60,120 nucleotides of DNA, taken from NCBI GenBank assembly GCA_038882975.1, contig JAVZNE010000008.1, forward strand, positions 1 through 60,120, read 5' to 3'. The notes beneath the pieces are model-generated. The model did not search any database. It was not told where the DNA came from and worked only from the letters and a program-made list of their open reading frames with translations. This DNA is from Candidatus Bathyarchaeia archaeon. GTDB taxonomy: Archaea > Thermoproteota > Bathyarchaeia > Bathyarchaeales > Bathycorpusculaceae. A program made the translations under genes and the position numbers. Shown piece after piece: positions 1 through 60,120 of this stretch (the first letter of the stretch is position 1; every line of letters starts with the position of its first letter).

Positions 1-263
1 CCTTCTTCTTCCCCAACAAGCAATATAGACTTAGATATTACAACGTGTTCATAATATGTTCCTCTTTCAACAAATATTACGTGACCATTTGTAGTTTGCA
101 AATCGTCTATAGCCTCTTGAATAGTAGTGTAATTCAATCCAGTATTTAGATTATGAACACGACCGCCGCCAGCAGCCTTTATCCCAACTTGGTTAACCCT
201 CAAAACCTTCAAAGTAACTAATAAGGCAAATAAAATTAAAATCAAGACATATTTTTTGTTCAT
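1..263 (-). CDS. Secreted NosD/CASH parallel beta-helix protein, N-terminal part (runs off window start)
   Basis: Manual translation MNKKYVLILILFALLVTLKVLRVNQVGIKAAGGGRVHNLNTGLNYTTIQEAIDD...GHVIFVERGTYYEHVVISKSILLVGEE: signal peptide plus the YxTIQEAID/GTYYEHV start typical of beta-helix proteins. Confidence 0.75.
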   Translation of the reverse strand, partial: MNKKYVLILILFALLVTLKVLRVNQVGIKAAGGGRVHNLNTGLNYTTIQEAIDDLQTTNGHVIFVERGTYYEHVVISKSILLVGEEE

Positions 264-626
264 TTATTGCTCATCAAATTTAAACATACAATGACAACTC
301 TTATTACTTGCGGTTTTCAGTTCTCCAGAATTCTTCGCCCCATTTTTTCTATTAGTAACGTCTAACCGAAATTTTTGTTCAGTTTTTGCGTTTTTGTTCT
401 GTTTTTGGCTGTTTTTCGTTTAACGCCTATTAAATGAGACGAAACAATACTATTGTTGCTTCATGCTGTCGGCGCTTGCGCGCGCAAAAACACTTTGAGC
501 ATGATGAAAGAATAGTATTCTTTCGCTTCGTTTATCAGTTTTTAACCGAAAATTTGCTTGTTTTTGAAAAATAGTCGCAAAATTTAAGTTTTTAGCCAAG
601 ATAGTTTGTTATGAGGTGATTCATGT

Positions 627-878
627 TTGAGTGAAGAGGAGATTGCCGGTTTAATGGCTGAGGAAATAGCTAGGGATGCTTGTGAAATGGTTGGGGCTGA
701 TTGTAAAGCAAGGTGTGAAGCTGTCTTGCGCAAGATCATAGTTGAGGGTAAGGGATTTGAGTTGCTGAATGAGCTTTCTGAGGCTGATAAGGGAGCCGTT
801 AAGGAAAAGCTACGGGAACTCGTTGGACAAGCCGAAGAAGGGTCCGTTGAAGCTAGCCTTGGACAACATGAGCCATAA
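627..878 (+). CDS. Hypothetical protein
   Basis: 83-aa ORF, TTG start with GAGGTGA RBS upstream. Confidence 0.55.
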   Translation: MSEEEIAGLMAEEIARDACEMVGADCKARCEAVLRKIIVEGKGFELLNELSEADKGAVKEKLRELVGQAEEGSVEASLGQHEP

Positions 879-1367
879 GCCCATTTTTAGCATTTTATGC
901 GGGCCCCACCCCCTCCTCCTAGGCAATTTAATATCATCGAGGGTTTGCATCGGTTCCCGTTATCGAGTGTGTTTTCGCATATAACGCAGATATACAAGCA
1001 ATAATGCGTTGACGCATTCGTCATCGTATCCGTTACATGCTACGTTATCAACTCTCGATTTCCTATGCATGAATTTCAATCCCTAGAATGAAACCCCCAC
1101 CCCCTATAGGCTAGAGCAAGCATTCAAGAATAGGCATACCGTGCTAGCATATACAGCTAATAATGCCTATTAGGTGTAAGCCATGCATAAATGCTTCCAT
1201 TGCGACTGAATAGTTCAAGAACAAGCAAGCACTACGAGCGAATTTGAGGTCCTGCGAACAACGACAGCTATAATTCAAAACTTGCAGCTTTACGAGGCGT
1301 TTTACAAGCTTAAAATCTCGTAAAGCACATACCGTGACTAAATAAAGGAGCTTTCAGTAGACGTGCA

Positions 1368-1841
1368 TTATCGAAAGTCCTTTGTTTGCTGGGGTTCTCT
1401 TAATTTTTCCTTAAGCTTGTCTTCTAGGGGAGGGAGTCCAAAAATTTCTTCAAGCCTTTTGCGCACCTCATTTAATGGCGGCAACATTAACTTTTTCCCA
1501 ACGTATTCGTCGGCCATATTTTCACTTTCTCGGATAAGCTGGTATAGACTTCTTTCGACAACCTCTTCAACCGGTTCTCTAAAAAGCTCATGGGCTAAGC
1601 TGGATAGTGAAATGTAAGAGCGTCTTCCTTCCCGTTTTACGTTGACAAATCCAAGTTTTTCTAACCTCTTAATTTCCCTTGAAACAGTTGCTCTATCTAA
1701 ATGTGAGTACTCGGACAGCCTTGCTTGCTTTAGGCAAGGCTCGCCTTTCTTATAAGCGTCGTATAAAACGCTCAATAGTTTCCATCCATTTTTTGAAATT
1801 TTCATCAACCTTTGGCCCAATGTTGATTCACGCTTCAACAA
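1368..1841 (-). CDS. Winged helix-turn-helix DNA-binding protein (MarR/ArsR-like)
   Basis: LKQARLSEYSHLDRATVSREIKRLEKLGFVNVKREGRRSYISL wHTH pattern; start may be further downstream. Confidence 0.75.
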   Translation of the reverse strand: MLKRESTLGQRLMKISKNGWKLLSVLYDAYKKGEPCLKQARLSEYSHLDRATVSREIKRLEKLGFVNVKREGRRSYISLSSLAHELFREPVEEVVERSLYQLIRESENMADEYVGKKLMLPPLNEVRKRLEEIFGLPPLEDKLKEKLREPQQTKDFR

Positions 1842-1900
1842 AGGTTACTACTATCCCCCATTTATCAAATACACGTAATTGACGCTTAAAAAACTTGTAG

Positions 1901-2161
1901 GTGCACGGAATGGTTAAGGTAAAAGAAAGCCTTAGACCCGTAGGCGTAATAAAGATCACTGATTCACGCGGCTACGGCTATTTACCAAAGATTTTGAGAA
2001 AGGAAATAGGCTGCGAAGGCAAAGACGAAATACCCTTCTTTATAAACGCTAACTGCGTCTTGCTCGTAAGAAAGGACGCCGACATTCACAAAGTTTTGGA
2101 AGGATTGGACATTCTCAAAAAGGATCTACTTTTGCGGTTTGAGCAAAAGGCTGAGGTGTAA
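1901..2161 (+). CDS. AbrB/SpoVT-like DNA-binding protein
   Basis: KITDSRGYGYLPKILRKEIGCEGKDEI resembles the swapped-hairpin motif; divergent from the wHTH gene. Confidence 0.55.
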   Translation: MHGMVKVKESLRPVGVIKITDSRGYGYLPKILRKEIGCEGKDEIPFFINANCVLLVRKDADIHKVLEGLDILKKDLLLRFEQKAEV

Positions 2162-2164
2162 AAT

Positions 2165-2449
2165 ATGCGGGAAATCCTCTTCAATTACGACGAATTTAAA
2201 AATAAGTTGGATCCTTCAAAGCCTGTGCACCATTGCTTTTATATTAAAGGGCTTGACAAGCACGGCATTTTTTATCGCTTAGAGTTCTGGGTAACAGGAG
2301 TAAGCAAAGACGCCAATCGTATTATTGCCTTCTATTCTGAGAGGCGTTCAACAATAGGCGAGAAAGACGCAGATCAAAAATGGATGGACGAGATGGCTGA
2401 GCGGTTTGCCAAACCCCTTGGATCTACAGAGGGCGAGTGGCGAGAATGA
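2165..2449 (+). CDS. Hypothetical element protein, homolog of 36635-36976
   Basis: Shares SKPxHH, LDxHGIxYRLxF, GxSKD and PLGSTxGxW with the element 2 protein. Confidence 0.75.
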   Translation: MREILFNYDEFKNKLDPSKPVHHCFYIKGLDKHGIFYRLEFWVTGVSKDANRIIAFYSERRSTIGEKDADQKWMDEMAERFAKPLGSTEGEWRE

Positions 2450-3366
2450 AAAAGGGTGCCATACCAAGTTTGAGGTGGCTTAAAGTGACCGACATAAAAA
2501 TTCCAGAGGGTAGGCTCCACAGCCACTTCGACGATCATAGCGATTTTGAGGAAAGCATAAAGGCCGAAGGCGTCATTCAGCCTATCCATGTTTGTGAGGA
2601 TAAGGATGGCGTTTACTGGCTTGCAGACGGCCAAAACAGGCTTGAAGCCCTTAAAAGTCAAGGCAAAACTTTGATTCAAGCCTATGTTGTAAAAGGCTCA
2701 AAACAAGACGCTATCCTCCATAGCGCTAAGCTTAACGTTTTAAGAGGCAAAGTTAACGTTGGAGAATTAGCCGAGTTTGTTCTCAACCTTCAGAAAAATG
2801 GTATGAAGATCGAAGAGATAGCTGACAACTTGCATATGTCTAAAGGCTATGTCAGCATGCTTTTGACGGTAGCTAAAAACAAGGATTTGCTTGGAAAAGT
2901 TAAGGAAGGCTCACTTACAATCAGACAGGCTTATGAGAAAAGTTTGACTGTCAAACAAGAATCTGAAGAAACAAGATATAAAGAGAAGCCAGACGAAACT
3001 GCACCTATCAAGGCAGAGACTCAAAGTTTGATCATCAAACAAGAATTACAAGAAAAACAACCATTAACGGATGAGGATTTAGGCATAACAACCAACCTCA
3101 AACAGGCTTTGGAAGAGGGTAAACGCTTCAAGCCTCTAGGCCCAGAAGATTTGAAGCCTGAAGCCGAACCAAGAAAGACGGAGTATATGACATGCGATTA
3201 TTGTGGAAGGCTACTTTCACGACTGGACGTTAAGTGGATTAAGGTTCACTCTGAAGAATACGATAAGGTTTTGCTGCTCATTAAAGGCGAGGCTGAAAGG
3301 GAGACTCGAAACGAGTCTTCCCGGCCAAGAGGTGAATTTTATGGAGAAAAAGGAGGAGACGCCTAA
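2446..3366 (+). CDS. ParB/Srx N-terminal domain protein with HTH and C-terminal CxxC
   Basis: ESIKAEGVIQPIHV...YWLADGQNRLEALK ParB boxes, HTH (IEEIADNLHMSKGYVSMLL), CDYC near the end; ATG 2446 overlaps the upstream TGA. Confidence 0.85.
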   Translation: MKKGAIPSLRWLKVTDIKIPEGRLHSHFDDHSDFEESIKAEGVIQPIHVCEDKDGVYWLADGQNRLEALKSQGKTLIQAYVVKGSKQDAILHSAKLNVLRGKVNVGELAEFVLNLQKNGMKIEEIADNLHMSKGYVSMLLTVAKNKDLLGKVKEGSLTIRQAYEKSLTVKQESEETRYKEKPDETAPIKAETQSLIIKQELQEKQPLTDEDLGITTNLKQALEEGKRFKPLGPEDLKPEAEPRKTEYMTCDYCGRLLSRLDVKWIKVHSEEYDKVLLLIKGEAERETRNESSRPRGEFYGEKGGDA

Positions 3367-3628
3367 ACAAGGATTGTCAGACGAAGATTTAGGCTTAGCG
3401 CTCGTCGACTGCATGCTGCTAAGCCCACCAAAAGAGTCTAGAACATTAGACGCCCTAATTTTCGAGGTTGAATATCAAGGCAAACGCTACCGCTTAGGCG
3501 TAATAGGCAAAGAAGCATTGGAAAGCGTCAAAAAACACGGCTACAAAGACAACAGTGGCAAAATCCACTTAAAAGTTCCCCAAAGCCTGCTGAAAGAGCC
3601 TATAGGCTGGATTAACGAGGCATATTAA
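3341..3628 (+). CDS. Hypothetical protein
   Basis: ATG at 3341 preceded by GAGGTGA; overlaps the ParB 3' end by 26 nt. Confidence 0.6.
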   Translation: MEKKEETPKQGLSDEDLGLALVDCMLLSPPKESRTLDALIFEVEYQGKRYRLGVIGKEALESVKKHGYKDNSGKIHLKVPQSLLKEPIGWINEAY

Positions 3629-3692
3629 AATGGCAGGCGGACCTTTCTATCTTCTCCTCTTTTTCTGCAAATTTTCAAAGAGGTGAAATGAA

Positions 3693-4019
3693 TTGAAAAT
3701 CGAGGATTTCGAGATTTTCCTCGAGGATTTCTGCGATTTCTTAGACGCTTTAGAAGCTTCGGTTGCTAAGATGAAGCAACAGATTGCCAAACTTGTGGGA
3801 GTTGAGGGGAAGTCAAAGTTTTCATGGAACCCGGATAAAATAAAGTGGGAGAAGGCTCAGGGCTTTAGAGGAGAGTTTGAAAAGAGTGAAGACGTCAATA
3901 ATCCGGAATTTAAGGCGTTGTTGAAGGATTTAGCTCAGCATAATGGCAAGCTTACTAGAAACGGCTGGTTTTACTGGACCTTTAGAAACGGTTCAACCGT
4001 GGGAAGGAAAAAGCGTTAG
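3693..4019 (+). CDS. Hypothetical integrase-adjacent protein (candidate directionality factor)
   Basis: 108 aa, GAGGTGA RBS, N-terminal coiled coil, Trp-rich basic C-terminus, directly upstream of the integrase; function inferred from position only. Confidence 0.6.
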   Translation: MKIEDFEIFLEDFCDFLDALEASVAKMKQQIAKLVGVEGKSKFSWNPDKIKWEKAQGFRGEFEKSEDVNNPEFKALLKDLAQHNGKLTRNGWFYWTFRNGSTVGRKKR

Positions 4020-4046
4020 GCTTAAACGAGAGAGGCATAAGGCCTA

Positions 4047-5195
4047 ATGCTTTGCTGCCCACAGTGTGGCTCAACACTCCTCTATAAAGACGGCTTACGC
4101 TATTTAGCAGACAGTTCAAGCATACAACGATACCTATGCAGAAACTGCGGTTATCGGTTCAGCGAAACCAGAAAACCATATAATGGCTCAATCACAAAAA
4201 GTGAATGTGATGCACACCAAAAGGCGGCCAAGCTTTTGGTGGAAGCCCAAGGGCAAACTGAAAAGCAGGAAGCGGGAGCCACAAAGCTCAGTCAAATGGA
4301 TGTAAAAGGTAAAGTCTTAGAGTTTCTCTGGTGGACCCAAAAGCAAGGACTTGCATATGAAACTATTAGAGGCTATCATTCATGTCTAAGAGCCTTAATG
4401 AACAAAGGTGCCAACCTCTTAGATCCAGAAAGCGTTAAGGAAATTTTAGCTGTGGAAAAGCGTTGGAGTCCAAATCGGCGTAGAAACGTAATAAACAGCT
4501 ACACAAAGTTTCTCAACTTCCTTGGATTTTCGTGGCAAAAACCTAAATGTCATGTTCCAAAGAAGCTTCCCAGTTTTATCCCGATGGAAGCAGAGATAGA
4601 CGCGCTGATAGCCGGCTCAAACAAGACATTAGCATGTTTCCTTCAACTGATTAAGGAAACAGCTATGAGGGCCGGAGAGGCATTTAGGCTTAAATGGACC
4701 GACATAGACTTTGAAAGACGTATCGTAGTTCTAAATGATCCTGAAAAAGGGAGTAGCTCACGCGTGTGGAAGATAAGCACTAAACTTGTTGAAATGCTTA
4801 ATAGTCTTCCGAGAAAAGGAGAGAAAGTGTTTCCAAACAAAAGCTTGGCAAGTCTTAAAAACACGTTTATTGTGACGAGGAAGCGCTTAGCGCATAAGCT
4901 CCAAAACCCACGTTTACTTAGAATAGGCTTTCATACCATTCGCCATTGGAAAGCCACGATGGAATACCATAAGACAAGGGATATTCTGTATGTCAAGAAC
5001 ATGCTTGGACATAAGAAAATCGAAAACACAGAAATCTACATTAACCTTGAAAAGGCCATCTTTGGAGAAGGAGCCGACCAGGAATATTATGTGAAAGTGG
5101 CACAGAAGCCTGAGGAGATAAAAACCCTATTGGAAGTAGGCTTTGAATATGTATGCGAGAAAGATGGACTGCTGTTCTTTAGAAAACGCAAGTGA
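4047..5195 (+). CDS. Tyrosine recombinase/integrase with N-terminal zinc ribbon
   Basis: Catalytic residues R (AMRAGE), K, HTIR, LGH, Y (TEIY); CPQC...CRNC at the N-terminus. Confidence 0.93.
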   Translation: MLCCPQCGSTLLYKDGLRYLADSSSIQRYLCRNCGYRFSETRKPYNGSITKSECDAHQKAAKLLVEAQGQTEKQEAGATKLSQMDVKGKVLEFLWWTQKQGLAYETIRGYHSCLRALMNKGANLLDPESVKEILAVEKRWSPNRRRNVINSYTKFLNFLGFSWQKPKCHVPKKLPSFIPMEAEIDALIAGSNKTLACFLQLIKETAMRAGEAFRLKWTDIDFERRIVVLNDPEKGSSSRVWKISTKLVEMLNSLPRKGEKVFPNKSLASLKNTFIVTRKRLAHKLQNPRLLRIGFHTIRHWKATMEYHKTRDILYVKNMLGHKKIENTEIYINLEKAIFGEGADQEYYVKVAQKPEEIKTLLEVGFEYVCEKDGLLFFRKRK

Positions 5196-5236
5196 AAGAG
5201 AAACGTTAAAAATGTGCGGGGTCGGTAAAAATCATG

Positions 5237-5325
5237 GCGGGGTTGCCCTAGCCTGGTAGGGGGCAGGCCTGCTAAGCCTGTGGTCCGTTTGGGCCGCGCG
5301 GGTTCAAATCCCGCACCCCGCGCCA
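5237..5325 (+). tRNA. tRNA-Ser(GCT), CCA encoded
   Basis: Acceptor GCGGGGT/ACCCCGC, anticodon arm CAGGC-CT-GCT-AA-GCCTG, long variable arm, GGTTCAAATCC T-arm, G discriminator. Confidence 0.95.
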
Positions 5326-5382
5326 AATCAGATTGCCATAAGACCTTAACTATTCAGTTTTATGTATCTTTAAAGAATTGGT

Positions 5383-6127
5383 TTAGATTTGCTTTACCAT
5401 AAGCCAGCAGTCGGTGGAGGGGGTGCCATCGCCGAGTAACAAGTTAATAGTGCGGTATTTAATGGTTGGAAAAGTAAAGCTAACCCAGTATAAAGTCACT
5501 TTGACCAGTATGGTAACGTGGTGGTCTATGTGTGCTTGTGCCAAGTCGTTTGGGATTCCTATGGAACCAACTCCTTCCGCATAAGTGCTTCCCCATAAAT
5601 TGTTGCAAAAATATGAGACGCCTAGAAAAGCAACACTCATATACTTTTTGCCATTAAAATCCTCCTCAAACCTTGTGTAGTCAATCTTGAATCCATAGGT
5701 GGGTGGAATCTGCACTGAGGCGTTGATGTTAATGGGCTCACCACTAACCCATAAAGTCCTGGTGACTGTTATACCATTTTGGTTTGTTGAAGTCGGATAC
5801 CATATCTTCCACATAACCCAATCATTTTTTCCGCAAGTATTGTCTCTGAAAAAAACCTCCATAGTCCACCCTAAAGGAACAAAATGGCAAACAAGATACT
5901 CCATCCAATCCTTTTGGCGCACGCGAAATTTTATTGCAAACTCTTCACTTGCGGTCAGATAGTTAGAGTCAGTTGGGAAAATTGGGAAATATTCAAGATA
6001 GATTTCGCATTTATCGTCCACATACCATTCATGTTTGCATGAAACAGCATAAGCACTCTTAATCTTAGTAAAAGCCGAAATCACTATAAATGAGATAAGA
6101 AAAGGCTAAAGTTATTCTACGCATCAT
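5383..6127 (-). pseudogene. Secreted hypothetical protein with a frameshift in its signal peptide (or an assembly indel)
   Basis: ORF 5383-6084. Removing one base from the A4 run at 6100-6103 joins ATG 6127 in frame, giving MMRRITLAFLISFIVISAFTKIKSAYA. Confidence 0.55.
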
Positions 6128-6315
6128 GGATAACCTACACCTTCTAGAACCTTTCAAGAAATTCGCTAATTCTACATGGTTCAAGTACAGTATCATCAAC
6201 TCATTGCTTTACCCCTTACACCAGGAAAGTTAAGCCGCGACACCACCATTAATTTTTGGTTCCATTTTAGTTTAAACTTTTCGTAGGTTTGGATATATAC
6301 CAAAAGTCCGTGGAG

Positions 6316-6389
6316 TGCCGAGGGCCGGGTTTGAACCGGCGACAACCCGGTCTTCAGCCGGGCGCTCTCCCAGGCTGAGCTACCTCGGC
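6316..6389 (-). tRNA. tRNA-Phe(GAA)
   Basis: GCCGAGG/CCTCGGC acceptor, CCCGG-CT-GAA-GA-CCGGG anticodon arm, GGTTCAAACCC T-arm. Confidence 0.96.
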
Positions 6390-6614
6390 ACGGCTTGGCA
6401 AATATTTGAAAATAAAATTAGGGCCTCTTTAACGTTTCGCTTAAGCCATTGCTTTTTCCATTCTGTTTCTGTTTTAAGCTCCCATGAACGCTGAGGATAA
6501 CTTGAGCCAAAAGTTTTTGTTCCTGACTCTTTGGGAAATTATTCCGAACTGATATACTTTTTGAGAATAGTATTTCAATAAGGGATATATGCGATTTAAT
6601 GCATAGACAAAGGC

Positions 6615-7172
6615 ATGTTGCCATCTATAGAGGAAATAGCAAAGAGAAGGAAGTTGTTGGGTTTAACCCAAGAACAACTGGCAAAGCTTGCTGGTGTGAG
6701 CCAGTCTTTTATCGCCAAACTAGAGTCGGGAAAAATTGATCCATCATACAGTAAGGTAAAAGCCGTCTTCGACGTTTTAGAGAGGGCGGAGACTGGAGAA
6801 AACTACACCGCTAAGACGGTTTTCCATGAAGGCGTTGTGGGTGTTGAGAAAACTGACAAAGTTGCTAAAGCCATAAGCCTAATGATGGAACATGGTTTCT
6901 CACAGTTGCCAGTATTTGATAAAGGAAAATGCGTGGGCTGTGTATCAGAAAAAACGATACTAGGCCAAGTGACAGCTGCCAAAGACCTCTCTAAAGTGTC
7001 TCAAAAACTTGTAGAAGAAATTATGGAAGAAGCGCCACCCCAGATTGACGAAAACGCTCCCCTACAATTGGTTTCAAGCCTATTACGTTTCTATCCTGCA
7101 GTCCTTGTCACAAAAAAGGGCGAGATAGCTGGCATAATAACAAAGGCGGACCTCTTTAAAGTAGTCACATGA
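6615..7172 (+). CDS. XRE-family HTH plus CBS-pair transcriptional regulator
   Basis: LGLTQEQLAKLAGVSQSFIAKLESGKIDP HTH followed by two CBS domains (GFSQLPV, GIITKADL). Confidence 0.9.
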   Translation: MLPSIEEIAKRRKLLGLTQEQLAKLAGVSQSFIAKLESGKIDPSYSKVKAVFDVLERAETGENYTAKTVFHEGVVGVEKTDKVAKAISLMMEHGFSQLPVFDKGKCVGCVSEKTILGQVTAAKDLSKVSQKLVEEIMEEAPPQIDENAPLQLVSSLLRFYPAVLVTKKGEIAGIITKADLFKVVT

Positions 7173-7268
7173 CGCAGAGCCTCCATTTAACCAAAATCCA
7201 ACATTTCCTCTGCGTGAAGCCTATGTCGGAAAAGTTATTGAGGAAATAAGCAAAAAGATGAATCGTCT

Positions 7269-8111
7269 TCAAAGGTTAGCTTTTGGATAGGAGCCTAAAA
7301 TTTTTATGAATAGCGTTTTGTCTCGAAGCTCATTTAGGGCTTCCGAACATTTTGGTTCGTTTTTATGGCCTTCAAAGTCGAGGTAAAAAATGTATTCCCA
7401 TGGCTTTATCCTTGTGGGTCTGGACTCTATTTTAGTGAGATTGATTCCTCTTTTGGCGAACACGCCTAATGCTTCGTAAAGGGTTCCGGGAGCATGTTTA
7501 ACTGAGAAAATTATGGATGTCTTATCGTTACCTGTTGGTGGTGCGTCCCTTTTCGAAAGAATTACAAATCTGGTATAATTGTCTGGAACGTCGGATATAT
7601 TTTTTGCAAGAATTTTCATTCCATAAAGTTCTGCGGCTTTCTTGCTGGCTATCGCAGCTTCATTTATTGAGCCTTTCGCTTTTATTATTTTGACGCTGCC
7701 AGCTGTGTCGTAGGTCGGTATTACCTCGCACATTAGTTTCTCCAAAAATTTGGAGCATTGCGCTAAAGCCTGTGGATGTGAGTAAACCCTTTTTATAAAA
7801 CTTAAGTTGGCGTTGGGGGTTCCTACCAAACAATGCTCTATTTTGAGGATTGTTTCCCCGCAAATCTTGAGGCTGTTAGTTAATAGTAGATCATAGACTT
7901 GGTTCACATCACCTTCAATAGAGTTTTCTATCGGGAGAACGCCGTATTCCGTTGCTTCCAATTGAACCATCCTAAAAACTTCTAGGAAACTTGTACATGG
8001 GACAGGCTGGACTTTGACGCCGAAATGTTTGTACACAGCCGCTTCGCTGTAGGCTCCAGGCTCCCCTTGGAACGCTACTTGTAGGGGTTTTTCCTTCATG
8101 ATAGCCACCAT
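7269..8111 (-). CDS. pheA: Prephenate dehydratase with ACT domain
   Basis: VAFQGEPGAYSE, PIENSIEG, SHPQALAQC, NYTRF, LTKIESRP motifs. Confidence 0.96.
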   Translation of the reverse strand: MVAIMKEKPLQVAFQGEPGAYSEAAVYKHFGVKVQPVPCTSFLEVFRMVQLEATEYGVLPIENSIEGDVNQVYDLLLTNSLKICGETILKIEHCLVGTPNANLSFIKRVYSHPQALAQCSKFLEKLMCEVIPTYDTAGSVKIIKAKGSINEAAIASKKAAELYGMKILAKNISDVPDNYTRFVILSKRDAPPTGNDKTSIIFSVKHAPGTLYEALGVFAKRGINLTKIESRPTRIKPWEYIFYLDFEGHKNEPKCSEALNELRDKTLFIKILGSYPKANL

Positions 8112-8253
8112 TCATGGTTGTTTGCCTACAGCCCCTTAATTTGTCGATTCGAGAAGACGCATATACCTTTCTATTTATGCTTACTAAAGCACCGCGTTTG
8201 AATAATTAATCCGTTGCTTGATAGCGCCTGATTTTCAGTTATAGAACAAAGAA

Positions 8254-8269
8254 CCAAAAAGTATAAATA
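8254..8269 (+). promoter_or_regulatory. BRE/TATA promoter of the aromatic biosynthesis operon
   Basis: CCAAAAAG-TATAAATA ending 26 nt before the leader ATG at 8296, consistent with a near-leaderless transcript. Confidence 0.65.
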
Positions 8270-8295
8270 TGGTAACGTTTTTATTGTTGGGCTCG

Positions 8296-8373
8296 ATGAA
8301 TAATCCAATAGCCACTGAAATTAAACTCGAATTGTGTGAATGTGGCTATTGGTATTACTTCTTTAGCTATTAA
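8296..8373 (+). CDS. Putative aromatic amino acid attenuator leader peptide MNNPIATEIKLELCECGYWYYFFSY
   Basis: 25-codon ORF; 7 of the last 8 codons are Tyr/Trp/Phe; lies between the promoter and the first gene of the aro operon. Confidence 0.75.
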   Translation: MNNPIATEIKLELCECGYWYYFFSY

Positions 8374-8421
8374 GGAGAAACCGCGGCGCCTTTAAACCCG
8401 GTTTCTCTCTTCTGGGGTTTG
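8305..8421 (+). promoter_or_regulatory. Candidate attenuator RNA structures
   Basis: IR CCAATAGCCAC(8305-8315)/GTGGCTATTGG(8342-8352); IR GAGAAACCG(8375-8383)/CGGTTTCTC(8399-8407); alternative pairing TAAACCC(8393-8399)/GGGTTTG(8415-8421) over the putative SD. Confidence 0.6.
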
Positions 8422-8423
8422 TT

Positions 8424-9722
8424 GTGGAGGAGAATCAAAATCATGTTTTCGGTTCCATTCTTGTTGTGAAGTTTGGCGGAAGTAGTTTAGCGAATGGAGA
8501 AAAAATATCTAACGCCGTCAAAGCTGTCATAAAGGAGTTGAAGAAGGGAGCAAAAATTGCAGTGGTTGTTTCCGCCATGGGTAAAACCACAGATCTTCTA
8601 CTTGAGGCTTTGAGGGAGGCCACGAACTGTGGAAAAACACAGGCATGTAACCAAGACGTCGATGACGTCCTAGCCATGGGGGAGAGGACAAGTGCAAGAA
8701 TATTCTCGACAGCTCTCAAAGCAAACGGTGTGAGATGCCACTATTTCGACCCATCAGACCTAGACTGGCCCATAATTACCAATGATGTTCCAATGAACGC
8801 TGACCCCATACTGGAAATATGTGAAGAACGTGTTTGTAAGCATGTTTTGCCCTTGCTTAACGAGGGAATCGTCGTCGTTGTTCCTGGCTTCGTCGGCAAA
8901 ACGTTAGACGGCAAAATCACGACAATGGGGAGGGGTGGAAGCGACATAACCGCACTCGTTTTGGCGCGGGCTCTCAAGGCAAAACAAGCTATACTTGTAA
9001 CTGACGTCGACGGTATAATGACCGCTGATCCCAAACTTGTAAAATTTGCAAGAAAAATACCTGAAATTAATGTTGATTTATTAATTGGGCTTGCAAGTTC
9101 TTCTCACAGGTTTCTGCAGAGAAAAGCCTTAAAATACAAAGAAGACTGGTTGGACATTAAAATCATAAACCACAACCACTGCGATCTAAACGCTGAAGGA
9201 ACCGTTATCAAAGGTTCTCTCGTTAAAAAAATTGTTGACATTGATTTCCCGGAGGCGATTGCCTCCATAACCATTGTTGGAGAGGGGCTTTCCCAATCGC
9301 CAGAGATTATACATCAAGTTATCCAGAAAATAAGAAGCGTGGAAGTACATATCGTTGGATTTTCAGCCAATTATGATTCCCTCATGTTATACATTCCGGA
9401 AAGTATGCTTAATAAAATCCTTGAACCTCTTCATTCGATCGTCCAAGACCACAAGGAGGCCATAGCCATGGCTGTGAGAAAAAATCTTGCCCTAATCAAG
9501 ATTAAAACAGCCGAATTCGAAGAGGCGCTCGGGATACTTAGTAATCTGATTAGGAGCCTAAGCATAAAAGGTATTAACATCTATGGGCTGTCCATGGCGG
9601 CATCTGGGATTCATGTTTTTGTTGATAGAGGATATGCAGAGGAGGCTTTAATGATTGCTAGTAAATCTTTGCAGGAAAGTCCTGAACCATCACTAGAATT
9701 TCAGATTACGGAGGTAAAGTAG
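8424..9722 (+). CDS. lysC: Aspartate kinase with ACT domains
   Basis: VVKFGGSS, VVVSAMGKTTD, TMGRGGSDITA, TDVDGIMTADP. Confidence 0.9.
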   Translation: MEENQNHVFGSILVVKFGGSSLANGEKISNAVKAVIKELKKGAKIAVVVSAMGKTTDLLLEALREATNCGKTQACNQDVDDVLAMGERTSARIFSTALKANGVRCHYFDPSDLDWPIITNDVPMNADPILEICEERVCKHVLPLLNEGIVVVVPGFVGKTLDGKITTMGRGGSDITALVLARALKAKQAILVTDVDGIMTADPKLVKFARKIPEINVDLLIGLASSSHRFLQRKALKYKEDWLDIKIINHNHCDLNAEGTVIKGSLVKKIVDIDFPEAIASITIVGEGLSQSPEIIHQVIQKIRSVEVHIVGFSANYDSLMLYIPESMLNKILEPLHSIVQDHKEAIAMAVRKNLALIKIKTAEFEEALGILSNLIRSLSIKGINIYGLSMAASGIHVFVDRGYAEEALMIASKSLQESPEPSLEFQITEVK

Positions 9723-9724
9723 AA

Positions 9725-10513
9725 ATGCTTAGTGGAAAAAGCAAGAGAATGCAGAGAATATTTGGCAACGATGGAAAAACCGTGATTGTTCCTTTGGATC
9801 ATGGGGTTACTAACGGTCCCATGCAAGGCCTTGTAAGCATGCAAAGCACTATTGACAAGCTTGTTGCTGGTGGCGCAGACGCTGTTGTCTTGCATAAGGG
9901 CATAGCGAAAAACGTAGACACAAAGAGGCTTGGACTTATTGTGCATGTTTCCGCGAGCACAAAAGTTGGCCCTGATGCCAATTGGAAGATAAGAGTTTGC
10001 GCTATCGAAGAGGCTATTCGTTTAGGATGCGATGCTGTTTCGGTCCATGTGAATGTTGGTGCAGATCGTGAACATGAGATGTTGGCGGAGCTTGGCAGGT
10101 TGGCTGACGAGTGTGATTCGTGGGGTATTCCATTACTCGCCATGATGTATCCACGGGGGCCAAAGGTCAAAAGCGAACATGACCCCGAACTTGTTGCCCA
10201 TGCGGCAAGGCTTGGCGCGGAGCTGGGCGCAGACATAGTAAAGACAAATTATACCGGGGATCCAAAATCTTTTAGAAAAGTTGTTGAAGGATGTCCTGTT
10301 CCGTTGATAATTGCTGGTGGTCCCAAAGTCAATTCGACTAGAAGGTTGCTGGAAATGGTTTATGATGCGATACAAGCTGGTTGTGCGGGAGTATCCATAG
10401 GTCGAAACGTTTTCCAACACGAAGACCCGACAGCCATTACAAGAGCCCTTGTTGGGATAGTCCATAGAGGTCTAAAAGTTAGGGAGGCTATGGCGCTGTT
10501 AAAAAGAAACTAG
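9725..10513 (+). CDS. aroA': 2-amino-3,7-dideoxy-D-threo-hept-6-ulosonate synthase (class I aldolase, AroA')
   Basis: PLDHG, MMYPRG, ELGADIVKTNY, AGGPK, GRNVFQH; adjacent to DHQ synthase II. Confidence 0.92.
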   Translation: MLSGKSKRMQRIFGNDGKTVIVPLDHGVTNGPMQGLVSMQSTIDKLVAGGADAVVLHKGIAKNVDTKRLGLIVHVSASTKVGPDANWKIRVCAIEEAIRLGCDAVSVHVNVGADREHEMLAELGRLADECDSWGIPLLAMMYPRGPKVKSEHDPELVAHAARLGAELGADIVKTNYTGDPKSFRKVVEGCPVPLIIAGGPKVNSTRRLLEMVYDAIQAGCAGVSIGRNVFQHEDPTAITRALVGIVHRGLKVREAMALLKRN

Positions 10514-10601
10514 CTTTTCGCAATATTAATCAGTAACGCGGCCTTTCCTAAAAGCGAAAAAGTTGGTGGTTGTTACGTTTACAAGGAGAGAAGGCTTAAG
10601 C

Positions 10602-11675
10602 ATGAGAGAACTTTGGCTTAAAATAGACGAAACGGTTCCGCAAAGCCTTACAGAAGATTTGCTTAGCTTTGCAAGTCAAATATTGAACGCCGTCTATGTT
10701 GTAAATGAGCAGAGGATAGGTGATTTAAGGAAAATAGGAGTTAAAATTGCTGCAAGCGGCGACGATTGTGATATTCAAGTGTTAGAGTCTTTTAACATCG
10801 AAAAACTTGAGGAGTTTAAAAACGCTGGCAAGTCTGTAGCCGTTAAAGTGGTGGTCAGAACCGCGGAGGACGAAAAGGAAGCTGTGAAAGCCGCAAATCT
10901 CTCCGCCGATTACATCATGGTACAATGCTTAGACTGGAAGGTTATACCTCTTGAAAACTTAATAGCTACCACCAGAGGGAGAAGCAAGCTTTTAGCGGAG
11001 GTTTCATCGCTGGAAGAAGCTAAACTAGCCCTTGAAATCCTTGAGCTTGGGGTAGACGGCGTTGTCTTAAAGACAGCCGATTTAAACGAGCTAATAAAAG
11101 CTGCCCATTTAGTCAAAAAGCAGCTGCCGCAAGTTAAACTTGTACCAGTTAAAATAGTTGGAGTTAGACAAATAGGAACAGGAGCCAGAGTATGCGTTGA
11201 CACGTGTGATCTGATGAGGGAAGGGGAGGGGCTTCTTCTCGGCTGTCAGTCTGCATGCCTATTTTTAGTGGAGGCGGAAGTCCATGAAACCCCCTTCATT
11301 GAACCTAGACCTTTCAGGGTGAACGCTGGCCCGATATCCCTTTACGTCATGTGTTCCCCAGATAGGACGAAGTACCTTTCAGAGCTTAAAGCTGGAGACG
11401 AGCTAATGATTGTGGATAGAAACGGCAACGCTAGATTCGCGAATATTGGCAGAGTTAAGATCGAGTGGCGGCCCCTTATCCTCATTGAAGCTGAACGCGA
11501 CGGAAGACGTTACAAAACCATAACGCAGAACGCGGAAACCATTAGGCTTGTAACTGAGAAAGGCTCCATGGCTGTTACAGAGTTGAAACCTGGCGATGAA
11601 GTTTTAGCGCATATGCTTGAAGGCGGAAGACATTTCGGAACCCTCGTGAAGGGAGAGAGGGTTGTGGAGCTTTGA
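10602..11675 (+). CDS. aroB': 3-dehydroquinate synthase II (AroB')
   Basis: DWKVIPLENLIA, RVCVDTC, PFRVNAG, KIEWRPL, QNAETIRL, GRHFG. Confidence 0.95.
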   Translation: MRELWLKIDETVPQSLTEDLLSFASQILNAVYVVNEQRIGDLRKIGVKIAASGDDCDIQVLESFNIEKLEEFKNAGKSVAVKVVVRTAEDEKEAVKAANLSADYIMVQCLDWKVIPLENLIATTRGRSKLLAEVSSLEEAKLALEILELGVDGVVLKTADLNELIKAAHLVKKQLPQVKLVPVKIVGVRQIGTGARVCVDTCDLMREGEGLLLGCQSACLFLVEAEVHETPFIEPRPFRVNAGPISLYVMCSPDRTKYLSELKAGDELMIVDRNGNARFANIGRVKIEWRPLILIEAERDGRRYKTITQNAETIRLVTEKGSMAVTELKPGDEVLAHMLEGGRHFGTLVKGERVVEL

Positions 11676-12355
11676 ATGTAAAGATATGCGTTTCTGTTAT
11701 GCCCCGAAACCTTAGCAATGCATTGAAACTTATCGAAAAAGCGGAGAAAAACCTGGCAGACTTCATTGAAGTGAGGTTAGATTGTACCGGCTGGTTTAAA
11801 GGGTTGAAGGATATTGCCGGATGCGCGAAAACGCCGTTAATCGCAACCATTAGAACACCTGGGCATCGCGGAAAATTTTTGGGAAGAGAGGATGAACGTA
11901 TAAAAATTCTTTTGAGTGCTGCTTCGAGCGGGTTCAGTTACGTGGACATTGAGCTTGATTCTCCTTGGCTGAAAAATGCGGTGAACGATTTGCTTGCCAT
12001 GGGTGTCAAGCCTATAATATCCTTTCACGACTTCGAGAAAACGCCGGAAACAGCTAAGCTCCAGCAAATTCTTAAAAGCGAAATTGCGATGGGCGCCGAC
12101 GTTTGCAAGATAGTGACAACGGCGCAAACTATGCAGGACAATCTAACTTTGCTGCATTTCTTGAATAGTGAAGGCGGAAAGGCTAGAATCGTGTGCTTCG
12201 CCATGGGGGCTTTGGGCAAACTATCAAGACTTTTGTCGCCGATTTTTGGAGGATACTTTACGATAGCTTCCCTAAAGTGTGGGATGGAAACGGCCAGCGG
12301 CCAAATGACAATACAAGAAATGAAAACAGCTTATAGGGCATTGGGAGTTATGTAA
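11672..12355 (+). CDS. aroD: 3-dehydroquinate dehydratase type I
   Basis: EVRLD, YVDIEL, ISFHDFEKTP, KIVTTA, FAMGALGKLSRL. Confidence 0.93.
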   Translation: MNVKICVSVMPRNLSNALKLIEKAEKNLADFIEVRLDCTGWFKGLKDIAGCAKTPLIATIRTPGHRGKFLGREDERIKILLSAASSGFSYVDIELDSPWLKNAVNDLLAMGVKPIISFHDFEKTPETAKLQQILKSEIAMGADVCKIVTTAQTMQDNLTLLHFLNSEGGKARIVCFAMGALGKLSRLLSPIFGGYFTIASLKCGMETASGQMTIQEMKTAYRALGVM

Positions 12356-13231
12356 ATGGAGGTTTCTGGGAAAACTAAAGTTTTCTGTGTCATAGGCGAT
12401 CCGGTTGAGCATTCACTAAGCCCAATAATGCATAACACTGCCTTTAGACATTTGAAAATTGATGCGGTATATGTTGCTTTTAAAGTGGAAAAAGAAAACC
12501 TTGAAAGTGCCATAAAAGGCATGCGAAGCCTTGGCATATGCGGGATGAACGTGACAATGCCTCATAAAACAGCCATCGTCAACTACCTAGACGAAATTGA
12601 CCCAACAGCGAAATTTATTGGAGCTGTTAACACGGTGCTTAACAGAAACGGGAAACTTGTGGGATTCAACACCGACGGTGTTGGCGCCGTAGTAGCCTTA
12701 AAGGAAAACGGTGTAGAACCTAGAGGTAAAAAGTTTCTACTCTTGGGAGCGGGAGGTGCTGGGCGGGCTATAGCCTTCCAACTGGCACATGAAGCAGATG
12801 AGCTCATCATCCTAAATAGGGACGCATACAAGGCTAAACTTTTGGCAGATACGCTCCAAAAGAAATTTAATAAGAAAATCATGGGGGACGGTCTCTCCTA
12901 CGATAGCCTTAAAGGAAGGCTTAGGGACGTGGATGTGCTTATTAACGCTACTTCTGTAGGCATGCTTCCCTATCACGATCATTCATTACTTGAAAGGGAT
13001 CTACTAAGACCAGAACTCACTGTTATGGATATAGTTTACAACCCTGTTGAAACGAGGCTTTTAAAGGACGCGAAATCCGTTGGTGCTAAAGTTATCAATG
13101 GCATTGAAACGCTTGTTTTCCAAGGAGCTGTTTCTTTTGAGATTTGGTGGAATCAGCCAGCCCCCATAAGCGCTATGAGAACGGCTGTTATGGAAAAACT
13201 CCGCATGGTGGAATCAAAACTTGGGCAGTAG
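12356..13231 (+). CDS. aroE: Shikimate dehydrogenase
   Basis: GDPVEHSLSPIMHN, NVTMPHK, GAVNT, NTDG, GAGGAG, NATSVGM, DIVYNP. Confidence 0.96.
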   Translation: MEVSGKTKVFCVIGDPVEHSLSPIMHNTAFRHLKIDAVYVAFKVEKENLESAIKGMRSLGICGMNVTMPHKTAIVNYLDEIDPTAKFIGAVNTVLNRNGKLVGFNTDGVGAVVALKENGVEPRGKKFLLLGAGGAGRAIAFQLAHEADELIILNRDAYKAKLLADTLQKKFNKKIMGDGLSYDSLKGRLRDVDVLINATSVGMLPYHDHSLLERDLLRPELTVMDIVYNPVETRLLKDAKSVGAKVINGIETLVFQGAVSFEIWWNQPAPISAMRTAVMEKLRMVESKLGQ

Positions 13232-14102
13232 AGCCACAGCTATAAGTTACGGCGGCGCAACCATAATTAACGCTATTGCAACTGGTAAGGGAGCTGCCTT
13301 CGGGGTAAAGTTATGGACAAAAGCGGAAGTCGAGTTGACAGACAATCCTGGAGTTGTAAAGGGTGAAATCCTCTCAGACCCCCATGAAAGTACAATACTA
13401 ATAGAAAAAACTGTGAGAAAGGCTCTAGAACACTTTGGAGTCGCTGAAAAGTTTGGAGCGGAAGTTAGAACATGGTCAAATATACCTATCGCCCGTGGAT
13501 TAAAAAGCAGCAGCGCAGCTGCAAACGCTATAGCCCTCGCAACCGTAGCCGCCCTCTGCAAAGAGGTCGACGACTTAACTATAGTCAATTTAGGCGTTGA
13601 AGGGGCCATTGAAGCAAAAGTAACTATAACCGGAGCCTTCGATGACTCTTGCGCTTCTTACTTTGGTGGTATTGTCATCACGGATAACTTAAAGAGAAGA
13701 ATAATTAAGCAACTCAAAGCTCCGGAAAACCTTAAAGTCGTGTTCCACATACCGCAAACAAAGGTTTACACAGAAAGCATTGATGTTAAAAAACTGAAAG
13801 TTATAGCGCCCCTAGTTAAAATAGCCTACAAAGAAACTTTGAAAGGAAACTTCTGGCAAGCTTTAACGCTAAATGGGCTAATATACTCTTTTGCATTAAG
13901 TTACAGTCCTTCTATAGTTCTAGACGCCCTAATGGCTGGGGCGATAGCCGCAGGACTCTGCGGAAAAGGGCCAGCTATAACGGCGGTCACCACCGAGGAC
14001 AAAGTTGACCGTGTTAAAGAGGCTTTAATGGGATACGAAGGCGAAATTATAGAGACCCAGATAAATCATGAAAAGGCTAAAGTTCTAGGAGTCTCTCAAT
14101 GA
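13221..14102 (+). CDS. aroK: Archaeal shikimate kinase (GHMP family)
   Basis: TIINAIATGKGAAFG, PIARGLKSSSAAAN, TGAFDD. Confidence 0.93.
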   Translation: MGSRATAISYGGATIINAIATGKGAAFGVKLWTKAEVELTDNPGVVKGEILSDPHESTILIEKTVRKALEHFGVAEKFGAEVRTWSNIPIARGLKSSSAAANAIALATVAALCKEVDDLTIVNLGVEGAIEAKVTITGAFDDSCASYFGGIVITDNLKRRIIKQLKAPENLKVVFHIPQTKVYTESIDVKKLKVIAPLVKIAYKETLKGNFWQALTLNGLIYSFALSYSPSIVLDALMAGAIAAGLCGKGPAITAVTTEDKVDRVKEALMGYEGEIIETQINHEKAKVLGVSQ

Positions 14103-15385
14103 TGGATGTTATTATCAAACCCACAAAAACATTGAAAGGAGAGGTCGCCGCCCCATCATCAAAGTCCTACACGCATAGAATACTTATTGCAGCGCTCTTA
14201 TCAAATGGGAGGACAAAAATAGAAAAACCTCTAGTCTCCGAAGATACACTGGCAACTCTTGAGGCGGTGAAAGCCTTTGGAGCCGATGTGAAACAAAACA
14301 ACGGTCTCTGGGAGATCAACGGTCAGCCGCATCTGAAAGCGCCCATGAATCCCGTTAACTGCCGAGAGTCTGGTGCTACATTACGCTTCATGATACCCGT
14401 AGCCGCCTTAGCTGATGGAAACACGACATTTTTTATGAGGCAGTCACTGAGCAGGAGACCGATACTGCCGTTGCTTCAAAGCCTCAGGCAGCTTGGAGTG
14501 AAAACCCAATATAAACCTCCCTTTGTAACTGTTTATGGCAACAGTATTGACGGCGGAAAAACAACATTGCCGGGCGACGTAAGCTCCCAGTTCATATCCG
14601 GCCTTTTATTTGTATGTCCCCGCGCAAAAAGGAGCACCCAAATAACCCTCACAAAACCCATTGAGTCTAAGAGCTACATTGAAATGACTGTGGAGGTGTT
14701 AAGCAAGCACTCCATTACAGTTGAGTTTTCGGAAGATTTCAGTCGGATACACGTTCCAAGCGGGCAAAACTACCAGCCATCTGGTCATAAAGTTCCTGGA
14801 GACTTTTCCTCCGCAGCATATCTACTCGCCGCAGCCGCCATAACTTCGTCTAAAATAAAGATACATAATCTTGATTACGCCTCAAAACAAGGGGATAAGG
14901 CACTTTTAGAAATACTTGGGCAGTCAGGGCTAAGCGTCTCCATTGGAGAGGGCTTCGTCGAGGTATGGGGTGCGCTCCACAACGCTATAGACGTTGATGC
15001 TCGCGATATTCCAGACTTAGTGCCTGCATGTACAGCCATTGCATGTTATACAACTGGCGCGTCAATAATACGTAATGTCCGAAGGCTAAGATACAAGGAA
15101 TCCGACAGATTAACCGCCCTTTACACCGAGTTTAGAAAAATGGGCGCCGATATAGATGTGAAAGGGGACAGCCTAATAATAAGGGGGCCGTGCGAACTTC
15201 ACGGTGCGGTGATAAACCCACATGGCGATCATAGAATAGCCATGGCTTGCGCGGCTGCTGCCTTAGGAGCTGAAGGCGAAACCGTTATTATGAACGCTGA
15301 ATGTGTGAGAAAGTCTTATCCGAAATTCTTCGAAGACTTATACATACTGGGAGCGAGTATAATTGGCGGCAAACTCGATTGGTAA
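14099..15385 (+). CDS. aroA: 3-phosphoshikimate 1-carboxyvinyltransferase (EPSP synthase)
   Basis: SKSYTHR, ESGATLRF, SSQFISGLL, LRYKESDR, DHRIAM, KSYPKF. Confidence 0.96.
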   Translation: MMDVIIKPTKTLKGEVAAPSSKSYTHRILIAALLSNGRTKIEKPLVSEDTLATLEAVKAFGADVKQNNGLWEINGQPHLKAPMNPVNCRESGATLRFMIPVAALADGNTTFFMRQSLSRRPILPLLQSLRQLGVKTQYKPPFVTVYGNSIDGGKTTLPGDVSSQFISGLLFVCPRAKRSTQITLTKPIESKSYIEMTVEVLSKHSITVEFSEDFSRIHVPSGQNYQPSGHKVPGDFSSAAYLLAAAAITSSKIKIHNLDYASKQGDKALLEILGQSGLSVSIGEGFVEVWGALHNAIDVDARDIPDLVPACTAIACYTTGASIIRNVRRLRYKESDRLTALYTEFRKMGADIDVKGDSLIIRGPCELHGAVINPHGDHRIAMACAAAALGAEGETVIMNAECVRKSYPKFFEDLYILGASIIGGKLDW

Positions 15386-16472
15386 AGCCTTCGTAGTGAC
15401 ATCCTTCGGCGAAAGCCACGGCAAATGCGTCGGCGCCGTTATAGACGGTTGCCCGGCAGGCCTTCCCCTCTCTGAAGGAGACATTCAAGTAGAATTAGAT
15501 AAGAGAATTCCCCAAAAGCATGAAATAACTTCAGGAAGAATTGAAAAAGATATTGTTGAGCTTTTGTCGGGAGTGTTTGAAGGGTACACCACAGGCGCAC
15601 CCATCTGCATGCTGGTTTGGAATAAGGAAGCAACCCCCTCAGATTATGATGTTATAAAGGATTTGCCTAGACCTGGACATGCGGACTATCCGGCCTGCGT
15701 CAAATATGGCGGATTTAACGATTATAGAGGCGGCGGAAGATTCTCTGGAAGAATTACAGTATCCTTTATCATAGCCGGGGCTGTCGCAAAGAAACTTTTA
15801 CGAATATTTGGAGTTGAAGTGTTGGCCTACACCAAAGCCATAGGCAGCGTAGAAATGAAAGAAACGCCGACGCTGGAACAAATCAGAGAAGAAACCTACA
15901 AAAATCCGGTAAGATGTCCAATCCCAGCCTGTGCAAAATCCATGGAAGAAGCCATAATCAAGGCCAGAGAGGAAGGGGACAGCCTCGGAGGCGTTGTGGA
16001 ATGCATAGCTTTAAATGTTCCAGCCGGAGTCGGCGAGCCGATATTTGATGCGTTAGATGCGGACATTGCAAAAGCAATTTTCGCTGTACCAGCAGTGAAA
16101 GGCGTAGAATTCGGCGCAGGCTTTAAAGCCGCCGCCATGAAGGGGTCTGAAAATAACGACCAATATGCTGTACGAGATGGCAAAGCGGTAACGTTGACAA
16201 ACAATGCCGGTGGAGTGCTTGGCGGTTTATCCAACGGAATGCCTATTGTGTTTAGAGCGGCTATCAAGCCAACACCATCAATCTTCAAAAAACAGAAAAC
16301 CATAAATCTATCAAAATTTGAGGAAGCAACGCTGCAGATAAAAGGGAGACACGATCCATGCATAGTACCAAAAGCCGTTCCTGTAATAGAGTCGGTGGTA
16401 GCCATAACCTTGGCAGACCTTATGATAAGGGCTGGAATAATGCCAAAGGTTCTGGTAAGGAAGAGGCGTTAA
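15363..16472 (+). CDS. aroC: Chorismate synthase
   Basis: FGESHG, RPGHAD, GGGRFSGR, NNAGGVLGG, KPTPSI, GRHDPC. Confidence 0.97.
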   Translation: MAANSIGKAFVVTSFGESHGKCVGAVIDGCPAGLPLSEGDIQVELDKRIPQKHEITSGRIEKDIVELLSGVFEGYTTGAPICMLVWNKEATPSDYDVIKDLPRPGHADYPACVKYGGFNDYRGGGRFSGRITVSFIIAGAVAKKLLRIFGVEVLAYTKAIGSVEMKETPTLEQIREETYKNPVRCPIPACAKSMEEAIIKAREEGDSLGGVVECIALNVPAGVGEPIFDALDADIAKAIFAVPAVKGVEFGAGFKAAAMKGSENNDQYAVRDGKAVTLTNNAGGVLGGLSNGMPIVFRAAIKPTPSIFKKQKTINLSKFEEATLQIKGRHDPCIVPKAVPVIESVVAITLADLMIRAGIMPKVLVRKRR

Positions 16473-16732
16473 AGAAAATAGCAGCATTAAGACGGAAAAT
16501 AGATAAAATAGATGAAGAAATCCTCCTACTATTAAAAGAGAGACTTGAAACATCCAAGAAAATAGGTAAAATAAAACAGAGGCACGGAGTTCCAGTAAGG
16601 GATCCTGGAAGAGAAGAGGAGAAATACAAACAAATAACCGAAAAAGCTTTGAAGTTGATGCTCAACCCAGAAGATGTCAAAGACCTTTATCGGAAAATAA
16701 TAGATATGAGCGTGCATGTACAAGATCAATGA
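16469..16732 (+). CDS. Chorismate mutase (AroQ); no canonical start codon near the domain start
   Basis: LRRKIDKIDEEILLLLKER...IGKIK...VRDPGREE; first codon after the purine-rich stretch is TTA. Confidence 0.8.
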   Translation, partial: LKKIAALRRKIDKIDEEILLLLKERLETSKKIGKIKQRHGVPVRDPGREEEKYKQITEKALKLMLNPEDVKDLYRKIIDMSVHVQDQ

Positions 16733-16740
16733 TGGAGAGA

Positions 16741-17382
16741 TTACTGAGACTTCTTAGAGGTTTTGGCTATTTTCTCCCAGTCTATTCTGAACATGACGGC
16801 TAGTACTATTACCAGCAGGATTATTGCCAATGTCATGCTTATTAGGGCGGTTATCCAGTCGCTTTTTATTCCAAATATTTGCTCAATTACTGTTATAGCG
16901 TAGCGGGCGCTGTAGACGATTATTAAGCTCATGCAAATTTTCCCAATTATTGCTGGGATAAAAGCCTTCAATAAATTGTAGCGCATTATGCCTAATGGTA
17001 TGAAGAGCAAGTCGTCTGGTAACGGCGTTAAGGCGAAAAGAAATATTGCGATGGGACCGTATTTCCCGAAAATTTTTACCAAGGCTTCCATTTGACGCTT
17101 GCGCTTCTCGCTTATGACTTTTCTTCCGCCCAACCCAAGCAAGTAGCCCGTAAACTCTCCTATGGCTGAGCCAGCACCAGAAGCCAACGCAATCAACAAA
17201 GGGTCAAGGTTTTGGAAGGTGGAGGCTATGGTAAATATAACTACGGTGTATGGTATTGGAAAAAATATTGACATTGAGCCTATTAGGCTTATTAAAAAGA
17301 TGCCAAGGTAACTGTATTGTTCTGCGAAACTTTTCAGCCATTGTTCAAGCTGTTGGAATATATCCGCCATTACAAGCTTCAA
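16741..17382 (-). CDS. DedA/VTT (SNARE-associated) membrane protein
   Basis: GSAIGEFTGYLLG, FALTPLPDDLLFIPLG; start may be ATG 17370. Confidence 0.85.
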   Translation of the reverse strand: MKLVMADIFQQLEQWLKSFAEQYSYLGIFLISLIGSMSIFFPIPYTVVIFTIASTFQNLDPLLIALASGAGSAIGEFTGYLLGLGGRKVISEKRKRQMEALVKIFGKYGPIAIFLFALTPLPDDLLFIPLGIMRYNLLKAFIPAIIGKICMSLIIVYSARYAITVIEQIFGIKSDWITALISMTLAIILLVIVLAVMFRIDWEKIAKTSKKSQ

Positions 17383-17505
17383 CCTCTCTCATTCTTAGGG
17401 TCTTTGGCTTTAAAGAACTTTTTATAGTTGGTAGCAAATGCATCAAACTTAAATTTGCCGAAAATAGAATAGGGATTCCAAATTTGAGAGGAGGCTTGAT
17501 AGGGT

Positions 17506-18033
17506 TTGGCGTCTAAGAAAACGCCTATATGGGTTGCTCGAGACCTTTCAAGGTGCAGCGGCTGCAGAAAATGCGAGATAGCGTGTTCACTTTTCCATGA
17601 GAAGCGTATATGGCCTGAAGCCTCCCGCATTAGGGTTTTTATGCTTGCTCCGGGTGTTGAGTTTCCCCATTTTTGCGCTCAGTGTGAGGATTACCCATGT
17701 GTCCAGGCTTGTCCAGTTAACGCCCTATCAGTGAGCAGAGAAACTGGCGCGGTTCTTGTGGATTCTAATGCTTGTATTGGCTGTGGGAAATGTGTTGAGG
17801 CTTGTCCTGGGAGGATTCCGCATATGCACCCGGTGGAAAACAAGATTTTAATTTGCGACTTGTGCGGTGGCGACCCGCAATGTGTCAAGGTTTGCCAAGA
17901 GGGACTTTGGAATGTTCTGCGGGCTGTGCCCAGAGGAAACTACTCTTACAAGCTTTATGCCAGAACTCCGGAGGAGATTGCCCGGGATTTGGCTGTTAAA
18001 ATTTTTGGAGAAGATGGGGAGCGGTACGTATGA
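17506..18033 (+). CDS. 4Fe-4S dicluster electron-transfer subunit of AOR
   Basis: CSGCRKCEIAC, CAQCEDYPCVQACP, CIGCGKCVEACP, CDLCGGDPQCVKVC. Confidence 0.92.
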   Translation: MASKKTPIWVARDLSRCSGCRKCEIACSLFHEKRIWPEASRIRVFMLAPGVEFPHFCAQCEDYPCVQACPVNALSVSRETGAVLVDSNACIGCGKCVEACPGRIPHMHPVENKILICDLCGGDPQCVKVCQEGLWNVLRAVPRGNYSYKLYARTPEEIARDLAVKIFGEDGERYV

Positions 18034-19898
18034 TTAGGGGTTATGCTGGAAAATTCTTAGAGGTTGACCTTTCCACACAAAGTTTTAAGGAAGTAGAGTT
18101 CAGCGATGAGGTTTTAAGGGATTATGTTGGCGGTAGGGGTTTAGCCACAAAAATCCTCTGGAACAGGCTTGGCGGTAGATGGGAAACCATTGACCCGCTT
18201 GGGCCGGAAAACTTGCTGCTATTCATTACTGGACCGCTTACGGGCTTTTTCCCGGGCGGGCGGATTTGTGTTTCTGGTAAGTCTCCGCAAAGCAACGGTG
18301 TTGTTGGCTCAACCGTTGCCGGAGAGTTTGGCGTCGAACTGAAGTGTGCTGGATATGATGGCATCATAGTGTCTGGTGAGGCTGAGAAGCCATGCTATAT
18401 TTTCATTAAGGATTCTGATGTTGAAATCTGTGATGCCAGCCACATTTGGGGTTTTGACGCAAAACAAACGGTCACTGTTCTAACTCGGGAATGTAGAGAG
18501 CTTTTGAAGGCTCGTTATCCACAGAAAGGCGAGTGGAAAGAGCCGTCAATCCTCTACATTGGTCCTGCTGGAGAGAACGAAGTGCGGACGGCTGTTGTTG
18601 CGGCTAAGTGGTCTCATGCTGCTGGTTATGGCGGCTACGGCGCCGTAATGGGTGCTAAGAGGCTTAAGGCGATAGCGGTTAAGGGTACTAGTCCACTGCC
18701 CGATGTTGCCGATATGGAAGGGGTAAAAGCGCTTATGCAGGAGGTTTGCAATAACGCCTATGAAAGTGAGCTTTGGAGACGTTGGGGGACTGGTTCAGCT
18801 GGCTACGAGGTTGGGGCTAAGACAAGCTCTGAGCCTGTTCGGAACTGGCAGGAGGAGTGGCACGACGAGAGAAGCTTTGGGGTTAACGAGTTTGAAAACA
18901 GGGTTTGGATTAAGCAGTATTGGGGGGATTTTGGCTGTCCGACAACATGCCTTAAACTGGCTGTTATAAGGTCTGGAAAGTTTAAGGGCGCAATAACAGA
19001 TAATCCCGACTACGAGTTGCAGGCCTATTTAGGCACAAACTTGGGCATATTCACTCCGGAAGAAAATGTTTACATGGCTTCCGTAATAGACGATTTGGGG
19101 CTTTGCGGCATACAAACAGGCAATGTGTTGGGTTTTGCAGCGGAACTTTTCCAAAGGGGAATATTGACAAAGAAGGACTTGGATGGCATAGAACTGAAGT
19201 GGGGTAACGCTGAGGCTTTCGCCGCCCTAGCCAGGAAAATCGCCTACAGAGAAGGCATAGGCAACATCCTAGCTGAAGGCACATACCGTGCAGCCCTAAA
19301 AATTGGCGAAATGAAGGGTGTTGATGCTATGCCCTACGCCGTGCAGGTTAAGGGCGTAGGTGTTGGCGCCCATGGAATAAGAAGCGAAAAGGATTATCCT
19401 GAAATATACTCTTATGCCTGTTCTGTACAATGTGGCGACCACACTTCCACCGCGTGCATGCCACTGGACGATTTTAGAAGCGAACTTATGATGGCATTTC
19501 ACGATTCAGGCGTTTACTGCTACTTCAATGTTTTTGGACTCCCCCGCACCTTGGTTTTCGACTTTTACAAGGCTGTGACAGGCATAGAATTGACAAAAGA
19601 GGATTGGGTTGCCACAAAAGCCATGAAAATAATACAGCTGCAGAGGGCAATGCTCCTCCTAGGCGGACCAGACCTAAAATGGAATCCGGAAATCCACGAT
19701 GACAATCCACCCCGTTTCTATGAGCCACTGCCATCGGGACCATACAAAGGCAAAGCAATCGATAAGGCGCGTGTGGACGAGGAGAAACGTAAGTATTATG
19801 AGCTTGTCGGTTGGGATGAGAGGGGTATACCAAAGTCGGAAATTCTTAAAAAGCTTGGATTAGACGACGTTGACAAAGCCTTAGAAAAACTCCGCTAA
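18030..19898 (+). CDS. Tungsten-dependent aldehyde:ferredoxin oxidoreductase family protein
   Basis: YVGGRGL, KSPQS, AGYDGII, IGPAGEN, GAVMGAKRLKAI, DDLGLC, YYELVGWDERGIP. Confidence 0.93.
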   Translation: MIRGYAGKFLEVDLSTQSFKEVEFSDEVLRDYVGGRGLATKILWNRLGGRWETIDPLGPENLLLFITGPLTGFFPGGRICVSGKSPQSNGVVGSTVAGEFGVELKCAGYDGIIVSGEAEKPCYIFIKDSDVEICDASHIWGFDAKQTVTVLTRECRELLKARYPQKGEWKEPSILYIGPAGENEVRTAVVAAKWSHAAGYGGYGAVMGAKRLKAIAVKGTSPLPDVADMEGVKALMQEVCNNAYESELWRRWGTGSAGYEVGAKTSSEPVRNWQEEWHDERSFGVNEFENRVWIKQYWGDFGCPTTCLKLAVIRSGKFKGAITDNPDYELQAYLGTNLGIFTPEENVYMASVIDDLGLCGIQTGNVLGFAAELFQRGILTKKDLDGIELKWGNAEAFAALARKIAYREGIGNILAEGTYRAALKIGEMKGVDAMPYAVQVKGVGVGAHGIRSEKDYPEIYSYACSVQCGDHTSTACMPLDDFRSELMMAFHDSGVYCYFNVFGLPRTLVFDFYKAVTGIELTKEDWVATKAMKIIQLQRAMLLLGGPDLKWNPEIHDDNPPRFYEPLPSGPYKGKAIDKARVDEEKRKYYELVGWDERGIPKSEILKKLGLDDVDKALEKLR

Positions 19899-19910
19899 AG
19901 TTTCGCGCCA

Positions 19911-20600
19911 TTAGGGCGGGGGCGGCGGAAGCGGAGGCGGTGGTGGGGGCGGGGGCGGCAACTCCTTCAAAGAACGGTAAAAGTGGACCGAAGACGCCAA
20001 AAACACAACGTTCAGAACCCAACTAACAACGGTTGCAATTAATGGACCGACTATTGGAATGAGGGATAAAACCACTGAAACAATTATTTGAACAATAATC
20101 ACGATCAAAATGAAGATTAAAGCTTCCTTAATATTTTTGATAACAAAGTCGAAGGACCTTTTTACGCTTTCTATGGCATCCAATCCGTCCACTATGACTA
20201 TTGTGATTAGGAAGAAAGCTATGGGCAACAATACAATGGTTATGCCAAATATTGCCGCAATAATAGTGGCAAGTATTAATGTTCCAAACCTGCTAATAAT
20301 AACGTTTAAGCTTTTTGTCAAGTCGGCTTGACGATCATTTAAAATGTCGTTTGCCATATCAACAATCATGAAGCCCGCCACGGTCCCTAAAATGTAAGCA
20401 ATAAACGAACCCCCAAACGACAAGTATATATTTGGCACCACAAATTCCTTTGCTCCAATGTAATATGTGGTTGCAAAGGCATAAGCCAACAAAGTAAAGA
20501 TTATGCCAACAACTATTGGCACGAGGGCAGGCATAAATATTATTGGGTTCTTAAGGGAAAGGTCCAAGCCCTTAGAGATAGATTCTTCAGATTTTGTCAT
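19911..20600 (-). CDS. Multi-pass membrane protein with poly-proline tail
   Basis: About six hydrophobic segments; ends LPPPPPPPPPLPPPPP. Confidence 0.75.
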   Translation of the reverse strand: MTKSEESISKGLDLSLKNPIIFMPALVPIVVGIIFTLLAYAFATTYYIGAKEFVVPNIYLSFGGSFIAYILGTVAGFMIVDMANDILNDRQADLTKSLNVIISRFGTLILATIIAAIFGITIVLLPIAFFLITIVIVDGLDAIESVKRSFDFVIKNIKEALIFILIVIIVQIIVSVVLSLIPIVGPLIATVVSWVLNVVFLASSVHFYRSLKELPPPPPPPPPLPPPPP

Positions 20601-20700
20601 GTTTCATAGGTGGATACCGCGTTCTTATAAAATTTGCTGACAAGCAATAAAGTTTTAAGGCTAACTACAAGGATTATTTTCATCGAGGGGCGGAATTACC

Positions 20701-21043
20701 TTGACGCAAGAAACTCGGGGGGGAAAGTGTCACAAGGGATAACCTCGTCAAAATGAAGGTTATTGATGCGGATGGATATTATATCGGCACAGTTAAGGAC
20801 GTAAGCTTCACTGTTGGAAAGAGTGGAATATCCCTAACAATAGAAGGAAAAGAGAGGGAAATCAAAATTGTTCCATGGGAAGACATCCAAGCAATCGGGG
20901 ACTTCGTACTGTTGAGACCACGTGAGGGGGCTCAACCAGCAGCTCAGCAACCTACCGCCGTTTGCCCCACATGCAAAGGGCCCCTCACATACATCTCACA
21001 ATACAAGAGATGGTACTGCTACAAGTGTCAAAAATACGCCTAA
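20701..21043 (+). CDS. PRC-barrel protein with C-terminal zinc ribbon; 5' end shifted by a G7 run
   Basis: KVIDADGYYIGTVKDV...VPWEDIQAIGDFVLL plus CPTC..CYKC; called ORF starts at 20753, while TTG 20701 is in frame if G7 (20717-20723) were G6. Confidence 0.7.
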
Positions 21044-21065
21044 ACCCCCGCATTTTTCGTTTACA

Positions 21066-21677
21066 CTACTCTTGTACTCGAATAACTCTTGTCGGCGTAA
21101 CTATCAAAGAGACTTTTCTATCCTTCTTTTCAGAGGGCACATTTTCAACCACCTGCATGTCATGAACTGTTGTGGCGACTAAAATTTTTCCAAACCTTCT
21201 TTCTATGGTTTCTATTTCCACGTCGCCGTAGCCGCGTCCCTTTCCAAGTCTATGTCCCTTCATGTCAACAGCCACCGACCCCTCAATTATTAGGTCCGGT
21301 TTTGGAAAGTCTCCAGTTTGAATTCCAAATTTGAAGGCGCCTCTTATTGTTGAGGCGAGATGCTCTTTTCCACGCACTTTTTCCGGGCTTATTAGTATGA
21401 AGCCCCGCGTTAGCCTAGGCGAAGCCATTACGAGAACTTTTCCATCCTTTAGGGCGTTTTCCCTCACCCTACGCTGAGGCGAGTCCGGATTGACGAAAAC
21501 AACCTTCGCTCTTTTCCATTCCTCAAGCTGTCGAAGTTTATCTGCAGCGGCTTCAGCTCCAACAAAGTTTGGAATTCTCCCCCAGCATGGAAGCGGGAAA
21601 GCCGCTGCTCCAGACCTCTCCATTTCAAGCCAAATTTTCTCACGTAACTGCTGCTTCTCTTCAGCAACCCTTGACAT
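21066..21677 (-). CDS. 5-formyltetrahydrofolate cyclo-ligase family protein
   Basis: GRIPNFVGAE, NPDSPQ, GSVAVD, RLGKGRGYGD. Confidence 0.9.
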   Translation of the reverse strand: MSRVAEEKQQLREKIWLEMERSGAAAFPLPCWGRIPNFVGAEAAADKLRQLEEWKRAKVVFVNPDSPQRRVRENALKDGKVLVMASPRLTRGFILISPEKVRGKEHLASTIRGAFKFGIQTGDFPKPDLIIEGSVAVDMKGHRLGKGRGYGDVEIETIERRFGKILVATTVHDMQVVENVPSEKKDRKVSLIVTPTRVIRVQE

Positions 21678-21812
21678 TTAAATGAAAATAAGGAAACACG
21701 AATTTAAATAAACAGTGCCATATTTTACATTTTACAAAACAGAGCTGACTATTGATTGAAGTGTTAATCTCCTGCATAATCAGAGGCTTCAACGCAAGAC
21801 CGTTGTTTATTG

Positions 21813-22289
21813 TTAGGCCCATGCCACGTCTTTTCTTTGAATTTTGATTTGTGCATATATGAAGCCTTTCTTAGCCCTTTCCTCCTGCTCTTCAATCCAA
21901 GCCTCTAGGCCTATCTCCCTCAGCCTTTTCCCATCCTCAATTGTTGTTGGATAAACTTTGTTATAGTTTTCAATTAGAGCACACGGATATTGATCGCAGA
22001 GGGGACATGTGAATACTCCTTTCCTTTGGGCGCATAGCCTCATCTTACATGTGGATGGGCCGCCGCCAGTTCTGCAAGAGCACTCATATCTTGTTAAATC
22101 TTCAAGAAACTTCCAGAAAACCGGAAAGGTTTCGCGCATGGAAGGCACATATTTATACCAATAATCCATGCCCTCTTGCTGAAGCGTGTCTCTAAGCTGC
22201 CTTGCATGCTTCGGGAAGCAAACTCTGACGCCGCATAACCCGCAATAACAGCCACAGTATCCAACAAGCCTTAACAAATCTTGAGCCAT
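21813..22289 (-). CDS. Cys-rich DUF3795-like protein
   Basis: GYCGCYCGLC, CSCRTGGG, CKMRLCA, CPLCDQYPC. Confidence 0.75.
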   Translation of the reverse strand: MAQDLLRLVGYCGCYCGLCGVRVCFPKHARQLRDTLQQEGMDYWYKYVPSMRETFPVFWKFLEDLTRYECSCRTGGGPSTCKMRLCAQRKGVFTCPLCDQYPCALIENYNKVYPTTIEDGKRLREIGLEAWIEEQEERAKKGFIYAQIKIQRKDVAWA

Positions 22290-22396
22290 AACAATATCAC
22301 TAAACTTAATGTCACACGATAGCAATTTAACATTTCCCAATACGATGAAAAACGTTAGAGTGGTGTTCTTTAAAGAGAAAATGAGGAGTTGGGGTT

Positions 22397-23596
22397 TTAG
22401 ATTATTCCGAGTTTTTTGCCGCCTTCTTTGAAAGCTTCCGCTGCTCTGTCAAGCTGTTCTGTTGTGTGCTTCGTGCATACTTGGACGCGAATTCTGGCTT
22501 TATCCCTAGCAACCATTGGATAAAATATTGGCAGGACGAATATGCCCTCAGTCCACAGGTAGTCTGCCAAGTCCCTCGCAGCCTTACTCTTTCCACACAT
22601 GACTGGAATTATTGGAGTTTCGGTGTTGCCGGTGTCAAAGCCAGCATCCTGCAGCGCATCTAGCAAGTGATTTCGGTTCTCCCAGACTCGGCGGACGTGT
22701 TCCGGTTCTGTTTCGAGGACGTCTATTGCGGCTATGCAGGCGGCTGCGACTCCCGGCGGGACGGCGCCGCTGAGGAGCCAGCTTCTAGCCTTGTTGTAGG
22801 CGAAGTTTCGGAGTTCCTCGCTTCCAGTTATGTGTCCGCCTATAACGCCGAAAGCTTTTGAAAAAGTGCCCATTTCCACGTGCACTTCATCACGCCTAAG
22901 CCCGTAGTGACTTACTATTCCGCGTCCGCCTTCGCCTAAAACGCCTTCGCCATGTGCGTCGTCCACATAAACTCCTGCACCATGCTCCTTTGCAATTTTG
23001 GCTATTTCCCGCAGTGGTGCCGTGTCTCCGTCCATGCTGAAAACTCCGTCTGTTATTATCCATATGTGGTTGTAGGGTGGGTCGTGTTTTTCAGCTTCTT
23101 CCATGACGCGGGCTAAGTCTTCAACGTCCTTGTGCTTGTATATGGCTCTGTCCGCTCGGCTCAATCTACAACCGTCAATTATTGACCCGTGGTTAAGCTC
23201 ATCTGAAACTATCAAGTCGCCCTTGTCCGCGAGTTGCGGTATAAGCCCCTCATTAACCATGAAGCCAGTCTGGAATGTAAGTGATGCCGGAGCTCTCTTG
23301 AACTTTGCTAGGCGTCTGTCCAACTCCTCATGAAGGATCATGTTTCCAGAAATAGACCTGTCGCTTCCAGCCCCAGCGCCATATTTGCGGGTTGCCTCTA
23401 TCATGGCGTTGACAACTTTTGGATGGGTTGCAAGGTTTAGGTAGTTGTTAGCACAGAGCATGAGCACCTCTTTGCCGTTAACTATGCATATGGGCTCGCT
23501 GGCAGACTCCAAAACCTTAAGCTCCCAGTTCAAGTTCTCCCGCACCAAGCGCTCATATTCCTCAGCCAAATAGCGTGTAGGATGCCTCTCAACCAT
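22397..23596 (-). CDS. kbl: 2-amino-3-ketobutyrate CoA ligase (glycine C-acetyltransferase), AONS family
   Basis: CANNYL, SDELNHGSIIDG, DGVFSMDG, VDDAHG, GTFSKAFG; co-oriented with threonine dehydrogenase. Confidence 0.85.
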   Translation of the reverse strand: MVERHPTRYLAEEYERLVRENLNWELKVLESASEPICIVNGKEVLMLCANNYLNLATHPKVVNAMIEATRKYGAGAGSDRSISGNMILHEELDRRLAKFKRAPASLTFQTGFMVNEGLIPQLADKGDLIVSDELNHGSIIDGCRLSRADRAIYKHKDVEDLARVMEEAEKHDPPYNHIWIITDGVFSMDGDTAPLREIAKIAKEHGAGVYVDDAHGEGVLGEGGRGIVSHYGLRRDEVHVEMGTFSKAFGVIGGHITGSEELRNFAYNKARSWLLSGAVPPGVAAACIAAIDVLETEPEHVRRVWENRNHLLDALQDAGFDTGNTETPIIPVMCGKSKAARDLADYLWTEGIFVLPIFYPMVARDKARIRVQVCTKHTTEQLDRAAEAFKEGGKKLGII

Positions 23597-23674
23597 GCCC
23601 TTTCACCCTCCAATTAGCTCTAAATTTAAGACAGCTTTTAACACTTCCTATAAAATTACGGCGGAAGGAAACGT

Positions 23675-24649
23675 TTAAAGGCGGTTTTCAGCAAAACGCT
23701 TAGAAAGCTTCTCAATCATGTCACGGGTCATGGTGGCTAAGTCATATTTTGGGTTCCAACCCCAGTCCTCGCGGGCCGCACTGTCATCTATAGACATAGG
23801 CCATGAATCCGCAATCTTCTGCCTAAAATCCGGCTTGTAATCGCAGACAAAATCTGGAATATACTTCCTAATTTCCGCCACAAGCTCAGCTGGAGAAAAG
23901 CTCATAGCCGCTACATTATAGCTTGTGCGACACCTAATCCGCGACGCGTCAGCTTCCATCAGTGTTATTGCCGCGTTTATGCAGTCTGGCATATACATCA
24001 TTGGCAAAACGGTGTTAGCCCTCAAAAAGCATGTGTAACGCTTACACCTAACAGCTTCATAAAAAATTTCAACAGCATAGTCTGTTGTGCCCCCGCCCGG
24101 AGGAGTTTCGCTGCTTATTATTCCGGGATAACGGACGCTTCTAACGTCAACATTATAGCGGAGAAAATAGTAGTTGCAGAGCAATTCGCCGGCAACTTTC
24201 GTCACGCCATACATGGTTCTTGGAATTAAAACGGTGTTTTGGGGAGTTTTAACACGGGGTGCCTCCGGACCGAAAACGGCTATGGAACTTGGCCAAAAAA
24301 CCCTTAAGCCATATTCTCTTGCTATTTCAAGTATGTTGTAGAGGCTTCCCATGTTAATGTTCCATGCGTTTTGCGGGTTTTCTTCGCCAACCGCTGAAAG
24401 AACAGCGGCCAAATGATAAACGGTGTCGATGTCGTGTTCCCTGACGATTTTTTCAACATCCTCCCTTTTTGTGGCGTCAATAAATTCGAAAGGTCCTGAG
24501 CCTATTAGGGCTTCACCTGGTTTTCTTTTGTGTCCGGCGGCAACCACGTTTTCCCCGCCATATCTGTTCCGCAACTCCAGTGTGAGTTCAGAACCAATTT
24601 GTCCCGTTGCCCCCGTGACAAGAATTTTCTTTGAATGCTTTCTGTACAT
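23675..24649 (-). CDS. tdh: L-threonine 3-dehydrogenase (extended SDR type)
   Basis: GATGQIG, LSAVGE, PSSIAVFG, YGVTK, PGGGTTDY, IADSWP. Confidence 0.88.
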   Translation of the reverse strand: MYRKHSKKILVTGATGQIGSELTLELRNRYGGENVVAAGHKRKPGEALIGSGPFEFIDATKREDVEKIVREHDIDTVYHLAAVLSAVGEENPQNAWNINMGSLYNILEIAREYGLRVFWPSSIAVFGPEAPRVKTPQNTVLIPRTMYGVTKVAGELLCNYYFLRYNVDVRSVRYPGIISSETPPGGGTTDYAVEIFYEAVRCKRYTCFLRANTVLPMMYMPDCINAAITLMEADASRIRCRTSYNVAAMSFSPAELVAEIRKYIPDFVCDYKPDFRQKIADSWPMSIDDSAAREDWGWNPKYDLATMTRDMIEKLSKRFAENRL

Positions 24650-24743
24650 GGAGACACCGAGCTTGCAGAAAAGGGCTTTAAAAGATTTAGGATATATAAG
24701 AGCTTCCGAGGAAATATACCCGTTTTAACCTTTGAACTGGCGC

Positions 24744-25682
24744 TTATTCAAGCACTTGGGCCCGCTTAAACGAGTACCATGCAATGGCAAAAAGTCCAAT
24801 AATGTAGGCAAAAGCCACAATCAGCGACCTAAAAAGCACAAACCACAAGGGCTCCCTGAATAGTTCTGTAAAGGGGTTTCCAGGGGCAAGACTAAACTTT
24901 AGGTAGGCTACTTCTGTTGATGGGTAAAGCAAACAATTTATTATGTTAGCAGCTATATTGTCAGTTCCTGTTGATATGCTCCTCGTTATTGTTCCGTTAT
25001 CTCTGATAAACCCAGCTGCGCCGCTTCCAGGAAGATAGTTTAGAATCCACGCTTGGTCTGTGAAGACGGAGATTATCCCCGAGCTTATGTTTAACGCCAT
25101 GTAAATGCCGAAGGTTCCAAGGGCAGCTAGCAACGAATTTTTTGAAAGTGTCCCTATGAATATGACAATGGCAATCCAGACAAAAGTGCTGATTATAGTG
25201 CCTAGTAGCGAAAGGGGCAGCAAGTGGAGGTTGTTTTGGGGACCATAAATTATCCAACCGCCAACAGCCATGTAGACGAGGAGGCTTGCATAAGCGGCAA
25301 AGAGGGTTATGAATGCAGCTAGAAGCTTGCCAATGAAAATCATGGTTCTCGAAACCGGCTTTGTTAACAATGGAACAATTGAGCCGCTTTCGAATTCGCC
25401 TGAAATGCTGTTCATGGCTATGGCTACTGCAAAGAGAAATATGCCCATTCCGCCCAATCCAACTCCCGTGCTGATTACGTAGTCAGGATTTTTTGGCAGA
25501 TATTCACTGACTCCTGCAATGTTGCGGAGTATAACTGGCAAAACTAGGTTTAAAGTGGCGAGGGCGAGGGCAAGCACCATTACGCCGATAAACTTCTTTT
25601 TCCGAATGTTCCAAAGCAGCTCATATTTCACAACCGCCCAGAAGCGGGATGCCCAACCACTCCAAGTTTTTGCCATCATCAC
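24744..25682 (-). CDS. ABC-2 type exporter permease
   Basis: SISGEFESGSIVPLLTKPVSR motif; multiple TM segments. Confidence 0.88.
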   Translation of the reverse strand: MMMAKTWSGWASRFWAVVKYELLWNIRKKKFIGVMVLALALATLNLVLPVILRNIAGVSEYLPKNPDYVISTGVGLGGMGIFLFAVAIAMNSISGEFESGSIVPLLTKPVSRTMIFIGKLLAAFITLFAAYASLLVYMAVGGWIIYGPQNNLHLLPLSLLGTIISTFVWIAIVIFIGTLSKNSLLAALGTFGIYMALNISSGIISVFTDQAWILNYLPGSGAAGFIRDNGTITRSISTGTDNIAANIINCLLYPSTEVAYLKFSLAPGNPFTELFREPLWFVLFRSLIVAFAYIIGLFAIAWYSFKRAQVLE

Positions 25683-26623
25683 TTTCCACCTCCAGGCCCC
25701 GCAATAAGCTGCATGAAAACCTCTTCAAGGGTCCGCCCCTTAAGGTTCATGGAAACTATTACGCCGCCAGCCCTTGTTATCTCTTGAGAAATCTGCGGTC
25801 TAACATCGTCATAAGTTTTCAACTCTATCACTAGTATTTTGCCTCCATGCTCAACGTTAGACACAAATGGCAGCTTCCTTAACACGTCAGCTACAGAGTC
25901 TAAGGGTTTCGCCAACTCCACCACAAGTGTGGCGGCGGCTCCAGATATCTTGTTGTAAACGTTTTGGAGCGTGTCGGAAGCTAAGGCGACACCCTTATGA
26001 ATTATTGTTATGTGTGTACAGACCTGCTCCACCTCAAAGAGCAAATGCGATGAAAGGAAGACCGTTCTACCCTCCTTAGCTATGTTTTTCACAAGCTCTC
26101 TAACCTCAACCATCCCCACAGGGTCCAAACCGAGGCTAGGCTCGTCCAAAATCACCAGTTCAGGGTCGTTCAGCAAGGCTTGGGCTATGCCCAAGCGTTG
26201 CTGCATGCCCTTACTATATTTTCCAATAAGGTCTTTTTCTCTGCCCTTAAGTCCAACTATCTCCAAAAGCTTCGGTATTTGCTCCCTCCGCTGCTGTTCA
26301 GACATCCCATACATTCGCCCATAAAGGTCTAGGAGCTCCCGACCCCGCAAGTGCTTCGGAAATTTGGGGAGTTCAGGCATATAACCCACTTTAAGGCGGG
26401 CTTCCGGCATGTCTCCACGCACTTCACGCCCAAGAACTTTAACAGTTCCCTCGTCTGGTCTTAAAAGTCCAACCAAAACCTTAATTGTCGTTGTTTTCCC
26501 TGCGCCATTGGGACCAAGAAAACCGTGAATTGTATTCTTTCCAACTTGAAGGTTCAGCTTATTCACGGCGACCAATGAACCATACCTTTTTGTTAAGCCA
26601 ACAGTTTCTATCGCTAAAGCCAT
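25679..26623 (-). CDS. ABC exporter ATP-binding protein
   Basis: GPNGAGKTT, YSKGMQQR, ILDEP, SSH. Confidence 0.95.
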   Translation of the reverse strand: MALAIETVGLTKRYGSLVAVNKLNLQVGKNTIHGFLGPNGAGKTTTIKVLVGLLRPDEGTVKVLGREVRGDMPEARLKVGYMPELPKFPKHLRGRELLDLYGRMYGMSEQQRREQIPKLLEIVGLKGREKDLIGKYSKGMQQRLGIAQALLNDPELVILDEPSLGLDPVGMVEVRELVKNIAKEGRTVFLSSHLLFEVEQVCTHITIIHKGVALASDTLQNVYNKISGAAATLVVELAKPLDSVADVLRKLPFVSNVEHGGKILVIELKTYDDVRPQISQEITRAGGVIVSMNLKGRTLEEVFMQLIAGPGGGK

Positions 26624-26638
26624 CGGGCGCCCTCCATT

Positions 26639-28321
26639 TTACTGTTCTATGCTCTGCAATAGCTCCTCAGCACTATTTAAGGCTAATTTATAGGCTACAT
26701 AAGTTATTAGAAAAGCTATGATTCCGCTTATGGGCAAAGCAATATATGGATAATAGCTAGGTAGCATGAAAATCACAAAAAAGGATTGGAAGATTCTTTG
26801 AAAGCCGTATGTAATCATCGGACCAATTATCATTAGCCCAACCACGGCGCAAGCAACCATGTTAAGTAAGCCCCAAAGCGGCTTAACCATTTTTGGTCTT
26901 GGCAGTTCTTGGAAGTCGGCGCCCCTTATCCCAAAGACAAGTGAAACCATGCCCAGGGCGAAAGCCAAAAAAATGGATTCCAGAGCCACTATGAATAACG
27001 CCCTAATTGATGGCGCCAGTATGAAATAGGCGGCAACTGAACATACAAGGATTACGATTAAGCTGAAAAGTGCGATAAAGGCGTATTTTGCCCTAATAAA
27101 GCTTTTTGCAGATATCGGCATTGAGTTTACAAGCCATATGCCGCTTCCTTCTGAGCCAACAATTATGTTTCCCAGCGAAAAGGCGATAAAGCCTCCGGGC
27201 AGCAGTGCCATGTAAATAAACAGGAATGTAGATATTGTAGGCGGTGGTGCAGTTTCTCCCCTCATTGTGGAAAGGATAGGCATGATAATAAGGACTATTG
27301 GGATTATGAATATCTGCATGAGTTCGCGGCGCCTAGTGAAAGCCTTAAAATCCTTTCTAATTATGGCTGCTTCAAGGGGCGAAAATCCCAGCCTTCCGAG
27401 AAAACCAGTTTTTGGAGCGTAAACTCCGCTGGAAACCTTTATTGTTGGAGCTTCGTATAAGCTGAATCTCGCGTTCAAAATGGTTGCCGCCAGAAAAAGC
27501 ACATAGATAAATCCTATCGAAAATAGCAAGAACAAGGCTGTTTCCAGCCACAAACCCGAGGCAAAGGACGACAGCGCGGCTCCATGCCAAAGGTATGGGA
27601 TAAACCAGAGCATTCTCTGTCCCGTGGCAACCCACTCAATAAGCGCTTGAGGCGGCACGTTATAGTAGAGCGAGAAATAAATCACGTAGAAAACTATGAA
27701 GAATATTATAGTGCCGATGAACCTCACCCAGATAGCGGCTCTGCCAGCAACCTTAGTAATCGCCCCGGAGATTCTGACCTGCACAACCTTAAGCACTTCT
27801 GTGGTTATGCTGGATAGGAGTAGACTTATCAACAGCGCCAACACCGTAAACGCTGCAAGTGGCAACAACCCTAAGAAAAGCGAAGCCACAATTATGGCTG
27901 AGCTAATAAATACGGTTATTATTAGGGGTGTCCCAAGAATGTTGGCTATTATTGAGGCGAGGGTGTGCTCCTCCCACGTTATAGGAAGCCAATAAGGAGG
28001 CTGAATAGTTATCTTTGCGCCTATGCGTTGAAACTGGCTTATCTGGGTGAAAACAAGCCCGTAAAGAAGCGCTATGATCGGCAAGGCTATGAAAAGGGTG
28101 GTTGCGCCTTCATGAACCAGCTGCATTAAAGAAGGATCCGTTATTCCAGCAAAAAAGTTTCCAGCAAAGAAGCCCACCAGAAGGCCTAAAACACACGCCC
28201 CAAGATATAGGGCGTATGTTAAAATCTTATTTTCCCTAAAACGTCTAAACCTTGCACCCCTAACAACTCTTGAAGACTTAACGTCTACGCTTATTAGGAG
28301 TAGGACGTTTTTCCAGTTCAC
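26639..28321 (-). CDS. Putative ABC exporter permease (large, multi-TM)
   Basis: 560 aa, many TM segments, follows an ABC ATPase gene. Confidence 0.8.
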   Translation of the reverse strand: MNWKNVLLLISVDVKSSRVVRGARFRRFRENKILTYALYLGACVLGLLVGFFAGNFFAGITDPSLMQLVHEGATTLFIALPIIALLYGLVFTQISQFQRIGAKITIQPPYWLPITWEEHTLASIIANILGTPLIITVFISSAIIVASLFLGLLPLAAFTVLALLISLLLSSITTEVLKVVQVRISGAITKVAGRAAIWVRFIGTIIFFIVFYVIYFSLYYNVPPQALIEWVATGQRMLWFIPYLWHGAALSSFASGLWLETALFLLFSIGFIYVLFLAATILNARFSLYEAPTIKVSSGVYAPKTGFLGRLGFSPLEAAIIRKDFKAFTRRRELMQIFIIPIVLIIMPILSTMRGETAPPPTISTFLFIYMALLPGGFIAFSLGNIIVGSEGSGIWLVNSMPISAKSFIRAKYAFIALFSLIVILVCSVAAYFILAPSIRALFIVALESIFLAFALGMVSLVFGIRGADFQELPRPKMVKPLWGLLNMVACAVVGLMIIGPMITYGFQRIFQSFFVIFMLPSYYPYIALPISGIIAFLITYVAYKLALNSAEELLQSIEQ

Positions 28322-29088
28322 TTCATCAGCGCCTCAACAATGGGTTTAACATCGCCAGTTCCGGTCAGCTTTAGGAAAATGTCCTCCAGTCCGGATTCCG
28401 GCATTTTCGCCTTGCGCCTAAGCTCGTCCATTGTGCCTAAAGCCAGAAGTCGCCCACCATACATTATGGCTATGCGGTCGCACATGGCTTGGGCGATCTC
28501 CAAAATATGCGTAGACATTATCGTGGTAACACCTTGAGAAGCCAACTCCCTAAGCAAATCTTTAACAATGCGGGCTGATTTCGGGTCTAAACCACTTAGG
28601 GGCTCATCTAGAAGGAGGAGTTCAGGCTTGTGCATAAGCGCCGAAATTATGACAACTTTCTGCTTCATCCCCTCTGAATAGGAGCTTATTAGGTCACCTT
28701 CCCGCCCCTCAAGGTCTAAAGCTTTCACAAACTCCTCAATACGCAACTTTCGCTCTTCCAGGCTCATGCCATAAACACTGCCAACAAAATCCAAAAACTC
28801 CAGCCCCGTCAGAAACTCGTAAACACGTGGGGCTTCTGGCACATAACCTATTTTACGCTTAACAGCTATAGGGTCGTCTTCCACGTTAATACCCAAAACG
28901 TTTATCGAACCCGTGTCAGGCTTAACCAACCCCAAAATCATCTTCAAAGTTGTCGATTTACCCGACCCATTCGGTCCAAGAAGCCCCAATATTTCGCCCC
29001 TTTTAACCTCTAAGTCTAGGTAGTCAACAGCCGTTAAGCTGCCGTAACGTTTCGAGACTCCAGACAACTTGACAGCGGGCACGTACAT
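28318..29088 (-). CDS. ABC exporter ATP-binding protein
   Basis: GPNGSGKST, YSEGMKQK, LLDEP, STH. Confidence 0.95.
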   Translation of the reverse strand: MYVPAVKLSGVSKRYGSLTAVDYLDLEVKRGEILGLLGPNGSGKSTTLKMILGLVKPDTGSINVLGINVEDDPIAVKRKIGYVPEAPRVYEFLTGLEFLDFVGSVYGMSLEERKLRIEEFVKALDLEGREGDLISSYSEGMKQKVVIISALMHKPELLLLDEPLSGLDPKSARIVKDLLRELASQGVTTIMSTHILEIAQAMCDRIAIMYGGRLLALGTMDELRRKAKMPESGLEDIFLKLTGTGDVKPIVEALMK

Positions 29089-29112
29089 CTTTTACCCTTC
29101 TCTCCGAATTTA

Positions 29113-29568
29113 TCACACCATCTCTTTTTTATCCTTTACCACATCGCAGTTTACCCAGTTTGGAACCCTTACATTTTCGACAAAATCCACGCTTGGGATG
29201 TAGGGTTTTATATCTATTACTGGTGAACCTTCAAAAGCGTCCAAACCTCTAACCGTCAAAACACAGTCTTCTCTCTTAACAAGTTCTACAACACACAAGC
29301 CTATGGGGTTTGGTCTTGATGGACTTCTACAGGCGAAAACGCCCTTTTCCACATTAACCATGTGTCTCTTCGGAAAAACAATCAGCGTCCGCCTATTAGC
29401 CTCATTATCGCGCAAGTGGAACCAGTACAAAACAATTAGGTGGGAGAATTCCTCCACATCCTTGAGTCCGCTGCAAAACTCTGGGAAAATCCTTATTTTG
29501 ACTTCTTCATCACCAGCTTTTTCAACAACTCCTATAAAGTAGACTTCACCCTTGACCACGCTTTTCAT
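29113..29568 (-). CDS. tsaA: tRNA t6A37 N6-methyltransferase TsaA/TrmO family
   Basis: FSHLIVLYWFH, GVFACRSPSRPNPIG, GSPVIDIKPY. Confidence 0.9.
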   Translation of the reverse strand: MKSVVKGEVYFIGVVEKAGDEEVKIRIFPEFCSGLKDVEEFSHLIVLYWFHLRDNEANRRTLIVFPKRHMVNVEKGVFACRSPSRPNPIGLCVVELVKREDCVLTVRGLDAFEGSPVIDIKPYIPSVDFVENVRVPNWVNCDVVKDKKEMV

Positions 29569-29712
29569 TTAGGTTCACTATCAATAATGTAAACCACAGC
29601 ACTTATAATAATCATGCTAAAATGCCAAAAACTTTTTGCAATCAGTATTTTGAATCTGTTTTCTGAATTCATAAGTGTTTTAATGTTTCATGATTAACTA
29701 TGAGTTCGCAGG

Positions 29713-29937
29713 GTGGAATGCTTGAACAGTCAAATCCTTCAAGCCTGCAAGGAATTAATTGACGATGCGAAAATGAGATGCGCAGACCTAGTTTTTAAGG
29801 AAATATGCCTAGACATTCTGTCAAGGGCGCGCAACATCCTAACAGAAAAACAATTTAAGATTTTAGCCACATACGCCGCTGAAAGGATGAGAGAGAAAGT
29901 TCCCTTTGAAATTCAACAGGAATTAGTAGCCCCATAA
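29713..29937 (+). CDS. Small hypothetical protein
   Basis: 74-aa helical ORF filling the intergenic gap. Confidence 0.55.
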   Translation: MECLNSQILQACKELIDDAKMRCADLVFKEICLDILSRARNILTEKQFKILATYAAERMREKVPFEIQQELVAP

Positions 29938-30009
29938 AAAGAGCCTCAAATATTGGCAAAAAATGGCGTTAACGCCTAAACCCTTCCAATTCCACCCTGC
30001 GAAGCCTTT

Positions 30010-30516
30010 TCAACCAAGCTTGTACCCTATTTTCCGCAGAAACTCCTTCCTAGCTTTGATATCGCTTTCTGTTTCTATCCCCCTACTTTTAAAACCGTCA
30101 ATGACGCCTATGATGCCTCTGCCCTGCTCTGTTTCTGCAACCACTACCTCCAATGGGTTAGCTGTGGCGGCATAAATTGTGCAGACTTCCGGCACTTTTC
30201 TAATCTTGTCTAAAACGTTTATTGGATAGGCATTTTTGATGAAGATTATGAAGCTGTGGCCGCAGGCAAGTTCAAAGGCTTTTTTGGCGGCAAGCTGCTT
30301 CAATTCCTCGTCGTTTCCTTCGTGTCTGACGAGGCATGGTCCGGAGCTTTCGCAGAAGCCTATCCCAAACTTTATGTTTGGAACAGCGTTAACCAGAGCC
30401 TCATACAAGTCTTCAACGGTTTTTATGAAGTGGGCTGTTCCCAAAATCACGTTGCAGTCTTTAGGCACCTCAATTTTCACGGTTTCAAACTTAAGCATGT
30501 GAGTTTCAGCCTCCAT
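30010..30516 (-). CDS. Adenosine-specific kinase family (DUF355)
   Basis: [36 protein letters not shown]. Confidence 0.88.
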
Positions 30517-30523
30517 GTTCAGT

Positions 30524-31831
30524 TTAGGTTACGCGTTTAATCCTCAAGAATTTTATGGCGAAAAGTATGGTGCCAGCTGCCACTATGGCTGATGATAGGT
30601 AGAAGGCGTTTATGAAGGCTGCGTGCTCCCGTATTCCTAAAATCTTTGTTTGGATGTCTGCGAAGGGTCCGCCGATGAGAATTCCTGCTGGTCCCCAGCT
30701 TAGGGCGATGACCGCGTTATAACGGCTTAAAAGTCGCCCCCTCCTATGTTCCGGAGTTAAGTCTCCAGCAAGTGCAAAGCCAACCGTTTGGATGCTCCAA
30801 AAAGCCACACCATTTAATCCATAAATAAAAGCCATGCTGGGCACGTTTAAAGCCAAACCATACAAAGCCGGAGTTAAAACTGCCAGAATCAGCCCAGAGA
30901 ATATCACTTTTTCTCTTCCAATTTTGTCTGCAATTCTACCGGAAATGGCGCTTGCTATCATGCCGCCAACAGTCCAAGAACTGATTATTAAGCTCATTTC
31001 GTAGTCGCTTGCGTTCAAGCCGTCTTGAAGCTTGATAAAGAGAAAGAATATCTGGTTTACCGAGGCTGCGCCCAAAACAATGATTATTAGGGAGGCCAAA
31101 AACCACTTGTATGCCCTCTCATCTCCCACAACAACATTTTTTTCCTTCACTATTCCTTCCGTTGCCAGCTGTTCTTGAGTAGGCTTTAAGCCTTCTCTTC
31201 CTATGCTCTTTGAAACAAAAGTCATTATGGCTGCTCCAGTGAATAATAGCGCAGTAACAGTCCAGAAGATTGTCCCATTTCTGAAGCCTTCTCCACCGGC
31301 GTAAAGGAAGCCAGCGAATATTATGCCGACCATTCTTCCTAAGGAGGCGATGAAGTTTAATGAGCCGACAATTTTGCCTCGTGAGCTTGGAGTGGTGATG
31401 TCGGTTAGTAGCACAGCCCACCCTACATCGGACATGGACCAGAAAAACTCCAGAACAGCCAGCCCGAAGATTATTGTTAAGCCAGCGTCAAAACTTCTTC
31501 CAACATCTATCAAAAATCTGTGGATGAAAAACACGATTATGTAAGTGAAGCCAGCTATGCTTTCGCCAATTATTATCAATTTAGTTCTGACCTTAAAACG
31601 GTCGCATATCCTACCCCAAAGAAGGTTTTGACCCAGAGCAGAGGCAATCATGTCAAAAGTTCCAAGGGCTGCCGTCGAAGTCACTGTACGCATAAGCGTA
31701 TAAAGATAATTGACCATAAAAGTGTAGAATATTCCCCTTCTGAGAAAAGTTAGAAACTGGAAAATACCCAGATTAACAAAAATTTTTGTGAAAAGCGTCA
31801 AGCCTGAAGCTTTCTCATCCCGTTCTTTCAT
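30524..31831 (-). CDS. MFS transporter
   Basis: 12-TM pattern, WGRICDRF and [11 protein letters not shown] motif A. Confidence 0.88.
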
Positions 31832-31855
31832 TGAAACCGCTTTTTAATTTGAGCT

Positions 31856-32953
31856 TTAGATGAGGAATTTGCCATTCTTATAGATTAATTGTCCGTCCAT
31901 GTAGATTTCTCCGTCCTTCTTCATATCTTTAAGTATATCCCAGTGAATCGCCGACTTGTTAAGCCCGCCAGACTCTGGATAGGAGTTTCCAAGAGCCAGA
32001 TGCACAGTGCCGCCCATCTTTTCGTCGAAGAGCATGTTTTTTGTAAACCTTGATATGGCGTAGTTTGTTCCTATGGCTATTTCCCCAATGCGCCGTGCGC
32101 CATCAATCTTCAACATTTCCTGCAGAAGCTCATTTCCCTTAGCAGCGGAAGCCTTAACAACCTCACCATCCTTAAAGGTGAGCGTTATATCCTCAACCTC
32201 CCTGCCTGAAACTATGCCTGGAAAAGTAAATCTTATTGTGCCGTTTGCAGAGTTCTCAATTGGCGCCGTGAAAACTTCGCCGTCCGGCATGTTCTCCTTT
32301 CCAGCACAGTTTATCCATCTCCTCCCCTTAACATTGAAGGTTAGGTCCGTGTCCTCCCCAACTATGCGCACATCATTTCCGCTGTTCAGGAATGTGCAAA
32401 TCCTCTCTTGTTCTTGGTGAACTCTTTTCCATTCCGCAATGGGGTCTTCTTTGTCGGCGAAACAGCTGGCATAGACAAAGTCTTCATACTCAGCAAGCGA
32501 CATGGAAGCCTCTTGGGCTTGGGCATTTATTGGGTATGGCAGAAGGGTCCACCGCAACTTTTTCTCCGCAACACGTTTATAGAAAATTTCCGACAACTCT
32601 CTTCTCGCTGCTGCATGTAATCTTATCCGCGCGGGGTCTATGTTTGTCAACCTTTTGGGGTTTGGCTCACAGTAAATGTTTATGTTCACGTCGACATTTT
32701 CAGCTATGAACTTTTCAATGGGTGAAACATAGCTAAGCTGCTTTTCATTAGCATATTTAAAGAAAGTGTACTGCAAGTCGAGTCTGGGAATAACCATTGG
32801 ATGAGCCCCAACCAACAAGCATTCCTTATAAATCTCGTTTATCAATGGAAAAGCTTCGCTGCTTCCCTGTATTAAGACGAGTTCTCCAGGCTTTATTTCA
32901 ACACTGTAATGAACACATATTTTCGCAAGCTTCTCTATTCTTGGTTCCACCAT
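31856..32953 (-). CDS. Aminopeptidase, M29 (AmpS/PepS) family
   Basis: NMPDGEVFTAP, GEIAIG, LFDEKMGGTVHLALG, SAIHWD. Confidence 0.93.
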   Translation of the reverse strand: MVEPRIEKLAKICVHYSVEIKPGELVLIQGSSEAFPLINEIYKECLLVGAHPMVIPRLDLQYTFFKYANEKQLSYVSPIEKFIAENVDVNINIYCEPNPKRLTNIDPARIRLHAAARRELSEIFYKRVAEKKLRWTLLPYPINAQAQEASMSLAEYEDFVYASCFADKEDPIAEWKRVHQEQERICTFLNSGNDVRIVGEDTDLTFNVKGRRWINCAGKENMPDGEVFTAPIENSANGTIRFTFPGIVSGREVEDITLTFKDGEVVKASAAKGNELLQEMLKIDGARRIGEIAIGTNYAISRFTKNMLFDEKMGGTVHLALGNSYPESGGLNKSAIHWDILKDMKKDGEIYMDGQLIYKNGKFLI

Positions 32954-33029
32954 TTCAAACTCACCATTTTAGAACCCAATAAAAAGCGGACTGATGTAAA
33001 AGCTTTTTGAAATACACACCGAGCGTTAG

Positions 33030-33392
33030 CTACCTCTTCTTTATCAAAAGCCAGTTTTTGTCGCCCTTAAACATTATTAGGGCATAGTCCCCTTTCATTT
33101 TCTCGCCATGCAGAGTGAACTCTATTTTATTAGCGCTTCTACTCTTCAGCGTGTAAGCTCCCTTATCCCATATTTCCACTTTTCCAGCGCCATACATCCC
33201 CTCTGGTATTGTGCCCTCAAAGTCTATGTAGCTTATCGGGTGATCCTCAACCATGACGGCTAACCTTCTTATGCCGGGCTGTGTTGGGGGCTCCTTTGGG
33301 ACAGCCCAGCTTTTCAAAACGCCATCCATCTCCAACCTAAAATCGTAGTGCAGATGCATCGCATGGTGGCGTTGAACCACAAATCTTGGCAT
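33030..33392 (-). CDS. Stand-alone LigD 3'-phosphoesterase
   Basis: FVVQRHHAMHLHYDFRLE, LKSWAVPK, RLAVMVEDH, YGAG, WDKG. Confidence 0.92.
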   Translation of the reverse strand: MPRFVVQRHHAMHLHYDFRLEMDGVLKSWAVPKEPPTQPGIRRLAVMVEDHPISYIDFEGTIPEGMYGAGKVEIWDKGAYTLKSRSANKIEFTLHGEKMKGDYALIMFKGDKNWLLIKKR

Positions 33393-33456
33393 GCTTTCAC
33401 CAAACCGTTAACTTTAACCTTCCGCAGGTAATTAACTTTAATTTTGGAGAAGGTGA

Positions 33457-33948
33457 TTGAGCGATTCCGCAATTATTCGGAGGCTTGTGGAGTTCCCATA
33501 CCTGCCAAGCCCATCATCCGTTATCCAAACAGCCCTAAATATGGTGGAAGTCAAACCCCACGAAGTTTTCGCAGACCTTGGATGCGGAGACGGCTCAGTA
33601 CTAATTGAGGCTGCCAAAAAATTCGGAGTTTACTGTGTCGGATTTGAAATTAACCCAGTAATGGTTAAGCTTGCCAACAAAAAAGCGAAAATCGCGGGAG
33701 TTAAACATCTAATCGACATTGTCTGCTCAGACCTATTCACAATAGACTTCTCAAAGCTTGATGTAATATACGTCTACCCTTTCCCACCAATAATTTCGAG
33801 GCTTTCAGAAAAAATAATGGCTGAATGCAAAAAGGGCGCAAGGGTGCTGGTCCACGACCACAGCCTACATGGACTCCCATTAACGAAAAGCATCCAAATA
33901 TTCGAAAGGGAAATACACACGCATACCGTTCAACTCTATGTCCTATAA
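33457..33948 (+). CDS. Class I SAM-dependent methyltransferase
   Basis: PYLPSP, DLGCGDG, GFEIN. Confidence 0.85.
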   Translation: MSDSAIIRRLVEFPYLPSPSSVIQTALNMVEVKPHEVFADLGCGDGSVLIEAAKKFGVYCVGFEINPVMVKLANKKAKIAGVKHLIDIVCSDLFTIDFSKLDVIYVYPFPPIISRLSEKIMAECKKGARVLVHDHSLHGLPLTKSIQIFEREIHTHTVQLYVL

Positions 33949-33955
33949 TTTAAAA

Positions 33956-33983
33956 TGGATTTTGAATATAGATTTGCGATTCA
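33956..33983. repeat. attL of element 2
   Basis: TGGATTTTGAA-TATAGA-TTTGCGATTCA. Confidence 0.75.
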
Positions 33984-34060
33984 TAAGAATGCTAACATTT
34001 TATTTAACTTTTAAAATCAGCCCCAATAGCTTTTGCGGTTAATTATGGTTAACAGAAATA

Positions 34061-34319
34061 GGACAAAATAAGTATTTTGTCCGCATTTTTGATTTTTCAA
34101 AAATTTTAAAAATGCAACCAAACCCCTAAGGGAAAGCGCTTTCACCCCTAATTACTCTAACGTTAGAGTATTCCATATCTCTTGACAGGGGGTGAACCCG
34201 GGTTCACCCTTTAGGCCGGAATCCTTCACATATACTTTGTAAAAAATTCAAAAAACTCCCTGTGGAATCCGCTGGATCTCAGACCTTGATGGGGCCTAAA
34301 AATTGTAAAAAATTCAAAA
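34061..34319. repeat. Cluster of palindromes and a 17-bp direct repeat
   Basis: GGACAAAATA-AG-TATTTTGTCC, GAAAGCGCTTTC, TACTCTAACGTTAGAGTA, GGGTGAACCCGGGTTCACCC; TTGTAAAAAATTCAAAA at 34237 and 34303. Confidence 0.85.
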
Positions 34320-34625
34320 GAAGCCTTTAGGCTTGAACCCTTCACACTCGAAAGGCTGGCTCTTTAATTTTGGGTTTTTAATGTAGGCCCCTTGCCAAAC
34401 ACAAAAATCATCTGGTTGAAGGTGGGCGCAGTCAACACACCTAGCCGTGTTAGATAACCCTTCAACACGCTTACCCAGATAACACCAATGAATGGCCCCA
34501 GCCCTTTTATGTGCAAAATAATAGTAGGGCTCATAACGTCGCTTCTGAGCATTTAGAACCCACCTAGCATAAGGCCCACTTCCTGGAGCCCCGCATTTTG
34601 GACAAACCTTTTTGGGCCTATGCAT
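34314..34625 (-). CDS. Small basic Zn-finger protein
   Basis: CPKC..GPYARWV..YYYFAH..WCYLGK, plus a second Cys cluster CVDC..FC..C. Confidence 0.7.
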   Translation of the reverse strand: MHRPKKVCPKCGAPGSGPYARWVLNAQKRRYEPYYYFAHKRAGAIHWCYLGKRVEGLSNTARCVDCAHLQPDDFCVWQGAYIKNPKLKSQPFECEGFKPKGFF

Positions 34626-34778
34626 GGTTATCTAACACCTTTTGGGGGGCTAGGCGGAGAGGGAGGGCGGAGGCCTCGAGGGGCAAAGGCCTACCCCCAA
34701 CGGTTTAACCGCCTTCGGTGGATTAAATGGGGAACCAGCATGACGTTGTGGGCTCCCAGACCGCTTAGCCTTTCCCCA

Positions 34779-34976
34779 GCCTTGACTCCAGCCTTGAAAT
34801 TTTCAAGACCAGACGCCTTGACATCAGCCTTGACATCAACCTTGATTTCACAAGACCTTCCTTGTCCGTCAGAAAGAAGCAAATTGCCTAGGTTTCCCAA
34901 CTTTTTTCCATTTATTGCGTAAAAATGAGAAGTCAATTTTCTATTAAATAATAGAAAAAATCCTAGGCAAGTTGGG
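34779..34976. repeat. 12-bp-phased repeats with AT-rich core and IRs (candidate replication origin)
   Basis: CCTTGA at 34780, 34792, 34816, 34828, 34840; TTTTCTATTA-AA-TAATAGAAAA; TTGCCTAGG/CCTAGGCAA; directly downstream of the helicase gene. Confidence 0.6.
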
Positions 34977-34980
34977 CAGT

Positions 34981-36633
34981 TCATAGGTTACCTTCCCACT
35001 CCTTTAGGCATGAACCGCACAGCCAGACTTCCCTTCCATCTCGGAATAATCGTGTTGTAGCCTTTCCCCCGCAGTTTTCACAGCTATGAAAACTTTGAAG
35101 GCCCGCTTCTTCCTCGGTTTTTAGGGCTACCCCTTCATAGGCGTAGAAGCGTTGTCCCCCTTCCATCCTTCGCCTTTTAACAATTTTGAAAAGTCTTTCC
35201 AGCTCCCTAGTGAACATATTTTTGGTTTGAGCCTCAAGGTCGCTATCTCTGCACCAACTAACATAGTCTTGATACAGCTCGTCTGAAGGCGTGTAGGCTT
35301 CTTTGCTTAAGGTTAAGCGTTTTGTCTCTAGGCCCTCTTGAATATAGGCGTATACGCTGTTAGCCATGCGGAGCCATTTCTCTTTGAAGTCCGTTGGGCC
35401 GGCTTCAACTGAGAATTTGCGGTTTTTGTAAACGTTTGCGAAGGCTAAAATCCCAATAACAATTATTTTCTCGATAACTTCCTCTGAAAAGTTCTCCTCG
35501 AAAAAATTTGGGTTATCTTCAAAACGATTTGGAAATTCTATGACTATCCATCTTCGCCAAAACGCTTCACTCATGTCGGTTACTTCAGGCAATTCGTTTG
35601 CTGAGAACAACATTTTTGCATAATTTCTAAAACGTATGGAATCCCTAAACTTACGTGGTGCTGAAAGAACATCTTGGCCCGTTAAAATCTTAAAGAAGCC
35701 CGTGTAGCCTATTGGCTTGGCCGGAAGGTCCGAAAATATGTTGGCCAATTTGTGATAGAGTTCACAGGGTGCGAAACGGTAGAGGCAAATGTCTTGTAGG
35801 CTAATGCTGACCGTATTTCCCTCTCCCAAAATCACGTTTATCAAGTTTAGAAACGTTGTTTTGCCATTGCTTCCGCTTCCCACAAGCATAAACGCTTTAT
35901 TGAAAGGATAGTCTAGATAAAGGCAGTAGCCTATCATCTCAAAAAGCAAGGGCCACTTATCGCAAACCCAATCCTTAAAAATCTGAACAATATTGGGGAT
36001 GGACTTCTCCGCAAAAGGCATAATGCCTTTTTCTATGTCAAAATTTGTTAGGGCCTCTTTAAAATAGTCCATGTTTAGGTTGTGCGGTATAAGGTGGAAG
36101 ATTGGCTCTTCCCTAGTGTGTTCGATTGGTGTTAGATAACCCGGCTCTTCAGCCGGCTCCTCTGGACCGTTCAGAAACACCTTCCAATCGAAAGCGTAGT
36201 TCTTGAAGGCGATTTTTAGGGGCTCCTCTCTCAGTTCAAAATAGGTTTTGCGCTTAACCTTTTCAAGAGCTTCGTTTACAGCATGGGTTCTAACCCGGTC
36301 CTCAAGGCCCAGCTCCTCTCCAGCCCTTTCCAGAAAAGCCTTCAAAAACTCTTCACACTCAGCATATCGGCCGTTTTCCCACTTGAAAAGCCCTAAGCTA
36401 CTGTCTCCTTTCACGAAATGCTTAACCGTGAAGTTTTCCAGCACAATTCTGGAGAACAAGCTAATTAAGTCCGTCCTTTCCAAATCAAGTGCAAAACAAT
36501 TGGGATTTAGCGGTTCAGAGTTCCCATTTTGGTAATAGGCCTTCTCCCTAACGCTTTCCATTGTTTCAGACGGACATTCTAAAGTGTGAAATTTGGAGCA
36601 TAAACCGCAACGCTTGACTTTTAAGCCTAACAC
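34981..36633 (-). CDS. SF3 helicase, phage/plasmid P4/D5-like C-terminal domain
   Basis: EMIGYCL, Walker A GSGSNGKT, ANIFSD, LFSANELP, AFWRRWIVIEF; winged-helix tail (LYQDYVSWC) and terminal CENC..CGSC. Confidence 0.92.
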   Translation of the reverse strand: MLGLKVKRCGLCSKFHTLECPSETMESVREKAYYQNGNSEPLNPNCFALDLERTDLISLFSRIVLENFTVKHFVKGDSSLGLFKWENGRYAECEEFLKAFLERAGEELGLEDRVRTHAVNEALEKVKRKTYFELREEPLKIAFKNYAFDWKVFLNGPEEPAEEPGYLTPIEHTREEPIFHLIPHNLNMDYFKEALTNFDIEKGIMPFAEKSIPNIVQIFKDWVCDKWPLLFEMIGYCLYLDYPFNKAFMLVGSGSNGKTTFLNLINVILGEGNTVSISLQDICLYRFAPCELYHKLANIFSDLPAKPIGYTGFFKILTGQDVLSAPRKFRDSIRFRNYAKMLFSANELPEVTDMSEAFWRRWIVIEFPNRFEDNPNFFEENFSEEVIEKIIVIGILAFANVYKNRKFSVEAGPTDFKEKWLRMANSVYAYIQEGLETKRLTLSKEAYTPSDELYQDYVSWCRDSDLEAQTKNMFTRELERLFKIVKRRRMEGGQRFYAYEGVALKTEEEAGLQSFHSCENCGGKATTRLFRDGREVWLCGSCLKEWEGNL

Positions 36634-36634
36634 G

Positions 36635-36976
36635 TTAAACTTCCCATCTTCCTGGAGTGGACCCTAAAGGCTCAGCCTTTTCCTTCTCAAATTTTTCGAG
36701 AAGCGCCTTGCACCAAACGTTTAGATTTTCGTAAGCGTTGTTGCTTTTCTGGTATTCCTTTGGAATGTCAAGGGTTGACAAATCCGCATGGTTTTCAAAA
36801 ACTAAAACGTGGCCCCCATCCTTGCTCAAGCCGTAGATTCTAAACCTTAATCGGTAGTAAATGCCATGCCTATCCAACGGTTTTCGATAGGCATCATGGT
36901 GCAGGGGCTTGGACATATCAACCCTAGCCTTAAAATCCTCAAAATCGTAAACGACTTCTCTCAATCTCAAACACAC
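36635..36976 (-). CDS. Hypothetical element protein, homolog of 2165-2449
   Basis: SKPLHH, LDRHGIYYRLRF, GLSKD, PLGSTPGRW. Confidence 0.75.
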   Translation of the reverse strand: MCLRLREVVYDFEDFKARVDMSKPLHHDAYRKPLDRHGIYYRLRFRIYGLSKDGGHVLVFENHADLSTLDIPKEYQKSNNAYENLNVWCKALLEKFEKEKAEPLGSTPGRWEV

Positions 36977-37005
36977 CCCCTCTTCCGTATTGAAGTTGTC
37001 TGATT

Positions 37006-37055
37006 TTACTTATTAACAAGAGAAAAGATTTAAATCTTTTCTTATTAATAAGTAA
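37006..37055. promoter_or_regulatory. Symmetric bidirectional promoter/operator
   Basis: Perfect 22-bp palindrome AGAAAAGATTTAAATCTTTTCT (37021-37042) flanked by CTTATTAACAAG and CTTATTAATAAG, between divergent genes. Confidence 0.7.
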
Positions 37056-37067
37056 TCGAGGATAACC

Positions 37068-37382
37068 ATGCCTACATATAAATGCCTAGTGTGTGGCCAT
37101 GAACTTGACCGTGAAAACCCAGCAGAAGGACTAATTCAATGCACCAATTATAAATGCAGAAGCTATTTTGTGCTTCCAAAGGAAAAATACGAATCCATAA
37201 TTGAAGGCCTCAAAACAGTAATAAATGATGACACACCCTTTTTGGACATTCTAGATGGAGTTATAGAGGTTTTACGTGCAAATGGGATAAGAGGCCAACC
37301 TCTTAGAACTCTAGCAATGGCTTCATTCTTGGTTAAAGAAGCAGAGAGACGTAAAAAAATGGCTAAGAGAGGTGAACTCTAA
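37068..37382 (+). CDS. Zn-ribbon hypothetical protein
   Basis: YKCLVCG...CTNYKC; GAGG RBS. Confidence 0.65.
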   Translation: MPTYKCLVCGHELDRENPAEGLIQCTNYKCRSYFVLPKEKYESIIEGLKTVINDDTPFLDILDGVIEVLRANGIRGQPLRTLAMASFLVKEAERRKKMAKRGEL

Positions 37383-37579
37383 TGGATGAGTGGGAAGTTT
37401 TGGATATGTTAAGCCTTTCAAAGTCCATGCAAGCCCAAAAATTTAAGCTCCTAGACTTGTTGTTTGTTCAGAGGGCTGAGGCCTTAACGGTTAAGGGCCC
37501 ATTGGGCCTATGGCCCTTCCCAGCCTTAAACACGTTTTTATACAACGTTAGGCTCCTAACAAAAATAGTTAAGAGGTGA
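37382..37579 (+). CDS. Hypothetical protein
   Basis: TAATG coupling to the upstream gene, GAGGTGA RBS. Confidence 0.55.
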   Translation: MDEWEVLDMLSLSKSMQAQKFKLLDLLFVQRAEALTVKGPLGLWPFPALNTFLYNVRLLTKIVKR

Positions 37580-37585
37580 AAAAGC

Positions 37586-38020
37586 ATGACTCAAAGGTGG
37601 AACTTCAGTCAAATAGAACGTGAAGAGTTACGCAAACGTCTAGGCGTGCTTTTAGTTGGGCCAACCTTTGACTCTACAAAGTCCATTTTAGAGCAGGTGC
37701 GTAAGCAGTTAGGCGGTCCCCTTATCATTGGCCAGAGGCTTCAAGCATTAGGCTTTTTGGCCGGCTCAAATCCGGCTCCACAAGAAAAGCTCCGAGAAGA
37801 GCCTGAATGGGCAAAAATGCCTGAGGATTTCGCCGGCGGGCTGGAAGAGTGGCTAAAATTGCCGGATTCTGAAAAAAAGCGAATTTATGAAGAGCTTTCA
37901 CGAGGAAGGCGAATTTACGTTTCTGTTTGGCAAGAACCCAGCAAAAGGGCCATGCTTGACAGCGACATTCTATTGGGCCATAAATTAAGGCAAATTTTAA
38001 GTGGAAGCTCAAGAGCCTAA
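37586..38020 (+). CDS. Hypothetical protein
   Basis: 144-aa ORF, GAGGTGA RBS, same operon. Confidence 0.6.
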   Translation: MTQRWNFSQIEREELRKRLGVLLVGPTFDSTKSILEQVRKQLGGPLIIGQRLQALGFLAGSNPAPQEKLREEPEWAKMPEDFAGGLEEWLKLPDSEKKRIYEELSRGRRIYVSVWQEPSKRAMLDSDILLGHKLRQILSGSSRA

Positions 38021-38111
38021 ACTTAAAAAGCTTAAAGGTTGTTTTTGACACAGTATTAGCTAGCCCCTTGAAGGCTCCAGACGGGAGAGGGAGAAGCCTT
38101 CAGAGGGGCCT

Positions 38112-38366
38112 TTAAGCCCTTGCTACAAATTTGCCATCAACATAAAGCTTAATATGAGGAACGAAAACACCGCTTACTTTAATCATTATTTCATGAACTT
38201 CTGTTTCTCCAATTTTAAAGTTCAATATTTTCGTTATACCCCAATGCCAAGTGTCGCTTACCCTTTTACCATTAATGTCAACTCTTAGCTTGCCGGTCCA
38301 CATGGAATAAAACACGTAAATTTCATGCTTCTCCTTTTCACCTACATAAAACCTTCCTTCAACCAT
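38112..38366 (-). CDS. Small beta-rich hypothetical protein
   Basis: Internal repeat GEKEKHEI/GETEVHEI, ..VDINGK/..LYVDGK. Confidence 0.65.
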   Translation of the reverse strand: MVEGRFYVGEKEKHEIYVFYSMWTGKLRVDINGKRVSDTWHWGITKILNFKIGETEVHEIMIKVSGVFVPHIKLYVDGKFVARA

Positions 38367-38664
38367 GTCCTTTAGGCCTCAGCATTCTGATAACCGCTAC
38401 GGTGGCTGTGGAAAGGAGTAGTCCAGCTACGGCTGAAGCCATACCTAGCCCTATGTTTATGTAGCCGGTTTCCGTTATCATGGAGCCTAATATAAAGCCC
38501 CCTACAGTTGAGCATACGATGACTATGAATTCTTTGATGGCTTTGTATTTCCATGCCAATATTCCGGCCACGACAAGTATTATGAAGACATAGAATAGCG
38601 GTGTGACTCCCCCAAAGAATGGAGCTTCAGGTTCTGGAGGCGGAGGTGGCTCTTGCACTATCAT
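38359..38664 (-). CDS. Small membrane protein
   Basis: Three hydrophobic segments, N-terminal PPPPP. Confidence 0.65.
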   Translation of the reverse strand: MIVQEPPPPPEPEAPFFGGVTPLFYVFIILVVAGILAWKYKAIKEFIVIVCSTVGGFILGSMITETGYINIGLGMASAVAGLLLSTATVAVIRMLRPKGHG

Positions 38665-39157
38665 CTTTAACCCTCATTTTTAACCGTAGATAAGAATCTC
38701 TATTATTGACTTGTAAAGTCTTATGCTTTGTGACTACTCTCTGGTCTATAACTGTTGGAGCTGAAACTGAGTATTCACCCCTTACATCTTGAAGCCATTG
38801 CGTATCAAATTCAGCTTTGAAAGCTTTAGTTTCTCCTGGAGCTAAATATTCACTTGTTTGCTTAGTCCCATATAGCCCGTTAACATCATAGAGATAGTGT
38901 GTTACCGTAAAGGTTCCTCCATAGGAATCTATGTTCTTGATTGTAACCTCTGATATATGGTAGGTTCCTCTCACAATATCCCAGCTTTCCCTCAAAGTTG
39001 CAGAAACAACTTCATATTGGCATTCTCTGTTATAGGGTTCTGTTTCGCTATAAGTCACATCAACAGGTATTAGCGGAACGAAGAGAACGACAACCACCAC
39101 CGCAAGGATGGCAATTCCCACGATTACCTTTTTATAACCTTTTTTTGCTTCGCTCAT
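38627..39157 (-). CDS. Membrane-anchored Ig-like hypothetical protein; probable frameshift near the 3' end
   Basis: N-terminal TM, VTIKNIDSYGGTFTV..LAPGETK; alternative frame gives YKSIIEILIYG-stop at 38680. Confidence 0.6.
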   Translation of the reverse strand: MSEAKKGYKKVIVGIAILAVVVVVLFVPLIPVDVTYSETEPYNRECQYEVVSATLRESWDIVRGTYHISEVTIKNIDSYGGTFTVTHYLYDVNGLYGTKQTSEYLAPGETKAFKAEFDTQWLQDVRGEYSVSAPTVIDQRVVTKHKTLQVNNRDSYLRLKMRVKDDSARATSASRT

Positions 39158-39233
39158 ATTCTGAACTCCTAAAATAGAATTGAATGGTGCATTCTAAATA
39201 AAACTTTTCGGTTAAAAAGTCAAAACCGCAAAA

Positions 39234-40415
39234 CTATTCTTCGGCAACCCATTCAGGGTGTTTCTCTTTAAACTTTTCCATTATTGGGTCCCTTCCTTTC
39301 AATATGTCTTCTATGGCTTCTTCTGTGAACCATTTTTCTCTAGAACGCAGGCTTAAACGTAATGCGTTCTCAAGCCTTTCAAGCCTTTGTTTTAGGGCCT
39401 TTAACTCCATATCTTTTTCTCTCAAAATTTGGTGAATCTCCATTAGGCTTATAGGTGAAGGCTCAAATATGCGTAGGTATGGGTAGCCTTTAGCGTATTC
39501 TTGCCTATGCCTTTCAACGTCTCGAGTAATATAATGGGCGTCAACGCCTAGGCTGTGGCCCATCCAGAAACGCACATAGGAGCTGTCAGCCCTAATGTTG
39601 TTGCGGAAGTATTTTCTTAAAGCGTGCATTCTAACGCTTTTTGGCTTTCCGCCCCGGGACCGGTCAAGGCCTAACTTTTGAACTATTCGGTTGAATTTAA
39701 CGCTTAAGCTTGCCACACTAAACTGTTCGCCCTTAACCTTGCCGGCCTTCTCGCTTGCAAAAACGTAATCATCATCCTTTAACGGAAGCCTACGTTTCAA
39801 ATACTCGCTTAACTCTCGGAATCCATCCTCGCCTATAAATGTGAAGCGGTCTCCAACATGGTCTTTTAGGCTTGAACTTGGCAATATTATACGCATTGGT
39901 ATGCGTTTAGCCTCAAAATCCTCTTTTATCTGCCAATAGCGAAGGTTTACAGCTGTTTCGGCCCTCATTCCACTTTCAGCCATGACAAGCCAAATAACAC
40001 GGTCCCTTGGGCTTGCAAACGTTAAAATCTGCCTAATCTCGTCCCTGGTTAAATCTCGATTATGATAGACAACACAGGCCCTTTTTGGCAATTCAACCTT
40101 AAGCGGAATATCCCAATACTTGAAGAAGCTTCTAACGGTAGCCATAAAATTTTTTACCGTTAAAGGAGCCAAACCCCTACGTTTAATGTGGGTGTGGAAG
40201 GCCCTAACAACATCTTGCCACCTGTCAAGGAAATCCTCTTTTTCGGCCTCTCCCAACCTTTTGGCCCTACGCCAATCCTCAACAACACTTTCAAAGTTTA
40301 AGCCTCGGGCCCTACAGAACTCGGCGAAGGCCTTAATCTGGTCAGAATAGCTTTCAAGCGTCTTATCGCTTTCACATACGCTTTGAAGCCAATCCTCAAT
40401 ATAATGGCTCTGCAC
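39234..40415 (-). CDS. Tyrosine recombinase/integrase of element 2
   Basis: SGMRAET (R), HALRKY, MGH, AHY catalytic residues; GTG 40415 with GAGGCGA RBS lies inside the att boundary. Confidence 0.92.
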   Translation of the reverse strand: MQSHYIEDWLQSVCESDKTLESYSDQIKAFAEFCRARGLNFESVVEDWRRAKRLGEAEKEDFLDRWQDVVRAFHTHIKRRGLAPLTVKNFMATVRSFFKYWDIPLKVELPKRACVVYHNRDLTRDEIRQILTFASPRDRVIWLVMAESGMRAETAVNLRYWQIKEDFEAKRIPMRIILPSSSLKDHVGDRFTFIGEDGFRELSEYLKRRLPLKDDDYVFASEKAGKVKGEQFSVASLSVKFNRIVQKLGLDRSRGGKPKSVRMHALRKYFRNNIRADSSYVRFWMGHSLGVDAHYITRDVERHRQEYAKGYPYLRIFEPSPISLMEIHQILREKDMELKALKQRLERLENALRLSLRSREKWFTEEAIEDILKGRDPIMEKFKEKHPEWVAEE

Positions 40416-40432
40416 GTTTTTCGCCTCAAATG

Positions 40433-40460
40433 TGTATTCAAAATATAGATTCAAAATCCA
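40433..40460. repeat. attR of element 2
   Basis: TGTATTCAAAA-TATAGA-TTCAAAATCCA. Confidence 0.75.
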
Positions 40461-40514
40461 GATTTTAAATATTTCGTTAAGATTCATAAGTTAGTTAAAT
40501 ATGCTTAGCCTATC

Positions 40515-40724
40515 TTGTTGCGTGAATTGGAGGAAAACCCCTTGAGTAAAAAGTTAACTCCTAAACAAAGAAGGGAAATAAAAGCTAAAATGGCTAGGGC
40601 CCTCAAGGATAATATTAAGGTTCTTTCGGCAGATTTTCAAAAAATATTGATAGATGACTTGGTTACAGCATTTCAAAATAGAATGAACGTGTTAATGCGA
40701 GTACAAGCTAAAAGGAGCTATTAA
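40515..40724 (+). CDS. Small hypothetical protein
   Basis: Basic helical ORF, FQKILIDDLVTAFQNR; start uncertain. Confidence 0.6.
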   Translation: MLRELEENPLSKKLTPKQRREIKAKMARALKDNIKVLSADFQKILIDDLVTAFQNRMNVLMRVQAKRSY

Positions 40725-40807
40725 TGGAGACTAAATAGGCAGAAGACGTAGTTTGAATCCATAAAAGCTTTATATAAATTTGGGGGAAATATGGCAAAGA
40801 GGTTTGG

Positions 40808-41104
40808 ATGATGAGGCGCTCCAAGCTTGAAATGTATATAGACATTCTTAAAGTGTTGGCTCATCGTGGTCCATTGAAGCTGACGCATATCATGTATAAG
40901 GCTAATGTTAACTGCAGCGTCTTGAAGGAGTATTTAGACTTCCTGATTAAGCAGAACCTTGTTGAGGAGCGAAACATTGGCAAGCGAAGAGTTGTTTATG
41001 CCATAACCCAGAGGGGCATAACTGTTCTAAAGCATTTCAAAGAGCTTAAGCAGGTTTTGCCAATAGTGGAAGAAGCCAGAAATAAAGCTCCAATACCATA
41101 TTAA
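40808..41104 (+). CDS. Archaeal winged-helix regulator (HTH_45/DUF4364-like)
   Basis: RRSKLEMYIDIL, THIMYKANVN, YAITQRG. Confidence 0.88.
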   Translation: MMRRSKLEMYIDILKVLAHRGPLKLTHIMYKANVNCSVLKEYLDFLIKQNLVEERNIGKRRVVYAITQRGITVLKHFKELKQVLPIVEEARNKAPIPY

Positions 41105-41283
41105 CCGTTTTCTCTTTGGCAAAATTTTCGCATCTTAATTTTGTTAGCTTAGATTCTGTTTTGGCGTTTTGGTTTTGTAGGTTTGCATCTGTTTGTGAAT
41201 CATTATGAGTGTTTCGTAAGACTTAATAAACTCTTTACCCCACTACCATATGTACACACGTAAAACACAACGGGGAAACCACA

Positions 41284-41661
41284 GTGTCCAGCCAAGAAGT
41301 TCTCGGAAAGAAGCCCCTACAAATCCTAGAAAAGATAAGGGAAAACCTCGAAAAACTAAACGAGAAAATGGAAATAATGATCGAACTGCAAAAACATGGA
41401 AGAAGAGATATACAAACAATTCCCAAAGAAGCCCCGCTGGACGTTATGACCCTCCTATCCATGCCAGACCATCTACGGAAGACAGCCATGACCGTCTGTA
41501 GGCTTGGGCGGGCAACAGCCAACGAGGTTGCCCAGCAGACTCACAGAGCAAGAGCTGTGGAAAGCGCCTACCTAAACCAGCTTGTTATTATGGGCTATCT
41601 TAAGAAGGAACGGAAGGGGCGGAAAGCCTACTTTTACGTTGAGAAGGAGAGCCAGGGGTGA
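41284..41661 (+). CDS. HTH transcriptional regulator
   Basis: LPDHLRKT-like segment, ATANEVAQQTHRARAVESAYLNQL, RKGRKAYF. Confidence 0.8.
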   Translation: MSSQEVLGKKPLQILEKIRENLEKLNEKMEIMIELQKHGRRDIQTIPKEAPLDVMTLLSMPDHLRKTAMTVCRLGRATANEVAQQTHRARAVESAYLNQLVIMGYLKKERKGRKAYFYVEKESQG

Positions 41662-42440
41662 AAACCTTGGGCAGGATTGTAGCAATCCACTCCTACAAGG
41701 GTGGAACAGGGAAAACCCTGCTTTCAATTAATTTGGCTGTCACTTTAGCTAAGCATGGCAAGAAGGTGTGCCTCTTAGACTTGGATTTTAGGGCGCCGAG
41801 CCTCGCCACCCTCCTAAATGTGAAGAAAGTCGATTATTGGCTTAACGACTACCTTAATGGAGTTTGCGAAATAGATAAAGTTCTAATAGATTTAAGCGAA
41901 AGAATAGCCAACCAAGGAAAATTTTTTGTTGGCTTGGCCAACCCGTCTGTGGAAGCTATTAGGGATATGTCCTCAAAGGATAGGAAGTGGGAAATGAGAG
42001 CCCTTGGAAGGCTGCTTTCCCTTAGAAATTCGCTTTTAAATGCCAAGGGCTTTGACTATATAGTTTTTGACACGAGTCCAGGCTTGCAGTACTCATCAAT
42101 AAACGCCATTGTAAGCGCCGACGTCGTTATAGTGGCATCAACTCTTGACAACTCAGATGTTGAAGGAACAAGGCGAATGCTCCGGGACCTTTACGACCTA
42201 TTTGAAAAGAAAACTGAAATTGTTCTAAACAAGATTTTGTATGACGACTCCCTAAGGTCTGGAATGGAAAAATTGCAGGCTTTGGTCAAGGAAACCTACG
42301 AAGTCCCGCTTTTAGGGGTTATTCCATGCTTCTGCGACATTTCAAGGGCTGAGGGAAAAATAATCTTCGTTCATGAAAAGCCCGACCACCCCTTCACAAG
42401 GATACTGGACGAGATGGCAGCAAAAATAGATAGGATGTAA
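41658..42440 (+). CDS. MinD/ParA family ATPase
   Basis: SYKGGTGKT deviant Walker A, DLDFRAP, FDTSPG, LNK. Confidence 0.88.
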   Translation: MKTLGRIVAIHSYKGGTGKTLLSINLAVTLAKHGKKVCLLDLDFRAPSLATLLNVKKVDYWLNDYLNGVCEIDKVLIDLSERIANQGKFFVGLANPSVEAIRDMSSKDRKWEMRALGRLLSLRNSLLNAKGFDYIVFDTSPGLQYSSINAIVSADVVIVASTLDNSDVEGTRRMLRDLYDLFEKKTEIVLNKILYDDSLRSGMEKLQALVKETYEVPLLGVIPCFCDISRAEGKIIFVHEKPDHPFTRILDEMAAKIDRM

Positions 42441-42450
42441 AGGGTAAAAT

Positions 42451-42570
42451 CTAACGCGTCACAAGCTTATTCACTAATTGGTATACTTTGCAGTTTTTGC
42501 ATTTTTCATATTCCTTCTCGTCGCATTGCCCACATATTATCTTATTCAACTCTTTGATTTCGGAATTCAT
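42451..42570 (-). CDS. 39-aa Cys4 microprotein
   Basis: MNSEIKELNKIICGQCDEKEYEKCKNCKVYQLVNKLVTR; GGAG upstream; below the ORF-track cutoff. Confidence 0.55.
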   Translation of the reverse strand: MNSEIKELNKIICGQCDEKEYEKCKNCKVYQLVNKLVTR

Positions 42571-42724
42571 TAAATCTAAACTCCATTCTCGATAAAATCT
42601 TGGCAAAATCTATGTATAGCCTATATTCCACTTTGGGAATATTCTAAAACTTTTTCAAAGATAAAGCTTATAGAATCCAAAAACATTTTCATATGCAACG
42701 AATCAAGAAGGAAAGCATTGACCA

Positions 42725-43339
42725 TTGGATAATTCGGCAATAGTTTTAGCCGGAGGGGCTTCTAAAAGATTCGGCTATGATAAAGGGTTAGCTCCGCTGG
42801 CTGGCAAGCCCCTAATAATGCATGTTTTAGACGCCTTGGAAAACGTTGTCGATGAAAAAATAATTGTTGCAAGCTCAAAGGAGCAAGCCGAAAAGTTTGC
42901 AAAAATCCTAAAGCCAAACATTAAAATAGCCATTGACCAAAGCCCTCTCCAAAGCCCCCTTGTGGGTGCATTGACAGGCTTTAAAGAAGCTTGCAGCGAG
43001 TATGCACTTCTGCTTCCATGCGACACGCCACTGGTTTCAAGGGAGATCCTAGCACTTATTTTAGAGCTGTGCGTGGGCAAGAATGCTGTTATTCCCCGCT
43101 GGCCAAATGGTTACATGGAGCCTTTGCATGCGGCTTATCGTGTTAAGCCAGCTTTGGAGGCTGCAGAAGCCGCTTTGAAAGAGGGAAAAATGGACATACG
43201 TTCCATGGTTGAGAAGCTTCGGAGCATACGTTACGTTTCAACCCTTGTCTTTCAGCAGTTTGACCCGCAGCTTAAAATGTTCTTTAATGTTAACACGCCT
43301 TTGGATTTGAAGAGGGCTGAGTCGATGCTTAAAGGCTAA
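42725..43339 (+). CDS. mobA: Molybdenum cofactor guanylyltransferase
   Basis: LAGGASKRFGYDK, PCDTP, EPLHAAY, FFNVNTP. Confidence 0.92.
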   Translation: MDNSAIVLAGGASKRFGYDKGLAPLAGKPLIMHVLDALENVVDEKIIVASSKEQAEKFAKILKPNIKIAIDQSPLQSPLVGALTGFKEACSEYALLLPCDTPLVSREILALILELCVGKNAVIPRWPNGYMEPLHAAYRVKPALEAAEAALKEGKMDIRSMVEKLRSIRYVSTLVFQQFDPQLKMFFNVNTPLDLKRAESMLKG

Positions 43340-44637
43340 ACTTTGCCAATGGTTTTGGCGTAATCCTCTGTTGCTTGGAAGAGTTTTTCAATGTCGGCGT
43401 CTGTGTGGGCTGCACTTATTGATCCAAAATGTGTTGGGAGGAAGAACACCCCCCTCGCAATTAGGTTTAGGTGGTATTCTGCAAGCCTCTTTCTATCTGC
43501 CTCGAAGGCATCTTTGGCATTCTTGATTTGTTTGCTTGTAAAGTGAGTGTTGAGAATGGAGCCTGCGCCAGAAACTTGGACATTTACGCCTTTAGCTTCA
43601 AATATTTCCCTTAACGTTTCTCTAACTTTTTCACCAGTCCTATTAAGCCTTGAAATTATGCTTCCATCTTCAAGGGCCTTTAATACCGCTAGTCCAGCTG
43701 CCATTGTGATGGGGTTTGCACAGAACGTTCCGCCATGAAATGAGAAGTTTGGGCGTTCGTACATGAGCGGGTTTAGGCGTTCCATTATTTCGCGTCTTCC
43801 ACAGAAGGCGCCTACAGGGAAGCCTCCACCCAATATTTTTCCGAGAACTGTTATGTCTGGTAAAACACCATAATATTGTTGGGCTCCTCCTGGCGCGAGC
43901 CTAAACCCTGTAATCACTTCATCATAGATTAAGAGGATACCCTTTTCCTCGCAGATTTCCCTTAAGCCCTTAAGGAATTCCTTTTCCGCTGGGATGCATC
44001 CGCCGGCGCCTAAGGCTGGTTCAACTATAATTGCTGCCACTGACTCTTTCTTGGCTTTTGTTTCCACGTCTTCTAGGTCGTTGAAAACTGCCAGCACCGT
44101 GTCTTGCGTTGCGCCAGTCGTCAGTCCGGCTGATTCTGGAACATCGAAGGGGTATTTCACGCCCACGTGAAGCACATCGTAGCCTCCGTGCCATCCCCCT
44201 TCAAATTTTATTATTTTGCTCTTGCCAGTGTAGGCTCTTGCTAGGCGTATAGCGTACATGTTAGCCTCTGTCCCAGAATTAGTGAAGCGCACCATCTCGG
44301 CGCTTGGAACCATCTTCACGACTTGTTCAGCGAGCGCCACCTCAAGCTCGTGGGACGTCCCAAAGTGGATGCCATTTTCCACTTGCCTCTTAACAGCCTC
44401 CACAACTACTGATGGGCTGTGCCCCAGTATGTGGGCGCCATGCCCCATCCAGTAATCGACGTACTCGTTCCCATCAACATCGTAAAGCTTGCTCCCCTTG
44501 GCCCTTGCTGTATAGAACGGGTATGGCTCAAAAAAGCGAATTCCGTAAGAGACCCCTGCCGGAAGAACCTTTTTGGCGCGCTCGTATAAAGCCCTAGACT
44601 TCTGAGTTTTTGAAACATAACTCTCCAACATTCCCAA
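43336..44637 (-). CDS. hemL: Glutamate-1-semialdehyde aminomutase family (class III PLP aminotransferase)
   Basis: PAGVS, DVDGNEYVDY, NSGTEA, DEVITGFR, LGKILGGGFPVG. Confidence 0.8.
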   Translation of the reverse strand: MGMLESYVSKTQKSRALYERAKKVLPAGVSYGIRFFEPYPFYTARAKGSKLYDVDGNEYVDYWMGHGAHILGHSPSVVVEAVKRQVENGIHFGTSHELEVALAEQVVKMVPSAEMVRFTNSGTEANMYAIRLARAYTGKSKIIKFEGGWHGGYDVLHVGVKYPFDVPESAGLTTGATQDTVLAVFNDLEDVETKAKKESVAAIIVEPALGAGGCIPAEKEFLKGLREICEEKGILLIYDEVITGFRLAPGGAQQYYGVLPDITVLGKILGGGFPVGAFCGRREIMERLNPLMYERPNFSFHGGTFCANPITMAAGLAVLKALEDGSIISRLNRTGEKVRETLREIFEAKGVNVQVSGAGSILNTHFTSKQIKNAKDAFEADRKRLAEYHLNLIARGVFFLPTHFGSISAAHTDADIEKLFQATEDYAKTIGKV

Positions 44638-44922
44638 TACCCTTCCTATAATGCCATCAGATTTTGAACCAGATCCCTTATTATAGTTTCTACGACATCT
44701 TGCGGGTTATCATAAAAGAGCATAGAAAAATTTTTAAATATTCAGTAAAAGTTGTTATTTTTTGATTTTATTACGTTAATTTCTTCGGTTAGAATTTTTA
44801 AAAATGACGCAAATAATATAATCTTTGTGATTTTTAGAAAAAAATGTAAAAATTTAACTAAAATTTGTTTATTTTCAATTTCAAAAAAATAAGAAGTGTA
44901 AAATTCTGTTTCAAAAATGATG

Positions 44923-45195
44923 TTAGCCGATTAACTCAACGATGGTTCCGAGGGCTTGTCCAGGTAAGCCCTTTCTGAATCTCGCTCTAACCAAGCCCTT
45001 CTTGCCATGCAAAGCTACAATTTCACCTACAATCTTGTTGTTTTTGCCCGTTTTCCAGGCTACTTTTCGCCCGATAAGTCTGCTGGCTTCAGAGACTGTT
45101 TTCGCGTTTGGGAACTGGATTATAAACTCCTTTGACCTCTGGGTTTTTGGTCCAACCCTATAGTTGACAATAACCCCTTTAATTGGACTTGTCAA
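44923..45195 (-). CDS. rpl35ae: 50S ribosomal protein L35Ae
   Basis: LIGRKVAW, HGKKGLVRARFRKGLPGQALG. Confidence 0.93.
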   Translation of the reverse strand: MTSPIKGVIVNYRVGPKTQRSKEFIIQFPNAKTVSEASRLIGRKVAWKTGKNNKIVGEIVALHGKKGLVRARFRKGLPGQALGTIVELIG

Positions 45196-45266
45196 GGCTG
45201 AGCCCTCCCTTTCAAGGTATTTTTGGAAAATTATGTCAAAATTTTAAATCTGTTTCGCTTCTTAGC

Positions 45267-45710
45267 TTAAGGATTGAAGTTTCCCCTGTCGCGTTTTAGT
45301 ATGCGCACCTTTTCCGGAATTTTGTCCGCCTCCCGGTCCGCCCATTTTATCTCTTTAAATACCCATTTTTTGCCTAGGTGAGCTGCAACAACAGCATGTT
45401 TATGCTCCTTGTCTAGTGGTATAAGTTCGTCGAGGAATCTGAAGAGCTTCTCTATTTGCTGTTTTGGAAAATACGCATAATAGCCAGCATTTTTAACTTC
45501 GAAAGCGTAGACGTGTAAGCCTTTTCTGGCTACAACGTCTGGCAGTGGGTTCAGGCTTGGGTTGCTGACGGGTATGCGGACAGCATTATAGCCGTTTTTC
45601 TGCAAAAGCTTGACAAGAACGTTTTCGCTGTAGAAGCCTCTCTTGCGCCATCTTCGAATAGCCTCCTTATCAACCTCTCTAACCATTGGCGGCTTCACTT
45701 CAAACAACAA
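45267..45710 (-). CDS. Hjc-like Holliday junction resolvase / PD-(D/E)XK nuclease
   Basis: RGFYSE, GYNAVRIPVS, PDVVA, AFEVK. Confidence 0.75.
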   Translation of the reverse strand: MLFEVKPPMVREVDKEAIRRWRKRGFYSENVLVKLLQKNGYNAVRIPVSNPSLNPLPDVVARKGLHVYAFEVKNAGYYAYFPKQQIEKLFRFLDELIPLDKEHKHAVVAAHLGKKWVFKEIKWADREADKIPEKVRILKRDRGNFNP

Positions 45711-45754
45711 AATATGGTGAGCGATAGGGTTAAAGCTGTTTCCCTAAAGCAAAA

Positions 45755-47998
45755 CTAGAATTTTGGCTTTCTGCGGGTCTGAACTTGAACCTTTATGGTT
45801 GGCTTCTCAACTAAGCATTCTTTCAAATAGTCGTCTAGGGTGGCGGCTGGCACCACCTCAACTTTGTAGTCTCTTATGTCTATGGAGTGGTCGAAGTTTT
45901 TCTTTGGGATCACCACTTTTTTAAAGCCCCAAGCCTCGGCAGCCTTAATCTTCTCGTAGACGCCTCCAACAGCCGTTACTTGGATGGTGTCTCCTACGCC
46001 TAGGTTTATTTCACCTGTAACAGCCACATCTTGCCTTATGGGCTTACCTTCAATAAGCGAGCATAAGAGTATCGCCATTGTAACGCCTGCTGATGGTCCA
46101 TCAACACCATAGGATTGAGCAAAGTCTATATGAGTCAAGTAGTCTTGGGCTATATCTATGCCATACTTTTGGAGGATGACGCTTCTAACTTTTGCTATGC
46201 TGTCGGCTATGAAGCTCTGCCCTTTGGCGACACCGGTCACTTTATAATAGCCCTTAATCGGGTAGTTTCTTGGTAGTTCGCTGCGCTTAACCATGGTGGC
46301 CCTCACGCATAGCACACTGCCAGTCATCTCCCCACTGTATGGGTCTCGGACAACCGCCAAGCCGTAAATTTGCCCAAGCTTAACGCCCTCAGGCTTTATT
46401 TCAAGAAGTTTTCCTCTCTCGTTCATTTCGTGTTCGAGTATTTGCCTCTGGATGGTTTTGCAGTGGTTTTCTATGGCTTCTCGGACATGCCTTCTCTCAA
46501 CAAGTTGGCATCCCTCATTCATGGCAAGAGTAGCCGCGGTCTTAATGATAGAAATTAGCGGTCTGAAGCGTGTCGTTAAAGCATCCCTCTTGTTGCTTCG
46601 TCTCCGTCCTTCCTCAACTATTTCCTCGCATGCCTCTCTGCTGAAGGGGATAAGGTTGAAGCGTTTAACCTCTTGGGCTATGAACTGCACATATTTCCGC
46701 CTATTCTCAACAGTGTTTGGCATGTCATTATTCATCCTAACAACTTTGCCATAACCATAAATTCTGTCCATCAAAGCCGGGTGAATCTGGTTTATGCTGT
46801 CAAAGTTTCCGGCGCCCACAAGGAAGGTTAAGGCTGGGACAGGTTCAGTTGCGACAGCCATGGCTGCTGTGTCTCCGCCGTGCCAACGCCCCCTAATGGT
46901 TATTGGCAACTGTCCATCTTCAAGAACCGTTAGTAGCGTCACTGCCTCATCTGGGTCCAAGTTCTTAATCTCGTCGATGTATAATATGCCAAGCGAGGCT
47001 CTGTGAACGTCTCCGGCTGTAACCCTCTGATGTTCCGGAGTCCCCAAACCGCCAGTCTGGTATGGGTCCCAAGCTATTGAGCCGAAAAGCTGGGCGCTCC
47101 TGTGACCGGTAGCATCAACAAATGGCGCATGCCCCGAGCTATTATCAACTATGAGTTTTGGTATGTCGCTTTGCTGGGCTCCACCTATGCCCTTTAAAGC
47201 TCCTAAGCCTCCAATCCTCGAAAACCACCATATGAAGACGCCGAAGAATATGAGGCTTCCACCAGGAATAAACGTTAAAGGAACAACGCTCACAATCCTC
47301 CCTATAAAGTAATCCGTAAAATTGTAGTCATAATATTCCTGCAAGGGTTCGCCTAAATACATCGGATTCTCGTTCCACATTTGCCAAGCCTGATACATGA
47401 AATAGAAGCCTAAACCAATCAAAAATAATCCCATAATTATTAGGAATATTTGTAGGGCTTTCAAGCCAACCTTTGTGACAAACTTCCTCTTAAGCTCCTT
47501 CAACTGCTCCTTCTGGAGTATCTTTTTTCCTTCCCCAGCCGGATGTATAGAAATTCTAGGTTGGCTTGGCAAAACTGGGTTTTTCCAACATAAAATGTCA
47601 AAAAGCTTTATGCCCCTCTCTTTGTAAATTTGGGTTAACTTCTCAGCTAAAGCCCTTCCGATGAGGGACTTGCCAGTTCCCGGATCGCCGAGAAGAAGCA
47701 GATACGGTCCTGGACTTATGGCTGTTTTCGCAGAGGGTTTGGGCTTTTCTGGGCTGCTCCAGTTCTCATACCACTTGGTTTTCTCCAACCACTTCAGCTT
47801 ATGAACCCACTCGTCTAAGCACAAAAAGCACTCGTTTAGGGCTTGGTCCTGCCCAATAACCCAGTTTATCAGGTTGTCGTCTACCGGAAAGCCTTCGGTG
47901 CTCTCAAAGTTTCCCCAGTCCCACTTGACCCTAACCTTTCTACCATTAACGGTCCTCTCAAGTATTTCAACATCATTCCCAAAATAGTCCATAGACAA
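45755..47998 (-). CDS. lonB: Archaeal membrane-anchored ATP-dependent protease LonB
   Basis: VIGQD, GDPGTGKS, TM insert, LFGSIAWDP, YIDE, DGPSAG Ser and EKIKAA Lys dyad. Confidence 0.92.
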   Translation of the reverse strand: MSMDYFGNDVEILERTVNGRKVRVKWDWGNFESTEGFPVDDNLINWVIGQDQALNECFLCLDEWVHKLKWLEKTKWYENWSSPEKPKPSAKTAISPGPYLLLLGDPGTGKSLIGRALAEKLTQIYKERGIKLFDILCWKNPVLPSQPRISIHPAGEGKKILQKEQLKELKRKFVTKVGLKALQIFLIIMGLFLIGLGFYFMYQAWQMWNENPMYLGEPLQEYYDYNFTDYFIGRIVSVVPLTFIPGGSLIFFGVFIWWFSRIGGLGALKGIGGAQQSDIPKLIVDNSSGHAPFVDATGHRSAQLFGSIAWDPYQTGGLGTPEHQRVTAGDVHRASLGILYIDEIKNLDPDEAVTLLTVLEDGQLPITIRGRWHGGDTAAMAVATEPVPALTFLVGAGNFDSINQIHPALMDRIYGYGKVVRMNNDMPNTVENRRKYVQFIAQEVKRFNLIPFSREACEEIVEEGRRRSNKRDALTTRFRPLISIIKTAATLAMNEGCQLVERRHVREAIENHCKTIQRQILEHEMNERGKLLEIKPEGVKLGQIYGLAVVRDPYSGEMTGSVLCVRATMVKRSELPRNYPIKGYYKVTGVAKGQSFIADSIAKVRSVILQKYGIDIAQDYLTHIDFAQSYGVDGPSAGVTMAILLCSLIEGKPIRQDVAVTGEINLGVGDTIQVTAVGGVYEKIKAAEAWGFKKVVIPKKNFDHSIDIRDYKVEVVPAATLDDYLKECLVEKPTIKVQVQTRRKPKF

Positions 47999-48904
47999 CC
48001 ATTACACCCCTTAGACTTGCCAGTTCCCTTCCCCAACCTCAACAAAACCATCTCCACCGAATAATTATAGGGTTATTTCAGAAATGGCAATATGAAAAAA
48101 CCAATAACATCAACAATAACAGCTGCTAAAAATTCGACAAGCGAAAAACCTCTTTCAAAAATAAAGGCTGAGAAAAGCCTCATTTTACAACAAGAAGCAA
48201 AATGGTGAGTCGAAGATTAATGGATAAGTCAATGTGCATAGAAGCCTCTGCCTTAGCACGTTAAAGCTCAAAATGAAAAGCCATTTTTAAGCCCAAAATT
48301 GTAAAAGAAGCCTTTTAGTCGCTTTTCAACTCCGCTATTAAACCAAACTCATGGACTTCGCTGTTGCTTCCTAAAGAAACCGACGAAAATCTCCATGCCA
48401 AGCAGAAACCCATTAAACTTCGAAAGACTTCGAGGTTTCCAAGCACAAAGGAGGATATTGACAAGTGAACTTTTGAAAAAGGAGTGAATGTTAAGCCTCG
48501 TCCTGTTCGACGCTGCTCAAATGTTTTTGTTGTGGGCAAAAGAGGTTTTAAGCTGTTCACTTGGTTGATGCTTTTGTATACGCCAGCACCAGTTTTCGCT
48601 ACTGCTAATTTTTCACCAAGGCTTTTGGTTTGGGAAAGTTGTGCTGGTGAAGAGGCTTTTTCTGGGCTTTTCCGCCATGGATGTGGCAAGTTGTTTTATC
48701 TGGTGTAGGCTAAGTGCTTAATGTTTTTGAGTTTTATGGATTTTCCTTTTACTTCTAGGTTGCAATAGTTATATTGGTATTACTTTAAGATTTTACATAT
48801 CACCAGAGACTTCCGAAGGCTTCGTCGTATACAAAAGCATCGACAAAACTTCAAGTTTTAACCTTTTGAAAAAGGTTATGTGCCTTCAACGCCATTTTAA
48901 GCTT

Positions 48905-49453
48905 ATGAAAACTGGAGAAGTTATCCGGGAGTTTGTTGCCAAAGATGGACGCAAAGTAATCCTTAGAACCCTTAAGTGGGAGGACCTTGACGACTTACTA
49001 GACTTTATCAACTCGCTTGTTGAGGAAGGCGCAAACATCCTAAGAACTGAAAAAGTTTCAAGGGATGAGGAGATTGAATGGCTTTCTGGCATTCTCAAAC
49101 GTTTGGAGAGAGGCGAAATTTTCTGTGTTGCCGCAGAGGTGGATGGTCGTTTAGTGGCTAATTCTGAAATCATAAAAGGAACAGGTTGTTCAAGGCATGT
49201 GGGATTTATTGGCATCGCTATAAAGAAGGGGTTTAGGGGAATCGGTATAGGAACCGAAATGATGAAGGTTCTGCAAGAATACGCCAGAAAAGTGGGCTTG
49301 AAGGTTTTAGCTCTGTCAGTTTTTGCAAACAACCAGCATGCCATAAACCTCTACAAGAAGATGGGGTTCGTTGAGACCGGGCGGATTCCGAAAAGGTTTT
49401 TCAAAGACGGCGCCTACATAGACGAAATTATAATGACAAAAGTGCTTGAATAA
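48905..49453 (+). CDS. GNAT N-acetyltransferase
   Basis: FRGIGIGTEMM, NQHAINLYKKMGF. Confidence 0.9.
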   Translation: MKTGEVIREFVAKDGRKVILRTLKWEDLDDLLDFINSLVEEGANILRTEKVSRDEEIEWLSGILKRLERGEIFCVAAEVDGRLVANSEIIKGTGCSRHVGFIGIAIKKGFRGIGIGTEMMKVLQEYARKVGLKVLALSVFANNQHAINLYKKMGFVETGRIPKRFFKDGAYIDEIIMTKVLE

Positions 49454-49889
49454 GCTGGTGAAAATCTTGGCAGGCTTTAAGGTTTACAATACCACTTACA
49501 CATTTTCCACAAAAGGCGAAATAGAATTTATAGACTTAACCGACAAGGTTCAAGAGGCGGTTTCCCGCTCCGGCGTAAAAAACGGCATAGTACATGTTTT
49601 CGCTCCTCATGCAACTGGAATCCTAATTCTAACTGAAAGCGAGTATGGCCTACTAAATGACATTAGGGCTTTGCTGGAAAAGTTGGTTCCAAAAGGCGCC
49701 AGTTATATGCATCCTTCAAATGCCCATTCCCATTTAAGGTCTGTTTTGCTTCCTCCAGACAAGACACTGCCTGTTGTTGATGGTAGGGTGGAGTTTGGGA
49801 CATGGCAGTCTCTCGTGTTTGTTGAGACAGACGTGCACCCAAGAAGAAGAACAGTAATTGTTCAGGTGATTGGTGAAACAGGTGAATAA
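49446..49889 (+). CDS. yjbQ: YjbQ/UPF0047 family protein
   Basis: PHATG, NAHSHLRS, GTWQS. Confidence 0.9.
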   Translation: MNKLVKILAGFKVYNTTYTFSTKGEIEFIDLTDKVQEAVSRSGVKNGIVHVFAPHATGILILTESEYGLLNDIRALLEKLVPKGASYMHPSNAHSHLRSVLLPPDKTLPVVDGRVEFGTWQSLVFVETDVHPRRRTVIVQVIGETGE

Positions 49890-49923
49890 AAGCGCACAAA
49901 ATAGTCACATGTGATGGCTTTCA

Positions 49924-50064
49924 TTATTTCTTTTCAATTAGCTTTTTGATTTCTTCTATGCGTTTTGTTAATTCTGCAAGTTCTGCTTCCAGCTCTTTCT
50001 TATAGTCTTGTAAGGCTTTCAATTCCTCCGCCGGGTCGGTTGGGTAGTAGGGGTTCTCGCCCAT
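49924..50064 (-). CDS. 46-aa coiled-coil ORF (DUF5320-like C-terminal part)
   Basis: MGENPYYPTDPAEELKALQDYKKELEAELAELTKRIEEIKKLIEKK. Confidence 0.5.
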   Translation of the reverse strand: MGENPYYPTDPAEELKALQDYKKELEAELAELTKRIEEIKKLIEKK

Positions 50065-50070
50065 AAAAAT

Positions 50071-50382
50071 ATGCAACACCAATGGCGAAAACGCCACAGA
50101 CGCGGCAAAATCGGGAGACCATCAAAACCAGTGGCAACGACAACAACAAACCTCCCAGAAAAGTTTGAGCCAACCCCCAAGAGGAACGTAGAACCGATTT
50201 TCCTAGAACCAGCAGAGATAGAAGCCCTAAAACTTGTGGAATTGGAGAGGCTAACTTTCGATGAAGCCGCCGCAAGAATGAAAGTTTCAAGAAACACTGT
50301 CTGGAGACTGGCTGAAAAGGCAAGAGAAAAACTCGCTAGGGCTATTGTCGAAAGCAGAGAAATCCTCATACAACACGAATAA
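50071..50382 (+). CDS. DUF134 HTH domain protein
   Basis: GRP, EIEALKLVELE, AAARMKVSRNTVWR..AREKLA. Confidence 0.88.
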   Translation: MQHQWRKRHRRGKIGRPSKPVATTTTNLPEKFEPTPKRNVEPIFLEPAEIEALKLVELERLTFDEAAARMKVSRNTVWRLAEKAREKLARAIVESREILIQHE

Positions 50383-50681
50383 CAAACTTCGTGGAGCAAC
50401 CAACATCGTCGGTATATTGTTTTTCAAAGAATTTTTAATAAATTATCACGCATTCTCCAAAGGAACAATTTATTTTTTCATGTTTTTGCATAAAATTCAT
50501 ATTTCGTAAAATTTACGCATAAAAGAAAAAGGGGAAACATTGTTTTCTATATCGTGTTAAATTCAAGAAAAATCTTACAAAACATGCCGGCATGTTTTCT
50601 GAAGCATGTCACTGCGTGAATTGGCGATGCGGAAAACTTCTTGAACGTACCTTTCTTCATGTATATTTAAGGTTCGTTTCT

Positions 50682-50741
50682 TTTCGAGTTTCCGAAACAT
50701 TTTATAGGGGCTTTTATGTCTAAAATTACGAGTGCTCGTAA
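50682..50741. promoter_or_regulatory. Two related palindromic operators flanking a TATA box upstream of DtxR-feoAB
   Basis: TTTCGAG-TT-TCCGAAA (50682-50697), TTTATA (50701-50706), TTACGAG-TG-CTCGTAA (50726-50741). Confidence 0.55.
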
Positions 50742-50744
50742 AAT

Positions 50745-51443
50745 TTGGTGAAACTCGGGTTGACTTTAGAGCTTTCCCATGAGGCTGAGGAGTATATAGA
50801 AGCCATCTACAAGCTTCAGAAGAGGAGCGGAGTTGCCAGAACAAAGGAGCTAGCCGAGGAACTGAACGTTGTGCCTGGCTCTATAACGAATACTATTGCA
50901 CATCTGGAGAAGCATGGACTTGTGGAGCACACGCCATATCGGGGCGTGAGGCTCACTGCAGAAGGAGAGAAGCTTGCCCTAACCATTATTAGGAGGCATA
51001 GGCTTGCCGAGAGGCTTCTCACAGACATTTTGGAGGCTGAGTGGAGCGACGTCCACGAAAGCGCCTGCAAGCTTGAACACGCATTAACAGAGGATGTGCT
51101 ATCCCTCCTGGAAAGGAGGCTTGGCTATCCAAAATTTTGCCCGCATGGAAATCCCATACCCACGGAAAGTGGCGAAGTTAGTGATGTTGAATGTTTTCCG
51201 TTAACATCAGTCGCTGTAAACCAGACATACACCATCGCCAAAATCATTAATGAAAAGAGGGAGGTACTGCTCGCGTTGGTTGCTAAGGGAATAAAGCCCA
51301 ATGTTCCAGTTCACATAGTTAAGGTGAGGCGGAAGGACATCGTTTTTCGCGTTGCCGGAAAAGAGCAGACGATAAGCCACAAAGAAGCTGAAAGCATCTG
51401 GGTTAAAACCACAGAGGTGAAAACAAAAAATGTTCAAGAATAG
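50745..51443 (+). CDS. DtxR/IdeR metal-dependent repressor with FeoA-like domain
   Basis: EEYIEAIY, RRHRLAERLL, ACKLEH, CPHGNPIP. Confidence 0.93.
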   Translation: MVKLGLTLELSHEAEEYIEAIYKLQKRSGVARTKELAEELNVVPGSITNTIAHLEKHGLVEHTPYRGVRLTAEGEKLALTIIRRHRLAERLLTDILEAEWSDVHESACKLEHALTEDVLSLLERRLGYPKFCPHGNPIPTESGEVSDVECFPLTSVAVNQTYTIAKIINEKREVLLALVAKGIKPNVPVHIVKVRRKDIVFRVAGKEQTISHKEAESIWVKTTEVKTKNVQE

Positions 51444-51732
51444 GCGGAACCCCCAAAAACAAGGCGAGTCGAAAAACGAGGGAGAATTATACGCCCTAAC
51501 AGACCTTGCTGAGGGCGAGAAAGGTATAATAATCAAGGCTGTGGGAGGCTTTGGTCTTGTTAGAAGACTTGCTGAGATGGGTTTAACACCGGGGGTTGAG
51601 GTTAAACTTTTGAGGAAGGGGTCTTTCGGCGGACCTGTCGAAGTCGAGGTTAGGGGTGTAGCCCTAGCACTTGGACGGGGAGTAGCCTCAAGAGTTCTGG
51701 TTAAACCAGTCAAGGATGAGCCTCATGACTAA
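51430..51732 (+). CDS. feoA: Ferrous iron transport protein A
   Basis: RRLAEMGLTPG, GPVEVEVRG, LALGRG. Confidence 0.92.
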   Translation: MFKNRRNPQKQGESKNEGELYALTDLAEGEKGIIIKAVGGFGLVRRLAEMGLTPGVEVKLLRKGSFGGPVEVEVRGVALALGRGVASRVLVKPVKDEPHD

Positions 51733-53677
51733 GCAACTGCGAGTGGCGCTTGCAGGAAACGCCAACGTCGGAAAAAGCGCCATATTCAACCAGCTCACGG
51801 GCTTAAATCAAGTTGTTGGAAACTGGCCCGGCAAAACTGTGGAACGCGCGGAGGGAACCCTACATTTTAAGGGCTACACTATACGTGTTATTGATTTGCC
51901 CGGCATATATTCGCTTTCAACTTTTTCTATCGAGGAGATTGTTTCGCGGGATTATATTGCCGTTGAAAAGCCAGACATCATAGTTAATGTTGTTGACGCT
52001 TCAGCCTTAGAACGGAACCTCTACTTTACGTTGCAGCTTTTAGAACTTGAAGCGCCAGTGGTGATGGCACTAAATCAGGTGGACTACGCGGCTAAAAAGG
52101 GCATACGCATAAACGCTGAAAGGCTTTCGGAGATTTTAGGCGTTCCAGTCGTCCCAACAGTGGCAATCACTGGAAGTGGAATAAACGAGCTTCTAACAAC
52201 GGTTATTGCGGTGGCAAGCGGCGAAAAGAGGCTTCAACCCTTAAAGGTTAGGTTTGGAGCTGAGGTCGAGAAGCGGGTTCACAAGCTCCAAAAAATTGTG
52301 GAGGCTTATGTTCCACAAATTTGCGAAGTTTACCCGGCAAGATGGATTGCCACAAAGCTTCTGGAAAGGGACAGCGACGTGGCTGGTAAACTAAAAAACT
52401 TTAAAGGTGGAGCAGAAGTCTTAGAGCATGCCGAAAAGCTTGCAGCCGAACTGGAAAAACTACATGGTGAGCCCTCCCCGGTCATATTAGCCTCTGAAAG
52501 GTATTCCATTGCAAGCAAAATAGCGAAAGAAGTCACCATTGAAGAGGCACCTCCAAGGATAAGCCTTGAACAGAAACTTGACGCCATAACAACGCACAAA
52601 GTCCTCGGATATCCCATTTTGGTAGGCGTTGTTATGGCAATGTTCTCGCTAATCTTTATTGGTGGAAGCCTTTTCTCCGGAATTTTAGAGTCCATCCTCG
52701 GCGGCATCACACTATACATTGAGGAGGTTTTGGCTTTTCTGCCATCAGCCGCCAGAAGCCTCATCACCAACGGGTTTTTTGGCGGAATAGTGGCTGGAAT
52801 AACCATAGCCCTGCCATACATTGTTCCCTTCTACATAATTCTAGCCCTCCTTGAGGATAGTGGCTATTTGCCGAGAGCCGCCTTCCTAATGGACAATTTG
52901 ATGCACAAAATAGGTTTGCATGGAAAGGCTTTCATACCCCTAATTTTGGGTTACGGCTGCAGCGTCCCAGCATGCATAGGCTGCAGAATAATGGAAACCC
53001 AGCGGGAACGCCTCCTAGCAGCCTTTGTGGTGACGCTTGTTCCATGCGCCGCCAGAACAGTCGTCATTCTAGGGCTTGTAGGAAGATTTGTTGGATTACA
53101 CGCTGCACTAGCCCTATACATATTCAACCTAATCCTCATCTTCATCCTTGGCAGAATAGCCTTCAAAGTGTTGCCGGGGGAACCCGTCGGCTTAATAATG
53201 GAAATGCCCCCATACAAAAAGCCTTCACTAAAAAATGTCCTAACCAAAACATGGAACAGAACAAAAGACTTTGCCCACATAGCCTTCCCAATAATTGTGG
53301 CTGGAAGCCTAACAATAACAGCCCTAAACATCACAGACTTCATTAACTACATAACCGCTGGGGCACAACCACTAATAAGCGGCTGGCTTGGACTTCCAGT
53401 GGAGGCCGGAATCCCGCTGATTTTCGGCGTTCTACGCAAAGAACTAGCCCTAATTATTCTATCACAGCTAATCCCCCTTGAGTCGCTTTCAGCCCTACAA
53501 ATGATTGTATTCGCCCTAGTCATAATGGTTTATATTCCATGCATAGCCACAATCGCCGCCCTAATAAGAGAATTCGGATGGCGAAAAGCTCTAGCAATAA
53601 CTTTCACAGATATCGCCCTAGCCCTATTTTTAGGAGGAATAGCCTACAGAATCTTGCTAATATTTATGCCTTCATAA
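51716..53677 (+). CDS. feoB: Ferrous iron transport protein B
   Basis: GNANVGKS, GNWPGKTVE, DLPGIYS, EDSGYLPRAA, GYGCSVPA, YIPCIAT. Confidence 0.96.
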   Translation: MSLMTKQLRVALAGNANVGKSAIFNQLTGLNQVVGNWPGKTVERAEGTLHFKGYTIRVIDLPGIYSLSTFSIEEIVSRDYIAVEKPDIIVNVVDASALERNLYFTLQLLELEAPVVMALNQVDYAAKKGIRINAERLSEILGVPVVPTVAITGSGINELLTTVIAVASGEKRLQPLKVRFGAEVEKRVHKLQKIVEAYVPQICEVYPARWIATKLLERDSDVAGKLKNFKGGAEVLEHAEKLAAELEKLHGEPSPVILASERYSIASKIAKEVTIEEAPPRISLEQKLDAITTHKVLGYPILVGVVMAMFSLIFIGGSLFSGILESILGGITLYIEEVLAFLPSAARSLITNGFFGGIVAGITIALPYIVPFYIILALLEDSGYLPRAAFLMDNLMHKIGLHGKAFIPLILGYGCSVPACIGCRIMETQRERLLAAFVVTLVPCAARTVVILGLVGRFVGLHAALALYIFNLILIFILGRIAFKVLPGEPVGLIMEMPPYKKPSLKNVLTKTWNRTKDFAHIAFPIIVAGSLTITALNITDFINYITAGAQPLISGWLGLPVEAGIPLIFGVLRKELALIILSQLIPLESLSALQMIVFALVIMVYIPCIATIAALIREFGWRKALAITFTDIALALFLGGIAYRILLIFMPS

Positions 53678-53689
53678 CGATGTTGGAGG

Positions 53690-53805
53690 CGCCGGGGGTG
53701 GGATTTGAACCCACGCGGCCCTTTCGGGCCACAGGCTTAGTGGCATTTTGACGTTTAGGCGGTTTGTCTCCAGGCCTGCTCCCTACCTGACTAGGAGACC
53801 CCGGC
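53690..53805 (-). tRNA. tRNA-Ser(GGA) with a 30-nt intron at 37/38 (53738-53767)
   Basis: GCCGGGG/CCCCGGC acceptor, CAGGC-CT-GGA-G[intron]A-GCCTG, long variable arm, GGTTCAAATCC. Confidence 0.9.
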
Positions 53806-53863
53806 TTATTTTGCGCTAATATTGTAATGCTTATTTATTTGTCTTATAATTATCCCTTTTCCG

Positions 53864-54100
53864 GTGTTTCCTTTGGAGTTTAGCGGGAAATATTTGAGAA
53901 ATGTTTTATTTGGATTTTTTATGTCGCTTGGTATGTCTTTCGCTATGTCTTTGGTTCTCACATTAATCAATTTGGGTCTTGTTCCAGATTTTCCGATGAG
54001 GTGGTTTAGAGCCTTTTTAATTGGTTTTGCCGTGAGTTTTCCAGCTTCCTTAGTTATCATTCCAGCTGTGAGGAGAATTGTGGATAGGTTGGCCAGATGA
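53864..54100 (+). CDS. DUF2798 family membrane protein
   Basis: FMSLGMSFAMS, FPMRWFRAFLIGFAVSFP. Confidence 0.75.
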   Translation: MFPLEFSGKYLRNVLFGFFMSLGMSFAMSLVLTLINLGLVPDFPMRWFRAFLIGFAVSFPASLVIIPAVRRIVDRLAR

Positions 54101-54108
54101 AGAAGGCA

Positions 54109-54729
54109 TTATTTTTTCTCGGCCATTAGTACTCGGTAGCCGCTTTCCCTTGCCAGTATTGTGCAGTTGCCAAAGGCCTCTTCAAAGATTTGTTGGAGCC
54201 TTTTTCCGCCGATTTTTGACTTTACAACCATTTGGATTGTAGCCTTTTTAGTCATGTGTTTTGGGGCTTCTGTTATTATGGCTTTTACCGTGGCTAGTCC
54301 GGCGCTTACGGGTGGGTTTGATAGTATACAGTTAAAAAGCGTGTCTTTGACCGGCTGGTATAGGTTTCCTTTTCTTACTTCGGCATTGTAAACATGGTTT
54401 AGTCTAATGTTTTGTCTTGCAAGTCTTAGGGCTCTCTCATTTACGTCCACCATGACCACGTGAAGTTTCGGGTTGAGTTTTGCGGCTGCAATTCCAACAG
54501 CCCCATAGCCGCATCCCATGTCCAAGACATAGCCAGTTTCTGGGAGAACCATAGCCTCTATTAATAGTCTTGTGCCCAAGTCCACACGCTTTTTTGAGAA
54601 AACTCCGGAGGCTGTTAGAAACTTGAAGGGCATCCCCCTTAACCTTGTTTGGATTATTCCAAACCGCGGCTTCGATTTTGGCTTTGGCGCAAAATAGTGG
54701 TCGGTTTGGCTGCTTTTGCCGTTGGGCAT
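54109..54729 (-). CDS. RsmC-like small methyltransferase
   Basis: HYF, GVFSKKRVDLGTRLL, DMGCGYG, SNPP; ATG 54729 coupled to the cbf5 stop. Confidence 0.88.
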   Translation of the reverse strand: MPNGKSSQTDHYFAPKPKSKPRFGIIQTRLRGMPFKFLTASGVFSKKRVDLGTRLLIEAMVLPETGYVLDMGCGYGAVGIAAAKLNPKLHVVMVDVNERALRLARQNIRLNHVYNAEVRKGNLYQPVKDTLFNCILSNPPVSAGLATVKAIITEAPKHMTKKATIQMVVKSKIGGKRLQQIFEEAFGNCTILARESGYRVLMAEKK

Positions 54730-55756
54730 TATATTTCGCCGCTTTTCCAACATTTTGGATAAGTTCCCCGAGGCATTAAAACCCTTTTAACTTTGGCGAC
54801 TACGCCGTGTTCCATGTTTAGGATTTCCTCTGTGGATGCTTCAGCCACTGCCAAGGCTACCGCCTCACCTTTTAGCGTGAATATCGCCACTACAGATCCA
54901 GCGCTTATTCCGGTTTCGATGGATAAAACGCCCGGCGCAGTTAGGTTTGCGCCGTGACATATGGCGTCGACAGCTGAGTCCCGAATGTAGATTTTCGGCA
55001 CGAGCGCTAGGGCTTTCTCCATGGGCTGAATAATCTTTTTTAGAACCGCGTTTTCTCCGTTTTTTTTCCATTCCATAAACCAGTAAGCCACATCATGCAG
55101 CGTCACCATGCCATCTTCCTCAACGAAGGGTCCAGCCCTTGTTCTGCGGAGCTCCTGCATGTGCGCTCCACAGCCGAGAACCTCGCCGATGTCAAAGCAT
55201 AATTTGCGAATGTATGTGCCGCCCTCGCAGCCAACCTTAAAAAGCACATTTCGCCCATCCATTTCGAGGAAATCGATATAATAGATTCGTCTCGTGCGGA
55301 GCTGGCGCTTAACAGACGCCCTTAATGGTGGTCTCTGATAAATTGTGTCTTCAAATTCTTTCAGCACATCCTTCACACGTATTTCGCTCACGTCTCCGTG
55401 GAGCCTCATTAGGCAGACGTATTCTTTGCCGCTTAAAAGGAGGGCTTGAACAACCTTCCTAGACTCCTCTAGGGTTATTGGCAGAACGCCGGTCACGTTG
55501 GGGTTTCCCCAGCCCCTTTTTAGGCTTCTAGGGTCCCACCGTGACCAACGTTCTGAACGCCCAGTATACGCTTAACCCATGCGGCTACTTCGTGGCTTGT
55601 TGGTCCAGCTGGCTTATCAAGATTTATGACGCCGAATCTTATGTATTCTTTTGCCGGGCGTTCTTCTGGTTTGCAGCCATACTTTGTGTCTGTTTCTCCC
55701 TCAGCCTTAACCACCAGCTCGCGTTTAACCTCCCATGGGGGAACACTTCTAGGCAT
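54729..55756 (-). CDS. cbf5: H/ACA RNA-guided pseudouridine synthase Cbf5 (TruB family), two exons 55756-55528 and 55504-54729
   Basis: [17 protein letters not shown]|D|PNVTGVLP after removing 23 nt, GTYIRKL, PUA domain; spliced length 334 aa. Confidence 0.92.
55505..55527 (-). other. Bulge-helix-bulge pre-mRNA intron in cbf5
   Basis: AAGCCTAAAAAGGGGCTGGGGAA; helix CCCU/GGGG, bulges AG|A and AA|A, inner stem AGCC/GGCU. Confidence 0.85.
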
Positions 55757-55813
55757 TTCGATAGAACACCTCTGACAATTAGAAAATGTAAGCAGGAATT
55801 AAATAATGATTTG

Positions 55814-56104
55814 TTAGGCTGGAGCCAAGGCGGGTTTCACTGGCTGAGCCATAGCCTCCAAAAGTCCCTTCTCTTTTAAGGCTTCGATGACTTCCTCGTC
55901 TGATGCACCCCGTTTTATGTCAATTTTTTCGGCTAAGGGCTCTAGATGGTTGATGTTTGCCCTCCGCCTCTTAACGCCCGTGACGCCTTTCGGTCCGGTC
56001 ACCAGCACAAAGCTCTTGTCAATAATGTCCACTATAACACATTTCTTGCCAGCCTCTCTTCCGCAGATTTTGACGCAGATTCTTCCAACTTCTATTGCTG
56101 GCAT
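55814..56104 (-). CDS. rpl14e: 50S ribosomal protein L14e
   Basis: [30 protein letters not shown]. Confidence 0.95.
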
Positions 56105-56191
56105 ATTCGCGAATCCTCCAAGATTGGAAGCATTAGCATTTAACATACAGCCTCATATTTATAGCTTCAGATGGAAGCCACGCTTAAACTT

Positions 56192-57550
56192 CTATGTTAG
56201 GAAGCGCTTAACAACATGGTATAGGACGCTGACTCCAAAAACCAAGTTCTTTATTGATATGCGCTCGTCTATTCCGTGAACCATTTTTAGAATCTCGCCG
56301 TAGGGCAGATCTGAAAGGGCTGGTTGGAAGCCGTAACATGCTGTTCCTAGGCTTCTGAAGAAGCGGGAGTCCGTCCCACCGGTAAGTAGTATTGGAGTTA
56401 CAGCGCAGTTGGGCTCAAACTCTTTTAGGGTTTCCACCATAAGCCCATACAAAGGCGTGTCCGTGGGGGATTCTGAAGGCTCATTAGCCTGAACAGTTTC
56501 AAACTCAAGCTTTTCTAGGTCTATGTCCTTTAAAAGCTCTTTTATGCGGTTTAGGGCTTCAGCTGTGCTCTGTCCGGGTAAGATTCTGCAGTCGAAGATG
56601 GCTTCGCATTCTGATGGGATTATGTTCTCCTTAACACCTCCACGGATGATTGTTGGCGCAATTGTCATCCTTAACATTGCACGGAGCTCTTCAGCCATGG
56701 CTTTATCCTTTTGGGCAAGCATGTCCAAAATCTCGTCGCCTTTATCTGGGTTCTGAAGCAGAAGGTTGAGCGCTTGCTTCGCCTCAGCGTTTTCCTCAGC
56801 CATAACAGCCAAAAACTGCTTGACAGTGGGCGTCAAAACCATCGGCGCCCGATAATTGCCCAACTTTTCCACAACACGGTTCATGCGGAGAATGGCGTTG
56901 TCAGCAGCCCCTGGCACTGAGCCGTGCCCAGGTCTTCCTTTCGCCTTAACTTTAAACCATAAAATGCCCTTTTCGGCTGTCTGAATAGTGAAAACGTTTT
57001 TCCCATCCATCGGAATTGCTTGTCCACCACCCTCGTTTATGACGTAGTCTGCCCTAACCTTTTCCAAGTGGTGGCGGACAAGCCAACCAGCGCCTGCTTC
57101 CCCGCCCCTCTCCTCGTCTGCTGTCGCAGCCAATATAACGTCGCCTTTAAGTTTGACGTTGTTGCGTTTCAGAAGCTTCATAACCATGACTTCCATGGCT
57201 GTCATGGATTTCATGTCCATGGCGCCCCTACCCCAGACAAAGCCGTCCCTAACCAAGCCTGAAAATGGGTCAACGCTCCACTCTTTCGGGTTTGCAGCCA
57301 CCACATCAAGATGGGAAAGCAGTAGGAGGCTTGGCTTCTCACCTGTTCCTTTAAGGCGGGTTATAACGTTCCCCCTTCCAGGGGCAGATTCCAAAACCTT
57401 ACATTCAAAGCCTTCCCTTTCCAATGTTTCAGCCAAGTATTTTGCGGCTTGCGTCTCGTTTCCAGGCGGGTTTGTAGTGTTTATACGGATTAAATCGCTT
57501 AGAAGAGCCGTGATTTCCTCCTCAACTTCCGTTAGAAGCCTCACAACCAT
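56192..57550 (-). CDS. M20 family peptidase/deacylase (DapE/ArgE-like)
   Basis: SHLDVV, GRGAMDMK, DEE, NEGG, GGTDSR, HGIDERI. Confidence 0.92.
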   Translation of the reverse strand: MVVRLLTEVEEEITALLSDLIRINTTNPPGNETQAAKYLAETLEREGFECKVLESAPGRGNVITRLKGTGEKPSLLLLSHLDVVAANPKEWSVDPFSGLVRDGFVWGRGAMDMKSMTAMEVMVMKLLKRNNVKLKGDVILAATADEERGGEAGAGWLVRHHLEKVRADYVINEGGGQAIPMDGKNVFTIQTAEKGILWFKVKAKGRPGHGSVPGAADNAILRMNRVVEKLGNYRAPMVLTPTVKQFLAVMAEENAEAKQALNLLLQNPDKGDEILDMLAQKDKAMAEELRAMLRMTIAPTIIRGGVKENIIPSECEAIFDCRILPGQSTAEALNRIKELLKDIDLEKLEFETVQANEPSESPTDTPLYGLMVETLKEFEPNCAVTPILLTGGTDSRFFRSLGTACYGFQPALSDLPYGEILKMVHGIDERISIKNLVFGVSVLYHVVKRFLT

Positions 57551-57615
57551 ATGCCCACCACTTTAGCCTCATGATATGGGCTGAAAACATTTAAGATTTT
57601 GCGGGTAAACTGCAA

Positions 57616-57963
57616 TCAGCATGTCAGATGGAAGGCGCCAGCCACAACCTTCCCAGCCCTCAAAAGCTCGTTGAAGGTCTTGTAGGCTTCGCCAGTAGGT
57701 TGGGCGATAAGCCTTATTCCCCGCTCTTTTAAGGCGTCATCAACTTCTGGCATAACCTTAACAAGTCCGGAATAACCCGTGCCAACCACAAGAACCTCTG
57801 GAAGCGGCTTATGGTCAAGGACTTCCTTTAAATCTTCAACGTAGATTCTATGCCCCTCTTTCCTCCACCAACCACTCATGACTTTGTCTGGAAAGACTAC
57901 GAGGTCGCTGGTGTAGCGTTTACCATTAATAACCATAACGCCGAAATCATAGGAGTCTATCAT
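57616..57963 (-). CDS. Mth938/DUF498 family protein
   Basis: IDSYDFG, VVGTG, AFHLTC. Confidence 0.88.
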   Translation of the reverse strand: MIDSYDFGVMVINGKRYTSDLVVFPDKVMSGWWRKEGHRIYVEDLKEVLDHKPLPEVLVVGTGYSGLVKVMPEVDDALKERGIRLIAQPTGEAYKTFNELLRAGKVVAGAFHLTC

Positions 57964-58030
57964 TCGCGTTCACCAATATTGTCTTAAGGTTTAAAGGATT
58001 TAAAGCCTAACACCCAAATCACTTTCAGTT

Positions 58031-58609
58031 ATGAAAACCCTCCCCAAAAGCTTTTACGAAAGAAACCCAGCCATTGTGGCAAGAGAGCTCCTTGGAAAAG
58101 TGCTTGTTAGAAAACTTAATCATCAAACTTTAAGCGGGAAAATTGTTGAAACAGAAGCCTATTACGGCGAGAAAGACCCAGCCTCAAAAGCCTATGAGGG
58201 GAGAAAAGCCTTCAACGAGCTCATGTTTTCGGATGCTGGAAAAGCCTTCATTTACATGGTTCATGGAAACTGGCTCCTAAACATCGTTGCCCACCCAAAA
58301 GGCGGTGTTGGCGCCGTCCTAATAAGGGCGGTGGAACCCATCCAAGGAATAGAAGTTATGATGAAAAATAGGGGAGTAGAAGACATTTACGCGTTGACAA
58401 GCGGTCCTGGAAGACTTACCAAGGCGTTAAGCATAACGAAGAAACAGAATGGCTTAGATGTTACGAGGGCTGAAAACGAAATAGCAATTTTTGAAGCCAC
58501 AGCGGAGGAATTTGAAATCTGCACTTCTCATAGGATAGGTGTGAAAAGGGATCTTCCACAAGAATTGAGGTTTTACATTAAGGAGAACCGGTTTGTTTCT
58601 AAGCCGTGA
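58031..58609 (+). CDS. mpg: DNA-3-methyladenine glycosylase (MPG)
   Basis: ARELLGK, IVETEAY, AVLIRAVEP, SGPGRL, RIG. Confidence 0.93.
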   Translation: MKTLPKSFYERNPAIVARELLGKVLVRKLNHQTLSGKIVETEAYYGEKDPASKAYEGRKAFNELMFSDAGKAFIYMVHGNWLLNIVAHPKGGVGAVLIRAVEPIQGIEVMMKNRGVEDIYALTSGPGRLTKALSITKKQNGLDVTRAENEIAIFEATAEEFEICTSHRIGVKRDLPQELRFYIKENRFVSKP

Positions 58610-58652
58610 AAATTTATCTACATAAGCGAGCTTAAATGTTGTAGAGGACAAG

Positions 58653-59198
58653 GTGAAAATGCTGAGTCAGCAAGCCTTACGCCAACTGCGGGAAACACCA
58701 TTAACAAGAAATGTTGGGCTTATTTCAGACACGCATATACCGGTGCGCGCCAAAGAAATCCCAAAAAGGGTTTTCGAAATTTTTGAAAAGGTCGACTGTA
58801 TTGTGCATGCTGGGGATTTGGTTGACTTGTCGGTTATAGATAGGTTGGAGCAGCTTGCCCCTGTATTGGCTGTTTATGGCAACATGGATGGCCCTGAAAT
58901 TCGTGGTAAACTGCCCAAAATGAACTCTGTCAAGATTTTTGATTGGAAAATTGGCGTTATGCATGATCCAGGAACCCTTTTCGGCATGGGGAAGATGCGA
59001 GAAATAGCCAAACAAAATGGCTTCAACGTGCTTGTTTATGGGCATACGCATCATCCAAACATAAAGTGGGAGGGAAACACTCTTTTCATAAACCCTGGAA
59101 GCCCAACAAATCCTATCCCGCCTTTCGTGACAAAACCAACTATTGCCCTGCTAAAAATAACGAAGGAAAAGATTCATCCAGAAATTGTAACCCTTTAG
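58653..59198 (+). CDS. Metallophosphoesterase (YfcE/Vps29 family)
   Basis: SDTH, HAGD, GNMD, GHTH, NPGS. Confidence 0.92.
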   Translation: MKMLSQQALRQLRETPLTRNVGLISDTHIPVRAKEIPKRVFEIFEKVDCIVHAGDLVDLSVIDRLEQLAPVLAVYGNMDGPEIRGKLPKMNSVKIFDWKIGVMHDPGTLFGMGKMREIAKQNGFNVLVYGHTHHPNIKWEGNTLFINPGSPTNPIPPFVTKPTIALLKITKEKIHPEIVTL

Positions 59199-59311
59199 AA
59201 GCTTTCACTTTAACTTATCTCTCTCCCCCACGCAGAAAAACCGTTTCACAGCATGCTTTAAAAAGGGTTTATGGCAGAACATCGAGCCGGGCATGAAAAG
59301 CGGTGAGCCTC

Positions 59312-59449
59312 ATGGAGCGTTGTAGAAACCCTTGGAATAAGGAATGCAAAAACGACGACATTGAGGTTTACATAGTCTTCAAGGGTGATAAACTTCCCAT
59401 TTGTAGGCGATGCTGGAGCAAAATAGCAGAAAAAGATTTAGAATGGTGA
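59312..59449 (+). CDS. 45-aa Zn-finger microprotein
   Basis: MERCRNPWNKECKNDDIEVYIVFKGDKLPICRRCWSKIAEKDLEW; GGTGA RBS; stop 2 nt before the next ATG. Confidence 0.65.
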   Translation: MERCRNPWNKECKNDDIEVYIVFKGDKLPICRRCWSKIAEKDLEW

Positions 59450-59451
59450 AA

Positions 59452-59706
59452 ATGGGCATGAATGGCTTCAACTTGAACGTTGCCAAATCCTTTCTTGGGA
59501 AGAACGTTAACCTCCACCTAAAAGATGGCTCAGTAATAGTGAACGTTCAGCTGGCTGAAATTCAAAGGGATGAAATGCGAAACGAAGTCTTCGTCAGGTG
59601 CAGATCATATGGGAAGGGCAACACGCTCCAAATACCCCTAAGAAGTATTGCGTGGGCAAAGCTTGTAGACTTAAACATTGTTGAAATAAGAGAGACCGTC
59701 GGCTAG
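59452..59706 (+). CDS. Small Sm/LSm-like fold hypothetical protein
   Basis: FLGKNVNLHLKDGSVIVNV...IPLRSIAW. Confidence 0.55.
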   Translation: MGMNGFNLNVAKSFLGKNVNLHLKDGSVIVNVQLAEIQRDEMRNEVFVRCRSYGKGNTLQIPLRSIAWAKLVDLNIVEIRETVG

Positions 59707-59939
59707 CCCGCACTAGCGGCAACAGGAAAACTAGAGAGGGTAGTGTGTATTTGCAGCTTGACGGCAAGTGCAAATATGACTAGAGGGGGAGGGAGTAGCG
59801 AAAATAAAGCCTTGCTAAAATCCGTTTTCCTATAAAAAGGTATGAGGAGTGCAGATCAAGCTCTTCTAAAGTGTTTGGGTTTTTCTTTGCGTTTCTCGAA
59901 AAACTTAAAAAATGTTTCATGACATTTATATGGTCAATT

Positions 59940-60120
59940 ATGAAAATGCCGAAAAAAGCGCTTTCAGTTATAATGCTTACTTTATTTTTAACAGGCATAT
60001 TGAATTCAACACTTAAAATTCGGCAGGTTAAATCGCAAAAAACATGGATCGTTGACGATGATGGACCAGCAGACTTCCACTCAATACAAGAGGCTATAAA
60101 CGCGGCAAGCGACGGAGACA
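59940..60120 (+). CDS. Secreted NosD/beta-helix protein, N-terminal part (runs off window end)
   Basis: MKMPKKALSVIMLTLFLTG...TWIVDDDGPADFHSIQEAINAASDGD. Confidence 0.78.
   Translation, partial: MKMPKKALSVIMLTLFLTGILNSTLKIRQVKSQKTWIVDDDGPADFHSIQEAINAASDGD

What the first reader, a model, noticed from the sequence alone, without database searches (positions are those of the whole stretch)
8296..8373. Aromatic-codon leader peptide ahead of the shikimate operon: candidate archaeal ribosome-mediated attenuator
Seen: a 25-codon ORF, too short for the ORF track, reads MNNPIATEIKLELCECG-YWYYFFSY-stop. It starts 26 nt after a BRE/TATA box and ends 50 nt before the first gene of a nine-gene chorismate operon. 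Seven of the last eight codons are Tyr (4), Phe (2) or Trp (1), so all three end products of the pathway are represented. Assuming about 9% aromatic codons, the chance of this in a given 8-codon window is roughly 1e-7 to 1e-6 (rough estimate). Established: bacterial trpL/pheL-type leaders sense charged tRNA through such codon runs, and archaeal transcription and translation can be coupled. Archaeal amino acid operons are generally described as repressor-controlled (TrpY, Lrp family), and I know of no well-established leader-peptide attenuator in archaea. Inference: this is a three-amino-acid sensing leader.
Basis: partly seen in the sequence, partly recalled or inferred. Interest (0 to 1): 0.95.

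Follow-up and report, generated by a model that had tools for sequence, protein, structure and literature searches.

The report
Aromatic-codon leader peptide in Bathyarchaeia
A tiny gene made mostly of tyrosine and phenylalanine codons sits in front of the aromatic amino acid pathway genes of many Bathyarchaeia and looks like an archaeal version of the ribosome-read 'supply gauge' long known from bacteria, built in a different way.

Summary
The 25-codon ORF is there as described (8296-8373; 7 of its last 8 codons aromatic). Its C-terminus is the most aromatic of 20,987 small ORFs in the 1.42-Mb genome. It is not chance. Of 92 orthologous regions ahead of the aspartate kinase-aroA'-aroB' operon, 70 carry an ATG ORF of 12-29 codons whose last 12 codons are 65% Tyr/Phe/Trp. 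They occur in several nucleotide versions that my two RNA models do not cross-detect. Length changes inside the ORF come in threes (36/39, 38/38); those beside it do not. Tyr/Phe codons vary synonymously. Two hairpins frame the aromatic run. H1 ties the start-codon region to the first aromatic codons. H2 begins at the nucleotide after the stop codon in 60 of 69 leaders and ends just before the first gene's ribosome-binding site. I found no competing (antiterminator) helix. Trp codons are not conserved, and no Trp leader precedes trp operons. Best reading: a Tyr/Phe-sensing, ribosome-mediated attenuator with a new architecture. Sensing is well supported by comparison; the read-out step is inferred. 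No RNA data were available. I found no archaeal precedent in the searched literature or in Rfam.

The parts
8253..8269 (+). Promoter: purine-rich BRE-like AACCAAAAAG followed by TATAAATA (8262-8269)
   Evidence: Nearly invariant in 5 of 5 aligned relatives. The TATA-to-ATG distance is 33-43 nt in 14 of 15 relatives; the 15th (51 nt) is probably a mis-picked motif. The transcription start a few nt before the ATG is inferred from recalled archaeal promoter geometry, not measured.
8296..8373 (+). Leader ORF, 25 codons, MNNPIATEIKLELCECGYWYYFFSY*
   Evidence: ATG, frame and stop are conserved in 15 of 15 family relatives. Indels fall in multiples of three.
8305..8315 (+). Hairpin 1, 5' arm CCAATAGCCAC (codons 4-7)
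   Evidence: 11 pairs kept in 5 of 5. A compensatory A-U to G-C change (ATA/TAT to GTA/TAC) occurs in G094, and G-U changes in G161 and G087.
8342..8352 (+). Hairpin 1, 3' arm GTGGCTATTGG (overlaps the first Tyr and Trp codons)
   Evidence: duplex -22.6 kcal/mol, z -2.8 against shuffles.
8347..8370 (+). Aromatic run: TAT TGG TAT TAC TTC TTT AGC TAT
   Evidence: The orthologous runs are 65% aromatic.
8375..8407 (+). Hairpin 2: GAGAAACCG...CGGTTTCTC, beginning 1 nt after the stop codon (a G8374-U8408 pair is possible)
   Evidence: The same position relative to the stop holds in 65 of 69 leaders (offset 0-1 nt). The stem sequence differs between lineages.
8402..8413 (+). Pyrimidine tract TTTCTCTCTTCT, partly inside the 3' arm of hairpin 2
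   Evidence: Relatives have T3-T6 here. The 3' half of hairpin 2 is T-rich in general.
8414..8426 (+). GGGG (Shine-Dalgarno-like), spacer, and GTG start of aspartate kinase
   Evidence: GGGGG(T) and TGTGG are conserved. Codons after the GTG stay in frame across a 3-nt indel.
8424..16732 (+). Nine-gene operon: aspartate kinase to chorismate mutase
   Evidence: NCBIfam and Pfam hits.

Best explanation
The ORF is a translated leader peptide. Its Tyr/Phe-rich 3' half acts in cis as a gauge of charged tRNA-Tyr and tRNA-Phe for the operon that makes chorismate and prephenate. Transcription starts a few nucleotides before the ATG (inferred), so the leader is the first cistron. Two stable hairpins that do not compete with each other frame the gauge. 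H1 pairs the start-codon region with the sequence at the first aromatic codons, so once folded it should shut off further initiation on the leader. H2 begins at the nucleotide after the stop codon and ends 15-22 nt before the start codon of the first gene. From recalled ribosome dimensions, a ribosome waiting anywhere in the run up to the second-last codon leaves H2 closed. Only a ribosome that finishes the peptide (last codon or stop in the A site) pulls the 5' arm of H2 apart. Completion therefore means 'aromatic tRNAs charged, H2 opened', and stalling means 'H2 closed, H1 held open'. For negative feedback, closed H2 must favour expression. My preferred read-out is inferred, at about 1 in 3 given the sensor. 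Closed H2 hides its U-rich 3' half and insulates the 50-nt untranslated gap. When the finishing ribosome holds the A-rich 5' arm, the U-rich tract emerges single-stranded behind RNA polymerase and is used by the archaeal U-tract/aCPSF1(FttA) termination route. Transcription then stops before aspartate kinase. Shown: the ORF, its conservation in frame, its composition, both hairpins and their positions. Inferred: the transcription start site, translation, the direction of control and the effector of H2.
For: Unusual in its own genome: top of 20,987 small ORFs.
Conserved ORF: 15 of 15 relatives found by DNA or RNA-model search have an ATG ORF of 22-26 codons with 6-10 aromatic residues. 70 of 92 regions examined (15 + 77) have an ORF with >=5 aromatic residues in the last 10 codons within 260 nt of the aspartate kinase KFGG motif.
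Specificity: among 5,338 unique-stop small ORFs in 80 loci, only 4 outside the called leader position reach 6/10. Two of these are real leaders missed by my gene chaining, and a third (L058) also counts as a leader.
Coding phase: in 39 loci located by RNA-motif anchors alone, ORF-internal distances are multiples of 3 in 36/39 and 38/38, across 3-4 length classes. Hairpin-2 span (12/9/17) and the 5'-arm-to-3'-arm distance of hairpin 1 (28/6/5) are not.
Synonymous change: TAC/TAT 31/13 in one all-Tyr column. One column holds TAT 14, TAC 13, TTT 8, TTC 4. Variation is highest at the third codon position.
Composition conserved, sequence not: peptides such as ...FSGYWYMFNY...SFDYYFYYYFN...YYYYYYYCFF...FFDFFYYYFYFE, MMFYRYRFFFYR and MAYFFFSY. 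Model R1 finds 3 of 80 loci. Model R2 does not find G000, G025 or G087.
Hairpin 2 starts 0 nt after the stop in 60 of 69 leaders and within 1 nt in 65 of 69, with unrelated stem sequences in different lineages.
Hairpin 1: duplex z<0 in 69 of 69 and < -2 in 31 of 69.
One-sided changes keep G-U pairing on the + strand 38 times and break it 4 times, so the structures are RNA.
The 5' half of H2 is A-rich and the 3' half T-rich.
One copy per genome, always at this operon.
Against: No RNA evidence of any kind was available: no transcription start site, no ribosome footprints, no 3' ends (one search listed no RNA run).
No alternative helix exists. Predicted accessibility of the aspartate kinase RBS barely changes with simulated ribosome positions (0.47 free against 0.48-0.49). 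The 3' arm of H2 pairs with downstream sequence worse than with shuffles (mean z +0.65).
If H2 is read as a simple terminator blocked by a nearby ribosome, control has the wrong sign: expression would be on when tRNAs are charged.
The U-rich tract is modest in this window (TTTCTCTCTTCT), and its position varies. The longest T-run between the stop and aspartate kinase is classed inside H2 in 58 and after it in 11 of 69; in this window that run lies far downstream.
The leader was not seen in every family that has the operon: 0 of 6 f17, 0 of 3 f26, 0 of 4 f31, 0 of 3 f35, 0 of 2 f10 and 0 of 3 f11 loci, and f38, f46, f50, f51 and f63.
The related sequences are not independent, so the p-values overstate.
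No analogous leaders were found for other amino acids.
Confidence: 0.65

Rival explanations
1. Same sensor, translational read-out. Slow decoding of the run keeps a ribosome on the 3' arm of H1, so the leader's start codon stays open and ribosomes keep loading. Their arrival at the stop unwinds H2 and gives access, or hands ribosomes over, to the aspartate kinase RBS just beyond the hairpin. With charged tRNAs the first ribosome clears, H1 shuts the leader, H2 stays closed, the first gene is poorly translated, and polarity lowers the whole operon.
For: The 5' arm of H1 always lies within about 20 nt of the ATG, and its 3' arm lies at the first aromatic codons. ATG-to-3'-arm spacing is tightly 42/45/48 nt. 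The stop abuts H2, and the start codon lies 15-22 nt after H2 in most leaders. The closest experimental analogue, the mycobacterial polycysteine leaderless sORFs, is translational (bioRxiv 10.1101/834739; abstract and discussion read).
Against: The Shine-Dalgarno sequence is not inside H2, and predicted RBS accessibility does not depend on H2. Hand-over across a hairpin has no archaeal precedent that I know of (recalled). It does not explain the A-rich/T-rich asymmetry of H2.
Confidence: 0.15
2. Same sensor, bacterial-style read-out. H2 plus the following U-run is a premature terminator, and a ribosome close to the stop codon prevents it from folding, as in pyrBI-type coupling or a degenerate trp-type attenuator.
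For: In some lineages H2 looks like a textbook terminator: an 11-14 bp stem followed by TTTTT and then GGAGG-ATG in f14, and T4-T6 after H2 in several f1 genera.
Against: The sign is wrong for a biosynthetic operon, because only a ribosome that has finished the run can reach H2. No antiterminator exists. In 58 of 69 leaders the longest T-run lies inside H2, not after it. In this genome gene ends show T-runs without preceding hairpins.
Confidence: 0.1
3. The ORF is translated but is not a sensor. Either it encodes a functional aromatic micropeptide, or it is a constitutive upstream ORF whose U/A-rich codons are dictated by an RNA element.
For: Within one lineage the peptide motif is well conserved (S-F-[DEG]-Y-x-F-Y-Y).
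Against: Across lineages only the composition, the length range and the position survive. The conserved residues I-A-T and S-G-Y, or S-F-D, are the codons that form H1. The ORF is always tied to this one operon, one copy per genome.
Confidence: 0.05
4. An untranslated structured leader RNA. Two hairpins flank a UAY/UUY repeat that a protein binds (as TRAP binds triplet repeats) or that acts as a U-rich termination or processing signal. The ORF is incidental.
For: The stems are highly conserved and the run is U/A-rich. No expression data show translation.
Against: The ATG, the frame and a stop placed exactly at the base of H2 are kept through indels that come only in threes. Changes in the run keep aromatic codons (TAT/TAC/TTT/TTC) rather than U-richness as such. 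No Rfam family matches.
Confidence: 0.04

Closest known systems
E. coli pheL (pheA leader) and pheM (pheST leader) peptides (recalled, not fetched here)
   Same: A short ORF ahead of aromatic-pathway genes, packed with cognate codons right up to its end. The ribosome's progress reports charged tRNA.
   Different: Those use mutually exclusive 1:2, 2:3 and 3:4 helices and a bacterial intrinsic terminator. Here there are two independent hairpins with no detectable competitor. Tyr and Phe codons are mixed, and the polymerase and termination system are archaeal.
trpL attenuator (recalled)
   Same: The stop codon is placed so that a finishing ribosome covers the next RNA segment. A structure limits leader translation to an early round.
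   Different: In trp the covered segment is the antiterminator half, and its partner then forms the terminator. Here the freed 3' arm has no alternative partner.
Polycysteine leaderless short ORFs of mycobacteria (Canestrari et al., bioRxiv 10.1101/834739; abstract and discussion read)
   Same: A leaderless or near-leaderless first cistron with a cognate-codon run controls a downstream biosynthetic operon. The control is ribosome-directed, without a dedicated regulator.
   Different: There the stalled ribosome blocks a duplex that sequesters the downstream RBS. Here the RBS is not sequestered in any modelled state. That system is bacterial, has several loci per genome and responds to one amino acid.
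TnaC/tna operon (recalled)
   Same: The decisive event is a ribosome at the stop codon of a leader peptide, which changes access of a termination factor to RNA next to the stop.
   Different: TnaC stalls with free Trp and blocks Rho, inducing a catabolic operon. Here the proposed effect is the opposite sign and works through a hairpin.
Protein repressors of archaeal amino acid genes (TrpY, Lrp family) (recalled)
   Same: The same physiological task.
   Different: Those are DNA-binding proteins at promoters. Nothing here requires one, although an HTH-CBS gene lies nearby (6615-7172).

Membership tests
Leader-peptide transcription attenuators (trpL/pheL/hisL class) | Short ORF in the 5' leader of a biosynthetic operon, enriched in codons for the pathway's product | tested here: met
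   7 of the last 8 codons are aromatic, the top value in the genome, ahead of a chorismate/prephenate operon.
Leader-peptide transcription attenuators (trpL/pheL/hisL class) | ORF and codon bias conserved in orthologous leaders while the peptide sequence drifts | tested here: met
Leader-peptide transcription attenuators (trpL/pheL/hisL class) | Mutually exclusive antiterminator and terminator helices selected by ribosome position | tested here: not met
   both hairpins are stable in all modelled states. No partner for the 3' arm of hairpin 2 scores better than shuffles.
Leader-peptide transcription attenuators (trpL/pheL/hisL class) | Hairpin followed by a U-run directly before the first structural gene | tested here: inconclusive
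   The hairpin is present in all 69 folded leaders. A T-run directly after it occurs in some lineages only. The window has TTTCTCTCTTCT.
Leader-peptide transcription attenuators (trpL/pheL/hisL class) | Read-through responds to charged-tRNA supply | not testable with these tools
   No RNA run is listed, and these organisms are known mainly as MAGs.
Translational attenuators (ermCL, cat leader, mycobacterial Cys sORFs) | RBS of the regulated gene sequestered in a helix that a ribosome stalled in the leader opens | tested here: not met
   mean unpaired probability of the RBS region is 0.47 free against 0.48-0.49 with a ribosome at four positions. The SD lies outside hairpin 2.
Any curated cis-regulatory RNA family (Rfam 15) | Match to a covariance model | tested here: not met
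   window 7000-10000, E<=10: only chance-level hits elsewhere; 7 representative loci, 0 hits at E<=0.1.

The most novel reading that the evidence does not exclude
Archaea use ribosome-mediated attenuation, and Bathyarchaeia and neighbouring lineages of the phylum do it without competing RNA helices. The finishing ribosome itself toggles a protective hairpin that abuts the stop codon, exposing a U-rich tract to the archaeal termination machinery. A second hairpin restricts the leader to a pioneer round of translation. That would make transcription-translation coupling a regulatory device in archaea. It would also give a third solution, beside bacterial alternative-helix attenuators and translational unmasking, to reading charged tRNA with a ribosome.
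Probability: 0.25. Interest if true: 0.92.

Novelty: new variant of a known kind. Interest (0 to 1): 0.85.

Why it matters
Leader-peptide attenuation is a textbook bacterial mechanism, and archaeal amino acid operons are described as repressor-controlled. My six literature searches returned only bacterial or eukaryotic cases, and Rfam holds nothing that matches. A leader conserved across many families, with in-frame evolution and a stop codon locked to a hairpin, would give a concrete archaeal system for testing whether ribosome position is used for gene control. That question has been open since archaeal transcription-translation coupling and polarity were described. The architecture has no antiterminator, so it also asks how a hairpin next to a stop codon is read out by an archaeal polymerase, termination factor or ribosome. 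In practice, the ORF is too short for gene callers and is missing from annotations. The motif can also flag Bathyarchaeia contigs placed in bins with other labels.

Tried and rejected
RNA evidence: the look-up of sequencing runs listed no RNA holder, only DNA runs labelled hot springs metagenome. Read laying was therefore not used, and nothing about expression follows.

Classical switch: constrained folding with a 28-nt block at four ribosome positions and duplex searches for the 3' arm of hairpin 2 found no conserved alternative pairing. Local ideas failed to generalise and were dropped. These were CUCC/GGGG or CUCUUCU/GGAGGAG in the window's lineage, a 5'-UTR copy of the 5' arm in L054, and UUCUUU with GGAGAA.

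Hairpin 2 as an ordinary terminator of this organism: gene ends in this genome show T5+ runs (138 of 482, against 122 of 744 upstream controls) but no hairpin enrichment before them.

Other leaders: a scan of 3,243 intergenic small ORFs for single-amino-acid runs found nothing next to a biosynthetic gene. trpA and hisD were not found in this genome, which is 94.7% complete. Four relatives with trp operons show no Trp-codon uORF upstream.

A -1 frameshift at U UUU before hairpin 2 was considered and rejected, because the -1 frame hits a stop at once (reading sequences).

A DNA-level operator (inverted repeat) was rejected because one-sided changes keep G-U pairs on the + strand only.

Supplementary files of papers were not consulted, and none of the claims here rests on them.

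Counts: L051-L053 were left out because their leader peptides are identical to three G-handle loci. Some loci carry the same peptides as named loci (for example L157/L055 and L197/L054), so the sets are not additive. L067 was dropped from folding because it contains Ns.
Full report
What is in the window. Positions 8296-8373 (+) read ATG AAT AAT CCA ATA GCC ACT GAA ATT AAA CTC GAA TTG TGT GAA TGT GGC TAT TGG TAT TAC TTC TTT AGC TAT TAA, i.e. MNNPIATEIKLELCECGYWYYFFSY*. TATAAATA, preceded by a purine-rich stretch, lies at 8262-8269, 26 nt before the ATG. The next gene starts at a conserved GTG at 8424. The ATG at 8444 is out of frame, and the codons after the GTG stay in frame across a 3-nt indel in relatives. 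Downstream lie nine co-directional genes: aspartate kinase, 2-amino-3,7-dideoxy-D-threo-hept-6-ulosonate synthase (aroA'), dehydroquinate synthase II (aroB'), aroD, aroE, archaeal shikimate kinase, EPSP synthase, chorismate synthase and a type II chorismate mutase. Prephenate dehydratase is transcribed divergently (7269-8111). The closest named records are MAGs labelled Candidatus Bathyarchaeia/Bathyarchaeota (78-80% identity for aroA'). The only run holding all sampled words of this DNA is labelled hot springs metagenome.

Is it more than chance? In the whole 1.42-Mb assembly (GC 44.6%; Phe+Trp+Tyr = 8.96% of long-ORF residues) I listed every ATG ORF of 12-60 codons in six frames, 20,987 in all. 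Only the two nested ORFs ending at 8373 have 7 aromatic residues among the last 8. One ORF has 6 and 26 have 5. The most extreme small ORF of the genome therefore sits exactly ahead of the aromatic pathway operon.

Conservation. A DNA search of 61 related genomes found the whole leader in four (71-76% identity). A covariance model built from these five sequences (R1) found full-length matches in 14 of 151 genomes of the same GTDB family (E <= 2e-9). All 15 loci (14 plus G006) have an ATG ORF of 22-26 codons with 6-10 aromatic residues, ending 0-1 nt before the same hairpin. Examples are MNKPIATITYFEFYFSGYWYMFNY, MSNTIATKSMLFSGYYFSGYYFYFGF and MNNVVATCLMQLQNYSQSGYYYYASY.

Searching by the aroA' protein brought 80 named loci. 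R1 recognises only three of them. By a fixed rule, 53 of the 80 have such an ORF in the leader position. The rule was an ATG ORF of 10-45 codons, with >=6 aromatic residues in the last 10 and a stop within -60..+200 nt of the operon's first start. By label, that is 50 of 63 loci labelled Bathyarchaeia/-ota, 3 of 3 with odd labels, and 0 of 14 with other labels. Among 5,338 unique-stop small ORFs in these loci only four others pass. Two of those (L071, L096) are real leaders that my gene chaining misplaced, and a third (L058) also counts as a leader.

With a slightly looser rule (>=5 of 10, plus the aspartate kinase KFGG motif within 260 nt), 70 of 92 regions qualify. The commonest version reads like MSNCKSKKENVASQFLSFDYYFYYYFN. 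Other versions are MSRSLTRQRTMRMFGYFYFYYFGP, MMFYRYRFFFYR and MNSHSTTSTSNSSMFYSFSYFFYN.

Sampling one to six genomes from each of 18 families of the class gave clear leaders in f7, f14, f19, f27, f30, f34 and f37, in 10 of 40 loci. Examples are ...NPYYYYYYYCFF and ...ARFFDFFYYYFYFE. None was seen in f17 (6 loci), f26 (3), f31 (4), f35 (3), f10 (2) or f11 (3). Three loci were cut by contig ends.

Twelve further families of the phylum gave leaders next to the operon in f45, f56, f60 and f61 (5 of 20 loci). Weaker ones appeared in f42 and f64, and none in f38, f46, f50, f51 or f63. Among 13 named loci from other lineages, only the one labelled Brockarchaeota has a candidate, an 8-codon MAYFFFSY* directly before aspartate kinase. 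The others were Methanosphaera, Methanobrevibacter, Methanophagales, Methanosarcinales, Hadarchaeota, Hydrothermarchaeota, Nezhaarchaeota and Nitrosotalea. A second model for the commonest version (R2) hits one place per genome in 14 of 151 class genomes and does not detect the window's own version.

Is it translated? There is no direct evidence, but four lines of indirect evidence point that way.
- I located 39 leaders of the commonest version by RNA motifs alone. The distance from the 3' arm of hairpin 1 to the 5' arm of hairpin 2 is 33, 36, 39 or 42 nt in 36 of 39. The distance from the first ATG to the 3' arm is 42, 45 or 48 nt in 38 of 38. By contrast, the span of hairpin 2 falls 12/9/17 over the three residue classes, and the arm-to-arm distance of hairpin 1 falls 28/6/5.
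- Aromatic codons vary synonymously or between Tyr and Phe. One all-Tyr column is TAC 31/TAT 13. One column holds TAT 14, TAC 13, TTT 8 and TTC 4. Minor-allele fractions by codon position are 0.074, 0.159 and 0.205.
- I picked the ORFs by composition only. Even so, the stop sits exactly at the base of a hairpin in 60 of 69 leaders and within 1 nt in 65 of 69.
- Across versions the peptide sequence is not conserved, but its length (12-29 codons) and composition are. In the last 12 codons Tyr is 35.8%, Phe 27.5% and Trp 2.1%.

The residues that are conserved within a version (I-A-T with S-G-Y here; S-F-D in the commonest version) are the codons that form hairpin 1.

The two hairpins. H1 pairs CCAATAGCCAC (8305-8315, codons 4-7) with GTGGCTATTGG (8342-8352, the first Tyr and Trp codons). 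Relatives keep it through G-U changes and one compensatory A-U to G-C change that is synonymous on the Tyr side. The Trp codon TGG pairs with the Pro codon CCA: by my reading, the 11 leaders with TGG have CCA and the 4 without lack it. In the commonest version the 5' arm (GGTTCGAAGC) lies just upstream of the ATG instead, and the 3' arm is AGCTTCGA (S-F-D/E). In all 69 leaders a duplex between the ATG region and the region before the run scores better than shuffles, with z < -2 in 31.

H2 here is GAGAAACCG...CGGTTTCTC (8375-8407). Elsewhere it is GCCCAGAAC/GTTCTGGGC, GCTTCGAAACC/GGTTTCGAAGC, GGGGACCG/CGGTCCTC and others, always at the stop. One-sided substitutions keep G-U pairing on the + strand 38 times and break a pair 4 times, so these are RNA structures, not DNA operators. 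The 5' half of H2 is A-rich (36% A, 17% T) and its 3' half T-rich (35% T). The start codon of the first gene follows 15-22 nt after H2 in most leaders, with a G-rich Shine-Dalgarno-like element between them.

How it may work. The sensing step follows from the anatomy: a ribosome must decode 8-12 mostly Tyr/Phe codons before it can finish. From recalled bacterial ribosome dimensions, mRNA is held single-stranded to about +11 to +15 nt from the first P-site base. A ribosome waiting at any codon up to the second-last therefore leaves H2 closed, and only the last codon or the stop in the A site opens its 5' arm. Penultimate codons are Phe or Tyr in 50 of 70 leaders, and last codons are aromatic in only 25 of 70. 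This fits a design in which stalling spares H2 and completion opens it.

I looked hard for the bacterial solution, a helix that competes with H2, and did not find it. Simulated ribosome positions leave the predicted accessibility of the downstream RBS unchanged (0.47 against 0.48-0.49). The 3' arm of H2 pairs with downstream sequence less well than with shuffles (mean z +0.65). If H2 were simply a terminator that a nearby ribosome blocks, the operon would be on when tRNAs are charged, which is the wrong sign for a biosynthetic operon. In addition, the longest T-run lies inside H2 in 58 of 69 leaders, and gene ends of this genome show T-runs without hairpins.

I therefore take closed H2 to be the permissive state. 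My preferred effector is inferred: closed H2 hides its own U-rich 3' half and insulates the untranslated gap, and the finishing ribosome, by holding the A-rich 5' arm, leaves that tract single-stranded behind the polymerase for U-tract/aCPSF1-type termination (recalled from work on Methanococcus and Thermococcus; not read here). H1 would restrict leader translation to a pioneer ribosome loaded before its 3' arm is made, as is known for trpL (recalled).

A rival with the same sensor is translational. A slow ribosome on the 3' arm of H1 keeps the leader open, and ribosome traffic reaching the stop opens H2 and promotes initiation at the adjacent RBS, with polarity doing the rest. I put the sensor at about 0.8. 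Given the sensor, I put the hidden-U-tract read-out at about one in three, the translational one at about one in five, and a terminator-type one at about one in eight.

What it is not. No Rfam family matches the window region or seven representative loci. The three-amino-acid idea is not supported, because Trp is incidental. No trpA or hisD was found in this 94.7%-complete genome. No other amino acid leader turned up. Trp operons of four relatives have no Trp-codon uORF.

Comparison with what is known. The leader works like pheL/pheM and trpL in its sensing (recalled). It fails the defining test of that class, which is competing helices. It resembles the mycobacterial polycysteine leaderless sORFs in being a near-leaderless first cistron (bioRxiv 10.1101/834739; abstract and discussion read). 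It fails their defining feature, an RBS-sequestering duplex. Six full-text searches returned only bacterial or eukaryotic cases in the listings I read, so I saw no report of an archaeal leader-peptide attenuator. The term sets were: archaea + leader peptide + attenuation + amino acid biosynthesis; Bathyarchaeota/shikimate/attenuator; archaea + ribosome-mediated attenuation; archaeal + transcription attenuation + leader peptide + coupled; archaea/uORF/ribosome stalling/attenuation; and Bathyarchaeia + leader peptide. Subscription journals are largely outside that library.

Verdict. It is corrected on Trp and on mechanism. It is a new variant of a known kind, in a domain where the kind has not been described, and it is directly testable.

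Noticed in passing
window 6615-7172 (+): A 185-aa protein with an XRE-type HTH and a CBS pair lies next to the divergent prephenate dehydratase. It could be a conventional ligand-sensing regulator of the same gene neighbourhood.
   Followed up: no
window 4047-5195 (+): A phage-integrase-family (tyrosine recombinase) gene lies about 3 kb upstream of the aro locus.
   Followed up: no
G000 whole genome: No trpA (PF00290) or hisD (PF00815) was found in this 94.7%-complete assembly. The organism may make Phe/Tyr but depend on outside Trp and His.
   Followed up: partly
G000 contig C12:2122-2271 (+): A small ORF, MCRCCCCCWMEGHHHHGHKPMHHGG..., with runs of Cys and His was the top single-residue hit of the intergenic scan. 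It looks like a metal-binding small protein rather than a leader.
   Followed up: no
L060, L093, L096 (titles): Contigs in bins labelled Sulfotelmatobacter, Nanoarchaeia and Methanocella carry the Bathyarchaeia-type leader and aroA'. They are probably mis-binned or mislabelled, and the leader motif could serve as a lineage marker.
   Followed up: partly
L145/L146 hairpin 2 versus the commonest version's hairpin 1: The same GCTTCGAA/TTCGAAGC palindrome-like motif forms hairpin 2 in family f14 and hairpin 1 in the commonest leader version. I have no explanation for the reuse. The motif also resembles a tRNA T-arm (recalled).
   Followed up: no
window 17506-19898 (+): A 4Fe-4S ferredoxin gene is followed by an aldehyde:ferredoxin oxidoreductase just past the operon. 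This would fit aromatic aldehyde or acid metabolism, but I did not examine it.
   Followed up: no
L065, L084, L159 (f26-type loci): Where the leader is missing, the aspartate kinase ORF is longer at its N-terminus (MGDRLFGDGVY...). This may be a different arrangement of the 5' region.
   Followed up: no

Follow-up and report, generated by a model that had tools for sequence, protein, structure and literature searches.

Attenuation by leader peptides is a textbook mechanism of bacteria; it requires coupled transcription and translation and is represented by the transcription attenuators pheL-pheA, pheM-pheST, trpL, hisL and thrL of E. coli. In trpL, a helix can also occlude the ribosome-binding site of the leader itself once the first round of translation is over. 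In tnaC-type control, the termination factor Rho is kept from its entry site by a ribosome held on the leader, and in ermC and cat, a leader ORF mediates translational attenuation. In Actinobacteria, sequestor hairpins have been predicted (PMC1262725). For archaeal aromatic operons, the only published regulation found in literature searches is that by Tar (TK0271), a protein activator of such operons in Thermococcus kodakarensis (PMC6737238), and a term search of that article gave no instance of 'attenuat', 'leader' or 'untranslated'. Full-text searches outside the subscription journals found no published description of a leader-peptide attenuator in Archaea.

Here we describe a locus in a stretch of bathyarchaeial DNA of 60,120 nucleotides (hereafter, the window) in which a short ORF rich in aromatic codons precedes an aromatic amino acid biosynthesis operon. 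The locus probably encodes a ribosome-sensing leader of some kind; whether it is, specifically, a ribosome-mediated leader-peptide attenuator of the operon is a question on which the arguments are about evenly balanced.

The leader ORF and the operon behind it

The features of the locus are as follows.

8256..8269, plus strand: TATA/BRE-like promoter box AAAAAGTATAAATA, ending 26 nt before the leader ATG 8296
8296..8373, plus strand: leader ORF of 25 codons and TAA, MNNPIATEIKLELCECGYWYYFFSY, recognized by its aromatic tail and conservation
8305..8315, plus strand: 5' arm of hairpin A, CCAATAGCCAC, in leader codons 4-7, beginning 10 nt into the ORF
8342..8352, plus strand: 3' arm of hairpin A, GTGGCTATTGG, covering G17-Y18-W19
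8347..8370, plus strand: run of putative regulatory codons, Y18 W19 Y20 Y21 F22 F23 (S24) Y25
8374..8408, plus strand: hairpin B, -15.6 kcal/mol at 37 C and -5.4 kcal/mol at 70 C
8393..8421, plus strand: candidate stem C, TAAACCC (8393-8399) with GGGTTTG (8415-8421), seven pairs, one of them G-T
8408..8413, plus strand: pyrimidine tract TCTTCT, between hairpin B and the Shine-Dalgarno-like run
8414..8418, plus strand: Shine-Dalgarno-like GGGGT of the kinase gene
8424..9722, plus strand: first gene of the operon, an aspartate kinase paralog (AA_kinase and ACT) with a GTG start
9725..16732, plus strand: the remaining eight genes, in the order ADH synthase (aroA'), dehydroquinate synthase II (aroB'), aroD, aroE, archaeal shikimate kinase, EPSP synthase, chorismate synthase and chorismate mutase

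The operon thus consists of nine genes, from the aspartate kinase to chorismate mutase, of the shikimate/chorismate pathway, and the DNA of the locus is present in hot-spring metagenome runs; among the public runs listed as containing it, none is of RNA. The promoter box is found in the close relatives as well, at about the same distance from the leader, and is replaced by GCTTATATTTT or GCTTTTATTTT in group 2; the location of this box so close to the ATG suggests that the leader transcript has a very short 5' untranslated region. The leader probably starts at ATG 8296 rather than at ATG 8269, the latter being inside the conserved TATA-like box.

The leader peptide ends in GYWYYFFSY, with Tyr, Trp or Phe in seven of the eight final codons. 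Among the 14,090 short ORFs in the genome, this ORF has the most aromatic tail (7 of the 10 final residues), followed by eight ORFs with 6 of 10. In all 22 unique close loci, an aromatic-tailed short ORF is present upstream of the orthologous kinase gene and ends 42-74 nt before the kinase start. Across the class, 55 of the 88 usable loci encode at least five aromatic residues among the last 12, and 52 encode at least six, compared with 38 (3.9%) and 9 (0.9%), respectively, of the 968 control gene starts, although these counts overstate the evidence because the loci are related sequences that are not independent of each other. The more distant kinase homologs (29-36% identity; six archaeal records and one bacterial) were left out of this comparison. 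Thirty-three of the 88 loci (families f26, f35 and f15) lack this type of leader and carry another small ORF. The conservation of the peptide is limited to aromatic richness and position, the sequence itself not being kept, and the gaps in the alignment of the aromatic tails span 3, 6 and 9 columns. Fusion of the leader to the kinase by read-through or frameshifting can be discarded: the two frames differ in the window (128 nt from 8296 to 8424), and the stop-to-start spacing keeps no fixed frame across the loci.

The two other aspartate kinase paralogs of this genome are located within operons and have no leaders, and no obvious leaders for His, Trp, Thr, Leu or other amino acids were detected in the genome; its sole Trp-rich short ORF lies among unrelated genes. 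The trpA family was absent in a search of this 94.7%-complete genome, yet the leader contains a Trp codon. An Rfam scan of 7800-8800 with E-values up to 10 yielded one unrelated match (E 9.6) and no curated leader RNA family.

Two hairpins and a fixed geometry

Hairpin A consists of 11 perfect pairs (8305-8315 with 8342-8352). In hairpin B, GAGAAACCG (8375-8383) pairs with CGGTTTCTC (8399-8407), and the stem is extended by a G8374-T8408 wobble and two inner G-C pairs; its 5' arm lies 1 nt past the leader stop codon (TAA 8371-8373), and its 3' arm ends 16 nt upstream of GTG 8424. An earlier note on this DNA had proposed stems A, B and C as the elements of an attenuation switch, and the strings it quoted for all three are found in place. 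For A and B, the proposal is borne out by structure prediction. Both stems form in the minimum free energy (MFE) and centroid structures of 8290-8445, where the predicted fold has -45.1 kcal/mol and a z-score of -2.95 and is equaled by 1 of 200 shuffles; RNAalifold predicts both from 11 relatives; and their covariation score is reached by none of 500 shuffles. In group 1, 95.9% of the cells are paired for A and B jointly, compared with 31-53% when the partner is slid. Hairpin A shows compensatory changes in this group, including one locus (L036) in which the peptide is changed and the pairing of A is kept.

For the 29 sequences of group 2, RNAalifold predicts two helices and no others, an A-type helix, which likewise shows compensatory changes, and B. 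The first of these is formed by TTCGAAGC, located 3-7 nt upstream of the leader ATG, and GCTTCGA in the Ser-Phe codons, and the two helices have 99.1% of the cells paired, compared with 24-47% when slid. A similar pairing of the leader start region with aromatic codons is apparent in three more families (f7, f30 and f37), as judged by eye. The sequence of hairpin B varies between families and its structure is kept, with compensatory pairs in both groups 1 and 2; in group 2, its 3' flank is often purine-rich. Taken over all loci, the leader region folds only somewhat more stably than shuffles do (mean z -1.04, with 18 of 74 below -2). These predictions and the covariation indicate that stems A and B are real RNA structures conserved beyond chance.

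The position of hairpin B is nearly invariant. In 73 of the 74 leader loci, the distance between the 5' base of the hairpin and the first base of the leader stop codon is 0-7 nt (0-3 nt in 60), and in 70 of 73, a spacer of 10-25 nt separates its 3' end from the kinase start, the start positions in the distant loci being approximate because the candidate start codons were ranked by an anti-Shine-Dalgarno motif. The mean energy of this hairpin over the leader loci is -18.7 kcal/mol. A hairpin of -12 kcal/mol or lower is found at the stop codon of 71 of the 74 leaders; among control stop codons of this genome, such a hairpin accompanies 10 of 400 for long ORFs and 20 of 400 for short ORFs.

A possible mechanism

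The arrangement of the leader codons and the two hairpins suggests a mechanism in which the speed of the first ribosome over the Tyr, Trp and Phe codons would report the supply of charged aromatic tRNAs, and hairpins A and B would read out the position of this ribosome. After the ribosome has moved on, A would close the leader by pairing its initiation region with the first aromatic codons, a role to which the position of A points, so that only the first, transcription-coupled ribosome would decide. A ribosome held at the aromatic codons would halt short of B, and hence B would fold as it is made. In contrast, a ribosome at the stop codon would cover the 5' arm of B, leaving the U/pyrimidine-rich loop and the 3' strand single-stranded behind the polymerase. 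Such gating of B by the ribosome position could, on the present evidence, go either way.

The output step is more tentative. In the favored form of the mechanism, folded B would mean that the operon is on and unfolded B that it is off, because the termination factor FttA/aCPSF1 would cut the exposed strand and release the transcript near the kinase start. FttA requires some 36 nt of nascent RNA, with a preference for U-rich sequence at -30 to -36 (PMC11616081). The genome encodes an FttA ortholog (TIGR03675, 924 bits, above the family cut-off, on contig C4). Between the leader stop and the kinase start, runs of at least four T occur in 50 of the 74 loci, compared with 22.5 expected, and runs of at least five in 25, compared with 8.3 expected; the runs are located in the loop of B (21), in its 3' arm (10) or after B (18). 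In the window, this U-rich signal is weak because the longest T-run past the leader stop is 3 nt, with TCTCTTCT following B. Control of aCPSF1/FttA-type termination by exposure of the pyrimidine tract, which the earlier note had offered as an alternative, fits the conserved geometry better than a switch between B and C; still, we consider an FttA-type output rather less probable than not.

Alternative explanations

The main proposal of the earlier note was a translational switch, whereby a ribosome at the stop codon melts B, and stem C then hides the Shine-Dalgarno sequence of the kinase gene, whereas a stalled ribosome leaves the site free. In a broader form of this scheme, the freed 3' arm of B could itself pair with the Shine-Dalgarno sequence and start of the kinase gene and block initiation. 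Several observations agree with this scheme. In the close group, the 3' arm of B ends in CTCC, followed by T3-6 and GGGGG, and a small CTCC/GGGG hairpin appears in the constrained folds of six loci (L003, L033, L035, L036, L037 and L039). Furthermore, over the 74 loci, opening the kinase start site is predicted to cost 4.08 kcal/mol when a ribosome occupies the aromatic tail and 5.44 kcal/mol when it is at the stop, the latter state having the higher value in 58 loci and the lower in 8.

The specific elements of the switch, however, are at background. Stem C was expected to be conserved and covarying, but 75.7% of its cells are paired, while shuffles give 74.1% (with 183 of 500 reaching the real value) and a slide by one column gives 71.2%; it is missing from the MFE and centroid structures, and its predicted energy drops from -6.6 kcal/mol at 37 C to -1.0 kcal/mol at 70 C. 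C is not supported as a functional element and was rejected. Helix D, an alternative helix taken from the MFE structure (8408-8414 with 8425-8431), fares similarly, with 70.1% of the cells paired compared with 69.1% in shuffles, and is unstable at 70 C. The claim of mutually exclusive hairpins holds in the sense that C overlaps B, but the overlap is thin, comprising only position 8399 of the main stem of B and the two inner pairs; in two independent groups, RNAalifold predicts, and the alignments support, only two non-overlapping helices. No conserved antiterminator or sequestor pairing was found in the leader alignments.

The modeled energetics also give little ground for the switch. Masking the 5' arm of B raises the opening energy of the kinase start by 1.37 kcal/mol, but hairpins with permuted stem pairs give nearly the same effect (1.03 kcal/mol; the real hairpin has the larger value in 44 of 73 loci), so that the predicted effect of B is marginal. 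Constrained folding of whole leaders with ribosomes masked did not set the stalled state apart from the stop state in any consistent direction, and in the window, the stalled state is the less open one (about 9.0 compared with 7.8). The Shine-Dalgarno sequence is not sequestered at rest: it lies outside B, and the predicted opening energy of the start site with no ribosome, 5.04 kcal/mol in the window, corresponds to the 27th percentile of 250 ordinary genes, with a mean of 6.19 kcal/mol over the 74 loci compared with 6.79 kcal/mol for the ordinary genes. Pairing of the aromatic tail itself with the kinase start appears to be a generic effect: opening energies are 4.08 kcal/mol in the stalled state and 6.43 kcal/mol with no ribosome, but this difference of 2.35 kcal/mol is matched by codon-shuffled tails (2.79 kcal/mol, exceeded by the real tail in 31 of 74 loci), and with generic ORF ends it is 1.72 kcal/mol (exceeded in 46 of 74). 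In group 2, the largest group, the 3' arm of B (GTTCTGGGC) is unlike an anti-Shine-Dalgarno sequence, as it is in several other families. Finally, B, at -15.6 kcal/mol, would outcompete any pairing in the range of -3 to -7 kcal/mol once the ribosome leaves, and if A shuts the leader after the first round, ribosomes would rarely be found at the stop. We therefore consider the translational switch unlikely. What is supported of the attenuation reading is the leader ORF, the aromatic codons between two real hairpins and the aromatic operon, with the comparison of bathyarchaeial loci favoring a ribosome-sensing role; the specific B/C Shine-Dalgarno switch is not supported.

Gated translational coupling is, in our judgment, quite unlikely. 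Under this scheme, A closes the leader start unless slow ribosomes occupy the aromatic codons, so that successive ribosomes would arrive at the stop codon, at the foot of B, only during starvation. They would then either re-initiate at the kinase start, a short distance past the opposite foot of B, or make that start accessible. In two groups, and by eye in f7, f30 and f37, the first aromatic codons pair with the region where leader translation begins, which is compatible with such gating, and folded B would bring the stop codon and the kinase ribosome-binding site within about 10-25 nt of each other. Nevertheless, the kinase gene keeps a strong Shine-Dalgarno sequence of its own, its start site is ordinarily accessible without a ribosome, so that independent initiation should need no coupling, and starved ribosomes amount to a low flux.

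It is improbable that the locus is not a sensor at all, with the small ORF encoding a functional aromatic-rich micro-protein or remaining untranslated, and the hairpins serving 5' stabilization, processing or protein binding. Hairpins close to 5' ends can indeed stabilize transcripts, but the peptide keeps only aromatic richness and position, the pairing of A is retained where the peptide changes (L036), the ORF accompanies the aromatic operon in many families, the position of the stop codon is fixed relative to the base of B, and a binding site for a protein that recognizes a particular sequence is hard to reconcile with the variation of the B sequence between families.

Classical bacterial-type transcription attenuation, with B and a T-rich tract as an intrinsic terminator, is highly improbable, even though a perfect hairpin B is followed by T4-6 in several families (f14, f7, f11 and the close group) and T-runs are enriched between the stop and start codons, because the logic would be backwards (a ribosome at the stop masks B, and a stalled one leaves B free to fold, so that starvation would terminate), no conserved antiterminator pairing was found in the alignments, the T tract after B is weak in the window, 17 of 73 loci have no T within 6 nt after B, and intrinsic termination in archaea relies on oligo-T and not on hairpins.

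Comparison with known systems

If the FttA-dependent scheme is correct, the locus would represent ribosome-mediated attenuation native to Archaea, with a logic simpler than in bacteria: no antiterminator, a single hairpin that would hide or expose about 35 nt of U/pyrimidine-rich RNA to the CPSF73-like FttA, and a second helix that would leave one decisive round of translation, with several sequence-unrelated versions heading the aromatic operon across much of Bathyarchaeia. We regard this complete picture as doubtful. If true, however, an archaeal counterpart of attenuation would provide physiological evidence that transcription-translation coupling serves regulation in Archaea, would offer a natural, compact test case for the interplay of archaeal ribosomes, RNA polymerase and FttA, and would account for the way in which uncultured Bathyarchaeia adjust a costly pathway. 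The location of the stop codon at one foot of a hairpin and of the ribosome-binding site at the other, together with a helix by which the leader would close itself, leads to clear predictions that can be addressed by mutation.

Like the bacterial attenuators, this locus has a short ORF rich in codons for the end products in front of a biosynthetic operon, with hairpins flanking the regulatory codons and conservation in relatives; as in trpL, one helix may close the ribosome-binding site of the leader once the first ribosome has passed. Unlike those attenuators, it belongs to an archaeal host, with a TATA-box promoter and a near-leaderless start, has only two non-overlapping conserved helices and no antiterminator, carries a post-stop hairpin whose logic as a terminator would be wrong, mixes three aromatic residues in one leader, and has no Rfam match. 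The candidate mechanism resembles tnaC in that a leader ribosome near the stop would decide the loading of a termination factor just downstream, for which no antiterminator helix is needed. The differences from tnaC are that the factor would be FttA/aCPSF1 rather than Rho, that the signal would be hungry codons and not a free amino acid detected through the nascent peptide, and that a ribosome located at the stop would keep a hairpin from forming and so uncover the site, whereas in tnaC the ribosome hides it. The locus shares with ermC, cat and the predicted actinobacterial sequestors (PMC1262725) a leader ORF preceding a gene with its own Shine-Dalgarno sequence and a predicted change in local folding with ribosome position, but here the Shine-Dalgarno sequence is outside the conserved hairpin and has ordinary predicted accessibility at rest. 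Compared with Tar, which is a DNA-binding protein, the candidate described here would be a device made of RNA and the ribosome.

The aromatic leader and its operon

The leader, a 25-codon ORF with an aromatic tail (8296-8373), precedes an operon that constitutes the archaeal route to chorismate. The locus contains the following features.

6315-6389, minus: tRNA-Phe gene (anticodon GAA), about 1.9 kb upstream of the leader
6615-7172, plus: helix-turn-helix and CBS-domain protein, adjoining the divergent prephenate dehydratase gene
7269-8111, minus: prephenate dehydratase gene (pheA), divergent
8112-8423: intergenic region between pheA and the plus-strand operon
8235-8315, minus: ORF of 26 codons with the tail FILFGSLFYN, between the leader and pheA
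8424-9722, plus: aspartate-kinase paralogue, first gene of the operon (start GTG 8424)
after the kinase, plus: ADH synthase, dehydroquinate synthase II, dehydroquinase, shikimate dehydrogenase
later genes, to 16732, plus: archaeal shikimate kinase, EPSP synthase, chorismate synthase, chorismate mutase

The archaeal chorismate route begins with aspartate semialdehyde, which would explain the presence of the kinase in the operon. The genome of the window (94.7% complete) yielded no member of the tryptophan synthase alpha family (PF00290), though the leader contains a Trp codon. The helix-turn-helix/CBS protein may act on the shared promoter region as a DNA-binding regulator, and the minus-strand ORF is probably a chance complement of this AT-rich region. 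All relatives recovered by the kinase search are labelled Bathyarchaeia or Bathyarchaeota, and a single sequencing run, possibly the source of the assembly itself, contains the complete window DNA; this run and the others listed as matching are hot-spring metagenomes.

The ORF tool starts the leader at ATG 8269, a codon that sits within a TATA-like box (8256-8269), itself conserved; the more probable start, kept in relatives, is ATG 8296, 26 nt past this box, with the peptide MNNPIATEIKLELCECGYWYYFFSY. Among the 14,090 short ATG-ORFs (12-45 codons) of the genome, the leader alone has seven aromatic residues in the last 10, and eight others have six; in the same genome, leader ORFs of the His, Trp, Thr or Leu type did not stand out. 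An aromatic-tailed ORF of 17-28 codons, ending 42-74 nt before the kinase start, is present in all 22 unique close loci (kinase at least 45% identical, two duplicates dropped). Class-wide, a kinase orthologue (E 1e-90 or better) was detected in 95 of 301 genomes, and upstream DNA was taken from 89 of the 95, with 88 long enough for use. When short ORFs ending at most 140 nt upstream are considered, at least five aromatics in the last 12 residues are found in 55 of these 88 loci, compared with 38 of 968 control gene starts of the window's genome (3.9%), and at least six in 52 of the 88, compared with nine of the 968 (0.9%), although the genomes are related, so that the counts are not independent trials. 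The leader-positive families of loci are f1, f7, f11, f14, f16, f19, f27, f30, f32, f34 and f37 (f11 has two hits, of which L056 appears spurious and is excluded from the later locus set), and no aromatic-run leader is present in f26 (11 loci), f35 (21) or f15 (1). The aromatic tails differ in length by 3, 6 or 9 alignment columns, as expected of a translated frame.

Upstream of the kinase orthologue, f26 and f35 carry a different short ORF together with a nucleotide motif, both strongly conserved. This ORF holds single Phe, Tyr and Trp codons, with peptides like MGDxLFGDGVY, FGGHIYGDxYW and MGGHLYWH, and may represent another kind of aromatic leader; the f35 motif includes the self-complementary pair GTGGTCAC/GTGACCAC.

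Loci with the other short ORF
f26: L058, L061, L063, L086, L090, L099, L105-L107, L111, L115
f35: L081, L088, L093, L096, L097, L100, L103, L110, L117, L127-L138

In the close group, the kinases begin with about 10 extra residues (MEENQNHVFGS..., window 8424-8465), a conserved extension ahead of the usual aspartate-kinase start VVKFGGSS. The RNA of this extension is purine-rich (GTGGAGGAGAA) and, in some relatives, is able to pair with the 3' arm of hairpin B. In one relative, L036, an ATA is aligned to GTG 8424, with no in-frame ATG, GTG or TTG through 39 nt downstream, which may mean that the start codon is unusual or that the sequence contains an error.

Two conserved hairpins

The earlier note had described three stems, A (8305-8315/8342-8352), B (8375-8383/8399-8407, starting 1 nt after the leader stop) and C (8393-8399/8415-8421). 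All three are present in the sequence; folding and the covariation across leaders that the note had proposed as a check uphold A and B, whereas C pairs at the background level. The minimum free energy and centroid structures of 8290-8445 (-45.1 kcal/mol, z -2.95, with 1 of 200 shuffles as good) contain A, B and a weak helix D (8408-8414 with 8425-8431) but not C, and RNAalifold on the 11-sequence close group yields A and B only. In this group, 95.9% of the cells of A and B are paired, a figure that drops to 31-53% if the 3' partner is slid, and the covariation score is equalled by none of 500 shuffles. At 70 C, A and B retain -5.6 and -5.4 kcal/mol, respectively, compared with -1.0 kcal/mol for C, and D is unstable. 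Helix D was rejected as well, with 70.1% of its cells paired against a background of 69.1%.

Hairpin A joins the initiation region of the leader to its first regulatory codons, and three of its pairs are altered on both sides, mainly in L036, where the peptide is different and the helix is kept. For a second group, whose 29 sequences span at least five genera, RNAalifold also gives exactly two helices (99.1% of cells paired, compared with 24-47% when slid). One is B; in the other, TTCGAAGC, which lies 3-7 nt before the leader ATG, is base-paired with GCTTCGA, the Ser-Phe codons that head the aromatic run. By eye, similar A-like pairing is formed by other sequences in f7, f30 and f37. Across the 74 leader loci that remain after duplicate removal, the folding advantage of the leader region over shuffles is only moderate (mean z -1.04, 18 loci below -2).

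Hairpin B is fixed in place, and its sequence is unrelated from family to family (5'/3' arms GGAGAAACCG/CGGTTTCTCC or GCCCAGAAC/GTTCTGGGC, or AAGCTTCGAAACC with its own complement), with compensatory changes within groups. A B-type hairpin (6-24 pairs, mean energy -18.7 kcal/mol) starts within 0-7 nt of the stop codon's first base in 73 of the 74 loci (0-3 nt in 60), and in 70 of these 73 it ends 10-25 nt short of the kinase start. Hairpins at least as stable as -12 kcal/mol occupy this site in 71 of the 74 leaders, compared with 10 of 400 long-ORF and 20 of 400 short-ORF stops of the window's genome.

Ribosome position and the output of the proposed switch

The leader is likely to sense the ribosome. 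The geometry is the same everywhere: the aromatic codons reach the stop, the stop lies at the 5' foot of B, the kinase ribosome-binding site is (by eye) 2-7 nt past its 3' foot, and there is a helix that could shut the leader behind the first ribosome. B as a terminator would have the wrong sign, since a starved, stalled ribosome leaves it free to fold.

The switch preferred in the earlier note, in which a ribosome at the leader stop melts B and allows C to hide the Shine-Dalgarno sequence, fares poorly. Pairing in C is 75.7%; shuffles give 74.1% (183 of 500 reach the real value), and a slide of one column gives 71.2%. Constrained whole-leader folds with ribosome footprints masked, the check suggested for this switch, show no consistent sign, and in the window the start site is harder to open with the ribosome stalled (about 9.0 kcal/mol) than with it at the stop (7.8). 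In local folds of 22 loci with 7-10 nt after the stop masked, the start-site opening energy rises in 16 and falls in 4-5, by a mean of ∼0.7 kcal/mol upwards, and the means over 74 loci are 4.08, 5.44 and 6.43 kcal/mol with the ribosome on the tail, at the stop and absent, respectively. Most of this effect of ribosome position is removed by controls: permuting the stem pairs of the hairpins gives 1.03 compared with 1.37 kcal/mol for the real ones (real larger in 44 of 73), and codon-shuffled tails give 2.79 compared with 2.35. The kinase start site is also ordinary at rest, at 5.04 kcal/mol in the window (27th percentile of 250 Shine-Dalgarno genes) and a mean of 6.19 over the 74 loci, compared with 6.79 for the 250 genes. 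Thus, equilibrium hiding of the Shine-Dalgarno sequence is not supported.

The alternative offered in the same note is termination through exposure of a pyrimidine tract. Once the first ribosome has passed, an A-type helix could close the leader. Restriction to one round, also a feature of E. coli trpL, would suggest that the decision is taken once, while transcription is under way. At that moment the foldability of B would be the only state to differ sharply: B would fold with the ribosome held upstream on the aromatic codons, and a ribosome on the stop would cover its 5' arm and prevent folding, leaving the loop, the 3' arm and the spacer (8384-8413 in the window, 73% pyrimidine) single-stranded. 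Stop-to-start stretches contain T-runs of at least four in 50 of 74 loci (22.5 expected) and of at least five in 25 (8.3 expected); the longest in the window is only T3. An FttA/aCPSF1 orthologue is encoded in the window's genome, and passages of a structural study (PMC11616081) describe FttA as engaging about 36 nt of nascent RNA, favouring U-rich sequence at -30 to -36, and as thought to be kept out by a coupled ribosome. The presumed one-round decision, the geometry of B, the T-runs and these properties of FttA together lead us to favour ribosome-gated folding of B with FttA-type termination as the output.

Comparison with known systems

Full-text literature searches, with most subscription journals outside their coverage, returned no archaeal leader-peptide attenuator. 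The terms 'attenuat', 'leader peptide' and 'polarity' are absent from a review on archaeal coupling (PMC8116511), as are 'attenuat' and 'leader' from a study of Thermococcus Tar (PMC6737238), and the passages matched in Methanosarcina and Haloferax ribosome-profiling papers contain only general remarks on upstream ORFs. The window element, which has no match in Rfam, would work like a bacterial leader-peptide attenuator but falls outside the structural definition, with neither an antiterminator nor a clear terminator. The nearest logic is that of tnaC and Rho, where the ribosome on the leader governs the access of the termination factor.
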